Assembly (NCBI GenBank): GCA_030390025.1
Contig: CM059452.1
Coordinates: 9,672,001-9,736,000, forward strand
Reading direction: 5' to 3'
Length of the DNA stretch: 64,000 nt
DNA from: Squalus acanthias
Lineage: Eukaryota
Shown: piece by piece, positions 1 to 64,000 of the stretch
Numbering within the stretch: the first letter of the stretch is position 1
Layout of the letters: each line of letters starts with the position of its first letter
The notes under the pieces: model-generated
The model's database searches: none
What the model saw: the letters and a program-made list of their open reading frames with translations, nothing else
Told to the model about the DNA's origin: nothing
Made by a program: the position numbers and the translations under genes

Positions 1-367
1 TTGTGAAAGGCGCTATAGAAATGCAAGTCTTTCTTTCTTTCAAAGGGAGGTGAGAATGTGAAATGTTCTGGAGAAAGTGTTGTTGGCTCAGATTCCTGTG
101 GAGGGTCAAAGGGATTTGGGATTCCAGGGACTTGCCAGATCAATCTGTGGTCAACAATAACAACATCATCCGCCCACACAGCGGTCTGTCTGTTTATGAC
201 ACGTTGAGGATACATTTTGAATGGAAGAATTGTTGTCCTTCTCCGTCAGGCTACACAGTGACATTGGACCATGAGATACAATGAACCAGAGAGTTCACTG
301 TCACAGTCTGCCGTGCCGGAGCACCTGTAGTTTATCTGTCGGCTCTTGCTCTAAATACAGCAGCGTG

Positions 368-674
368 TGCGGTGTTATGACCCAGAAGTATTTCCTGGAA
401 TCCGCAGCTGTCAGCTGTGAAACCCTTAAACTGACGGCTCTGTAAGTTTTGGCCAAAGATGAGGTGAAGCGCCGTCTTGCAAAGTTCGCATCGTCACTGA
501 ACCGTTCGGTGCAGCGGATGAGGATATTCTCAGGGCCCACGGACCGACCCCCCCGGTACCAGGACAGGCAAACCCTGGTCACCTCTGTATAGGAGCAGGT
601 TATTGTCGCGATCTCTCCCTCCTGAGCGGTCACCTCTTCCATTGGCCAATGAGCGATCCATCCAATGACGCTGT
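368..674 (-). pseudogene. TCR V-type exon, probably non-functional (second canonical Cys replaced by Trp; no leader found)
   Basis: Acceptor ctttag at 675-676. Open frame ...EGEIATITCSYTEVTRVCLSWYRG...LIRCTE...LTAADSRKYFWV, where YYC has become YFW. RSS: heptamer cacgctg (361-367), 23-bp spacer, nonamer agataaact (329-337). Confidence 0.8.
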
Positions 675-814
675 CTAAAGGACAGGGAGGGAAACGTTTA
701 GATAAAGTTGCAATAACTGTGAGTAATAAATCCCAACAGGCGGTGAGATTGTCGCTCACACAACCAAAGCGGGATATCATTTCAGAATAGGAGTTCCCAG
801 AGTGACTGTATCCA

Positions 815-1075
815 AACAGAAATATATGGAGAGTTTTGATAAAGTTAATAAGGAGAAACTGTTTCCACTGGCAGGAGGGTCGGTACCCAGAGGACAAACA
901 CATTGAAGATACTGGGCAAAAGAACCAGAGAGGAGATGAGGAGATTTGGTTTTTTACTCAGTGAGTTGTTGTGATCTGGAATTCACTGCCTTGAAAGGGC
1001 GGTGGAAGCAGATTTAATAATAACTTTCAAAGGGGAATTGGATAAATACTTAAAAAGAGACAAATTGCAGGAATA
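815..1075 (+). mobile_element. CR1-type LINE 3' fragment
   Basis: Similar to the ORF2 C-terminus of the other CR1 copies here (EKLFPLAGGS...FFTQ*VVVIWNSLP). Confidence 0.75.
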
Positions 1076-1235
1076 CAGATACCTATATATTAGAATTAAC
1101 AGCACAATGTCTAATCACAAATACAGGGACCAGCTGAGACTCGCCCCTGATCACAATGTTCCGCTGTCGCACTGATATGTTGAGCGACGCTCTGACAGTT
1201 TTTGTACAGGTCCAGCCCAGCTCCGTGTCTCTGTG

Positions 1236-1667
1236 GGGCTCAGTGCGCAGTAATACACCGCGGAGTCTGTCAGTTGTGTTTCAGACACGTTCAGCGGGAC
1301 GGTTCGGCTCGAATCATTGAGCTTCGCTGAAAAACGGACCCCTGGAAATCTCCCTTCGTTCTTGCTGTATCTTGTTCTCTGCAGCAGATACTCCATGGAT
1401 CCGCTGGGATACTGACGGTACCAGTATAGGTAAGGAGTGCTGGTGCTTGTAGCTGTATAATTACAGTGCAACTGAACATCGTCTCCTTCACTTACTGTGG
1501 TTGCAGCCGGTGTCTGTGAAACGGAGTCTCCTCGACAATGTCCTGCAAGAGCCCAGAGCGATACTAAATTAAACAATGTCACTTCACTGTGTCTATCCCC
1601 CAGAATCAGTCTGTCACCCCCAACACTTACCTGAGAAGTAAATCAGGGCAGTTAAACAGAAATACAT
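1236..1667 (-). CDS. TCR alpha/delta V segment, intact (leader 1667-1631, V exon 1542-1236)
   Basis: MYFCLTALIYFS|GHCRGDSVSQ...LHCNY...YLYWYRQ...DSAVYYCALS; GT/AG phase-1 intron. RSS: cacagag (1229-1235), 23-bp spacer, acaaaaact (1197-1205). Confidence 0.92.
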
Positions 1668-2079
1668 TTCCCCACAGCTCAGGGGCTGCTCACGGGATGG
1701 TGCTGAGATCGACTGAATAAAACTTCCTTTAATGAACCTTCAGCACCTTCCAACGGGATCAGTTCCTCACCTCCATCTCTTGTGATGTGAAGGGAAAACT
1801 TCAAACGGTCTGTGGGTTTAAGACTCGTGTATCTGTCAAAGTCCGTCATTGACTCCGGCGGGGCGGAGCGGGTCTGTCTGCCATTCGCCTGTAATCTCAC
1901 CTCAACTCTTCCGCTTTCATTCACTGGGGGAATTTGTCGATTTTCCCCAAACATTCTTCAGTGTTGAATAAGGGTGGATCCGGATGGTTTTCTTCACTTC
2001 GCGTCAATCTATTGATAATCTTGTGTTCCGGGAACTGATCGATTAAATATAATGTATGATGCAGATGTGAAATACAGTT

Positions 2080-2345
2080 TTGTGTAACTTTTGAACTTAC
2101 CAATTAGGAGAGCTGCAGCTGTGAAGAATAAATAAAATGTAACAGCCAACATGTTTGCAGCGAGTTGATGGCGGATGACGGGTTGAACCTGAATTTGTTT
2201 TAGTCAAGAGCTGGGAAGATGTTGACACATATCCGGCCTCTCTGCCGATTGGTTCATTCCTGACAGAGTCAGCAGGAGATATCCAATCAGCTCACTAGTC
2301 CTTTGTTCTCCAATTTATCCAATCAGCTCACAGCTCACGTGTTCT
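2080..2345. promoter_or_regulatory. CCAAT-repeat promoter module, copy 1 (part of a ~1-kb block 1450-2470 duplicated at 14590-15690)
   Basis: Repeated atccaatcagctcac; clear alignment to 15210-15545 and, inverted, to 17560-17885. Confidence 0.6.
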
Positions 2346-3144
2346 CCTCACAACAGAGAACTGGACGGGGATTAAACCCAATGTTGGCCCTTTAACAGTT
2401 TCAGTCTGTGAGGTGGGGCCAGTGAAAGGAATTTGTTAATATTGTTCTGGCAGCAGTGCCGGAGGCTCCCATTAAAAGAGCTGCTCACTGACCATTAGAA
2501 CTACCCACAGCCGATATAAAGGGAGGTAGAGACGGCCAGTAGATCCTGAGGATTTGAAAACAACGATGCGGTAAATTAGACAAACGCAACTTTTTATATG
2601 AATGAAATGGCGAGTGACTGACAGGTTTGAGCAGAATGGGAGGGTGCAGGCAACAGATAGTTTTACTGATTCTGGGGTGAGCTGCTCATTACAAATATTT
2701 ACAACGTATTCACGTTAACAATAACCACCATTCACAATAAGTTAATAGTTAACCATTTGGAACACAGACTTGCTTTTGAACTTAATGGCTGCATTTAAAT
2801 ATGTGTTTCTCTAATTCTTTCGTTACATAAGATGAACAATGTTCTTAGTCTGTAACTCGCCCCGACACTCAAACCAACAATGAACGTCCCTCTGATGGCG
2901 ATTATATGGAAACGTTTTCAAAATAAGAAGAGAAAGCGGGAGGCTCAGGGTAATGTGTACCGCTTAAAAGCACACTCGGGTGATAATGTCATAGAATATA
3001 AGGAAATGGCAGATTTGCAAAATAATTATTTTTAATCGCTCTTCACATCTGCCCGTCGTTATATCCGGCTTCAGCAGGCGGAGCCTCTGATTACAAAGCG
3101 GAGGGAGTTTCTGTACGAGGGTTTAACTGGTTTCCATCACTGTG

Positions 3145-3694
3145 AGTCTCAGGGCACAGTAATAAACTGCAGTGTCGGTCAGCTGCAGCCCCGAGATGGT
3201 TAAACTGGTGAATTTAGTGGAGCTGTCGAGTTGTGCTGAAAAACGGGTTTGGGCAAAATGTGCTTTATCTTCAGAACCGCTCGAGTATTTCATCAGAATA
3301 AACTCGGGCTGTGTGTCTGGGTGTTGCCGATACCAGTACAAATTATAGCCTCCGCCGCTCCATGTAGTATCATAGGTACAGTTTAAAGTCACCGCTTCTC
3401 CTCCTGTCTTAACTCCTGAGGACAGCGGCTGAGTGACAGAATCTCCAAGACTCAGATCTGAAAAACAGGTTCAAACAGGAAAAGATCAGACCGGCGGGTG
3501 TTTAAAATTCAGATTCAAACCATGATAGAAATGAGAGAAAAGATGAAATGTGTCTAATTCACCATCATTATCATCATTTCACCAATAACAACACCTGGGT
3601 TACAGCAGTCAGGGGAGAATGGATGTATACTGCGGAGGAATTACTTACTGAGAAGTGATATAATGATGAGGAGCGGTGCGAGATGGTTCCGCAT
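3145..3694 (-). CDS. TCR delta/alpha V segment, intact, with chimeric leader (leader 3694-3649, V exon 3457-3145)
   Basis: MRNHLAPLLIIISLL|NLSLGDSVTQ...LNCTY...LYWYRQ...DTAVYYCALR. RSS: cacagtg (3138-3144), 23-bp spacer, acagaaact (3106-3114). Confidence 0.88.
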
Positions 3695-4149
3695 GACGCT
3701 CCCTGAGTCTGTAAATATGCAGTCCGGGAAATCCTTTGTGGGAGCAGAAATACAGTTCCCCGCCCCACTGTGCTGCTGATCCAACCAATGCCAAACAGGG
3801 AACCGCGGAAGCAATCTCTCCAATAACACCTGGCAGGCAAGGGGGTTCAAGTGAGAGCAGCAAACGGAAGCTGTGGGCGGGGCTGCCGCGGGAAGTGTTG
3901 TCACACCTAGGATCCACCTGTGAGGAATTGTCGCGCTGTCCTCACTTTCTCTCACAATGTTCCCTTCCTTCTTTCTTTGAAATAATCAATTCCAAGGAGA
4001 CAAACCCAGCGCTTGTGACCTGCTGCTCGCGGATGTGCGAGAGTTTTAATCAGCACCGTATCCCAGTGCCTGACTGCACTGACATCTAGAGTAGTATCAC
4101 ACAGTTGATGTATTAAAAACAAACCCCGCAATACTACTTTAAATTTAAC

Positions 4150-4900
4150 TGCTTGAATAGAAGAGGGAAGCACGGGTTCAAAGTATAAAATGTAAATATA
4201 GAACAATATCTTCTTCACACGTGGAAACTGGTGAATGTATGGAATAAGTTTCCGAATACAGTGGTGGAGGAACAGATCCTGGAAACTTTTAAGGAAAAGT
4301 TTGAGGCCACAGTGGGGCTGGGAGATAGTATCTCTCTGGATGGATCGGACAATACGGGCCGAATGGCTTCCCTCATTCAGAATGATCTTGTGAACTGGAA
4401 CAAGGCAGGTCATGTACCTTGTAGTTACAGGCAGTCACCACCAGAGGGCAGTGCGAGGATGTTTTCACTGTGCTGGTTTCAGTATCGAGGCGAGTTAAAG
4501 CCTGAGAACATTGTTCAGTAACTTTAATGAAGGGATTAAAGAAGCAGATTCGGAAATAGAGGCATTATTTTGAAATTAATATCAGTGTTTATATGGCTTA
4601 TTATCAATTTTCATCATGATTTATCAATGTTATTATTCCTATTGTTATGTTGTAAATATTAGCATAAACATTCCCACTCCATCCTTCTGGGAAAGAACAC
4701 GGGTTAAAATTCCAGGACTGGTATCAGGAAATCCCGCTTCACACACAGAGAGTGATCAATGTGTGGAATAAACTTTCAGTTAGAGTGGGGGAGGGAAATG
4801 CACTGGAATCGTTGAATGCTACAATGGAAGTCGAGAGCTTGGATCTACTGAATGACGGAGTCATCCCTAGCAGGAGCGACCAGCAGTTCTCTCTTATAAC
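4150..4900 (+). mobile_element. Two decayed CR1 3' fragments (~4150-4400, ~4690-4900)
   Basis: VNVWNK.P..VVE-like remnants of the CR1 ORF2 end. Confidence 0.55.
4438..4451 (+). promoter_or_regulatory. CTCF-binding motif
   Basis: ccaccagagggcag matches the CTCF core CCASYAGRKGGCRS. Confidence 0.6.
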
Positions 4901-4989
4901 TATCTTGTGTACTGCAAATTATCGGGAATTGGCGTCAATAATTGCACCTCGCAATTAACAGTACTCGCCACCAGAAGACAGGGTGAAAC

Positions 4990-5467
4990 AGTGAGAAACA
5001 CTGAGTGTGAGCGGTCCGGGGTGAGCTGCTGTCAGTAAGACACACTGAGTGTAGGCGGTCCGGTGGGAGCTTAGAGACACAGTGAGCTGCTGTCAGTGAG
5101 AAACACTGAGTGTGGGCGGCCCGGGGTGTGCACAGACACAGTGTGAGCTGGTGTCAGTGAGAAACACTGAGTGTGAGCGGCCCGGTGTGAGCTCAGAGAC
5201 AGTGTGAGCTGGTGACAGTGAGAAACACTGAGTGTGAGCGGCCCGGTGTGTGCTCAGAGACAGTGTGAGCTGGTGTCAGTGAGAAACACTGAGTGTGAGC
5301 GGTCCGGTGTGAGCTCAGAGACAGTGTGAGCTGGTGTCAGTGCGAAACACTGAGTGAGAGCGGCCCGGTGTGAGCTCAGAGACAGTGTGAGCTGGTGTCA
5401 GTGACAAACACTGAGCGTGAGCGGCCCGGTGTGAGCTCAGAGACAGTGTGATCTGGTGTCAGTGAGA
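4990..5467. repeat. 61-bp minisatellite, ~8 copies
   Basis: Unit gagaaacactgagtgtgagcggcccggtgtgagctcagagacagtgtgagctggtgtcagt; gaaacactg recurs at 5161/5222/5283. A remnant unit resumes at ~7222, after the LINE. Confidence 0.9.
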
Positions 5468-7217
5468 AACATAGAAACATAGAAACATAGAAAATAGGTG
5501 CAGGAGTAGACCATTCGGTCCTTCGAGCCTGCACCGCCATTTAATGCGTTCATGGCTGAACATGCTACCTCAGTACCCCATTCCTGCTTTCTCGCCATAC
5601 CCCTTGATCCCCTTAGTTGTGAGTATTATATCTAACTCCCTTTTGAATATATTTAGCGAACTGGCCTCAACAACCTTCTGTGGTAGAGAATTCCACAGAT
5701 TCACCACTCTCTGGGTGAAGAAGTTCCTCCTCATCTCAGTCTTAAATGGCTTCCCCTTTATCCTTAGACTGTGACCCCTGGTTTTAGTTTTCCCTCACAT
5801 TGAACAGTAAACACCGAACCAAAGTACTTGTTCAATTGATCTGCAATTTCTTTGTTCCCCATTATGACTTCCCCTGTTTCTGACTGCAGGGGACCTACGT
5901 TTGTTTTTACTAACCTCTTTCTTTTTACATATTTATAGAAGCTTTTGCAGTCCGTTTTAATGTTCTCCGCAAGCTTCCTTTCATATTTTATTTTCCCTGC
6001 CCTAATCAAACCCTTCGTCCTCCTCTGCTGAGTTTTAAAGTTCTCCCAGTCCCCGGGTTTGCTGCTACTTCTGGCCAATTTGTATGCCACTTCCTTGCTT
6101 TTAATACTATCCCTGATTTCCCTTGTTAGCCATGGTTGAGCCACCTTCCCTTTTTTATTTTTACGCCAGACAGGGATGTACAATTGCTGTAGTTCATCCA
6201 TGCGATCTCTAAATGTCTGCCATTGCCCTTCCACTGATAACCCCTTAAATATCGCTTGCCAATCTAACCTCGCCAATTCACGCCTCATACCCTCAAAGTT
6301 GCCCTTATTTAAGTTCTGGACCATGGTCTCTGAATTAACTGTTTCCTTCTCCATCCTAATGTAGAACTCCACCATACTATGGTCACTCTTCCCCAAGGGG
6401 CCTCGCACCACAAGATTGCTGATTAGTCCTTCCTCATTACACAACACCCAGTCCAGGATGGCCTCCTCTCTAGTTGGTTCCTCAACATATTGGTTTAGGA
6501 AACCATCCCTTAAACACTCCAGGAAATCCTCCTCCACCGTATTGCTTCCAGTTTGAGTAGCCGAATCTATATGCATATTAAAGTCACCCATGATAACTGC
6601 TGCGCCTTTTTTGCATGCACATCTGATTTCCTGTTTCATACCCTCCCCCACCTCACTACTACTGTTTGGAGGTCTGTACACAACCCCCACTAACGTTTTC
6701 TGCCCTTTGGTGTTCTGCAGCTCAACCCATATTGGTTCCACATCCTCCAAGCTAATGTCCTTCCTAGCTATTGCATTAATCTCCTTTTTAACCAGCAATG
6801 CTACCCCGCCCCCTTTTCCTTTTATTCTATCCTTCCTGAATGTTGAATACCCCTGGATATTCAGTTCCCAGCCTTGATTGTTCTGGAGCCACGTCTCTGT
6901 AATCCCAATCACATCATATCCGTTAACATCAATTTGCACAGTCAATTCATCCACCTTATTACGGATACTCCTTGCATTAAGACACAGAGCCTTTAGGCTT
7001 GTTTTATTAACACCCTTTGTCCTTTTAGACTTATGATTTAGTATGGCCCTTTGTGTTTCTTGCATTTGTTTACTCGGATTTCACTTATTGTTTCTCACCC
7101 TGCTAACATTTGTTTCTGACTGCATATTACTTCCCCCTGTTTCGCTACATAGGTTCCCATTCCCCTGCCATATTAGTTTAAATCCTCCCGAACTGCCTTA
7201 GCAAATATTACCCCGAG
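5468..7217 (-). mobile_element. CR1 LINE with internal deletion (endonuclease region joined to 3' end)
   Basis: ORF 7065-5764 has APE endonuclease motifs (CLNARS, GITETW, YRPP, MGDFN, SDH). RT is missing after ~5800; 3' UTR and (agaaacat)n tail at 5468-5492. Confidence 0.93.
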
Positions 7218-7414
7218 GACGGTGTGTGGGCGGCACGGTGTGTAAACCCCGAGACACAGCTTGTTTCATTATTTCGACAGGAAGAAGCCTCTGCGTTGAA
7301 CAAGAAGCGAGTGTTTGTCTCCTTGTTAATTACCCTGAATATAATATCCGTGTCCTAGTTCTAACCCGACCTCTGTGTACAATTCTTTCAGCCTCTTCTT
7401 CATCTGATCGGATA

Positions 7415-7748
7415 ATGCTCCGGATTTACAGAGTTTCCCTGCTGATTTACACTCTGATCTGCACGGATGTGAGCGGTGAAGATGAGGTGGAGCAGCTCCC
7501 TCGGCGGGTGGTTGTTCCTGAAGAGAGAATCCTGTCCATCAACTGCTCCGCTACCGCTGCGTTTAACGTCCTGCCCTGGTACAGACAGAACCCGACTCAG
7601 ACCCTCCAGTATCTGGTGATGGCCACAAGCGGGACCGATCAACACGGGAGGATCAGTGCTTCAATCGGGGGAGGCAATAAACTCAGTGCCCTGACTGTGA
7701 GAGACGCGCGAGTGACAGACAGCGCCACCTATCTCTGCGCCGTGAGCC
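7415..7748 (+). CDS. TCR alpha-like V segment with leader and V in a single exon, intact
   Basis: MLRIYRVSLLIYTLICTDVSG-EDEVEQ...INCS...WYRQ...DSATYLCAVS without interruption. RSS: cacagtg (7749-7755), 23-bp spacer, acagaaacc (7779-7787). Confidence 0.88.
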
Positions 7749-8285
7749 CACAGTGTAACAAACAGGCGGAGAGTCCGCACAGAAACCTGCACCGAGGGGG
7801 AGCGCCGCTCTGCTGTGTTTGGAGTAACGGGATTGGGAGGGGCCCGGTTATAATAATCGGAGGACAGAGGAATTAAAAATAACAAGAAATATAGAAGCGA
7901 GAGATTTAAAGAAATTCTGAAATGAAGAGATTTTGAAACACAGAGGAAAACAAAGCGAAGGCACTAAAGAAAGAATGAGAGAAAGAGAAAAAACAATGTA
8001 ATAATACGTGTAGAGGACAGCAAATTAGGAAAGGAGGGAAAAAGAAATTAAAGAAAGTGAGAAATAACGAGTGAGAAACACAAAGCAAAAGGTAAGAGAA
8101 AGCCGTAAAGAAAGAGATTCAGAAATAAAGTAAAATTTCCCTTTTCTTTAATTATCCTTCCACCTATTTCACAGTTAAATTGTCTGAACCGCCTCTCCCA
8201 AAACCCGGACGCTGGAAAGTTCGCCATAGATAAACTCACACTTTACTCAATCTATTATCCTAACAGTGTAAAGTTCTCAGAGTGA

Positions 8286-8299
8286 CCGCCAGAGGGCGC
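8286..8299 (+). promoter_or_regulatory. CTCF motif upstream of a V promoter (GC box, ETS site and CCAAT at 8370-8460)
   Basis: ccgccagagggcgc, followed by ccccgccc, cttccg and attgg. Confidence 0.65.
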
Positions 8300-8541
8300 C
8301 GTGGTCACATGTTTCTGGCCGTTACCAACTGGAAATGATGGAGACAAAGCTTGCAGTGACACCGCCCGCGGCAGCCCCGCCCACAGCTTCCGTTTGCTGC
8401 TCTCGCTTTAACCCGCCTACTGTTATCGGAGAGCTTACTTCTTTGGCATTGGTTGGATCAGCAGTGCAGTGGGCGGGGATCTGTATTTCTGCTCCCACAG
8501 AGGATTTCCAGGACTGCAGAGTTACAGACTCAGGGAGCGTC

Positions 8542-9017
8542 ATGTACAACTGCCTCGCACCGCTCCTCATCATTATATCACTTCTCAGTAAGTATTTCCT
8601 CCCCAGTTAAAATCCATTCTCCCCTGACGGCTGTAACTCAGCTATGATAATTGGTTAAAGGATCCTAATGATGATGATGATGGTGATGACTATTACTATT
8701 ATTTTATATTAGAATGGAGCCAACAAGACGGAGTGGAACAGCCGGTTTCTGAAATAACGGTTGAAGAGGAAAGTAACGTCACACTAAACTGCACCTTGAA
8801 AACAACCGCTACTACCCCTTCTGTGTACTGGTACAGTCAGCACCCCGGGCAGCCTCCACAGTACGTGTTTTATCTCTATGCAGGAATAGTAAACAGGAAC
8901 CCTGAATTCACTGACCGATTCTCTTCTACGTTTAATAAAAGCAGCAAGATTACCGAGCTAACGATCAGCAATGCCCTGATCTCCCAACACCGCAGTGTAT
9001 TTCTGTGCCATGAGCCC
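8542..9017 (+). pseudogene. TCR V segment with a 1-nt frameshift in FR3 (leader 8542-8587, V exon 8713-9017)
   Basis: MYNCLAPLLIIISLL|KWSQQDGVEQ...LNCTL...YWYSQ... An extra base at ~8982-8986 (tcccaac) moves TAVYFCAMS out of frame. RSS: cacagtg (9018-9024), 24-bp spacer, acaaaaacc (9049-9057). Could be a homopolymer sequencing error. Confidence 0.82.
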
Positions 9018-9081
9018 CACAGTGCTGCAGAGATATAGCGGAGCCCGTACAAAAACCCACACTGAGCGTTGCAGTTAGTGC

Positions 9082-9095
9082 TCACCAGAGGGCGC
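9082..9095 (+). promoter_or_regulatory. RSS-proximal CTCF motif
   Basis: tcaccagagggcgc, 24 bp after the nonamer. A second motif, ccaccagagggcgt, lies at 9518-9531. Confidence 0.65.
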
Positions 9096-10454
9096 TCTCA
9101 CACCGATAAACACGCGATAATTCAGCCTCCACAGTTAGAGTCACAGGGACCTTCTAAATGTCGACAAAACACAACAGTTCACATGAAAAGGTGAAGTCCA
9201 CTGGCGGAATTACATTAGTTGGTGATTTCAAAATGCTAAAAATGAAATTCACAAATCTATCTGTAGTTCCTTTCTATGCCCTTTCCGTGCCTGCCTGTCC
9301 TTTCTCATCCCCTGTCTCCACTCTTTACCTATAATCGTATGAACTTTCTTCTTCCAATCTGTCGTTGAACGATGTAAAACGTTTGCTGCTGCTCGGCATA
9401 TTAATTCAGAACCGCTCCAACCCAGCTTCCCATAACCAGGAATTGCAGACAGTTCAGTGAATACCCACAGGATTCCTCACACCCTGTCCACCGACATCTG
9501 AACATTTCTCAGAATATCCACCAGAGGGCGTCAGCTCACAATATCCTTTGTTTGGCTCAGACCCCGGGCAGTGAGTTAAATGCTGTTTCTCCAACAGTTT
9601 TGTATATTTTGGAATGAACTGAAGATTAATGTTTGAAATCCACAATGGGCTGGGACGGTACATCGGGCAATAATCATCACAAAAAGACATCCATCACATC
9701 GAAGGATTGAATTTTGATACTAACCAGTGGGCAGGACAAGAGAGTGGAAGGATGTGGAAGATGGGGAAAGGAATATTAAAATGTGAATGAAAGACACACC
9801 CTGAGATCTGATTTCTGAAGCCATTAACTGTACTGATGCTGGAAATCGATGTTAAAGGGGCGAAAAACAAATCGAAACTGCCTGTATTGTGTTTCTTTTT
9901 CTGCTCCTCATCATTTGTTAATATGCGAGATAGTTGTCAGGACAGTTTTTCATGCCCTGCTGATGTTGAGCTCTTGGTAACGAGAGCATGCACCTCACCC
10001 TGGGGGCTTAGAACCCGCTCCCCGCGCTCTGCTCCCGGGCACTTTATACAGATGAGCGGTAAATTCCTGAAAAGCACCGCTAGGCTGTTCCCTCCATTCT
10101 CTCTCATTGGTAATCAAGCATCTGAAAATTATGAATCTTTAAACAAATCATTACAAAGCAGAAAGAAGGTCAGAACTTAACAGATAGAATTTAAACAGCA
10201 TTTTAATACAAACCACAGAAGGGGACAGTTCTTGAAACTCTGTTTAAATTACAGGGAGAGTTTATTCTTTAATCTGTTCAGTTGTTTGTTCAGTAACAGC
10301 AGACGTCATCATTCTAATATCAGGGATCTATAAATCATTCCGACAACATTGTTATTTCACCAGTGAACTGACCCGGGAGGGGAAAGGTCACTGGAGTCAC
10401 GGTTAACAGTGTCCTGACGGTAAAACTAACGGAATTATAGAGAATGAATTGACC

Positions 10455-10888
10455 CTGGAATAAATCTATACTCTCTGAAGTTTAGAAGAACGAGAGGTGA
10501 TCTGATTGAAACATATAAGATTGTGAAGGGGATTGACAGGGTAGATGCTGAGAGGTTGTTTCCCTCGGCTGGAGTGTCTAGAACTAGGGGGTATAGTCTC
10601 AGGATAAGAGGTCGGCCATTTAAGACTGAGATGAGGAGGAATTTCTTCACTCAGAGGGTTGTGAATCTTTGGAATTCTCTGCCCCAGAGGGCTGTGAATG
10701 TTGAGTCTTTGAGCATATTCAAGGTTGAGACAGATAGATTTTTGGACTCTAGGGGAATCACGAGATATGGGGATCGGGCGGGAAAGTGGAGTTGAGGTCG
10801 AAGATCAGCCATGATCTTATTGAATGGTGGAGCAGGCTCGAGGGGCCGTATGGCCTACTCCTGCTCCTAATTCTTATGTTCTTATGTT
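10455..10888 (+). mobile_element. CR1 3' fragment
   Basis: LYSLKFRRTRGDLIETYKI...RNFFTQRVVNLWNSLP, then 3' UTR and (ttcttatg)n tail. Confidence 0.92.
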
Positions 10889-11011
10889 AACCAAACCATT
10901 AATAATCCTGCGCTTCCCGGTTACAAGACCTAGACATGGGTTTCATTCCCACCCTGGACTCTAAATGTGGGACCATTCTCCTATAAGGACACAGACAGCA
11001 GCCCAGCTCGA

Positions 11012-11057
11012 CTGTCAGAAATGTCTCACACACAATCCAGATGCTGAGAAGCTGCAT
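11012..11057 (-). pseudogene. Orphan V leader exon
   Basis: MQLLSIWIVCETFLT, homologous with its upstream flank to the leader at 19604-19559. Splice donor is degenerate; no V exon found downstream. Confidence 0.65.
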
Positions 11058-11558
11058 TGCTGCTGTCCGCTCTGTAAGAGAAAGGCTGGATATCAGCTGT
11101 TACTGCTGTGGGGTACATTTCCAGAGCTCCCATACATTCTGTAAGGAAAGGGTTTATCAGACTGTCCTGGATATGTTGACTCCTTTGTGGGGAACAGATC
11201 CAGGGGCTCCATCCATTCTGTAAGGAAAGGGTTATATAGAGTTTGACTTGGTTACAAACTCCCAGCGCCAGGAATGTCCCTTTAGAGAGTCACTATCACA
11301 AAGGGATGGGGTTCACCTCACTTCCCTCCACAAGGAGGAGAGGAACTTGCTGGTCATTGGACCACTGACATGTCCGGATGTGAACCGCGGGTGAACAATG
11401 TCTATTTCCAGCCAATCCAAGAGCAGCAAACCCACGTGACTGAGACTTTAACTGGGCGGCGCTGACTTTAATCAGCCGCCTGTTCAATGTCGTCACTCGG
11501 TTCGGGTCTTCTGATGCGAGCTGTCTGCCGCTTTCCTCTTGACATTGTAATTACAAGG

Positions 11559-11991
11559 ATGTATTACTCGGTACAAGTGAATGTATCACTCGTTATTCTG
11601 GTGCTGCTACCATGTAGGTACAGGAGCTGAGCTCAATAACCCGCAGTGTTTTTTTTTATTCACGTTGCTCCGGTGTTTTATTATCTGAATGTTTTTTACA
11701 GGTCGATGTTTCTCGGACCGAGTGCTGCAGTCTCCCGCTGCGATAACAGTCCGGAGCGGGGATTCGGTGCAGATAAACTGCAGCTATGACATGTCCAGCA
11801 TTTACGCCATGCACTGGTACAAACAGAAATCCAGTCAGGGACTGGAGTGGGTAATAAAGCGAATATCGGCTGGCAAAGAGAGAAGGGACCGATTTGAATT
11901 GGATCTTTCCACTGCGGACAAACGCGGCCAATTGGTCATTGAGAGCACGGAGAGCGCGGATACCGCGGTGTATTACTGTGCGATAGATCAG
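11559..11991 (+). CDS. TCR V segment, intact (leader 11559-11613, V exon 11702-11991)
   Basis: MYYSVQVNVSLVILVLLP|CRCFSDRVLQSP...INCSY...AMHWYKQ...GLEWV...DTAVYYCAID. RSS: cacactg (11992-11998), 23-bp spacer, acaaaaacc (12022-12030). Confidence 0.9.
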
Positions 11992-12062
11992 CACACTGAG
12001 AGGAAACGCGGCAGTCACTGTACAAAAACCTCCCTCCTGTTTACAGTCCCGTAACAGCTGCA

Positions 12063-12191
12063 GCAATCTCTCCAAAAACACAGGGCGGGCAAGGCGCGTC
12101 AGAGCGAGAGCAGCGAACGGAAGCTGTGGGCGGGGCTGCCGCAGGCAGTGTTACCGCAAGGGTTGTCTCTATAATTTCCAGTTGATAGCGG
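12063..12191 (-). promoter_or_regulatory. Orphan V-promoter fragment (its gene is absent)
   Basis: Aligns to 3811-3900 and, inverted, to 8320-8410 (cggaagctgtgggcggggctgccgc). Confidence 0.65.
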
Positions 12192-13866
12192 GTTTGATCA
12201 GAGATACTGACAGTCACAGCATAAAGTATCGGCCTGTGGAGCCGTCACTCAGTGAGTGCATTCCTTGGTCTGAGGAAAACTTCAGCATTGCTTAATTGTG
12301 GGATTATATTCACCGGGGCCGAATCGGTCACACTGAGTGTTTATTTTATGCTGGTGTGTGACGACTCATCGAGAGCATTAACTTCATTCTCCTGTAACAT
12401 TCGTGTTTACACCGAGGTGTCCAATCTGTGGTTGAGATTTCCTCTGGTCGCTATTTCTAACGAAATAATGAACGCATTCTAAAAGAATGAGATTGCGATT
12501 TCGTTAAAACAATTTCAGAGGAGAATTCCACAGAGAGACCAGAGGAAATCTTCCCCTTGTGTGTCCCCATCAGAAGGTTAATCAAACCCGACCCCCGTCA
12601 ACCACCTCAGTCTGATTACTGACAGTGAGTGAAATAAACTGAACATCTTCATCTACATTCAAACCGATATATTGTCATTTCGAGATAATATCTAACCGCC
12701 ATCATCCGACTGTGTTGGCAATAGCTCGGAGGGGAATAGGAGCCCCTTCCCTAAATATCTGCTGAACCCGTTAGATTAAAGTCTGCCTGAAACTAACAGG
12801 AGGCGCGGAAATTAATCACACGGGGAGGGAAATGGTGGCTGTTAGCAGTCAACCTCCTTTCTCCTCTGGTTCACAACAACACGTTTCGAGTAAGCACGAG
12901 ACTCCGTAGTGGAGTACACGGAACAGACCTTATTGATGCACAGTAAAGGTGACCAGCCTTTAACTGTATACAGAGAGTGACTGTTTCGGTTTCAGTATCT
13001 TTCGAGTACACGCTGAGATACTGTTGAAAACCATGATCCTTTATACACCATATTTTGACTACATCAAAGGCAAATGTCATAGATAAGCCTGTATGACGTA
13101 TCTATTCCCAGACCCTTTGAAAACGGAATATTCATCTAAACAGTTTGTTGTTTGTTTAATTCATAACTACGTCCGTTAAACAAGAATTTCTGACGGTAAC
13201 AGTTACTAGTATCTTTGAAGTAACAGCTGTACAAACTGCTCTCTGTAGCTAATGATTCCCTTCTAACCATGGTTATTACCCTAAAACTAAACCACTCATG
13301 GGTGGCGTCATTACTATCACTTATTCCCTTACACAAGCACTTTACATCTCAGAAACAAAGCACTGCATTCTTTTTACGACAATTCAAAGTCATCCTGTTC
13401 ATATATTGAAAGCCTGGAAGCTTGTTAATCCAAGATACAAAGAAGTTCGACTGTTACCCCGTCACTCCCCAAGATGTCCAACATACATCTCTCCAGGCTG
13501 TCCAACAGTGGTTAGTGACACGGGAGAAACTCCTCACTCGGGTTACAACCCTGTCTCTCTGGGTGTGTCGTCGATTACATATTTTAATATATGAGATTTT
13601 TTTTCAAACTGCAGCTTTACAAAACTACCAAAAATGTCACTTTGCAGTTGCTTTAAGATTTGCAGTATAAGGAAATCATTCATAAGCGTGGTGGAGAGAG
13701 ATTGTGACGGTGAAAACAAGACAGAACAAGCGGGAGGGGAGGTATTTTACTGAACACCAGGAACACAACACAAATATAAACAGGTTTGAAATGTTGATGG
13801 TTTTCGACATATCATGAATAACATGGGACTGAGTGCGAAGGAAGCAGCGAGAAACATATGAGCACG

Positions 13867-13880
13867 GCGCCCTCTGGCGG
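13867..13880 (-). promoter_or_regulatory. CTCF motif, paralogous to 8286
   Basis: Reverse complement ccgccagagggcgccgtgctcatatgtttct versus ccgccagagggcgccgtggtcacatgtttct at 8286. Confidence 0.65.
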
Positions 13881-14393
13881 ATATAATGGGAACTTTTACA
13901 CTTTTGAGATCCTGGGTGAAAACAGACAGTCAGTGTATCTATGGGCAGTTTCCAGTGCTCATTTATAGCGAGATGTGTTGCGGTGATGCTGATGGCGAAT
14001 GTAGAGCCTTTTACATCAACACTTACAGCGACAGAAACATTAATCAGATGAATTCGAGCTCGGAAATTGACAGCTTGCGCTCGCAGATTTAACCCTTTCT
14101 GATCTGAAAAATAAACAACTCACAACCCACATTCACAACAACTGACTTTCATTTCCTTTCAGTTCTACTGGTGCCAGATGCTCGTGACCTTTGTGCACAG
14201 GCTCCAGACAGTCAGTATGTTTTTCCTCCTCCAGTTCCCGGTGTCCAGTGATTCCTTTCTCTGTGTCTCCGCACTGTGGGAACCCGAATACAAACTGGTC
14301 CCCCTGCTCAGGGAGAACAAGCGACCGAGGCCCAGACAGGCCGCTGTCCATCTGTTTGTCAGTCAGCAGCCTGGTTACCTCTATGAAAGCCTT

Positions 14394-14589
14394 NNNNNNN
14401 NNNNNNNNNNNNNNNNNNNNNNNNNNNNNNNNNNNNNNNNNNNNNNNNNNNNNNNNNNNNNNNNNNNNNNNNNNNNNNNNNNNNNNNNNNNNNNNNNNNN
14501 NNNNNNNNNNNNNNNNNNNNNNNNNNNNNNNNNNNNNNNNNNNNNNNNNNNNNNNNNNNNNNNNNNNNNNNNNNNNNNNNNNNNNNNNN
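14394..14589. other. Assembly gap (196 N)
   Basis: Run of n. Confidence 1.
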
Positions 14590-14806
14590 TGGCTGTATAA
14601 TTACAATACAACTGAACATCGTCTCCTTCATTTACTGTGGTTGCAGCCAGTGTCTGTGAACCGGAGTCTCCTCGCCCATGTCCTGCAAGAGCCCAGAGCG
14701 ATATTAAATTAAACAATGTCACTTCACTGTGTTTACCGCCCAGAATCAGCCCGTCACCCCAACACTTACCTGTGAAGCAAATCAGGGCAGTTGAACATAA
14801 ATATAT
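14590..14806 (-). pseudogene. Partial TCR V, paralogue of 1236-1667; ATG changed to ATA; 3' part lost in the gap
   Basis: Leader IYLCSTALICFT (14806-14770). Exon from 14682 reads GHGRGDSGSQTLAATTVNEGDDVQLYCNYTA and runs into the Ns. Confidence 0.8.
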
Positions 14807-15409
14807 ATCCCCACAGCTCAGGGGCTGCTCACGGGATGGCGCTGGGATCGACTGAATAAACATCCTTTAATTAACCTTCAGCACCTTCCAACGGGATCAG
14901 TTCCTCACCTTCACCTCTTGTGATGTGAAGGGAAAACTCCAAACTGTCTGTGGGTTTAAGACTCGTGTGTCTGTCAATGTCCGTCATTGACGCCGACGGG
15001 CTTGTCTGTCTGCCATTCGCCTGTAATCTCACCTCAACTCATCCGCTTTCATTCACTGAGGGAGTTTGTCGAGTTTCCCCAAACAGTGTTCAGTGTTGAG
15101 TCAAGGTGGATCCTGATGGTTTTCTTCACTTCGGATCAACCTATTGATATTCATGTGTTCAGGGAACTGACCGATTAAATATAATGTATGATACAGATGT
15201 GAAACACAATGCTGTGTAACTTGTGAACTTATCAGTTAAGAGAGCTGCAGCTGCGACGAATAAATAAAAAGTAACACCCAACATGTTTGCAGAGAGTTGG
15301 TGGTGGATTTGAACAGAACGGTTTGAAGCTGAAATTGTCTTGTAGTCAAGAATTGGGAAGATGTTGAGTAATATCCGGTCTCTCTGCTGTTTGGTCCGTT
15401 CCCGACAGA

Positions 15410-15545
15410 GTCAGCAGATCACATCCAATCAGCTCTCGGTCCTTTGTTCTCCAATTTATCCAATCAGTTTGCAGCTCCTTTGTTTTCCAATTCAACCAAT
15501 CAGCTCACAGCTACTTTGTTCGCCAATTCATGACGTCAGAGCGGG
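15410..15545 (+). promoter_or_regulatory. CCAAT x6 plus CRE promoter module, copy 2, between head-to-head V genes
   Basis: Six ccaat in ~35-bp repeats and a perfect CRE tgacgtca at 15531-15538, ~165 bp upstream of ATG 15704. Confidence 0.65.
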
Positions 15546-15703
15546 GATCAGAGAACGGAGTGAAATTGTTCTCCTCAGAACTGGACGAGGATTAAAGCCA
15601 ATGTTCGCCCTTTAGCAGCGTCAGTCTGTGAGATGGGGCCAGTGACCAATAGTTGATGTTGTTCTGGTATCAGAGCCGGAGACTCCCATCTAAACCAGAC
15701 ACC

Positions 15704-16062
15704 ATGCGCTCCCCATGTTTCTTACTGATAATAATGGTCCTGCTGCCCGGTGAGTCTATGTTTAAAATATCGTATGTATTTCATGGGTTATATTTACTCC
15801 CAGACTTCTGACAGATTCAGTATTTTGTTATAATGAGGAAGCCTCATTTTCCCAGGATCCACCTGAATTAGCGGTTCAGGAAGGACAGATATTAATACTG
15901 AACTCTAGTTACTCCACAGCCGATAGATTTCCCGACCTCTTCTGGTACAGCCAGTATCCCCGGGGAAGATCCGAGTTATTTAATGAGGAGATACAGCTCG
16001 GGGCAGGGAGTGAAGTCTCCAGATTTCCCAGACCGGTTCTCCGCTGATTTGGGCAAAGACAC
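15704..16062 (+). pseudogene. TCR V pseudogene, paralogue of 20956-21387
   Basis: Leader MRSPCFLLIIMVLLP with gtgagt donor. Acceptor lost, first Cys changed to Ser, frameshift after WYSQYP, truncated after DRFSADLGKD, no RSS. Confidence 0.85.
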
Positions 16063-16227
16063 AGACACAAATACAACTCGTTGAAATAGAAACCTGGCTG
16101 TCTTTAGTCTCCGTGGGTTTGGGATCAAATTAACCCCACAGAAAGCAGCACAAAAAGAACACTTAATGGAGCTGTAAATTCTCGCTGAGGTTTTTGTACG
16201 GGGCCTTTGCTTTTATCTGACGCTGTG

Positions 16228-16785
16228 CCTCACTGCACAGTAATAGACCGCTCCGTCCTCCACACTCAGGCTGCTTATATTGAGGTAACCGTACTTTCTA
16301 GACGTGTTAGCAGCTGCCAGATATTGTCCTGAGATTTCGTCTCCCTTCAGTGCTACCACTTTGCTAATTATCCAGCTTGGTGGCTGTGCCGATTTCTGCC
16401 GATACCATTGCATGTAGTCAATATCCGGGCTTTTATATTCACAATCTAACTGCACCGAACCCCCTGTTGACACGGCAATTGTCACCGGAGACTGAGTTAC
16501 TGGATCTGCACACAGCCCGCCTGTGAAAATAGGGGAACAGAAGAGCAGAAGATTAAATCGAAACTTGTGTCTATCTGTATGAGAGTGGGTAACCCTCCAT
16601 CTACACAGCTGTCCATCATGTGGATATTTCTGATCGGTAATTGCACTAAATCCCTGCACACGCTCTTTGCATCAACCAGCTAACCTGTGTTTTAAATATA
16701 ATCCAATACTTACTGTTCAACACAGCCGCCAGTATTATTAGAAATTGACTGAATCTCTCACAGTGACTTGGAATTGAATGAACAT
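16228..16785 (-). CDS. TCR V segment with intact V exon (16520-16228) and RSS; leader start uncertain
   Basis: GLCADPVTQSP...LDCEY...MQWYRQ...EDGAVYYCAVR. RSS: cacagcg (16221-16227), 23-bp spacer, acaaaaacc (16189-16197). Leader ...FSQFLIILAAVLN with gtaagt donor at 16713. The nearest ATG (16785) is out of frame. Confidence 0.72.
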
Positions 16786-17165
16786 AAGAACATAAGCAAT
16801 AGCAGCTGGAGTAGGCCATTCGGCCCTTCGAGCCTGCTCCGCCATTCAATGAGATCATGACTGATCTTCTGCCTCAATTCCATTCACCGGCCTTATCGCC
16901 ATATTCTTTGATGCCCTTACTAGTCAGAAATCTATCGACTTCTGTTTTGAATATACCCAATGACTGAGCCTCCACAGCCCTCTGGGGTAGAGAATTCCAA
17001 AGATTCACCACCCTCTGTGTGAAGAAATTTCTTCTCATCTCAGTCCTGAATGGCCTACCCTTTATCCTGAGGCTGTGGCCCCTGGTTCTAGACTCCCCAG
17101 CCAAGGGAAACATTCTCCCAGCATCTACCCTATCAAGCCCTGTAATAATTTTGTATGCTTCAATG
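16781..17165 (-). mobile_element. CR1 3' fragment inserted at the V leader
   Basis: MFPLAGESRTRGHSLRIKGRPFRTEMRRNFFTQRVV..., then 3' UTR and (cttatgtt) tail. Confidence 0.92.
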
Positions 17166-17559
17166 AGGCAGAGATTGAGAAGGAGAGCGGTAACCCGGGC
17201 TGTTCAGCTCATTGTTCCACCCACACACTGCAGGGGGCGTCCCCATTGTGACCTCATTCAGGCTTCGATTGCTGTTGGCCTTGGCGTTTGCATCACATGA
17301 CTTTCTAATGATCATTCTTGAGTTCGGCGCCTTCTGCTGGCGCATTGTATTACCTAAGCCTTAGAATGAGGTCATTGAGGAGATTTAAGGTTTTTGGTCA
17401 TATATAAAAACCCGATTGCCAGCTATTGGCTCTCAAAGATCAAGATTATAGCTGATTAAAGCCGCTCATTATTTCTGATGCGGTATAATCCCTTAATTAC
17501 GCACTCACTCTATGTCCTCCCAGTCGCTTGTTCAGTCAGCAAGAGCATTTTGAACACAG

Positions 17560-17885
17560 ACGTCATGAAGTGACGAACAAAGGAGTTATGAGCTGATTGG
17601 ACGAATTGGAGAACAAAGTAGCTGTGAGTTGATTGGAAGAATTGGGGTAAAATGGAACTGTGAGCTGATTGGATCTCACCTCTTGACTTGGTCAGGAATA
17701 AACCAATCGGCAGAGACGCCGGATATCATCCACCAGCTTCCCAAGTCTTGACTAAAATACTTCAGGTTTAACCCGTTCTGTTCAAATCTGTCATCAACTC
17801 TCTGCAAACATGTTAGGAGTTACTTTTTATTCATTCGTCACAGCTGCGGCTCTCTTAACTGGTAAAGTTTACAAGTTACACAATC
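17560..17885 (-). promoter_or_regulatory. CCAAT/CRE promoter module, copy 3 (inverted)
   Basis: Multiple attgg and gacgtcat; reverse complement aligns to 15210-15545. Confidence 0.6.
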
Positions 17886-18033
17886 TTCCCTCTTGCACGT
17901 ATCACTGCCATAGAGAATCTTCCTTTTAACTGTATTTTCCCTCTATTTCCTGTATATTCCGTCACCTTGATGCTATCAGTTATAATAAAATGATAATAAA
18001 AGTTTAGAGTTCTGTATTTCTATATTTCTGTAG

Positions 18034-18340
18034 GTGTTAGTTGTGCGGACTCGGTCTCACAGGGGCCGCTTGCAGCGATGCAGTTTGAAGGAGACTCGGT
18101 GACCAGTAATTACAGCTATTCGACCACTGCTCCTTCACATTCCTTACAACTGTACCGTCAGGACCGCGACAATGGGCCAACATTGCTGATCTACAGTCCT
18201 TCTTAGGGAGATGTTTTCAAAGCAGAGGGCACGGGGGCTCGAATTTCCGCATTTCACGACATTTCAGAAAGTATGGGGAATTTCACCATCCGCGGCCTAC
18301 GGCTGTCTGACAGCGCGGTGTATCACTGCGGGCTGAGAGA
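18034..18340 (+). pseudogene. TCR V pseudogene with intact RSS
   Basis: GVSCADSVSQ...; first Cys changed to Tyr, Trp to Leu, TAG at 18204-18206, ends DSAVYHCGLR. RSS: cacagtg (18341-18347), 23-bp spacer, acaaaaaca (18371-18379). Confidence 0.9.
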
Positions 18341-19129
18341 CACAGTGACAGGAACCAGAGGGAGCCTCGTACAAAAACACTGCCGGAATGTGACAAGGAC
18401 AAGTGGATAGCGGGCAGTGTGGGGAGAAACGGGGACTGTCAGTACTTCTCACAGGAGAGTGTCCGTGTAAAAACTGACAAATCAATCGCTATCCAACTAA
18501 CAGTACAGAACAGGAAACATCATGTTTATTATTAATAAAAATAATCGTGTTGCTAATTTGATAATAAGGTATTCGATGGGACGGTGCTTCCAATCCCTGT
18601 TCATGTAATGGGCACCTCAACTTTCAAACTTAGTGAAACAAATATAAACCAGTTCTCATTCCGTGTCAGAATCGCACTCAGACCTGGCGCTCCAGTCGGC
18701 AGGAAATGAACTGAACGGAGGGAACACATTCAGTGACGATGTAATAAACCATTGAGGAGTCAAACACCTTCAGAACAAAGAAGTCTCGGCTGAACTCTGA
18801 CCCCGCGAGACTCCCATTCCCCAGCTGGTGCGCAAACTCAGAGAAAACTGTCCAGAAAACAGGCAAAAGAGCAACAGTCAATAGTCTGAAGATGAAGGTG
18901 GCAGTGATTCAGGAGAGACAGTTCCCAGTGAGTAACAGGGAAAACAACGCGGAAACTGCACAGACTGAACCCAACCGACAAATGAGAGACTTTGGGAACA
19001 GTTCTCAGGATGGCCGGAACCGCAAACAGCACAAAGTGAGCCTTATATCCGGCTTCAGCAGGCGGAGCCTCTGATCTACAAAGCGGCGGGAGTTTCTGTA
19101 CCAGGGTTTAACTGGTTTCCATCAGTGTG

Positions 19130-19604
19130 GTCTCAGGGCGCAGTAATAAACTGCAGTGTCGGTCAGCTGCAGCCCCGAGATGGTTAAACTGGTGAATTTA
19201 GTCCAGGTCTGGATTTCTGCAAAGAAACGGGTTTGATCATAATTTGCATTATGCTCAACACCATCAACACCATCATGATCCTTCCACAGTATAAACTCGG
19301 GCTGTGTGTCTGGGTGTTTCCGGTACCAGTATAAATAATTAAAGGTGCTCCATTTAGTGCCATAGGTACAGTTTACAGTCACCGCTTCTCCTTCTGTCTT
19401 AACTCCCGGGGACAGCGGCTGAGTGACAGAATCTCCAAGACTCAGATCTGAAAAACATGTTCAAACAGGAAAAGATCAGACCGGCGGGTGTTTAAAATTC
19501 AGATTCAAACCATGTTAGAAATGAGAGAAAAGATTAAATGTGTTTGGTCCACAATTACCTGTCAGAAATGCCCCCCACACAGCCCAGATGCTGAGTAGCC
19601 GCAT
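19130..19604 (-). CDS. TCR delta/alpha V segment, intact (leader 19604-19559, V exon 19447-19130)
   Basis: MRLLSIWAVWGAFLT|DLSLGDSVTQ...VNCTY...LYWYRK...DTAVYYCALR. RSS: cacactg (19123-19129), 23-bp spacer, acagaaact (19091-19099). Confidence 0.92.
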
Positions 19605-20159
19605 TCTCGCTGTCCGCTCTGTAAAAGGGGGGTTGGATATTTGAAGACACCCGTTCTAATCCCCGCCCTCAATAATCTGCTGTCGTGTCTCAGGATGCTC
19701 TCACCTCACTTCCTTGTGTCCCCAGTGGTGCTGTGAGACCGGTAGGTGGTGAGCTGGCTGCCAGTGAATGGAAACACCCCGAGCTGGGCTATCGTCAGTG
19801 TCCTTTTGGGGGAATGGTTCCGCTTTTAGAGACCGGGGGTGGGAATGAAACTCTTGCCTGGTTATTGGAACCCGGAAGCTGAGAGATTGTTAATGGTGAC
19901 GGAACATATTCCAGCATTAAAGAGACATTCTGAAGGACAATGGACATTGGGGGAACTCTGTGCTTGGGGCCTGTTTTAAAGAGCACAATCACTACCTTGT
20001 GAAATCTGTTCATTGTGTATAAACTGTCTCTGACCCAGCAACATACTCTGATCAAATAAACCCTGTGTACAGGCCGCGATCAATGGGTCCGGGACACTGA
20101 CAGGGGAGATGTGTAAAGGGCTGCACAATATTGCAGGCAGGCACGGAAGGGGCATCATA

Positions 20160-20670
20160 GATTCATAGAATCTTACAGCACAGAAGGGGCATTCGGCCTG
20201 TCGTGCCTGTTTAGTCCCATATCCCAGCTTTTTCTCCATAACCCTGCAAATTAGTCCTCTTCAAGTACATGTCCAATTGCCTTTTGAAAGTTCCCATGAA
20301 ATCTGATTCCACCACCCTTTCAGGCATTGCCTTTCAGATCTTAACAACCTCTTTGTGAAGAAATGTCTCCTCATTTCCCTCTAGTTCTTTTTCCAATTAT
20401 TTTAAATCTATTCCCTCTGGTTATCAACCCACTTGCCAGAGGAAATAGTTTCTCCCTATTTGCTCTGTCAAAACCCCTCATAATTTTGAATAATTCTATT
20501 AGGTCTCCCCTTAACCTTCTCTGCTCTTAGGAGAACAATCCCGGCTTCTACAATCTCTCCACATAACTGAAGTCCCTCATCCCTGGTATCATCCTGGTAA
20601 ACCTCCTCTGTACCCTCTCCAGGGCCTTGGCATCCTTCCTAACGTGTGGTGCCCAGAAATGTCCACAATA
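20160..20670 (-). mobile_element. CR1 3' fragment, decayed
   Basis: Reverse complement resembles the YCVQFWAP...ALERVQRRFTRMIPG...EKLFPL region and the 3' tail. Confidence 0.8.
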
Positions 20671-20877
20671 GAGAAAGGACAAAAGGGGAGTTAAGGCGCC
20701 ACAGACATGATTTGTGACGTTCATTTTTATTATAAATACGAGTTGAAATCACCTAAAAAATCCCCAAGTGGACCTGACCTGTTCTTGTTGAGTGTTGTGA
20801 CAAGTCGCTCTGTTAAGAAGGTCCCTGTGACACTCAGTTTGGAGGCTGAATGATCGCTGCTGTTTATCAGTGTGAGA

Positions 20878-20891
20878 GCGCCCTCTGGTGA
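20878..20891 (-). promoter_or_regulatory. RSS-proximal CTCF motif
   Basis: Reverse complement tcaccagagggcgc, 24 bp beyond the nonamer at 20916-20924. Confidence 0.65.
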
Positions 20892-20955
20892 TCACTAACT
20901 GGAACTCTCAGTGTGGGTTTTTGTACGGGATCCGCTATATCTCTGCAGCAGTGTG

Positions 20956-21387
20956 GGGCTCATGGCACAGAAATACACGGCGGTGTCGGTGACAAGAACC
21001 GCGGTGATATTTAAAGGAACCGTTTTGCTGTCTCTGTGCAAAACAGCAGAGAACCGGACTGGGAAATCTGGAGACCGGTCTACCGTCCCCGAGCTATATA
21101 TCCTCAGTAAATATCTCGGAGCTTCCCCGGGATACTGGATGTACCAGAACAGAGTTGGAGCAGCTGCCGAGTAACTGCAGTTCAATATAATGTTTTTTCC
21201 TTCCTGAACCATTAATTCAGACGGATCCTGGGACACTGAATCTTTGCCACTCGTTCCTGTAACAAAACACAGAATGTGTCAAAAGTCTGGGAGTAAGGAT
21301 AATCCGCGAAACACACAATGACCATTTACACATGTACTCACTGGACAGCACGACCATTATTATCAGTATGGAACACGGGGAGCACAT
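20956..21387 (-). CDS. TCR alpha/delta V segment, intact ORF (leader 21387-21342, V exon 21256-20956)
   Basis: MCSPCSILIIMVVLS|RTSGKDSVSQ...LNCSY...FWYIQ...DTAVYFCAMS. RSS: cacactg (20949-20955), 24-bp spacer, acaaaaacc. Confidence 0.88.
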
Positions 21388-21429
21388 GGTGTCTGGTTTA
21401 GAATTAGACAGAAAACAGCAGATCATTTT

Positions 21430-23461
21430 AGAAGCATAGAAGATAGGAGCAGGAGTAGGCCATTCGGCCCCTCGAGCCTGCTCCGCCATTTAATGAGATC
21501 ATGGCTGATCATCCAAATTCAGTACCCTGTCCCTGCTTTCTCCCCATATCCCTTGATCCCTTTAGTCTTAAGAAATATATCTATCTCCTTCTTGAATATA
21601 TTTAATGAATTGGCCTCAACTGCCTTCTGTGGTAGAGAATTCCACAGGTTCACCACTCTCTGGGTGAAGAAATTCCTCCTCATCTCAGTCCTAAATGGCT
21701 TAGCCCTTATCCTTAGACTGTGACCTCTGGTTCTGGACTCCCCCGCCATCGGGAACATCCTTCCTGCCTCTAGTCTGTCTAGTCCTGTTAGAATTTTATA
21801 AGTTTCAATGAGATCCCCTCTCATTCTTCTAAACTCTAGCGAATATAAGCCTAATCGACCCAATCTCTCTTCATACGTCATTCATGCCATCCCAGGTATC
21901 AGTCTGGTGAATCTTCGCTAAACTCCCTCCATGGCAAGAACATCCTTCCTCAGATAAGACTACCAACACTGCACACAATACTCAAGGTGTGGTCTCACAA
22001 AGGCCGTGTACAACTGCAGCAAGACATCATTGCTCCTGTACTCGAATCCTCTCGCTATGAAGGCCAACATACCATTTGCCTTCTTAACCGCCTGCTGCAC
22101 CTGTATGCTTACCTTCAGCGACTGGTGCACAAGGGCACCCAGGTCTCGTTGCACTTCCCCTTTTCCCAATCTATTGCCGTTCAGATAATAATCTGCCTTC
22201 CTGTTTTTGCCAACAAAGTGGATAACCTCGCATTTATCCACATTATACTGCATCTGCCATGCATCTGCCCAATCACCCAACCTGTCCAAATCATACTGGA
22301 GTTTCTCTGCATCCTCTTCACAGCACACACGCCCACCCAGCTTTGTGTCGTCTGCAAACTTGGAGATATTACATCTAGTTCCCTCGCCTAGATCATTAAT
22401 ATATATTGTGAATAGCTGGGGTCCCAGCACCGATCCCAGCGGTACCCCACTAGTCACTGCCTGCCACTCGGAAAAAAGACCCGTTTATTCCAACTCTTTG
22501 CTTCCTGTCTGCCAACCAGTTCTCTATCCAAGTACCCTTGGATGTAGATTATCAGGCCCTGGGGATTTATCGGCCTTCAATCCCGTCAATTTCCCTAACA
22601 CCATTTCCCTACAAATACTGATTTCATTCAGTTCCTCCCTCTCATTGGACCCTATGTTCCCCGACATCTCTGGGAGGTTATTTGTGTCCTCCTTTGTGAA
22701 GACAGAGCCAAAGTATGTATTTAATTGGTCTGCCATTTCTTTGTTCCCCATTATAAATTCCCCTGATTCTGACTGCAAGGGACCTACGCTTGACTTCACC
22801 AATCTTTTTCTCTTTACATATATATAGAAGCTTTTACAGTCAGTTTTTATGTTCCCTGCAAGCTTACTCTCATACTCTGTTTCCCCCCTCTTAATTAATC
22901 CCTTTGTCCTCCTTTGCTGAATCCTAAACTGCTCCCAAACCTGAGGTTTGCTGCTTTTTCTGGCCAATTTATATGTCATCTCTTTGGATTTTATGCTATC
23001 CCTAATTTCCCTTGTTAGCCACGGTTGAGTCAACTTTTTTGTTTTATTTTTATGCCAAACAGGGATGAACAAATTCTGTAGTTCATTCATGCGATCTTTA
23101 AATGTTTGCCATTGCCTATCCACCGTCAACCCTTTAAGTAACGTCCCCCAATCCATCCTAGCCAACCCGCGCCTCATACCATCGTAGTTTCCTTTATTTA
23201 AATTCAGGTCCCTAGTCTCTGAGTCAACTAATTCACTCTCCATCTTAATGAAGAATTCTGTCATATTATGATCGCTCCTCCCCAAGGGGCCTCGCACAAC
23301 AAGATTGCAAATAAATCCTTTCTCATTACAAAATACCCAGTCTAAGATGGCCTGGTCTCTAGTTGGTTCCTCGACATATTGGTCCAGGAAACCATCCCGT
23401 ATACACTCTAGGAATTCCTCCTCCACGGTATTGTTACTAATTTGGTTAGCCCAATCTATAT
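21430..23461 (-). mobile_element. CR1 LINE, internally deleted, interrupted by a younger CR1 (resumes at 26214-26243)
   Basis: ORF fragments with the endonuclease end, RT (GSVLGP, KFADD) and C-terminus; 3' tail at ~21430. Confidence 0.92.
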
Positions 23462-26213
23462 CAGGATAATGAAACAGGTTGGGTAGAGATTAGGAATAAT
23501 AAGGGGAAAAAACACTGGTGGGCGTAGTATATAGGCCTCCTAATAGTTGCAACTCTGTTGGAAGAAGTATTAATCAGGAAATAGTTGGGGCATGTAATAA
23601 GGGAACAGCTATAATTATGGGCGATTTTAACTATCATATTAACTGGACAAATCAAATTGGGCAGAGCAGCCTTGAGGAAGAGTTTATTGAGTGTCTTAGG
23701 GATGGATTTCTTGAGCAGTATGTAACTGATCCTACAAGGGGGCAAGCAACCTTGGACCTGGTACTGTGTAATGAGTCTGGATTAATTAATAATGTCCTAG
23801 TTAAGGATCCCCTTGGAATGAGTGACCATAACATGGTTGAATTCCATATCCAATTAGAGGGTGAGAAGGTTGGTTCTCAAACAAGGATACTGAGCTTGAA
23901 TAAAGGAGACTATGATGGCATGAGAGCAGAATTGATTAAAGTGGACTGGGAAAATAGATTAAAGGGTAAGACGGTACATGAGCAGTGGTGTTCATTCAAG
24001 GAGTTATTTTACAACTTTCAAAATAAATATATTCCACTGAGGAAAAAAGGGTGTAAAAGAAATGACAGCCATCCATGGCTAAGTAAAGAAATTAAAGAAA
24101 GTATCCAACTAAAAACAAGGACATATAAGGTAGCCAAAGTTAGTGGGAGGATAGAAGATTGGGAAGTCTTCAAAAGACAACAAAAAGTAACTAAAGGATT
24201 GATTAAGAAAGGGAAAATAGACTATGAAAATAAATTAGCAAAAAATATAAAAACAGATAGCAAGAGTTTCTATAGTTATATAAAAAGAAAAAGGGTGGTT
24301 AAGGCAAACGTAGGTCCCTTAGAGGATGAGACCGGGAAATTAATGGTGGGAAACATGGAGATGGCAAAAATGCTGAACAAATATTTTGTTTCAGTCTTTA
24401 CGGTAGAGGACACTAAGAATATCCCAACACTGGACAAACAGGGGGCTCTAGTGGGGGAGGAGCTAAATACGATTAAAATCACTAAGGAATTGGTACTCAG
24501 TAAAATAATGGGACTCAAGGCGGATAAATCCCCTGGATCTGATGGCTTACATCCTAGGGTCTTGAGGGAAGTGGCAGTAGGAATTGTGGATGCTTTGGTA
24601 ATAATTTTCCAAAACTCCCTGAACTCAGCAAAGGTCCCGGCAGATTGGAAAACTGCTAATGTAACACCCTTATTTAAAAAGGGTTGTAGGCAGAAGGCTG
24701 GAAATTATAGACCAGTTAGCCTAACATCTGTGGTGGGTAAAATTTTGGAGTCTATTATTAAGGAGACAGTAACGGAACATTTAGATAAACATAATTTAAT
24801 AGGACAAAGTCAGCATGGCTTTATGAAGGGGAAGTCATGTCTGACAAATTTGCTCGAGTTCTTTGAGGACATAACGTACAGGGTGGATAAAGGGGAACCA
24901 GTGGACGTAGTGTATTTAGACTTCCAGAAGGCATTCGACAAGGTGCCACATAAAAGATTATTACTCAAGATAAAAAATCACTGGATTGGGGGTAATATTC
25001 TGGCATGGGTGGAGGATTGGTTATCTAACAGGAAGCAGAGAGTTGGGATAAATGGTTCATTCTCGGACTGGCAACCAGCAGCCAGTGGTGTTCCGGTGGG
25101 GTCGGTGCTGGGTCCCCAACTCTTTACAATCTATATTAACGATTTGGAGGAGGGGACCGAGTGTAACATATCAAAGTTTGCAGATGATACAAAGATGGGA
25201 GGGAAAGTAGAAAGTGAGGAGGACATAAAAAACCTACAAGGGGATATCGACAGGCTGGGTGAGTGGGCAGAGATTTGGCAGATGCAATACAATATTCGAA
25301 AATGTGAGGTTATGCACTTTGGCAGGAAAAATCAGAGAGCAAGTTATTATCTTAATGGCGAGAAACTGGAAAGTACTGCAGTACAAAGGGATCTGGGGGT
25401 CTTGGTGCAAGAAAATCAAAAAGTTAGTATGCAGGTGCAGCAGGTGATCAAGAAAGCCAATGGAATGTTGGCTTTTATTGCTAGGGGGATAGAATATAAA
25501 AACAGGGAGGTATTGCTGCAGTTGTATAGGGTATTGGTGAGACCGCACCTGGAGTACTGCATACAGTTTTGGTGTCCATACTTAAGAAAAGACCTACTTG
25601 CTCTCGAGGCAGTACAAAGAAGGTACACTCGGTTAATTCCGGGGATGAGGGGGTGGACATACGAGGAGAGGTTGAGTAGATTGGGACTCTACTCATTGGA
25701 GTTCAGAAGAATGAGAGGCGATCTTATTGAAACATATAAGATTGTGAAGGGGCTTGATCGGGTGCACGCGGTGAGGATGTTCCCAATGATGGGTGAAACT
25801 AGAACTAGGGGACATAATCTTAGAATAAGGGGCTGCTCTTTCAAAACTGAGATGAGGAGAAACTTTTTCACTCAGAGGGTAGTAGGTCTGTGGAATTTGC
25901 TACCCCAGGAAGCTGTGGAAGCTACTTCATTAAATAAATTTAAAACAGAAATAGACCGTTTCCTAGAAGTAAAGGGAATTAGGGGTTACGGGGAGCGGGC
26001 TGGAAATTGGACATGAGTTTGAGTTCGGATCGGTCAAGGCCCTGTGGGTGGCGGAGCGGGCCCAGGGGCTGAGTGGCCGGGTCCTGCTCCTACTTCTTGT
26101 GTTCTTTAGAGTTGAGGTTGGATCAGATCAGCCATGATCTCATTGAATGGCGGAGCAGGCTCGAGGGGCCGATTGGCCTACTTCTGCTCCTATTTCTTAT
26201 GTTCTTATGTTCT
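23462..26213 (+). mobile_element. Young 5'-truncated CR1 LINE with 5-bp TSD (tatat)
   Basis: 832-aa open ORF2, 3' UTR and (ttcttatg)n tail; tatat at 23457-23461 and 26214-26218. Confidence 0.95.
23518..26016 (+). CDS. CR1 ORF2 (partial endonuclease plus complete reverse transcriptase)
   Basis: MGDFN, SDH, YRPVSLTS, QHGF, LDFQKAFDKV, GSVLGP, KFADD motifs. Confidence 0.93.
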   Translation: MGVVYRPPNSCNSVGRSINQEIVGACNKGTAIIMGDFNYHINWTNQIGQSSLEEEFIECLRDGFLEQYVTDPTRGQATLDLVLCNESGLINNVLVKDPLGMSDHNMVEFHIQLEGEKVGSQTRILSLNKGDYDGMRAELIKVDWENRLKGKTVHEQWCSFKELFYNFQNKYIPLRKKGCKRNDSHPWLSKEIKESIQLKTRTYKVAKVSGRIEDWEVFKRQQKVTKGLIKKGKIDYENKLAKNIKTDSKSFYSYIKRKRVVKANVGPLEDETGKLMVGNMEMAKMLNKYFVSVFTVEDTKNIPTLDKQGALVGEELNTIKITKELVLSKIMGLKADKSPGSDGLHPRVLREVAVGIVDALVIIFQNSLNSAKVPADWKTANVTPLFKKGCRQKAGNYRPVSLTSVVGKILESIIKETVTEHLDKHNLIGQSQHGFMKGKSCLTNLLEFFEDITYRVDKGEPVDVVYLDFQKAFDKVPHKRLLLKIKNHWIGGNILAWVEDWLSNRKQRVGINGSFSDWQPAASGVPVGSVLGPQLFTIYINDLEEGTECNISKFADDTKMGGKVESEEDIKNLQGDIDRLGEWAEIWQMQYNIRKCEVMHFGRKNQRASYYLNGEKLESTAVQRDLGVLVQENQKVSMQVQQVIKKANGMLAFIARGIEYKNREVLLQLYRVLVRPHLEYCIQFWCPYLRKDLLALEAVQRRYTRLIPGMRGWTYEERLSRLGLYSLEFRRMRGDLIETYKIVKGLDRVHAVRMFPMMGETRTRGHNLRIRGCSFKTEMRRNFFTQRVVGLWNLLPQEAVEATSLNKFKTEIDRFLEVKGIRGYGERAGNWT

Positions 26214-26243
26214 TATATGTAGATTAAAATCACTCATGATAAC

Positions 26244-26810
26244 TCGCCACAGAATACCCAGCCTCTGACCTGCTCTTGTTGCCACAGTATTTATGTGGCT
26301 GGTCCAGTTAAGTTTATGGTCAACGGTGACCCCCCCCCCCCCCCACCCTCCCAGGATATTGATGGTGGGGGATTCGGCGATGGTAATGCCATTGAATGTC
26401 AAGGGGTGGTGGTTAGACTGTCGCTTGTTGGAGATAGTCATTGCCTGGTCTTGTTGCATGCGGGCATGGACTGCTTCATTATCTGAGGAGTTGCGAATGG
26501 CACTGAGCACTGTGCAGTCATCAGCGAACATCCCCATTTCTGACCTTATGTTGGAGGGAAGGTCATTGATGAAGCAGCTGGAGATGGTTGGGCCTAGGAC
26601 ACTGCCCTGAGGAACTCCTGCAGCGATGTCCTGGGGCTTTGATGATTGACCTTCAACCACCACAACCATCTTCCTTTGTGCTTGGTATGACTCTAGCCAG
26701 TGGAGACTTTCCCCCCTGATTCCCATTGACTTCCCTTTTACTCGGGCTCCTTGATGCCACACTCGGTCAAATGCTGCCTTGATATCAAGGGCAGTCACTC
26801 TCACTTTCAT
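26244..26810 (-). mobile_element. RT fragment of a different non-LTR (CR1/L2-clade) family
   Basis: ALDIKAAFDRVWHQG, GVPQGSVLGP, MFADDC. Confidence 0.85.
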
Positions 26811-26846
26811 TCTGTTTCCATGGGAAACCAGGAATGTTTTCTGCAG

Positions 26847-26940
26847 AACTGAGTTCTGGAGACTCCTTCAAGCAGTGGCCAACAGAAGCCCAATATCTGG
26901 AAGGAACCTCAATGAGCATTAATTGTAACTATTCAACGTC
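26847..26940 (+). pseudogene. TCR V relic: FR1 only, fused to a degenerate nonamer and 3' flank
   Basis: ttttctgcag acceptor, then LSSGDSFKQWPTEAQYLEGTSMSINCNYSTS. 26945-27370 aligns to 9046-9460. Confidence 0.75.
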
Positions 26941-29456
26941 CCTAGTGTACCAAAACGCACACTGAGAGGGCGCTCTCACACCGATAACCAGAAGCAATAA
27001 TTCAGCCTCCACAGTGAGAGTCACACGGACCTCCTTAAAAGTACAAAAAAACACAGCACTCAACAAGAACAGGTGAGGTCCCCTGGCCGAATTATATTAG
27101 TTTGTGATTTCAACTCGCATTTATACTAAAAATGAACTTCAGCAATCATGTCTGTGGTGCCACAACTCACCTTTTGTCTTTTGATGTAATTTCCGGGCCT
27201 GCCTGTCTCTTCTCATCCCTTGTCTCCACTCTTTACTAATCGTATGGACTTTCTTCTTCCAGTCTTTAGTTTAACGATATAAAACCTTTACTGCTGCATG
27301 GCATATTAATTCAGAACCGCTCTAACCCAGCTTCCCATAAACAGGAACTGCAGACAGGTCAGTGAATAATGTTAAGATCAGCTCCGAGAAAGAGGTTGCT
27401 GACAGGGCCAGGAACCTCCTGCTGGTCGCTCCGTTAATGGGACAGGATCTGGTTCCCATATTCTGCCTGTGTGTGTTATTTCATCTCGTGTATTCCTTCA
27501 AAACCAATACTTAATGTATTGGGGTGCTCGGGAAATCCTCCGACCCATTACTCTATTTTAGTTTCACTATATTTAGATGACACTTTCCAAGCTTGAAAAC
27601 AGAGGTGTTGGAAACCCACAACCGAATGGGAGAGGACATGAAAGAGAAAATTAGTTGAATGTTTCGGGAGATCTGTGGAGAAAATAGAGAGATTTCTGAT
27701 CTCTTTCGCTATTCTTGCTGTTCCGGTCACTGGTTGCCTCATTGAACTTCCGTGCGTCAGTTAACCTGCAATAAATCTGACCAAGTGCTATTGGCCTGTA
27801 AGGAGAACTCTGACTGTGTGGCAGTTTCCCCGAGGGAGGCTGTAATAAATTGCTATTCAGTGGTTCAGTTGGCTCACACCCTATCAGTGATTTAAGCAGC
27901 CATGAAGGACAGAGATTCCCACAATGCACAGCGGGCCAGAATAGGCCCAATGTAGACCACGGGCCGTGCTGCTCCCTGGGAGCACTGTTCGCACATGCGC
28001 AACTCGCCAACCGCTTCAATTATTGTTGTCTGTATCTTTATTTCTGTCTCATATTTTCTCCTTTTTATTAAGAAAGGGAGACCGTTTCTTTTGTGGGAAT
28101 TGAAGTCACACGTCACACCGCACGTCACACAAACATGGCCGTCACCGCTTTGCCCTGCACTGGATGACGCCACAATGCTTTTCGCATGTCACAGCACCGC
28201 GATTGGCTGTTTTTCACATTCATTGAGGGTCAGAGGTCACGGGCAGTCTCCAGGCTCCGGTCAGCGCTAAAGATTCCGCGTGTGTGCAGCCTATGACCCC
28301 TGACCCAGGGCTGTGACCCTGGGGGGTCAGCTCGGAAAGTCTTCAATGGGCCCTGCACCACCCGATATTCTCGGAGCCTGGGGACAGGATACAGAGCCGG
28401 GAGAGACAGCAATGGTGGCTGAAGGTATTTGTCGCTTTGAGGGGAGGGAGAGAAATTGGGGCAGAGACATAGTTTAAACAGCAACTCCATCCATTTGCAA
28501 TGTTCCTTCCCAGCCCTTCAGAAGGGCCGCCTAATTCATCCGTTCCTCAACCCTATCATATACTCAACCACAGGAGACCTCGCGCCTGGACTCCAGGAGC
28601 TCAGAGGGAAAGCAGCACTGCATCAAAAGGAGAATGCCGGAAGATACTCGGGTCTGGCCAGAAACCTCTGGAGATGTTCCCGGGGCGGGGAGGCATCGAA
28701 AGAGCCCGAGGATCCGGTTAAGGACGTGGAGCAAAACTACAGGGAAACAGGGATCAGAGATCTGAAGGTCACTGGCGGTACACAGTAGTGATGTTCACTG
28801 AGTTCATGGAGATGGTACAAGAGGGAATGGAGCAGAGCAGGGAGAAAGGTCGTCAGGGATACAGGAGACAGATGGTCAGGGTAAATGGGTGTGGCTCAGA
28901 TTGGAGAAGGGTTGGAAGTGGTTACCCCAGTGCTGGGCCTACTCTTTCATTGGTCTGTGTGGACCATTTGGACTCGGGACTCCATTAAAGGGTCTAATCC
29001 AAAACAAAAAATACATTCTATAGCGCCCTCCCCGAGAGGAGGGCTACACTCGCTCACTTGGCCTGAACAAAACTAGAACGATATTCCATCAGAATTTGAT
29101 TTTGTCCGACTGTCACACAACCTGTGTCCAGCAGTGACCAAATATACCTGAGGACACCGCGTGATCCTAATCCCCTCTCCCTCAAATACAATCTCTCCTT
29201 CTTTCCTCTCTGCCCTGGGTGTCTGTGTGCGTATACACCAGAATAGGTGGAGAGAAAGAGTGAATGTGTAACAGGGAAGTTCGAGAGTCTGTGTTTATAA
29301 CAGAGAAGTTGGAAACAGAATCTCTGTGTTTATAACAGTAAAGTGAAGAGTGCCTGAGTGTGTATAACAGAAAAGCTGGAGAGAGAGCCTGTGTGCCGGA
29401 TAGGCCCCAGACTCTGAGAATCATTTCCAGGGTTTGTGCTCCCCAGTGTGTCTGTG

Positions 29457-29660
29457 TCAGATATCTAACAAGTGTGCAGCTGCCGTGGGAGTGTTTGATG
29501 GGACAGTGTAGAGGGAGCTTTACTCTGTATCTAACCCATGCTGTACCTGCCCTGGGAGTGTTTGATGGGGCAGTGTAGAGGGAGCTTTACTCTGTATCTA
29601 ACAAGTGTGTACCTGCTCTGGAAGTGTTTGATGGGACAGTGCAGAGGGAGATTTACTCTG
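29457..29660. repeat. 67-bp satellite, ~3 units, opposite orientation to the larger arrays
   Basis: gggagtgtttgatgggacagtgtagagggagctttactctgtatctaac... Confidence 0.9.
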
Positions 29661-29856
29661 CCATGTACTGTAATGTATCAAACTGTGATGGAGCAGAGCC
29701 CTGCTCTTTATTAGAACCTGGCATGTGACTGTTACAGACCATAATATTAGAGGAGACTGCGAGGTGCGCCTGGTCGCTGTTGGTCGCTATGCAGTCATTC
29801 CGCCTCTGGGTCTTGACATAAAAAGGCAGGGGTAAAGGTGTCTTTACTCTGATGAG

Positions 29857-29870
29857 GCACTAGGTGGCGC
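29857..29870 (+). promoter_or_regulatory. CTCF-like motif between the IgM 3' end and the TCR V array
   Basis: gcactaggtggcgc; overlaps a possible tRNA-SINE A box. Confidence 0.45.
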
Positions 29871-30503
29871 AGTGGCTCCTTAACCGAAGGGACTTGGGTT
29901 CAAACACAACCCAGACAGGACGGGTGAAAAATACCTGTCAGGGAAATAAAACAAAGTGTGATAGGGAAAATGGAGCGGTGTGGAGGAGCCTTGGAGAAAG
30001 GAATTCAGCAAAGTCCAAATTAGTCAATTTGTCATTCCAGATTTATTAACAATTTCACAGAGAACAATTTACAGTGAAGTTTTTAAAAAGTTAACACAAA
30101 GTGAATATAACAACAGAGCGTCACATTGAGACCAGATCACAGGCGGTCTGAGCTGCCAGTTATCTGTACAACTGTAACAGACACCAGGGAGAGAAAACAG
30201 GGGCTCAACATAAAGGGAAGGGAACAATTGTCAATTACGAATGAGAAAAGTGACTTATTTACACATGAAATATTCAAACAACGGTGAAACTCTAAGATAC
30301 ATTTACATTATAGCCACGATTATCTCACACATTTCAAACAGAGAGACGGAAATCCCGGTTATGATTTTCTCAGCTACAGATTCGGATCTATTAACTGAAG
30401 ACATTTGACTCTGAGAATCACCAAGAGGACATATTTTATTTTCAGGACACAGAGATGTTAATAAACAGATGAGGAAAATCCACGGCGTCCGAAATTCAAC
30501 CGT

Positions 30504-30512
30504 TCACTTGAT
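30504..30512 (-). CDS. IGHM: IgM TM2 exon (coding part IK*)
   Basis: ttttacag|atc aag tga; aataaa signals downstream at ~30436 and ~30042. Confidence 0.88.
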   Translation of the reverse strand: MK

Positions 30513-30652
30513 CTGTAAAAGAGGGATAAAAGAATGAAGCAGAGATTTAGTGGTTTGGGGCATTTATCTCAGGGTTTTTATCAATGAAACTTTTAGAGAT
30601 TTGTCAAACCGCTTCAGTCAGATCGAAGTGTGAGTGGATTGAATCTTCTCAC

Positions 30653-30780
30653 CTTCACTAGAGTGACGGCAGCGCTGTAGGACATGCTCAGGAAGAACAG
30701 GATGATGAATGTGGAAGCGGTTGTCCAGATGTTGCCGCTCTCTTCCTCATAGTCTTCAATCAAGATGTGGTCTGAGGAAT
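30653..30780 (-). CDS. IGHM: IgM TM1 exon
   Basis: (D)SSDHILIEDYEEESGNIWTTASTFIILFFLSMSYSAAVTLVK, the conserved antigen-receptor TM motif; AG acceptor, gtgag donor. Confidence 0.95.
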
Positions 30781-31429
30781 CTACGGGGATGTAGAGGCGG
30801 AAATATATTCAGATCGTTTATTAATCCAAGATATCATATTATTATTATATATTCCCTTCTTTTCCTTAAGGTATTAGTTTGTTCTCTAATTGAATTTTCA
30901 ATGTATATCTTGTGTTAAGTTAATCACTCTCAGCAATCTATCTCTGTTCCTAACTCCACAGTCGCTCTTCCTTTATGATCCTCCTATAGTCCGTGTTGGA
31001 AAAAACGACAGTTTTTTCTTCAATGTCACACGCTAATTGATTTTGCATCAATTTCGTACAATCTATCATTCGGGAATAATATGATGAAATATCGAGGGAG
31101 GTTTACTGATTGATATCGATTATTTTAACGATAGGTTTAGATAGCTACTTATTTGGAGACTGTCAAGGGGGCTGGGTAAGAGATCAGATGTGATTTATAA
31201 TCTTGTTTATTTATTTGTTATGGCAGTGCTCTGAACATAATTAACTTGTATCAGATTCCAACAAGAACATTGATTCAGTGTATGTGTAGGACCAGAATAG
31301 AGAAATGTGAGATTTTATGGTATCAGGAATTATTCATTCAGAACAATCGTTGGAAACTGTGTTCGTTCAAAAAGTGCATTTTAATTCTACATTCGTCTAT
31401 AGCCTGAGGTTTTTTCGCGCATTCGTGTT

Positions 31430-32140
31430 TGCGTATGTGTGTCTGACAATCTCTTGTTTTGTTTTAGTCTGTGTTTGTGTGTTAATGTGTGTGTTGCTGT
31501 ATAAGTGTGTGTGCGTGTTTGTGTGTTTGTGTAATTGTGTGTTTGTGTAATTCTATATATGTGTATTTATGTGTAAGTGTGTGATTATGTGTAAGTGTGC
31601 GTGTATTTTTGTCAGTTTGTGTATGTTTATGTGTAAGTCTTTGTATAAGTGTGTGTGTTTATGTTTAATTGTGTGTTTGTTTTTGTGTATGTGCGTCCAT
31701 GTGTGTGTTTATGTTTATGTTTATGGTTATGTGTAAGTGTTTGTGTATGTTCAGGTGTAAGCGTGTGAGTGTTTCTGTGTAATTGTGTGTGTTTGTATGT
31801 AAGTGTGTGTTTGTATGTGTGTGTTTGTGTTGAGTGTGAGTTTATGGGTGTGTAAGTGTGTGTGTGTTAATGCATGTGTTTGTGTGTGCTTTGTTTAAGG
31901 GTGTGCGCGTGTGTATTTCCGGTACTGTTCAAAGTTTCAGAGAGTACCAATAACTGGGTCTGACAATGACGGTGTGTATTATATTCTGGGTATGTGTAAT
32001 ATTCTATGTCAATATGTTAATGCGTGTGTTTATGTGTAAGTCTGTGTGTGTTTATGTGTAAGTGTGCACTTACACAAAACACACACACTTACACAAAATC
32101 GCAAACGCACTTGCACATAAACACACACACTCACTTTACA
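31430..32140. repeat. Degenerate (TG)n tract ending in an inverted (CA)n
   Basis: Visible low-complexity sequence; palindromic centre tgtaagtgtgcacttaca at ~32057-32074. Confidence 0.85.
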
Positions 32141-32469
32141 CGCATTCTTCCCCGCTCTGTGTAAATGTGTTCTGTGTGAGACGCAATGTGACGTCAACCG
32201 ATGGGCCTCAAACCATCAGGGACAGAACCGTGAGAAACCCGCAGAGGATTCAATCACCAGTTCAAATTTGGACTATTAAAATTCAATCTGTTAGTTTATG
32301 AATAACAGGGACAGATTTACTCCAAACACTAGTTAAAGATAAGTTGTTAAATAAATATTTATTTTACAATATGATTCTCATCCGGCAACTTTAACGTTTT
32401 TAGACTGTGAGTTAAAGCTGACTTTTTACTGATGGCAACTAAGTTCATATAATAGAGATTGGTTCACCT

Positions 32470-33485
32470 CCCCTCTCTCTGGTGGGGGAGTGGGAGGTAC
32501 AGTGGGTTAACAATTGCCCTTTTCCCTCTCGCTGGTGGGGGAGTGGGAGGTACAGTGGGTTAACAATTGCCCTTTCCCCTCTCTCTGGTGGGGGAGTGGG
32601 AGGTACAGTGGGTTAACAATTGCCCTTTCCCCTCTCTCTGGTGGGGAGTGGGGGTACAGTGGGTTAACAATTGCCCTTTCCCCTCTCTCTGGTGGGGGAG
32701 TGGGGGTACAGTGGGTTAACAATTGCCCTTTCCCCTCTCTCTGGTGGGGGAGTGGGGGGTACAGTGGGTTAACAATTGCCCTTTCCCTCTCTCTGGTGGG
32801 GAGTGGGGGTACAGTGGGTTAACAATTGCCCTTTCCCCTCTCTCTGGTGGGGGAGTGGGAGGTACAGTGGGTTAACAATTGCCCTTTGCCCTCTCTCTGG
32901 TGGGGGAGTGGGAGGTACAGTGGGTTAACAATTGCCCTTTGCCCTCTCTCTGGTGGGGGAGTGGGAGGTACAGTGGGTTAACAATTGCCCTTTCCCCTCT
33001 CTCTGGTGTGGGAGTGGGGGTACAGTGGGTTAACAATTACCCTTTCCCCTCTCTCTGGTGGGGGAGTGGGGGTACAGTGGGTTAACAATTACCCTTTCCC
33101 CTCTCTGGTGGGGAGTGGGAGGTACAGTGGGTTAACAATTGCCCTTTCCCCTCTCTCTGGTGGGGGAGTGGGGGTACAGTGGGTTAACAATTACCCTTTC
33201 CCCTCTCTGGTGGGGAGTGGGAGGTACAGTGGGTTAACAATTGCCCTTTCCCCTCTCTCTGGTGGGGGAGTGGGGGTACAGTGGGTTAACAATTGCCCTT
33301 TCCCCTCTCTCTGGTGGGGGAGTGGGGGTACAGCGGGTTAACAATTGCCCTTTCCCCTCTCTCTGGTGGGGGTGTTGGGGTACAGTGGATTAACAATTGC
33401 CCTTTCCCCTCTCTCTGGTGGGGGAGTGAGAGGTACAGTGGGTTAACAATTGCCCTTTCCCCTCTCTCTGGTGGGGGAGTGGGGT
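32470..33485. repeat. 53-bp G-rich minisatellite, ~19 copies, in the Cmu4-TM1 intron
   Basis: Unit ctctctctggtgggggagtgggaggtacagtgggttaacaattgccctttccc; gttaac at 32506 and 32559. Confidence 0.95.
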
Positions 33486-34007
33486 GACAGTTCGTGTTCG
33501 TGTGTGGCCTTATTTCAGATCCCAGAGGGTGCGATGCTGCAAAATAAAACTAGCCCCAATTCTGAAGGGAACAGCACGGGAAACAGGGACACCGAGATCT
33601 AAATGTGCTGCAAATAACAACAGAAAACGCTGGAAAAACTCAGCAGGCCAGGCAGCATCCGTGGAGAGAGAAAGAGAGTTAACGTTTCTAATGTGCTGCG
33701 TTTGTTTGTCTGAAATGGGAACTTTTTGATTCCCCCCAGCGGGAGGAAAGTTGCTGAAGTGACTTTGAGGAATCCTGTCATGAAAGAGCTTCAGTCTGTC
33801 TCTAACCCGTGGTGTATCTGAGCTGGGAGCGCTGGCTGTACAAGCCTTGGGCCCGAGACCGGCAAATATCCTGCTTCAGATAAACAGCCCTCCCCTTGGC
33901 AAAAATGGGAAACAAAATTAATCGAGCGGCTGTGTGTGTAACTGACGATTGGAAGAAAAGGCCTTTATTGGTTTTTATTCAAGAACTGAAATGCAATCGA
34001 GAGATTC

Positions 34008-34399
34008 TCATTGACAAGAATTGACGGTGTCCATCAGAACAAGGGAAATGTTGACAAAACTGGGTTTACCGCTGGATTTATTAACCGTTCTGTTGATGAT
34101 CTTCAAGGGGATCGCTTCATGTCCCACCACACAGGAGTAAGAAGCGCCGCTGGCCCACTCCTCCGCTGCAATGGATAACAGGCTGTACATGAAGAAGGAA
34201 CTGCTGCCGTTCTCCGCCATCACCTCGGTGTTCTTGTAGTTGCCGGAATTCACCGGCTTGTCATTGACGGTCCACTTGACGAAGATCTCTCGGGGGGAGA
34301 AACCTCTCACTAAGCAGGTGAGGCTGACGAACCTCTGAGCGGAGACTTCTTCTGCCGGGGGCAGGAGGACAGACACGGACGGTTCCCGCGGATCTTTAG
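34008..34399 (-). CDS. IGHM: IgM Cmu4 plus secretory tailpiece
   Basis: AKDPREPSV...[10 protein letters not shown]...YSCVVGHEA...NKSS|[20 protein letters not shown]; tailpiece has NIS glycan site and penultimate Cys. Internal donor g|gtaaa at 34070/34069; two aataaa at 33964-33979. Confidence 0.97.
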
Positions 34400-34915
34400 C
34401 TGCAGAACAATTACAATAAAGGTCAATAAACTGGAGAATTCCAGAGACAATGAAACCGGCGGTTAGATGTGAGAGAAATGTGCTTTGCGCTGAATTTAAA
34501 GGATTCCCTTTTCCCCTCTGTGTCCTGTCCGGTTTTCCAGCCTGGAGCAGAGCGGGATACAATCCTTCTCTCTGGGAGCTTGAAGAGTTGGACTGGAAAA
34601 TTATATAGAATTTACATCATAGAAACAGACCATTCGGCCCAACTGGTCAATGCCGCTGTTTATGCTCCACACGAGACTCCTCCCACCTTACTTCATCTAA
34701 CCCTAATAACATATCCTTCTATTCATTTTCCCCTCATGTACTTATCCAGCTTCCCCTGAAATGCACCATCTCGGGTCCCTGAGGGTTTAGTTAGTGGAAT
34801 TACCAATTGAATTATCAGAGCAGTCCATTAAAACACTGAATAGAATGAATTGGGCCGTGCACAACACCGGAAATAGTCACAGAGTCTCACTTATTGCTAC
34901 AATCTCACCGCTCAC

Positions 34916-35224
34916 CTTTTTCCTTGTGGATGGAATCTCTTATAGGAGTCGGCATATCCTGATGGCTCACCACGCAGTAGAACTCATCCCCACTCAGCCA
35001 GGCTTGTGTCGAGATGTTTAAGTTGCTGATCACGCTGTTGGGAGCCTCTCCGGGTTGGACGGCAATCTCTGATTTCAAAGTCTCCTTTTCTCGGGTCCAG
35101 GACACGTTGACTCCATAAGGAGCATTAGACACGACGCAGGTTAAGGTCACCGTCGCCTCCAGTAAGACCTGTTCTAGTGACGGTTGCGGAAGAGTGATTT
35201 CTGGATCGTTGCATGAGGAACCAT
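34916..35224 (-). CDS. IGHM: IgM Cmu3
   Basis: [33 protein letters not shown]...FYCVVSHQD...HKEK; 309 nt, phase 1-1. Confidence 0.96.
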
Positions 35225-35924
35225 CTGTGAACAGAAATGAAAGTCAAGCAAAGCTTCATCTTCAGAATCAGGACACCAGTATTCAGCCTTCACTCTCTCA
35301 GGGAGAATAAATCACCTTTGAGATATCAACCTCTCGTTGCTGCTTAAACACCATCGTTATTGGAAGGACAACGCATTGAAAATGATTCCGGGAGACTTTT
35401 TAACATTTCCGGTGTAGTTGCTCCCAGAGCCTCCTGTAATGGGCTGTGAAGCAAATACCCGGCGTAAAAATGAATAAATTCGGGCGCAATTGTGTTACGC
35501 ACTGAGTAGCGCTCTTCCTGAAATCCCTTGCTCCTTTACGCCCGTCTATAGATCCTTGTGCCCGAACGCATTCCCGCTCATTATATTGGCTCCGCCCCCA
35601 GGGTCAAGAGCTCTACACGAAAATTACACTGGTTCAAAACGGGTGTCAAATGATATCCAGGATTTTAGGTGCAACAGGAAACAAAGTTAATTTTCTGATG
35701 TCTTGTTGCGATTTTGGGGGCGATGAAAATGTGCAGGAACCAGTTACAGCCCCTGTCAGAGGAGAAGTGAAAGGTCGGGAGAATGGAGTTCCAAGGGGTC
35801 TTTGGGAGGTGAATAATGTGTAATGCCGATGTGAAGTAGTTGGTTCATTTCTGTCATTAGTGAGCACTTAACATGTCTGGTGAGAGAGAGTCAGAAGGAA
35901 ATATGACCGCAGGGCAGTAATAAC

Positions 35925-36470
35925 AACAGAGGAACAGGAGTAGGCCATTCGGCCCATTCAGCCTGTTCCGCCATTCAATGTGATCATGGCTGATCTACAC
36001 CTCAACACCATCTACCCGCCTTGGTTCTGTAACCCTTGATACCCTTGCCTAACAAACATCTATCAATCGCAGTTTTAAAATGTTCAATTGTCCCCCAGCC
36101 TCAACAGCATTTGGGGGGAGAGAGTTCCAGATTTCCACTGTCCTTTGTGTGAAGAAGTGCTTCCTGACATCACCCCTGAACGGCTCGGTTCTAATTTTAA
36201 GGTTATGCCCCTTGTTCTGGACTCCCGCACCAGAGGAAATAGTTTCTCTCTATCTCCCCTATCAATTCCATTTATCAACTTAAACACCTCAATTAGATCA
36301 CCTCTTAATCTTCTATACTCAAAGGAATACAAGCCTATTCTGTGCAACCTCTCCTCATAATTTAACCATTTCAGCCCCGGTATGATTCGGGTGAATTTGC
36401 GTTGCACCCTCTAAAGCCAGTATATCCATCCTGATGGCGGTGCCCAGAATTGAACGCAGTTCTCTAAATA
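35925..36470 (-). mobile_element. CR1 3' fragment
   Basis: QRKFTRIIPGL...RRLRGDLIEVFK. Confidence 0.88.
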
Positions 36471-36669
36471 GGGTAGATGTCCTTTCCAGCAGTGGGCCCC
36501 GAGACAGTTACCAGTAAAGGGTTCCAGACACCTACTGCCGCTCCGAATATGATCAGCCAACTCAGGATAAACCTGAGACCAAGGACACCTCATGTACTCT
36601 CTGACATCAGAGCAGAGGGAAACCTTCTTTGGCGAGGTTATGGAATCCTGAGCCATGAGGAATCCTGAT

Positions 36670-37077
36670 TCAGAGGATCGTGGGTTCAAGTCGCACTCCA
36701 GATACTTGAACACAAAATGTGAGCTGACACTCCCAGTGCAGCACTGAGGGAGCGCTGCATTGTCGTCTTCTGGATCAGACGTTAAACCGACGTCTGCTCT
36801 CTCAGGTGGACATAAACGATCCCATGGCTCTATTTGGAGGAAGAGCGGGGCAGTTCTCCCAGGTGGCCTGGCCAATACCTATCCATCACCAAATAATAAG
36901 ATTATCTGATCATTATTACATTGCTGTTTGTGGGACCTTACTGTCTGCAAATTGGCCGCCGCGATTTCTACATTACAACAGTGACCACATTTCAGGAAGT
37001 ACTTCCTTGGCAGTAAAGCGCTTTGGGACGTCCAGAGGTCGGGAAAGGCGCTATGTAAAGGCAGTTCTTTCTTTTAT
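36670..37077 (+). mobile_element. tRNA-derived SINE
   Basis: B box gggttcaagtc, central gcagcactgagggagcgctgca, 3' end gcgctttgggacgtcc...aaggcgctatgtaaa...ttcttt. Same family as 61905-62365 (-) and the tail at 1-41. Confidence 0.75.
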
Positions 37078-37379
37078 TTTATATCGGAAGAAAACACAAA
37101 CAGCATGATTGTAAATTAGAAATAGAGCTTTCTCAGGGTAAACCTGAGACTGAGGACACCTCACTCACTGTCTGACATCACAGCTGAGGGAAATCTTTGG
37201 CGAAGTGCTGGAATCCTGAACCGTGAGGAACCCTGAGTCAGCACTGACATCGGAAGGAAACACACACTGTGTGATTGGAAATTAGAAATATTTCTGTGCT
37301 TTTTACGAATTCCAATAAAATTGCTGGCAGAGATCAGCGGTCAGAATGGTCTGGGACTTCTCGGGTTTGTGTCTCTTAC

Positions 37380-37691
37380 CCTGAGATCTGGAGATGTTTC
37401 GGCTTTGGGTGACCCCTTGATGAGAGACCTGGCAGGTATAGACCGAGCCAGCGAACCATTCCCCGGCGGGGAATGTCAGCCGACTGGTCGCCGAGAAGTT
37501 CCCGTTCACTTCAAAGACGGGAGAGGTGACGAAGCCCGAATCCATGAGCTGTCCTTTCTTCAGCCAATTCACGGTTATTGACTTTGGACGGAAATCGATG
37601 ATTGAACACACGGCGGTTACAGACCTGCTGCTGATGATTTCTTCACTGGAACTCAGGGTGAGGATCACAGTTGGATGATGTACCACACGAT
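37380..37691 (-). CDS. IGHM: IgM Cmu2
   Basis: [12 protein letters not shown]...[16 protein letters not shown]...YTCQVSHQG...SRSQ; 312 nt, phase 1-1. Confidence 0.96.
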
Positions 37692-37751
37692 CTGGAAGAA
37701 AATACATTTTATTGGGATTATGTTGCAATTAAGAACTGTAAAGCGGTTTTT

Positions 37752-38760
37752 TACATAGAATCTACAACACAGAAACAGGCCACTCGGCCCAACAGGTCGG
37801 TGTTTATTCTCCACATGAGCCTCCTCTCTCCCTACTTCATCTCCCCATCAACATAACCTTCTATTCCTTTCTCCCTCCTGTACTTATCTAGATTCCCCTG
37901 AAACGCATCTATTCTATTCGCCTCAACTACTCCATGTGGTGGCGAGTTCCACATTCTACCCACTCTCTGGGTAAAGAAGTTTCTCCTGAATTCCATATTG
38001 GATTTATTAGTGATTATCTTATATTTATGATCCCTAGTATCGGGTTCCTCCTCAAGCAGAAATATTATCTCTACATCTAACCTTTCAAACACCTTCAGAA
38101 TTTTAAAGACCTCTATTTGGTCACCCCTCAGACTTCTCTTTTCGAGAGAAACGATCCCAAGCCCGTTCAATCATTCTTGACAGTTACAATTTTTCTTTCT
38201 GGTATCGTCCTTGTAAATCTTTTTTGCACTTCTCCAGTGCCTCTGTATCATTCATATAGTATGGAAACCAGAACTATAGACAGTACTCTAAGTGTGATAT
38301 GGAGACCAGACCTGTACACAGTGCTCTAAGTGTGATATGGAGACCAGACCTGTGCACAGTACTCTAAGTGTGATATGGAGACCAGGCCTGTACACAGTGC
38401 TCTAAGTGTGATATGGAGACCAGACCTGTGCACAGTAATCTAAGTGTGATATGGAGACCAGACCTGTGCACAGTACTCTAAGTGTGATATGGAGACCAGA
38501 CCTGTACACAGTACTCTAAGTGTGATATGGAGACCAGGCCTGTACACAGTGCTCTAAGTGTGATATGGAGACCAGACCTGTGCACAGTACTCTAAGTGTG
38601 ATATGGAGACCAGACCTGTGCACAGTACTCTAAGTGTGATATGGAGACTAGGCCTGTACTCAGTACTCTAAGTGTGATTTGGAGACCAGACCTGTGCACA
38701 GTACTCTAAGTCTGGTCTAACCAAAGTTGTATAGAAGTTGAACATAACTTCTCACCTTTT
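37752..38760 (-). mobile_element. CR1 3' fragment containing an internal minisatellite
   Basis: SLEKRSLRGDQIEVFKI...RNFFTQRV and 3' tail. Confidence 0.85.
38270..38715. repeat. 38-bp minisatellite, ~11-12 copies
   Basis: Unit cagtactctaagtgtgatatggagaccagacctgtaca. Confidence 0.95.
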
Positions 38761-38792
38761 CACAGTTTCCCCCTGTATCCCACAACACTAAC

Positions 38793-39092
38793 CTGGCATT
38801 TTGACGCTTAAGTCCGACCCACTTTGTCGAACCTGGCAGTAGATGGCGCTGCTCCCCACCTCTGACTCGGTGATGGTTAACTGGCTGCTCAGGGTGTAGG
38901 TTCCCTTCTTGTTGAACACTGACGGGTAGGTCTTCAATCCAGTGGTGATCGGCTCTTTATCTTTACTCCAGGAAAGGCTGGTGATTTCCGGGAAGTAATC
39001 CATCGCCAAACAGCCGTAGGTGACGGGGCCGCCGGTGTTGGGTTGTTCACAGGAGGAGAGCAGGGCGTAGAGGGTGGGAGGAGACTGTGTCG
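38793..39092 (-). CDS. IGHM: IgM Cmu1
   Basis: [17 protein letters not shown]...[10 protein letters not shown]...IYCQVRQ...KMP; 300 nt, phase 1-1; N-terminal light-chain-linking Cys present. Confidence 0.96.
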
Positions 39093-40859
39093 CTGGGAAA
39101 GAATGGCCCATTGAACAAGTTAGACTCTGTAATCCGTGCTTATAACATAACCAAACAACTCGAAATGTGACTACAGGATGAACTAATTCCATCATTTGCC
39201 GATCAAAACCTACATCAGTATTTGAGTTTCTGTGAGTTGTGAGACCCGACGTGAAATGCCTTCATGTGACTCCAGTCTTGTACATAAGAAAAGTCAGGAG
39301 TCTGAAAGGGGCATTCTGTCCCTGAGGCCCCTTTATACCGAGTGAATGCCGAAATATTGTATCGTGGACTTCCTCCAGCTCTTGATCCCCTGTTATGGAA
39401 CACTCCCCTCATTCCTCAACCACTTTCACATTAGATTCTTTCAGATTCTGTCCACTGAGCTCCTCCCTACATCCTTTTGCTGTCAGCCTCTTATTATCAG
39501 CACAGAATCAGGCCATTCCATGATAAAGTGTCGTCATCTCTCCATTGTAAGATGCTGCCTTAAAACCTACCTCTTTGACCAAGCTTTTGGTCAACTGTCA
39601 GAGTAACTACCAACCATACTAAAGAAAAACATTGATATCTCCTTATGTGGCTCGGTGTCAGATTGTATCTGCTGACGCTCCTGTGAATCGTCTTGGGACG
39701 TTTTACTACGTTAAAGGCGCTATATAAATGCAAGTTGTTGTTTTCAGGGGATAGACTTGTTTGAATAGCGGTGGGATTAGTTCTCCTAATCACACAACTC
39801 CTACAGCTAGATCTACTAGTTGTATTACTTTTAACACAAATCCCAGCATGTTTATAGAGCATGACCAGAATTATAAAATATTACAACTTTACAGCACAGA
39901 AGGAGGCGATTCGGCCAATCGCTCCTCTGAAAGATCTCTTCACCAATCCCGTGCACCTTCCAATTCCCAATCTTCTCAACTGTGCAATTTTATCGAGCTA
40001 TTGTGGATTCTGCATGCAGCCCTCTTTCTGATAGGACATCCCATGTTCAACAGCCCCCTGTGTAGAAAAGTAGAATAATATCCTCTCCCTTCATTCTGTT
40101 GTTGCTGATGTTCAATCAGTACCATTTACTCACCAACTCACCGACCCGGGGAAATATGTGTCCCGAATCCCTTCATAAAACCCTTCATAATTCCAAACCC
40201 CTCTATCAGACCTCCTCTAAATCTTCTTTGTTCCCATGACAATAAAGGACGTTTACAATAAATGGTTGAAGTCTCCTTTAAAATGTGAGCGGAATAATTT
40301 AGCGCACAGATTTGAATTGGGAACTTTTGCACAGCCTGGTTTCTAAGATTCAAGCTTTAGCTGAATCGGGATTGATTCGAGTCTCTCTCTTTCCTTCTCA
40401 GAATTGGAGGGAGAGCGATGCAGTGTGACTTGTGCTCTATCCCATTCTACTGAATGGATGTCTCCTGACTTTCCTCCTCTTAATCACTCAAAATTAAATA
40501 ATCCGAATTAAATACAATTCCCAAAGCCGGTTATATGGAACGATGCTCTTTAAATGCTCCATTTCATTTTCCAAATTACTTTCCAACCTCCCACCAGTGA
40601 GAACAGGCGCTGCTTTCTGGGTCGTTACAGTCACTTCTTGTTGCTGTTTCTACCGAACATAATCTAAACATCGGGACAGGTTTCTTCTCTAAATATCTAA
40701 TATTGGCAATCCTTAAACATTATAAATCGATTGGTTATCAGCGGGTTCTATGCAAGGAAGGACAAACAATAACTAATCTGCTGACTGCTGATATGGGCAA
40801 CTCTGGCTTCTGGTTTGTGCGGGGGTGCAAGAGCAGAGGGACCTGGGGAGCTTATTCAC

Positions 40860-41490
40860 AAATCTGTGAAGGTGGCAGGGCAAGTTGATCAGGCGGTTCC
40901 GGAAGTGTGTGGGATACTTGCCACTGCAATAGGGGCATTGAATAGAAAAACAAGGAAGTCCTGCTAAACCTTTACAAATCACTGGTTAGGCATCAGATGG
41001 AGTAGTGTATAGAATTCTGACACCACAATTTAGGAAGGATGACAAGGCCTTGGAGAGGGTACAGAGGAGGTTGACCAGGATGATACCGGGGGATGAGAGA
41101 CTTCAGTTATGCAGAGAGATTGGATACGCTGGGATTGTTCCTTGGAGCAGAGAAGGTTAAGGGGAGACCTAATAGAGCTGTTCAAAATTGAGGGAGGTTT
41201 TGTCAGAGCAAGTCGGGAGAAAAGGTTTCTTCTGGCGAGTATGTCGGTAACCAAAGGTCACAGATTTAAAATAATTGGCAAAATATCTAGAGGGGAAATG
41301 AGGCTCATTTTTTCAAACAGAGGGTTGTTAATTTCTGGAATGCACGAGGCAACTGGACATGTCCTTGAAGAGGACTCAGTGGAGGGTTACGAGGAAAAAG
41401 CTGGGACTTGATTGGACAGCTCTTTCAGAGCCAGCACAGGTAAGACGGGCCGAGCGGCCCCTTCTGTGCTCTGAGATTCTGTGATTCTAC
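40860..41490 (+). mobile_element. CR1 3' fragment
   Basis: ALERVQRRLTRMIP...LEQRRLRGDLIELFK. Confidence 0.82.
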
Positions 41491-42339
41491 ACGGCTCAGC
41501 GGAATTAGTTCTTCCCGATTTAATGGAAGGAAACGCTTCATAATGTTGAACACCTCTATCAGATCTATTTTATTGTTTGTTATAATGCAAGAGGATGTTT
41601 AAAATAAAGGAACTGAGGAATTTGACACAAATGATTCAATCGGATACTGTCACAGAGTCTTAAAGCTTATTGTGAATGACGACTCATCGCAGGCTGACTG
41701 TTTCTCTTTAAATGTTCCACAGAGGTGCGGCTCAGTGACTGTGAGCCTTGTGCTGTGACCCAGTCCAATAGCTGCACCTCACCCGAGTTTGTCCCTGCCT
41801 GTTACCTTTTTAAAAAACAATTGAACGATATAATGCTTTCAAACATAAGGTTCCCAGGATGGTTATTTGGAGCGGGAGTCTCGACATTCTCCATTTAAAT
41901 TCTCAAAATAACTTCCCGCCTCCCATCAGATCAGAACAGGCGCTGCTTTCTGGAGCGTTACAGTCACTTCCTGAAACTGTTTGTTCTGAAAGTGAGCTCA
42001 GGATCCGGCCAATCTCATTCAATCATTATCTGATACTCAAAATGTTTAAAGTTTATTAATTCATTTAAAATGGGCAGTTTTATTTGCAATAAGGTTAAAC
42101 TCAATTAATGCGCGGTTGTTTCATCGGAGCAATGGAAAGTTTTATCTTTATATATCTGGCTCGGAAACTCACACTTTATTAGTTGGATGCACATTAAGGT
42201 TCCTTGAACAACACGGGACAAAGCACTCACAGATCTGTTACAGTACAGATAGAGGGTAAAGCTCCTTCTGCACTGCCCTGCCATCCGCTGTACCCTCAGG
42301 AAAAGGAAGAGATTGATTCCGAGCAACGCCAAGTCTACA

Positions 42340-43610
42340 CAGTACTGTCAAACACTCCGGGTAAGGCACCGCACTGGTTAAATACAGAGTAAAGCCCCAT
42401 CTACATTGCACAATCAAACATTCCCAGGGCAGGTACAACATCGGCTCGATACAGAGTAAATTCTCCCTCTACACTGAACCATCAAAGATTCACGGGGCAT
42501 AACAGCACGGGTTCGATACAGAGTAAAGCTCCGTCTACACTGTCCAATCAAACACTCCCAGGGCAGGTACAGCACGGGTTAGATACAGAGTAAAGCTCCC
42601 TCTACACTGTCCCATCAAACACTCCCAGGGCAGGTACAGGACGGGTTCGATACAGAGTAAAGCTCCCTCTACACTGTCCAATCAAACACTCCCAGGGCAG
42701 GTACAGTACGGGTTAGATACAGAGTAAATCGCCCTCTAAACTGTCCCATCAAACAATCCTAGGGCAGCTACAGCACGGGTAAGACACAGAGTAAAGCTCC
42801 CACTACACTGTCCCATCAAACACTCCCAGGACAGGTACAGCACGGGTTAGATACCGAGTAAAGCTCCCACTACACTGTCCCATCAAACACTCCCAGGACA
42901 GGTACAGCACGGGTTAGATACAGAGTAAAGCTCCCTCTACACTGTTCCATCAAACACTCCCAGGGCAGGTACAGCACGGGTTCGATACAGAGTAAAGCTC
43001 CGTCTACACTGTCCAATCAAACACTCCCAGGGCAGGTACAGTACGGGTTAGATACAGAGTAAATCGCCCTCTAAACTGTCCCATCAAACAATCCTGGGGC
43101 AGCTACAGCATGGGTTAGACACAGTAAAGCTCCCTCTACACTGTCCCATCAAACACTCCCAGGGCAGGTACAGCACGGATTAGATGCAGAGTAAAGCTCC
43201 CTCTACACTGTCCCATCAAACACTCCCAGGACAGGTACAGCACGGGTTAGATACAGAGTAAAGCTCCCTCTACACTGTCCCATCAAACACTCCCAGGGCA
43301 GGTACAGCACGGGTTAGATACAGAGTAAAGCTCCCTCTACACTGTCCCATCAAACACTCCCAGGGCAGGTACAGCACGGGTTAGATACAGAGTAAAGTTC
43401 CCTCTACACTGTCCCATCAAACACTCCCAGGGCAGGTACAGCACGGGTTAGATACAGAGTAAAGCTCCCTCTACACTGTCCCATCAAACACTCCCAGGGC
43501 AGGTACAGCACGGGTTAGATACAGAGTAAAGCTCCCTCTACACTGTCCAATCAAACACTCCCAGGGCAGGTACGGCACGGGTTAGAAACTGATTAAAGCT
43601 CCTTCTACAG
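42340..43610. repeat. 67-bp satellite, ~19 units, in the JH-Cmu intron
   Basis: Unit cactcccagggcaggtacagcacgggttagatacagagtaaagctccctctacactgtcccatcaaa; period 67 (43261/43328). Confidence 0.95.
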
Positions 43611-46600
43611 TCTGCCAGACGTGTTTCTGAAATGCTCCTTCTGAATGTCACAAACTGGGTTACTGAGTCCAGTTCGGAGGCGCCTCCTCAAACTTAAAGT
43701 CAAACTATCGCATTTCTCACAGATACAAGCTTCTGAAATAAGTGAGTCGAATTATACTCCATGAAACACAAGAGAACAAACCAGCAGGTTTACAAGCCAG
43801 TCAGGAGGACTCCTGATTCTCACACAGTGAGCAGGCGCACAGAAACAGAACAGACACAAACGGTGCAACAATCGTGCTCTCAGCAGATAGATCTCTTCAA
43901 TCTGTCAATTTCAATGAAGCTGATTTCTAATTGATCTCTTGTCAATTTCCGACCACCTCAAGGGTCTGCACGTTTTTTGAAATTAAACTGATCTTAATTT
44001 GAAAAAGTTCTTCGACTTCCAACCATTTCTCCCTCCCTGTCTACAATCTTACAAACCGAGTAAGATTTAGTTTCCCTGAAAACTAGTTTACTGAAATAAT
44101 TCACATTACAGGGTAATTTGCTGCATATAACAGGGACTCCGTGACAGAGCAAGAATTTAACGAACTAGGAACCACTGGTTTTAATATAATTTCATAATTA
44201 AATATAACCGGTAAAATCATCGATACAAAACACGAAGTTAATTCATTAAAATCTGCGGCGACACCTTCTCGAGCTGAGCACAGCTGAGTAAGACATGTAT
44301 TGTTTCTAAATTAATTTTAGACATAATTTAAAATTCTCTCCAACACTTGAGATTTTACAGTAACTGTAATCCTGTCCAGTATACAACGCAATTGTGGGAG
44401 GTCATTTATGTTTAATTAATTCGCACTCACGTTATATTCTAAGTTAATATTGATGTTAGCTACATTATATTAAAATTAGTTGATATTAATTTTAATCCTG
44501 TTTCTGCCTGGTAACTTTTGAACTTATAGGGTTTCAAGTAAATTAACATGACACTTATCAATATTAAAATATTAAAATCATATTAATAGATAAAGACATT
44601 CAGACAAATATATTATTTTTATTTAAATCAAATCACATTTGAATAAGTTAAAATGGTCACTAACTTCTAATACATTCCCGCTCTCTATCTACACACTTGT
44701 AAACTCTGCATGTTTCTGAACTCTCTGATACAACATAAACTCCATCTTTTCTCAGAGTGGATTTCACATGATGGATTTAGGAGTGGACTATTTTAAATAG
44801 TTCAAAGTCTGGCCGTGGTCACATCTCACTAACTACCGATGGACTGTAACACCGTGTGTTTACTAAAGCAGGGCTCTCGAGTTTAAACATTGTCCTCAAT
44901 CTTAACTATAAATACTATTTTCGTGAATTAAAAGACAACCGGCCAGTTTGCAGTCAGTAACAGAGACTCCGCTATTTAATAACACAGACAATCTTTTTAT
45001 ACTTTACTCCCGTAATTCACACAATGCCCGTAAATTAATTATTAAATATATTCTGCTATTTATTGAAAATCAGTTCCAGAATGATCAGTGTAAAACTGGC
45101 GGAGAACAAATCAATCAGACCATCTGCGACACTGAAATTTAATGAGCAAATGGAGGAGAGATTTTGTTGATCAATTTAACATTAATGAGAATTAAACATA
45201 ACTCTCAGATGTAATCTGTTCACTGTCTATAATTCTATCCCGTATACAGCACAGCTATGGGAGACAGGATGTTGTTATTAAATTCAAAACTAATATTAAC
45301 CTTTTGTAATTTAATTAATCTGCTTGAATGTCAATGGGTTATTTGTCTGTCTCCAGCCTTACGCAGTCTGCACCTTCCGTGAATTTAAATAGAATTATAT
45401 GAACAATTCTTTGACTGCCAGCGACCGCTCAGCCTGAGATCTTACAAACTGTTTAAGATTAGTTTAGTGATAATTGTCTCGCTATCAAACAACAAATAAT
45501 ATTGAAGGAATAACATGGTTTCCGCTGCACAGTAAGAATTTAATAACCCGGCAGATTTATTACATTTACAAACTGCAATTTATACTCGCATTTAATGCAT
45601 AATTAAATACAATCTGTCATTCATCTGTGTGAAACAGGGAGATAACAATTAATTTCAAACCCCTCATTAAACTGAACACTGCGGTGGAATCAGTCTGCTG
45701 TTATTAAAATAATTTCAGACATAATCAGAAATTGTCTCCAGCCTCTAAAATTCTCCGCTCAGGTTAATTGTGACCAGTGCTCAGCAGAATTGTGGAAGGC
45801 GAATAATGTTTAATACATTAATATTAATACTGCAACATATTTAGTGATATTGGGCAATATTACCGCATTATAATCGTTTGAGTTATATTAATTTAACTCT
45901 CCTTCAACCTGCAAATTGTTAATTATATAATTCGTAATTACAGTAACATTTCACCTATTAAATGTGAGCACCGTAAACCATAGATTAATAGTTGAATCTG
46001 TAATTCTCACTTCAATAAAAAGATGCATTAAATTATTTTAAAATGATTTTTGATTTATAAAACCTACTTGTCTGCCTAGAATCATCTTTCAAACAGTTTC
46101 AACAGATCAGAAAACCTGCAGCAGTTCGATGTCACCGAGATTAAACATTGCAGAAACTCCAAACAGTTTCACAAACTTTACTTATTCAAAGTAACCCAGG
46201 CACACACTCTCCTCAGCAGATAAACAGCAAATCACATCACTGAGGGGCTGAATCCCGCAACAGAACGTTTTGTGGAGAAGCAGCTTCATTCTATAAACCC
46301 TTTCAGCAGAATCAAATGTAACATTGCAAAAAAATCTCAATACAGAATCCAGCGAACCCATCTATCACTGAACGAATTAATTATTGAAATAAACAAAAAT
46401 ATAAAATAATGACAGTGGAATTGTGAGCAGACGGATCAGGTTTAATAAATTACAATTGATATAGCATATTGTTGTAATATTGGGTGATATTACTACATAT
46501 GATAACTTTATTTATATTAATTTAAATCTCATTCAGGCTACAAATGTGTTGATTATGTAGTTATAAATTACAGTAACATTTCACGTATTGAATATGACCG

Positions 46601-46929
46601 TTGGTGAACATTAGATTAAAAGCTGACAATGTAAATATCACAAATAAAAATACATTAAAATATCTTAAGATTATTTTTGACCGCTAGAGCTTTCTGTTTT
46701 CTGCTTTACAATCTTATTTCAAACACATTTAGTCACATAATGTTTACATTTGATCAGAAAACCTGCAACCATTAGATGTCACCGAGATTAAACATTGTAG
46801 AAACTCCAAACAGTTCAACAACCGTTGGGTATTTAAAGTAATGATGCGGAGATGCCGGTGTTGGACTGGGGTGGACAAAATTGAGAGGTCGCACAACACC
46901 AGGTTATAGTCCAACAGTTTTATTTGAAA

Positions 46930-46967
46930 TCACAAGCTTTCGGAACTATCGCTCCTTCCTCAGGTGA
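46930..46967 (-). ncRNA. Minimal type I hammerhead ribozyme motif, sense to the IgM pre-mRNA
   Basis: Reverse complement UCAC-CUGAGGA-A-GGAGC gaua GUUCC-GAAA-GCUU-GUGA: conserved core, stem I UCAC/GUGA, stem II, palindromic AGCU stem III. Confidence 0.8.
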
Positions 46968-48250
46968 AGTAAATTGGATACAGAATCGTCAGAGCATATA
47001 TAGATGGAAAAAAAAGCATGTGTACTTTACAATTGCAGACCAATAAATTAAATCATCCTGACTATCTGCCGAGGTGTGATAAAGTTAATTAAGTCAGCCA
47101 GGAAGGTACCACATCAAAAGACATAGCAAGATACAACTGAGACAATGAGGTGAAGTCGCAGGGGTTCTAACGTGTCAAAAGCTGCCGTATGTATGTAAAA
47201 CGAAAAGCTTTAAAAAAAAAATTTACTTTTTTACTGGGAAAATGTTTACTTTTTTACTGGGAATCACATCTGTGAACAAGCTAACGACGACTCGAGTCCG
47301 GATCACGTCATGTATCGTGACATAAACCCAAGATCCCGATTGAGACCGTCTTCATGAGTGCAGAACTTGGCTATCAGTTTCTGCTCGATGATTTTGCGTT
47401 GTCTTCAAACAGCCGCCTAACCTCAGAAGTACCATCGTTCGCAGCAAATTACCCAGCTTTCAGGATAACAGCGACCACGACACCACACAACCCTGCCATG
47501 GCAAACTCTGCAAGACATGCCAGATCATCAACACAGATACCACCATCACACGTGAGGACACTACCCACCAGGTACATGGTACATACTCATGTGACTCGGC
47601 CAACGTTGTCTACCTCATACGTTGCAGGAAAGAATGCACCGCGGCATGGTACATCGGCGAGACCATGCAGACACTGAGACAACGTATGAACGAGCACCGC
47701 GCAACAATCGCCAGGCAGGATTGTTCCCTCCCAGTCGGGGAACACTTCAGCAGTCAAGGACATTCAGCCTCGGATCTGCGGGTAAGCGTTCTCCAAGGCA
47801 ACCTTAGAAACACACGACAACGCAAAATCATCGAGCAGAAACTGATAGCCAAGTTCTGCACTCATGAAGACGGTCTCAATCGGGATCTTGGGTTTATGTC
47901 ACGATACATGACGTGATCCGGACTCGAGTCGTCGTTAGCTTGTTCACAGATGTGATTCCCAGTAAAAAAGTAAACATTTTCCCAGTAAAAAAGTAAATTT
48001 TTTTTTAAAGCTTTTCGTTTTACATACATACGGCAGCTTTTGACACGTTAGAACCCCTGCGACTTCACCTCATTGTCTCAGTTGTATCTTGCTATGTCTT
48101 TTGATGTGGTACCTTCCTGGCTGACTTAATTAACTTTATCACACCTCGGCAGATAGTCAGGATGATTTAATTTATTGGTCTGCAATTGTAAAGTACACAT
48201 GCTTTTTTTTCCATCTATATATGCTCTGACGATTCTGTATCCAATTTACT

Positions 48251-48288
48251 TCACCTGAGGAAGGAGCGATAGTTCCGAAAGCTTGTGA
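48251..48288 (+). ncRNA. Minimal hammerhead ribozyme motif in the Penelope pLTR
   Basis: tcacctgaggaaggagcgatagttccgaaagcttgtga. Confidence 0.8.
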
Positions 48289-48605
48289 TTTCAAATAAAA
48301 CTGTTGGACTATAACCTGGTGTTGTGCGACCTCTCTATTTAAAGTAACCCAGGCGCACAGTCTCATCAGCAGATAAACACCAAATCACATCAATCAGGGG
48401 CTCAATCCCTAAACAACATTTTTCCTGAAGAAACTGTTTAAATCTATTATCCCTTTGCAGCAGAATCAAATGAAACATTGCAAAAAATCTCAATACAGAA
48501 TCCACCGAACCCAAGTTTCAGTGAATGAATGAATTATTGAAATAAACAGAAATACAAAATAAAGACACAAATACAACAGTTGCTGAAAGAGTGAATGTTT
48601 CTTAC

Positions 48606-48653
48606 CTGCAGTCACCGTCACCATGGTGCCTTGGCCCCAGTAGTCGAAGTAGT
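48606..48653 (-). CDS. IGHJ: JH segment
   Basis: YFDYWGQGTMVTVTA with gtaag donor. RSS heptamer 48654-48660, 23-bp spacer, nonamer 48684-48692. Confidence 0.97.
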
Positions 48654-49044
48654 CACAGTGTTCCATTCCCCGGGCTGGGTCACACAATAACCGGCTCTGT
48701 GTAAAACAGACAGAAATCCAACATTAGTTTAAATATTCACATCCCAGAGGAAAAGTAAAGTCACGATGCATCTTCATAAAATGATAAATGTGTCAATGGA
48801 TACTTTTCACTCTTCATAAATTCCCTGATGATTTATATTTCACAGAGTAACCCATGAACAGTTATTGAAAGCACCAACTGATCAATGATTAATTATCACA
48901 GTTTATCCATATTAAACTGTGCTAGTGGACAGTGCTGGACACAAATAGGACTTCACTGCGTCTACAGTTGGATTGTGAAAGCGACACTGACCGAGACTCA
49001 CTCAATTAGTGCTGAGGGTTTTTGTATTGACAGTAACTGCTGTG

Positions 49045-49058
49045 CCACCCAGTTGTAC
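49045..49058 (-). other. IgH D2 segment (gtacaactgggtgg), 12/12 RSS
   Basis: 5': agtatttgg-12-cactgtg. 3': cacagca-12-acaaaaacc. Confidence 0.95.
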
Positions 49059-49437
49059 CACAGTGAGACTCGCCGTGCCAAATACTCCGGCGGACTGTTA
49101 ACTGTAAAATACAGAGATGAAATTCCACAGCGCTCTCAAAACCCTGATTCCGACTCCCCTAAGAGTGAATCAGAGAGATATTTCAGTTTGTGCTGGTCAT
49201 TATCTTTATAAAGGGAATTGGAAAACTTCTGAAGCATCTGTGCATATTTAGCACGACAATTAACACTAATAAAGCAGAACACTTTCATAAATTTTTATAA
49301 ATCTATCTTACTTTTACCCATTATTTTAATTTAAGCCTCGTTTTCTCCGATTCTCCTGCCGTGGCAGAGATCGCAGGTGTGAGCAAACTCGCTGTCTGGG
49401 GTTTTTGTATGAGGAGCTCGCTCTGTGCAGCACCGTG

Positions 49438-49451
49438 ACCCACTGCTGTAC
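49438..49451 (-). other. IgH D1 segment (gtacagcagtgggt), 12/22 RSS
   Basis: 5': agtatttgt-12-cactgtg. 3': cacggtg-22-acaaaaacc. This is the classic shark D1 configuration. Confidence 0.95.
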
Positions 49452-49907
49452 CACAGTGACAGGAACCCGCACAAATACTGCACTCACTCCCTGTTCAGTG
49501 CCGCCTCTCAACATTCACTTCAAATAGACATTCACTTCTGATCTAGTTTAGAATTTATCCAACAGTTTACACAACGTAATAGAAAGTGAACACAGTCCCA
49601 ACCAACTCCCTCCAGGTATCAATCATATTGAAACGAGCATTAACTCCAGCTCTGCCATTACTGACACTGTGAACAGTAAACATGAGCACAGCCAAAACCT
49701 CTCCTCAGTACATCGGTTACTGTGCTAGATTTTTACCATTGAATTTTCAGTCTGTTCATTCAGTAAGAAGCGGCGTGTGGTCTGGTTCTGAACAATACGT
49801 TAAGATCGCGTTTAATACAATTACTGACCGTCAGATTATGATGGAAATTGTTGAATGTCCCCTCGTTCTGTTCTTGTACGGGTCCAGCCCTGGTTCCTCT
49901 CGCTGTG

Positions 49908-50385
49908 GTGTCTTGCACAGTAATAGATGGCGGTGTCTTCGGTCCTCAGGTTCTTCATGTCCAAAGCGAAGATGCTGTTTGAAGTGTCTTTGGACGCAGT
50001 AAATCGACTCTGGATCCCTGGGGCGTAGTTATTGCTTGATGAACTGTAGTAGTCAACCAGCCACTCCAGCCCCTGTCCGGGAACCTGTCGGACCCAGTTC
50101 ATGTAGGTGCTACTAAGAGTCAACCCGCTGGTTTTACAGGTCAGTCTCAAGGAGCCTCCGGGACTCCCGGTCTCTGCCTCTGGCTGCGTCAACACGATAT
50201 CCGACTGGACACCTGTAAAAACAATCAAAAACCCCGAGGATTAATCCTGGTGAAATGATTCCTGACTCTGTAGCATTCCAGAGAGAGACTAACACTGAGA
50301 CAGTAACAGTGAGAGACTTGGACAATAAAAACTACTCACCGGATAAGAAAGCCAACAACAGACTGAGAGAAATCGCCGACCTCAT
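49908..50385 (-). CDS. IGHV: IgM VH segment, intact (leader 50385-50340, V exon 50212-49908)
   Basis: [15 protein letters not shown]|[12 protein letters not shown]...LTCKTSG...[12 protein letters not shown]...[13 protein letters not shown]: cacagcg (49901-49907), 23-bp spacer, acaagaaca (49869-49877). Confidence 0.97.
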
Positions 50386-50476
50386 CCTCCTGGCAATGTG
50401 TGGGAAATGGTTCTGACAAGAACTCACTGAGCAAACCCGCTCCCGGACTGTTGTATTGCGGTCCCAGTGACCGGCA

Positions 50477-50560
50477 GTTAAATACCCGGTAGAAGGGGGC
50501 GAGGTTACAGGCGCCGCCTATTGATTCCCTGATAGAGGCGGCTACTGGATCCACGTCACA
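50477..50560 (-). promoter_or_regulatory. VH promoter: TATA-like box and CRE-like element, no octamer seen
   Basis: tatttaac (50484-50477) and tgtgacgtgg (50560-50551). Confidence 0.6.
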
Positions 50561-52198
50561 CCTTCCACATCACTAACAGAATGGACTTATATCTTTACAC
50601 TAGTTTATTGTTAATGTTGGACCCTGTATCTTTATCCAGGGATAGTTATTTGTCTGTATGGTTACAATGCAATATGTTACTTGATACTAAATAGTGATAT
50701 TGCTGTCGTGAGTGTGTTTAATAATAATTAATTACATCGTGGATTGTAAATTAAATCCCTTTATTTCCACACTCTTTCAGAGGGGATGTGAATCTCTAAG
50801 ATGAAATTACATTATTGGGGTCTAAATTACCTCCAGTACGTGTTTCTCTATCTCTCGCTATCTATCCCCGCACTCTGTACCAGTACAGTATGACCTATAA
50901 TATGAATTGTTATTGATTTATGTAACTGAATGCGGGAGATGGGTAATGTGATTCCATTTACAATGTGGATGGCTATAGCTACATGATTTGGGTCCGGAGA
51001 TGAGTAGAAAGCCCTTACATTATCCAAATGTCTCTGATTGTATTTCTCTAACTGCCCCTGAGTCTGTGACCCAGTCCTTTGAAAATTAACTGTAAAAGTG
51101 GTCCGCTTGCCTGATAAATAAGGAGTGAGCTGACAGAGAAACATAAGAATTTGGGCCCCGCCCGCTTCAGATCCACTTCTGAAAAAGAGAAGCTGGTGAA
51201 TCAGAACCGATAACGCGATCAGCAAACCCCGGCATCCAAATCATTGCAGCAAACTTTAATAGCGCCCGACTGTGTAACATACACTGGTATCAGGAACACA
51301 GTATATCAGAACATAGCGGTATGTTACAGAATATCACAAGAATAAATGCTTCATCGCCCGCTGAAACAGATCACAAACTGGGCATTTCTCTGCCCATTGG
51401 TAGCCGGGCTCTGAGAGGGCTTGTTTAGGAATTCAAATCAGCACAAATTAAACTGCACAGTGCGCGGCTACTAATCGGTAATAAGGGAGCCCTTAGTTCC
51501 AATCAGGCTCACAACTCTGAGAATATTCAAGGCAGTGCAGCGGGTTCGAGGCAATTCCAACTATTGTTTTATTTACTTTGCGATTCCCACTGATCTCATT
51601 ACAGTGTGGGTGTGGAGTCACTAAAATCTCTCTCCAGCACTTCGTGCAGTGCTGAATAAACCGACTGAATTATCTGGAATTATCTTTATTAGGAATGTTT
51701 TTAATTAATTAGCATATGGATCAATTTACTTTTTCTGATCATATTTTATAATATTGTGAGCAAGGAATTTACCGAAAATCATTCTTTAGATGTTATACCA
51801 TGTAAAATGTTTATTTCTTGTAACAGCGCTGCTGAATAATTTAATGTTCAAATAGTTAAATCCCATCTTGTTTCCCAATTCATATTCACGCCAATCTGCC
51901 CCACACAGTATTTGGCAGCAGCCCAGCCGACTGCCGTCAGGGAGGCTCGAACACCCAATGTCATTTACAGGAAGCATCTGGGGTTCTGTGCAGTGAATCA
52001 AAGATCTGTTTCCTCACTACTGACCGCTTGGCTGAAAGCCAACTTCAAACACTTAACATTGTGAGTGAGGCCTATTGATAAACAAATCTGCCCAGCAACA
52101 GTACTGGAGTCAATTTTAATTATTTAGTTGTGTAACTGTGTGTAAAGGTTCCCATCTTTCAAGATAGGAAATATATCCAACGTCTGAGACAGACATAC

Positions 52199-52199
<1 letters not shown>

Positions 52200-52274
<75 letters not shown>
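52200..52274. repeat. (GATA)n microsatellite
   Basis: About 18 perfect units. Confidence 0.97.
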
Positions 52275-52275
<1 letters not shown>

Positions 52276-54659
52276 TAGGGAGACAGACAGACAGAGAGGA
52301 CCTCAGAGAGAGGATACATTCTGAAATAAATAAGTATGCGTTTTTGTGTGGATGGATAGATGGATGTAGCGATGCAGGAATAGATAGATAGTTAGATGTC
52401 TGAATTTTTATTAATGGATCGATGAAAGGATTAATGCAAGGATGAATCGATGGATGGATTGTCCTGAAAGTTGCTGTTAGAACATAAGAAATAGGAGCAG
52501 GAGTAGCCCATTCGGCCCTTCAAGTCTGCCCCGCCATTTAATAAGATCATGGCAGATCTGATCTTGGCCTCAACGTCACTTTTCCGCTAGCTCCCCATAA
52601 CCCTTGACTCCCCTGTAGCTCAAGTATATGTCTACATTCTCATCTTTGTGAGTCTCTACTTCTTAACACGAGGCAGCCCCTTTACATTTGTGTCAGATGG
52701 CGCCTCCAGTCCTTCCTGATTTTCTGTATCGTTTCACTCCATACAGTGTCCATTTATAACGAGCTGAAGATCACGAAGAGAAGCCTGGAGGTATCCACGC
52801 GGTACCAAGGATCCTTCTATGGTGATGGGGAATCTCCATCTCAGAGATAAAGCCAGCACGTGTCTGGGTTGAGAAGGGAGAAGTGTAATATTTGGAACAT
52901 GTGGTCCTTTCATGTACAACAAAGCACTCAATATATCCTCACCCGAATTACTTCAATCAATGCGGAAACACAGCAGATCAACGGGTACATCATTTTTCCA
53001 CTTCCCCAACTAAATCCTTCCTCCACTGTGAGCCTGGTGCAGTCACACCATTCTGAACACACGGATAAATGGAGCATGAACTGTGACTTTCTTTACCGCC
53101 ATATAGTCATTGCAAGTCATTGTCACAGTGAAATATGTCCCGTGGGTTTTGGACATTGTGGTCGCAAATTGAAATGCCCTTAACTCCTTTAACCACACTC
53201 CCCAGAGCCTTTCCATTCAGCCCATTCATTCACTGAATGAATTGTTCACCAGTTGGGCGGGTAAGGTCAGTACATCACTGAGATGTGCTCAGGTTGATGG
53301 GGTCACTGTGATGGGGATATATGGTTAGAGTGGACATGGTACATCATGCAGACAGAGCTGAATCGGTGAAGTTGCCGAATTTGGTGATTTGAATGACAAT
53401 TTTTAGGCTCAATGCTCTATGACATGAGGTTAAATCAGACTCTTATTTCTCAAAAGGTTGTACTTTTTTGTGCGACTTGTTTAGATTCGTGGAGAACTGG
53501 TTTAGAGATATAAAGAAAGGAATAAGGTGCCATTATGGACATATTTAGAAATTACTTATCCACGTAATTTTCTGGTCCAAATGTATAGCTTCAAACCTTT
53601 TTTAATGTCCCAAAGTGCTTTAAAATGAATTGTTAATATTGAAGTGTTATTGGTGATGTGATTTTCGGCGAATGGCTCCGAGGTGACTGATTCCTGATTG
53701 AGCCTCTCCCCCTTGTATAAGAGGCGCTCTCCCATAATCGACGGATTATTAGTGTGGTTTGTGCACAATTTCCATTCCCGCTCAATACCCCACACTCAGG
53801 AGTAACAAACTGTCTCTGCGCCAACTAACAGAAATAGTGACAGATGGACGGAGAGAGATTTCCGGAACCATTGGTATTTCCCAGGCCGTCATATTACTAA
53901 ACAAATGATATTTCTCAATACTGTCGGCCTTCATCATGTTTTCCAAACCACAGATGTTTCTCAATCCATTGATGGGTTCAATCTATTGATAGTTCCCCAA
54001 GCATCAACTTTCTCAAACAATTGATATTTTGCAATCGATTGATGTTTCTCGACCAATCAATGATTCCCAAACCTTTCAGGACTCCCAATCGATTGACGTT
54101 TAGCAATCTATTAATGATCACCAATCCTTTAACGATTCACAATCCATTGATGTTTCGTTTAATAAAATAAGAGAGCTCGCCCACATATCCTTGGGGTTGT
54201 ACAAAAGGCCAGTATTGTAAGATGGCAGAAACCTCGCAGTGTTGTAGGGATGGAGGAGTTTACACAGATATGAAGCAGCGAAGCAATGGTGGAATTTTAG
54301 AACAAGTCTGGAGAGTTTTAAAATCCAGGCGTTGCCGGACCAGGAGTCAATGTAGGTCAGTGAGCACAGGGGTGATGGGTGAACGGGACTTGGTGCGAGT
54401 TAGGATGCGGGCAGCAGAGTTTTGGATGAGCTGCAATTGATGGAGTTTAGTATTATAACCGCTGGGCTGGTTGGCCCACTGTTAGAGTGCTGTGTGCAGT
54501 GCCTGACGTCTCATTATAGGAAGGGCATTAAAGTTCTAGAGACTGTAACAGCTCAGATTCACTGGGACAGCCCGAGAAAGGGGAGCTACGGTAATGATGA
54601 GAGATTTCAGATTTTCATTTAAGCTGAAGCAGAAATAAAGATTGAATTTACTTCAATCC

Positions 54660-55180
54660 ACCCATTAGGAGGGATATCAAGGTCTTGGAGCGGGTGCAGA
54701 GGAGATTTACTAGAATTGTACCAGGGATGAGGGACTTCAGTTATGTGGAGAGACTGGAGAAGCTGGGGTTGTTCTCCTTCGAGCAGAGAAGGTTAAAGGG
54801 AATTTACTAGAACTGTTGAAAATCATAAAGGGTTTTGATAGAGTTGATAGTGAGATAATGTTTCCACTGGCAGCAGTGTCGGTAACCAGACGACACAGAT
54901 TTAGGATAATTGGCAAAAAAACAGCGGGGATCTGAGGAGATTTTTTTGCAGCGAGTTGTTATGATCTGGATTGCACTGCCTGAAAGGGTGGCGGAAGCAG
55001 ATTCAACAGTATCTTTCAAAAGGGAATTGGATAAATACTTGAAAGGAAACATTTACAGGGCTTTGGAGACAGAACAGGAGAGTGGAAGTAATTGGACAGC
55101 TCATTCAAAGAGCTGGAACAGGCACAGGCACGATGGGCCGAGTGGCCTCCTTCTGTGCCGTAAGATCCCAGGATTCTGTG
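54660..55180 (+). mobile_element. CR1 3' fragment
   Basis: VLERVQRRFTRIVPG...FLQRVVMIWIALP and 3' tail. Confidence 0.85.
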
Positions 55181-55864
55181 AATTGAAATTGCATTAATCA
55201 CAAGTTCTGTAATTGAAATCTTGAAGTTGCTATTTGTGATATTAGGTTGTGGACGCTTAATGGCGACGGTAATAACCGATGTTATTATAAAATAGTGGAT
55301 ATAAAATGTCACCTGAGCCCATTAAGCATTTTAGTAGCAGCTTGGCTAAAGTGACTTTATTCTGGTTTCAGAATCAGTAGATTGTGGATTTCAACTCAAC
55401 TTCAGCTCCTGAGCACATTAACTAGGCGTCCAATCGGTGCAGCACTGAAAAGGAACGACCTTTCCTGAACCAATAATCTCTCCCCGCCCGCCGCACCTTG
55501 TCTGTTGAGGTGGACATTAAAGCTCCCAGGGCCCCACACTGTGTCCGGGTCAACATTCATCCCTTCAACCAAGTTCAACAGAAATATATTAACAGGAACC
55601 GAGACACTTTGCTCTTTTGCTGATCTTTCTGTGCGCGAATCGACCACATTCACCTGTAATTAGTTGCACTTTAAATCCTTTGGCAGCTCCCGCAGAATGT
55701 GACGAGGTGGTACATCAATGCAAGGTGTTTCTTGATGCATTAATATCAGAAACAGCAACTGACATCATCATTTTCCCAATAGGAGCAATGGCAAACCTTG
55801 GTCACCAGGTGGCAGCGAAACTCGATTGCTTACCTTACACTGAACAGGTGCTGTCTCAATTATT

Positions 55865-56945
55865 ACTGCACTAGACCCTGTCTCTGTTTATATTACTCTC
55901 CCTCAGTTATTAATGCATTAGAACCTGCCTCAGTTATTACTGCACTAGAACCTGTCCCAATATATATTGCATTAGACCCTGTCTCAGTAATTACTACACT
56001 AGGCCCTATCTCAGTTATTACTGCACTAGAGTCTGTCTCTGTTTATATTAAACAGGACCCTGTCTCTGTTTATATTACACTGGACCATGTCTCTGTTTAT
56101 ATTACACTAGACCATGTCTCAGTTTATATTACACTAGGCCCTGTCTCTGTTTATATTACACCAGACCATGTCTCTGTTTATATTACACTAGACCCTGTCT
56201 CTGTTTATATTTACACTGGACCCTGTGTCTGTTTGTATTACACTAGACCCTGTCTCTGTTTATATTACACTAGACCCTGTCTGTTTATATAACACTAGAC
56301 CCTGTCTCTGTTTATATTACACTAGACCCTGTCTCTGTTTATATTACACCAGACCCTGCCTCAGTTATTACTGCACTTGACCATGTCTCTGTTTTTATTA
56401 CACTAGACTCTGTCTCTGTTTATATTACACTAGACACTGTCCCTGTTTATATTACACTAGACCCTGTCTCTGTTTCTATTACACTAGACTCTGTCTCTGT
56501 TTATATTACACTAGACCATGTCTCTGTTTATATTACACTAGACCCTGTCTCTGTTTATATTACACTAGACCATGTCTCTGTTTATATTACACTAGACCCT
56601 GTCTCTGTTTATATTACACGGGACCCTGTCCCTGTTTATATTACACTAGACCCTGTCTCTGTTTATATTACACTAGACCCTGTCTCTGTTTATATTACAC
56701 TAGACCATGTCTCTGTTTATATTACACTAGACCCTGTCTCTGTTTATATTACACTAGACCCTGTCTCTGTTTATATTACACTAGACCCTGTCCCTGTTTA
56801 TATTACACTAGACCCTGTCTCTGTTTATATTACACTAGACCCTGTCTCTGTTTATATTACACTAGACTCTGTCTCTGTTTATATTACACTAGACCATGTC
56901 TCTGTTTATATTACACTAGACCATGTCTCATTTATTACTGCACTC
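55865..56945. repeat. 27-bp minisatellite, ~40 copies
   Basis: Unit cactagaccctgtctctgtttatatta. Confidence 0.95.
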
Positions 56946-57607
56946 GTCCACTCTCTATTTGTGGCAAACTCTGTGTGTAAAAGTTAACTAATTCACACTG
57001 GTGTTGTCCTGTGCCAATTGATCGCAGTTTTAATGTTAAGGATTGTTTTACCTGCAGTATTTTTTATTCAACCTTCACGTGACCCCCGATTATGTGACAG
57101 ATCCTGGAACCGTGACCTCACAGCATCGAGTTCACTAACGCTCATCTGGTTAAGAGGAACAACTGAAAAGAGCACAGACAAAGTGTTTGTTTTATATATG
57201 TGTGTGTGTGTGATTGCATTAATTTTTGCAAGTGCATTCTACAAAAATAAATGATTATTTCACCAGTTATTTTTCAGCATTTTATTTTCTTTTATTCAAA
57301 ATAAATTGCAGATGGTTTAATATCTTTGATATTTATTGATAACCCATTCTCTGAGTGCTCTTGGTTATAAAGCGATGTCACGCTGACCATTCCGTTACCA
57401 AGGTGAGCATGTCTGTCCGTAGTATTCAGTTGGGAAGGGAATTAAATCAGAGCGAGGATAATGAGTAGCTACGCACCAGACTCTGCGCTTTATTGTCAAG
57501 TGATCACCTCAGCATCACACAGATTCTCCTGATATACACCTCGAGCATGTGATGATTGGTGTAAGTAATGGTAAAAATTAAAATCTACATATACCTCATA
57601 TCCCTCG

Positions 57608-60600
57608 ACACTGTCCCATCATACACTCCCAGGGCAGGTACAGCATGGGTTAGGTACAGAGTAAAGCTCCCTCTACACTGCCCCACCAAACACTCCCAGG
57701 ACAGGGACAGCACGGGTTAGATACAGAGTAAAGCTCCCTATACACTGTCCAATCAAACACTCCCAGGGCAGGAACAGCACGAGTTAGATACAGATTAAAA
57801 CCCCCTCTACACTGTCCCATCAAACACTCCCGGGGCAGGTACAGCACTGGTTAGATACAGAGTAAAGCAACCTCTACACTGTCCCATCAAACACTCATGG
57901 GGCAGGTACAGCACAGGTTAGATGCAGAGTAAAGCTCCCTCTACACTGTCCCATCAAACACTCCCAGGGCAGGTACAGCACGGGTTGGATACAGAGTAAA
58001 TCTCCCTCTACACTGTCCCATCAAACACTGCAAGGGCAGTCACAGTACGGGTTAGAGGTAGGTTAAAGCTCCCGCCACACTGTCCCGTCAAATATTTGCA
58101 GGGCAGGTATAGCACTGGTTAGCTACATAGTAAAGCTCTCTCTACACTGTCCCATCAAACACTCCTAGAGCAGTTTTAGCACAGGTAAGATAAAGAGCAA
58201 AGCTCCCTCTACACTGTCCCAGGCCAGGTACAGCACGGGTTAGATACAGAATAAAACACCCTCTACACTGTCCCATCACTCACACCCAGGGCAGGTACAG
58301 TACGAGTTAGATACAGAATAAAACTCCCTCTACACTGTCCCATCAAACACTACCAGGGCAGGTACAGCACGGGTTAGATTCAGAGTAAAGCTCCTTTTAC
58401 ACTGTCCCATCAAGCAGTCCCAGCACAGTTACAGCACGGGTTAGATTCAGAGTAAAGCTCCCTCTACACTGTCCCATCAAACACTCCCAGGTTAGTTATA
58501 GCATGAGTTAGATACAGAGTAAAAATCCCTCTATATTGTCCCATCAAACACTCCCAGGGCAGGAATAGCACAGGTTAGATAAAGAGCAAAGCTCCCTCTA
58601 CACTGTCCCATCAAACACTCCCAGAGCTGGTACAGGCCGGGTTTGATACCGAGTATTTCTCCCTCTACACTGTCCCGTCAAACATTACCAAGGCAGGCAC
58701 AGAACGGGTCAGATATAGGCTAAATCTCCATCTACACAGTCCCAGCAATACTCTCAGGGTGGGTACAGCACGGGTTACATATAAGTAAAGCTCCTTCTAC
58801 ATTGTCACATCAAATACTCCCAGGGCAGGTACAGCACAGGTTAGATACAGAGTAAAGCTCCCTCTACACTGTCCCATCAAACACTACCAGGGCAGGTACA
58901 GCACGGGTTCGATACAGAGTAAAGCTCTCTCTACATTGTCCCCTCAAACATTCACAGGGCAGGTACAGCACGGGTTCGATACAGAGTAAAGCTCCCTCCA
59001 CACTGTCCCATCAAACGCGCCCAGTGAAGGTACAACACGGATTAGATATAGAATAAATCTCCCTCTACACTGTCCCATCACACAGTCCCAGGGCAGGTAC
59101 AGCACGGGTTAGATACAAATTAAAGCTCCCTCTACACTGTCCCATCACACAGCCCCAGGGCAGGGACAGCACGGGTTAGATACAGATTAAAGCTCCCTCT
59201 ACACTGCCCCATCACCCATAACCAGGGCAGGGACAGCTCGGGTTGGATACAGAGTAAATCTCGCTCTACACTGTCCAATCAAACACTCCCAGGGCAGTTA
59301 CAGCACGGGTTAGATACAGAGCAAATCTCCTTCTACACTTTCCCATCAAACCCTCCCAGGGTAGGTGCAGTACAGGTTAGATACAGAGAAAATCAACCTC
59401 TACGCTGTCCCATCAAACACTCCCAGGGAAGGTACTGCATGTGTTTATACAGAGGAATGCTCCCTCTAAACTGTCCCATCACCCATACCCAGGGAAACTA
59501 CAGCACGGGTTAGTTACAGTGCAAAGCTCACACTAAACTGTCCCATCAAACACTCCCAGGGCAGGTTCTGCACATGTTAGATGCAGAGTAAAGCTCCCTC
59601 TACACTGTTCCATCAAACACTCTCAGGGCAAGTACAGCATGTGTTTGATGCAGAATAAAGATTCCTCTACATTGTCGCGTCAAATACTCTCAGGACAGGT
59701 TCAGCACGGATTAGATACAGTGACAAGCTTCCTTTACACTGTCCCATCAAACACACCCAGGGCAGGTACAGCACGGGTTACAGACAGAGTAATGCTCCCT
59801 CTACACTGTCCCATCAAACACACCCAGGGCAGGTACAGCACAGATTAGATACAGAGTAATGCTCCCTCTACACTGTCCCAGCAAACGCTTCCACGGAAGG
59901 TACAGCACTGGTTAGATCCAGAATAAAGCTCCTTCGACACTGACCCATAAAACAATCCCAGGGCAGGGACAGCACGGGTTAGATACAGAGTAAATCTCGC
60001 TCTACACTTTCCCATCAACCACTCCCAGGGCAGGTGCAGTACAGGTTAGATACAGAGTAAAGCTCCATCTACACTGTCCCATCAAACACTTCCAGGGATG
60101 GTACTGCATGTGTTAGATACAGAGGATTGCTCTCTCTACACTGTCCCATCAAACATTCACTGGGCAGGTACAGCATGGGTTATATACAGGGTAAAGCTCA
60201 CACGAAACTGTCCCATCAAACACTCCCAGTGCAGTTACAGCACGGATTAGATACAGAGTAAAGCTCCCTCTAAACTGTCCCATCAAAAACTCTCAGTGCA
60301 GGCACCGCATGGGTTACATGCAGAGTAAAGCTCCCTCTACACTCTCCCATCACACAGTCCCAGGGCAGGGATAGCACGGGTTAGCTACAGAGTAAAGCAC
60401 CCTCGAAACTGTCCCATCAAAAACACTCAGGGCAGGCACTGGAAGGGTTTTATACAGAGTAAAGCTTCCTCTACACTGTCCCATCAAAAACTCCCACGAA
60501 AGGTACAGCACGGTTTAGATACAGAGTAAAGAACCTCTACACTGTCCCATCAATCACTTCACCTGAGGAAGGAGCGATAGTTCCGAAAGCTTGTGATTTC

Positions 60601-61023
60601 AAATAAAACTGTTGGACTATAACCTGGTGTTGTGCGACCTCTCAATTTTGTCCACCCCAGTCCAACACCGGCATCTCCGCATCATGACCATCAAACACTC
60701 CCAGGGCAGGTACAGCGCGGATTAGATACAAAGTAAAGCTTCCTTTACACTGTCCCATCAAACACTCCCAGGGCAGGTACAGCGCGGATTAGATACAGAG
60801 TAAAGCTTCCTTTACAATGTCCCATCAAACACTACCAGGGCAGGTACAGCACTGGTTAGATACAGAATAAAGCTCCCTCAACACTGTCCCATCACACATT
60901 CCCAGGGCAGGGACGGCAAAGGTTAGATACAGAGTAAAGCTCCCTCTACACTTTTGCATCAAACACTCCCAGTGCAGATACAGGGTAAAGCTCCCTCTAC
61001 AGTGTCCCATCAAACATTCCCAG
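57608..61023. repeat. 67-bp satellite array, diverged units
   Basis: Same unit as 42340-43610. Confidence 0.95.
60554..60687 (+). mobile_element. Solo Penelope pLTR-end fragment with hammerhead (60559-60596), inserted in the satellite
   Basis: Essentially identical to the reverse complement of 46842-46970; flanked by ccatcaa at 60547-60553 and 60688-60694. Confidence 0.88.
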
Positions 61024-61904
61024 TTTATCTAATGTATAGGTTACATTTTATATTAAAGCTCCCTCTGCGCACTCCAATCAATTTGGTTCGAGGCCTATGA
61101 ATAGGGCTGAGGGAAAACTTTTGTAAGAAATTGACATCTTGTTTTGGGGTAACGACAATGATCCATTCTTGAGAGGCAAGACAGAAGGCGGAAATAGGAG
61201 AGAGAGGCAGAGAGGGAGAGGATACAGGAAATTTCCACACACACATTTGTGATGTCACTATGTACGCTGACTTGTGGGAATCTTTCCCCATTCTGAACAT
61301 GGATATCATCTTTACTTTATTCTCCTATAACTTAGAGAAATGTCTCAAAAACAATTGTTGCTGGAATCCGTTGAGACATTTGCATTTCTCTCTTTATTTC
61401 TGTTCTGTGTTGGTGGGGAAACATTTATTGTGTTTCTGTCGCTCAATATTCTAATCTGGGACTTCTATTTCTGTGTTTATTTACATAAACGCCTCACTGG
61501 TTTCCATGAAGTGTTCATGGCAGCAAAACCAGATCAACAAAGTCACTTATTGATTCGTTTCAACTCACAACAAGGGTTTATTTTAAGAATATTGACAGTT
61601 GGTAAAGAATGAATAGAAATATCTCCAACAGTGACATTGGATTCAGTTTTGTTCAATTAGAACAGATGTGATTTATAACAAAGGAAAAAATATTAAAATT
61701 AATAATTCAGTTCTGAAAGTTCTGCTGCTGAAATCAATGGGACATCTGTGAACAGGCTGGTGTTCCACTGGATGTCCATTTAGTGGAAGCTTCAACACAT
61801 TGAAACTAAACAAGTTAAAACAGTGAGCAGAGGAGTGTCCTACAATCGCAGTAATGTCTGAGCTTTTAACATATCGCAACTGGGATTTTAAAATGTTGTC
61901 ATTT

Positions 61905-62365
61905 AGAAAGAACTTGCATTTATGTAGCGCCTTTCACTGCCTCAGGACATCCCAAAGTTCTTTACAGACAATGAAGAACTTTGGAAATACAGTCACTGTT
62001 GTAAAGTAGGAAATGCTGCAGCCAATTTGCGCACAGCAAGATCCCACAAACAGCAAGGCGATATTGACCAAAATATCTGTGTTTAGTGATTTTGGTTGAG
62101 GGATAAATATTAACCAGGACACCAGGGCGAACTCCCCTGCTCTTCTTTAAAATAGTGCCATAGGATCTTTTATATTCACTTGAGAGGACAGATGGAGTCT
62201 CGGTTTAACGTCTCATCCAAAAGGTGGCTCCTCCGACAGTGCAGCACTCCCTCAGCACTGCACTGGTAGTGTCGGCCTAGATTATGGGCTCAAGCCTCTG
62301 GTGTGGGCTTGAACCAATGAAGTTCTAACTCAGAGACAAGAGTGATCCCACTGAGCCGAGGCTGT
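61905..62365 (-). mobile_element. tRNA-derived SINE
   Basis: Reverse complement has a B box (ggttcaagccc), the conserved core and a gcgctacataaatgcaagttcttt 3' end. Confidence 0.78.
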
Positions 62366-62709
62366 AAACATATCACAGCTTGTATTTTAAAATGTTGCCA
62401 TTTAGCTCAGTGTGTCTAAAGTTCAGGGCCTGAGCCCAGTCTTACACCGATCCGTTTAATTGTCAGGGCCTGGTTCTATTATCTTGCCTGGGATGTTATT
62501 CCCACACTGTTGTAACGGTGCATGGAATTTCCACTGGATCCATATAAAAGTGACAGCAATTCCGCAAAGGAACATCTGGAAGTGCCCGAGGGAGAAGGGT
62601 AGAGTGATAAATATTCAGCAACATATCAGGGCGAACTCCACTGCTGTTATAGCGTCATAGAGTCATACAGTCATAAGGTCACAGAAGGTGGCCATTCGGC
62701 CCATCAAGT

Positions 62710-64000
62710 CCCTCTACACTCTCCCATCCAACACTCCCAGGGCAGGTACAGCACGGATTAAATACGGAGTGATGCTCCCTCTACAGTGTAAGATCAAACA
62801 CTCCCAGTTCAGGTCCAGCACTGATTAGATATAGAATAAAGCTCTCCCTAGACTGTCCAAACACAAACACCCAGGGCAGGGACAGCATGGGTTAGATACA
62901 GAGTAAAGCTCCCTCTACACTGTTCCATCAAACACTCCCAGTGTAGGTAAAGTACAGGTTGATACAGAATAAAGCTCCCTCTACACTGTCCCAAAAAACA
63001 ATCCCAGGTCAGGTACTGCAAGGGTTAGATACAGAGTAAAGCTCCCTCTACACTGTCCCAAAAAACACTGCCAGGGCAGGCACAGCACGGGTTAGACACA
63101 GAGTAAAGCTCCCTCTACACTGTCCCATTAAACACTCCCAAGGAAGGTAGAGAACGGGTTTGGTATAAAGTAAAGCTCCCTCTGCACTTCCCCATCAAAC
63201 ACTCCCAGGGCAGGTACAGCACGGGTTAGATACAGAGTAAAGCTCCCTCTACACTGTCCAATCAAACACTCCCAGGGCAGGAATATCACTGGTTAGATAC
63301 GAATTAAAGCTCCCTCTACACTGCCCCATCAAACACAACCAGGACAGGTACAGCACTGGTTAAATATAAAATAAAGCTCCCTCAGCACTGTCCCATCAAA
63401 CACTCCCAGGGCAGCTACATCACGCGTTAGATACAGAGTAAAGCTCCCTCCATACTGTCCCATCAAACACTCCCAGGACCGGTATAGCACGGTTAAATAC
63501 AGAACAAATCTCCCTCTACACTGCCCCATCAAACACTCCCAAGGCAGGTACAGCATAGGTTAGATATAGAGTAAAGCTTCCTCTGCACTGTCCAATCAAA
63601 CACTCCCAGGGCAGGTACAGCACGGGTTAGATACAAAGTAAAGCTCCGTCTGCATTGTCCCATCAATGTCTCCCAAGGCAGGTACAGCACGGGATAGTGA
63701 CAGATTTAAGCTCCCTCTACACTGTCCGGTCAAACACTCCCAGGCCAGGTACAGCACGTGTTAGATACAGATTAAAGCTCCCTCTACACTGTCCATCAAA
63801 CACTCCCAGGGCACGTGCAGCACGGGTTAGACACAGAATAAAGCTCCCTCTGCACTGTCCCATTAAACACTCCCAAGGAAGGTAGAGAACGGGTTTGGTA
63901 TAAAGTAAAGCTCCCTCTGCACTTTCCCATCAAACACTCCCACGGCAGGTACAGCACTAGTTAGATACGAATTAAAGCTCCCTCTACACTGTCCAATCAA
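62710..64000. repeat. 67-bp satellite array, running off the window
   Basis: Same unit as 42340-43610. Confidence 0.95.

Follow-up and report, generated by a model that had tools for sequence, protein, structure and literature searches.

The window analysed in this study is a 64,000-nt stretch of the Squalus acanthias genome (assembly GCA_030390025.1, contig CM059452.1, forward-strand positions 9,672,001 to 9,736,000), and all coordinates below refer to it unless another contig is named. Its minus strand carries an IgM minicluster consisting of a leader exon (50340-50385) and a VH exon (49908-50212) that together span 49908-50385, two D segments with flanking RSS (D1 at 49438-49451 and D2 at 49045-49058), a JH segment with its RSS and a GT donor (48606-48653), the constant exons Cmu1-Cmu4 together with a secretory tail (34011-39092) and a TM1 exon at about 30.7 kb. 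All frames are open and the signals plausible; the minicluster looks intact at the sequence level, and its V-D-D-J-C order is that of IgM in cartilaginous fish. Both strands of the window at 300-21300 carry several TCR alpha/delta-like V segments, which directly adjoin the IgM cluster; PMC12227049 describes the V-D-D-J-C minicluster layout for IgM of cartilaginous fish as well as the linkage of TCR alpha/delta-like V segments with IgM clusters. The JH-Cmu1 intron extends from its first base at 48605 to 39093. At the start of this intron lies an old tandem duplication of ~640 bp (45700-46841 and 48336-48570, 72–84% identity), which is common to paralogs, and arrays of a 67-bp minisatellite were found at 29462-29660, 42334-43609, 57601-60983 and 62709-64000, one of them within the J-Cmu intron and also present in paralogs.

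The JH-proximal copy of the tandem duplication is interrupted by a 5'-truncated Penelope-like insertion of 1,494 bp (46842-48335), which starts 270 nt past the JH donor and, containing its own inverted duplicate, is assigned to neither strand. It is flanked by a 12-bp AT-rich target-site duplication (46830-46841 and 48336-48347, plus strand) that is present as a single copy in empty paralogs. From left to right, the insertion consists of a 41-nt unpaired tail found on the left arm only, with an acceptor-like site near 46865 (46842-46882, minus strand); an inverted arm in the sense orientation of IgM that holds the end of the element ORF, the 3' region, a hammerhead motif and an AATAAA at 46924-46919 (46883-47403, minus strand); a unique 412-nt spacer that encodes a 3' part of the ORF with a C-x4-C-x2-C linker and a GIY-YIG endonuclease (47404-47815, plus strand); and a right arm (47816-48335, plus strand). 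The arms are 521 nt (left) and 520 nt (right) long and differ solely by an indel of one base in a T run. The ORF stops near 47914, the spacer and the start of the arm encoding its end.

The GIY-YIG domain of this copy scored slightly under the Pfam cut-off (E 2.6e-4; 21.7 versus 22.6 bits), and a longer copy on another contig (L031), which differs at 1 of 932 nt over the core and right arm (99.9% identity), additionally contained RVT_1 (E 1.1e-8), giving the order of reverse transcriptase and C-terminal GIY-YIG that characterizes EN+ Penelope-like elements. The terminal repeat, the GIY-YIG ORF end and the RVT_1 of longer copies bear out the Penelope pLTR origin proposed in the first-pass annotation. 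The inverted truncated copy with a one-sided tail of the 30-40-bp class was seen in the window and in all 19 inverted loci fetched, and is described as common in such insertions by Craig et al. 2021 (PMC8557442); the EN+ insertions presented there also share the AT-rich target, the C-terminal GIY-YIG and the CX2-5CxxC linker with the window copy, which is the same in kind, its clade being read from the motif alone. According to the same source, Neptune elements typically have this linker and Nematis has one like it, and the C-x4-C-x2-C in the translation thus suggests a Neptune-type element; Poseidon was dropped as the clade label after the linker motif pointed to Neptune-type. The Poseidon element PAc of Anolis carolinensis (Frangieh et al. 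2024, PMC11167929) resembles the shark element in having a hammerhead upstream of its tail, although PAc belongs to the Penelope/Poseidon clade and the shark element is Neptune-type by motif. Other copies of the shark family (L032, L036, L040 and L049) are near-perfect, almost spacer-free palindromes of up to ~3 kb. Judged by its sequence, the window insertion is very young, too young for selection to have filtered it.

The hammerhead motif of the left arm (46930-46967, minus strand) begins 1,638 nt 3' of the JH donor, in agreement with the ~1.6 kb given earlier, and is followed by 7.8 kb of intron. The sequence comprises a 4-bp stem I, the core CUGAGGA, one extra A, a 5-bp stem II that opens with G10.1-C11.1 and includes one G-U pair, GAAA, a palindromic AGCU at 15.1-16.1 that would permit dimer formation, and U17, with a predicted cut at 46934/46933; it thereby follows the pattern CUGANGA ... 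GAAA ... UH with H17 as U. The core, stems and palindrome uphold the earlier identification of a minimal type I hammerhead in sense orientation to IgM. Its exact counterpart (48251-48288, plus strand), likewise anticipated, is equal in 38 of 38 letters, antisense to IgM and transcribed first. The third and last copy detected in the 64-kb window by a loose regular expression belongs to a 133-bp stub from this family (60556-60688, plus strand), upstream of VH and outside the IgM transcript; the stub is embedded in a 67-bp minisatellite array.

When folded in isolation, the 38-mer formed stems I and II, with the 4-bp helix I, inside the 4-5 bp range of this hammerhead class, in both the MFE and centroid structures, and the fold was modest (z -1.9; 8 of 200 shuffles equally good); helix I was absent when the 38-mer was folded in longer contexts. 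Among 16 distinct variants in the 100 rows listed, compared by eye, 15 retained all five pairs of stem II, one with a two-sided change, the first two pairs being fixed by the search pattern itself. The suggested check against Rfam covariance models, run on 44-52 kb, returned four unrelated weak matches and no hammerhead match at E≤10; minimal hammerheads are beyond the reach of these models in this search. The motif is nevertheless not a chance resemblance, because it is part of a Penelope-like terminal repeat, 3' of the GIY-YIG ORF end, and its exact 38-mer has 1,850 genomic matches, compared with 0 for the reversed control. With the min-HHRs of metazoan PLE pLTRs, described in 2014 by Cervera and De la Pena (PMC4209133), it shares the type I topology, a helix I of 4 bp, the additional base between 9 and 10.1, G10.1-C11.1, a palindrome at 15.2-16.2, copies scattered in the thousands and opposite-strand pairs. 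It differs in its 5-bp helix II, its location in an IgM intron and its cartilaginous fish host, a group absent from the vertebrates that the part of that source considered here lists.

A relaxed hammerhead pattern matched 41,444 sites in the genome, or ~1 per 90 kb. The first 100 exact matches listed fell into 70 clusters, namely 29 minus-then-plus pairs, 0 plus-then-minus pairs, 1 plus-plus pair and 40 singles, and the antisense-first layout of the window was thus seen in 29 of the 30 pairs among those matches. A tail was present on exactly one arm in each of the 19 inverted loci fetched out of the 29 pairs. Since a minus-then-plus pair, read from either side, presents the antisense copy before the sense copy, the antisense-first order is automatic in any intron. 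The idea that the antisense arm is a selected safety catch was rejected, the order following from the insertion geometry of the family. Published work already covers this class of RNA, its opposite-strand pairs and the layout of the insertions, and for related retrozymes in Xenopus a preprint (10.64898/2026.07.22.740005) gives 42-44% of copies in introns, a mild depletion.

We then compared the locus with the other IgM clusters, dozens of which are close paralogs in this genome (99 candidates, of which 40 were scored; 30 loci fetched). The orthologous insertion site was empty in all 29 other clusters fetched, where the target sequence is single-copy, so the hammerhead is not in every IgM pre-mRNA as had been claimed; the insertion is private to one cluster and lacks the conservation at the orthologous site expected of a host-regulatory ribozyme. 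Within 20 kb from JH onward in each of 20 other IgM clusters, three hammerheads were detected, all in sense orientation. Enrichment of hammerheads in IgM clusters was rejected, as ~4.5 would be expected from the genome density. Two of the three represent a solo stub that two clusters have in common; it measures ~170 bp, derives from a sister subfamily and is located 1.8 kb into the J-C intron with no antisense arm (L098, C449:634400 onward, about +1810-1982; L100, C29:8647930 onward, about +1782-1954), and the third lies beyond TM1. Taken with the 41,444 relaxed copies, the built-in antisense-first geometry and the privacy to one cluster, a special status for IgM is without support, and the window motif is likely an ordinary hammerhead: the genome has tens of thousands like it, and the cluster that carries it is one of dozens for IgM.

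Folding was modelled at equilibrium for naked RNA at 37°C, using snapshots of the growing transcript. When the first hammerhead base emerges, 436 of 437 second-arm bases are predicted to pair with the first arm; all 38 nt of the motif are then predicted to pair with the antisense copy (P≥0.997), and forcing the hammerhead stems in the transcript context would cost 72 kcal/mol. Masking by the upstream arm, one of the outcomes foreseen in the first-pass annotation, is therefore borne out as a prediction, and the modelled motif, fully paired to the antisense arm, departs from the fold in context expected of a host-regulatory ribozyme. Proteins, helicases or editing could open the hairpin. Just one sense hammerhead motif exists in the IgM transcription unit, so that no dimer partner is available in cis, and a modelled double hammerhead (-18.5) gained no stability over two monomers (-19.4). 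Lunse et al. are said to have found dimer cleavage for the minimal hammerhead class in 2017.

The other outcome foreseen was cleavage of the nascent intron, by which the hammerhead, as a trans dimer between neighbouring nascent transcripts of a strongly transcribed gene or with the aid of the element protein, would lower the output of the cluster. All core bases are intact, the retention of stem II in 15 of 16 variants is consistent with the element keeping this fold under selection, the 7.8 kb of intron after the motif leave some minutes to cleave, and in a young family the element protein may be made; protein-assisted cleavage has been shown for the Anolis element (PMC11167929). Against these points, the motif is predicted to be masked and has no cis partner, and single min-HHRs are described as having no detectable cleavage and dimers as having low cleavage (PMC4209133). 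The Anolis hammerhead needs its protein to cleave, with no RNA-seq reads ending at the site in the data described in PMC11167929, and it needed RNA further 3' for activity; by analogy, the shark copy, which ends at the tail, would lack that RNA. Moreover, the genome tolerates tens of thousands of hammerhead copies, and unmasked sense copies are present in 3 of 20 other IgM clusters. A known sense-intron ribozyme several kb before the next exon, that of Cpeb3, is HDV-like, conserved and a single-copy monomer with a half-life of 2-3 min (PMC10919898), whereas the window motif is private, young, repeat-derived, dimer-dependent and predicted to be masked; slow intronic ribozymes leave splicing unaffected according to the same article, citing Fong 2009. 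With no cis dimer partner, full predicted masking and published inactive monomers, the proposed cleavage and attenuation are left without support: hammerhead cleavage of the IgM intron is unlikely, and a resulting loss of cluster output is extremely doubtful.

We therefore favor, with good though not full confidence, the reading that the motif is a standard minimal hammerhead of a young and abundant PLE, brought in by one mirror-pair insertion, predicted to be buried in a hairpin and likely to be spliced out uncut. The element protein would have used a staggered cut in AT-rich DNA to prime reverse transcription on each strand, leaving two 3' ends that face outward, which fits the account of PAc in PMC11167929, where the tail is delimited by two reverse-transcription start sites and both DNA strands are extended. 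Two outward-facing 3' ends would place the antisense arm first in either direction of host transcription. With ~436 nt of the second arm already zipped to the earlier arm when the hammerhead leaves the polymerase, the motif would be captured as it emerges; the 4-nt palindromic helix III would have no partner where the transcript holds no second sense copy, and the hammerhead would stay in the long hairpin and leave with the spliced intron.

An inert ribozyme need not mean a neutral insertion, given that the insertion lies 270 nt after the donor and brings two acceptor-like sites and two AATAAA signals. In the antisense arm, a candidate cryptic terminal exon (48171-48269, minus strand) combines a pyrimidine tract, CAG, a stop and AATAAA: the candidate acceptor is 351 nt 3' of the JH donor with 48254 as the first exon base, and in the JH phase the exon would run for 27 codons to a stop that overlaps an AATAAA at 48176-48171. 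Its tract has 11 of 12 pyrimidines followed by CAG/G; of the three IgM acceptors scored, the true Cmu1 site has 10 of 12, that of VH 8 and that of Cmu4 7. With the first arm alone, ~45% of the tract and 40-61% of the AATAAA are predicted to be unpaired; once the second arm exists, both are predicted to be fully paired. Inspection by eye revealed no clear branch point, and no RNA joint to 48254 was found among the contig matches listed from four runs over 48150-50450, most of which come from paralogs. Acceptor-like matches are also common, and since the same loose rule gave five sites in an empty paralog intron, which has eight AATAAA, the cryptic acceptor is a lead only. We regard it as unlikely that the antisense arm, rather than catalysis, attenuates the cluster through early termination of a short VDJ-only transcript, with a hairpin that may also slow splicing or be edited, and as somewhat more doubtful that the mirror image of the hammerhead core serves as a 3' splice site diverting JH to the 27-codon poly(A) exon before the hairpin closes. 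If it did, the product would be leader-VDJ only and the cluster would be damped, and the same threat would hang over every gene that has one of the thousands of antisense copies in an intron. Should the insertion matter at all, the antisense hammerhead as a splice acceptor would be a likelier route than the ribozyme. Among the records listed by the literature search, none concerned a hammerhead in an Ig intron or antisense hammerheads as acceptors.

An effect at the DNA level was also weighed, in which a 521-bp near-perfect inverted repeat just after JH would make this site prone to breakage, deletion or switching between clusters once B cells are activated. Sharks express V regions from one cluster with C regions from another (PMC4279169), and AGCT is denser in the insert than in the flanks (6.0 versus 1.7 per kb, from small counts). 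WRC density, on the other hand, is about equal (12.6 in the insert versus 11.4 per 100 nt in the flanks). Long spacers disfavor cruciforms, and the 412-nt spacer here speaks against them. We consider such an effect very improbable.

Sequencing runs were matched to the cluster using assembled contigs. Rearranged Ig sequence at V-J joints was present in two sequencing runs, which we guess to be RNA, and the matches of four runs aligned to 48150-50450 came mostly from paralogs. A single 73-nt contig over CDR2 had 1 difference from the window VH and at least 4 from 28 other paralog VHs (those aligned out of 29 fetched), a weak hint that an allele of the window VH may be transcribed in another animal, with or without the insertion. 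Among 32 of 4,326 pieces listed, no contig bridged the left insertion junction, and holes in coverage prove nothing.

As it stands, the insertion matters little for the cluster, and its value is that of a natural test pair. One genome holds near-identical IgM clusters in three states, empty, with a solo unmasked sense hammerhead and with a masked inverted pair, so that cluster-resolved RNA from one animal could test whether Penelope minimal hammerheads ever cut host pre-mRNA in vivo. The solo stubs of L098 and L100 would be a better cleavage test than the window copy. In local folding, their stem I forms only 7–8% of the time. One of the two carriers has a germline-joined out-of-frame VDJ and the other a joined D-J. 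Germline-joined clusters were seen at C29:8.647 Mb (L063/L021, out-of-frame VDJ), C29:6.60 Mb (L064, V-D) and C449:0.633 Mb (L060, D-J). In a further IgM cluster (L099 and L119, C3620:79490-99489), no Cmu1 match was found between JH and Cmu2. Finally, Cmu3 and Cmu4 are 99–100% identical in many clusters of the 20-cluster set, compared with 94–99% for Cmu1 and Cmu2, which suggests that the 3' constant exons are homogenised between clusters.
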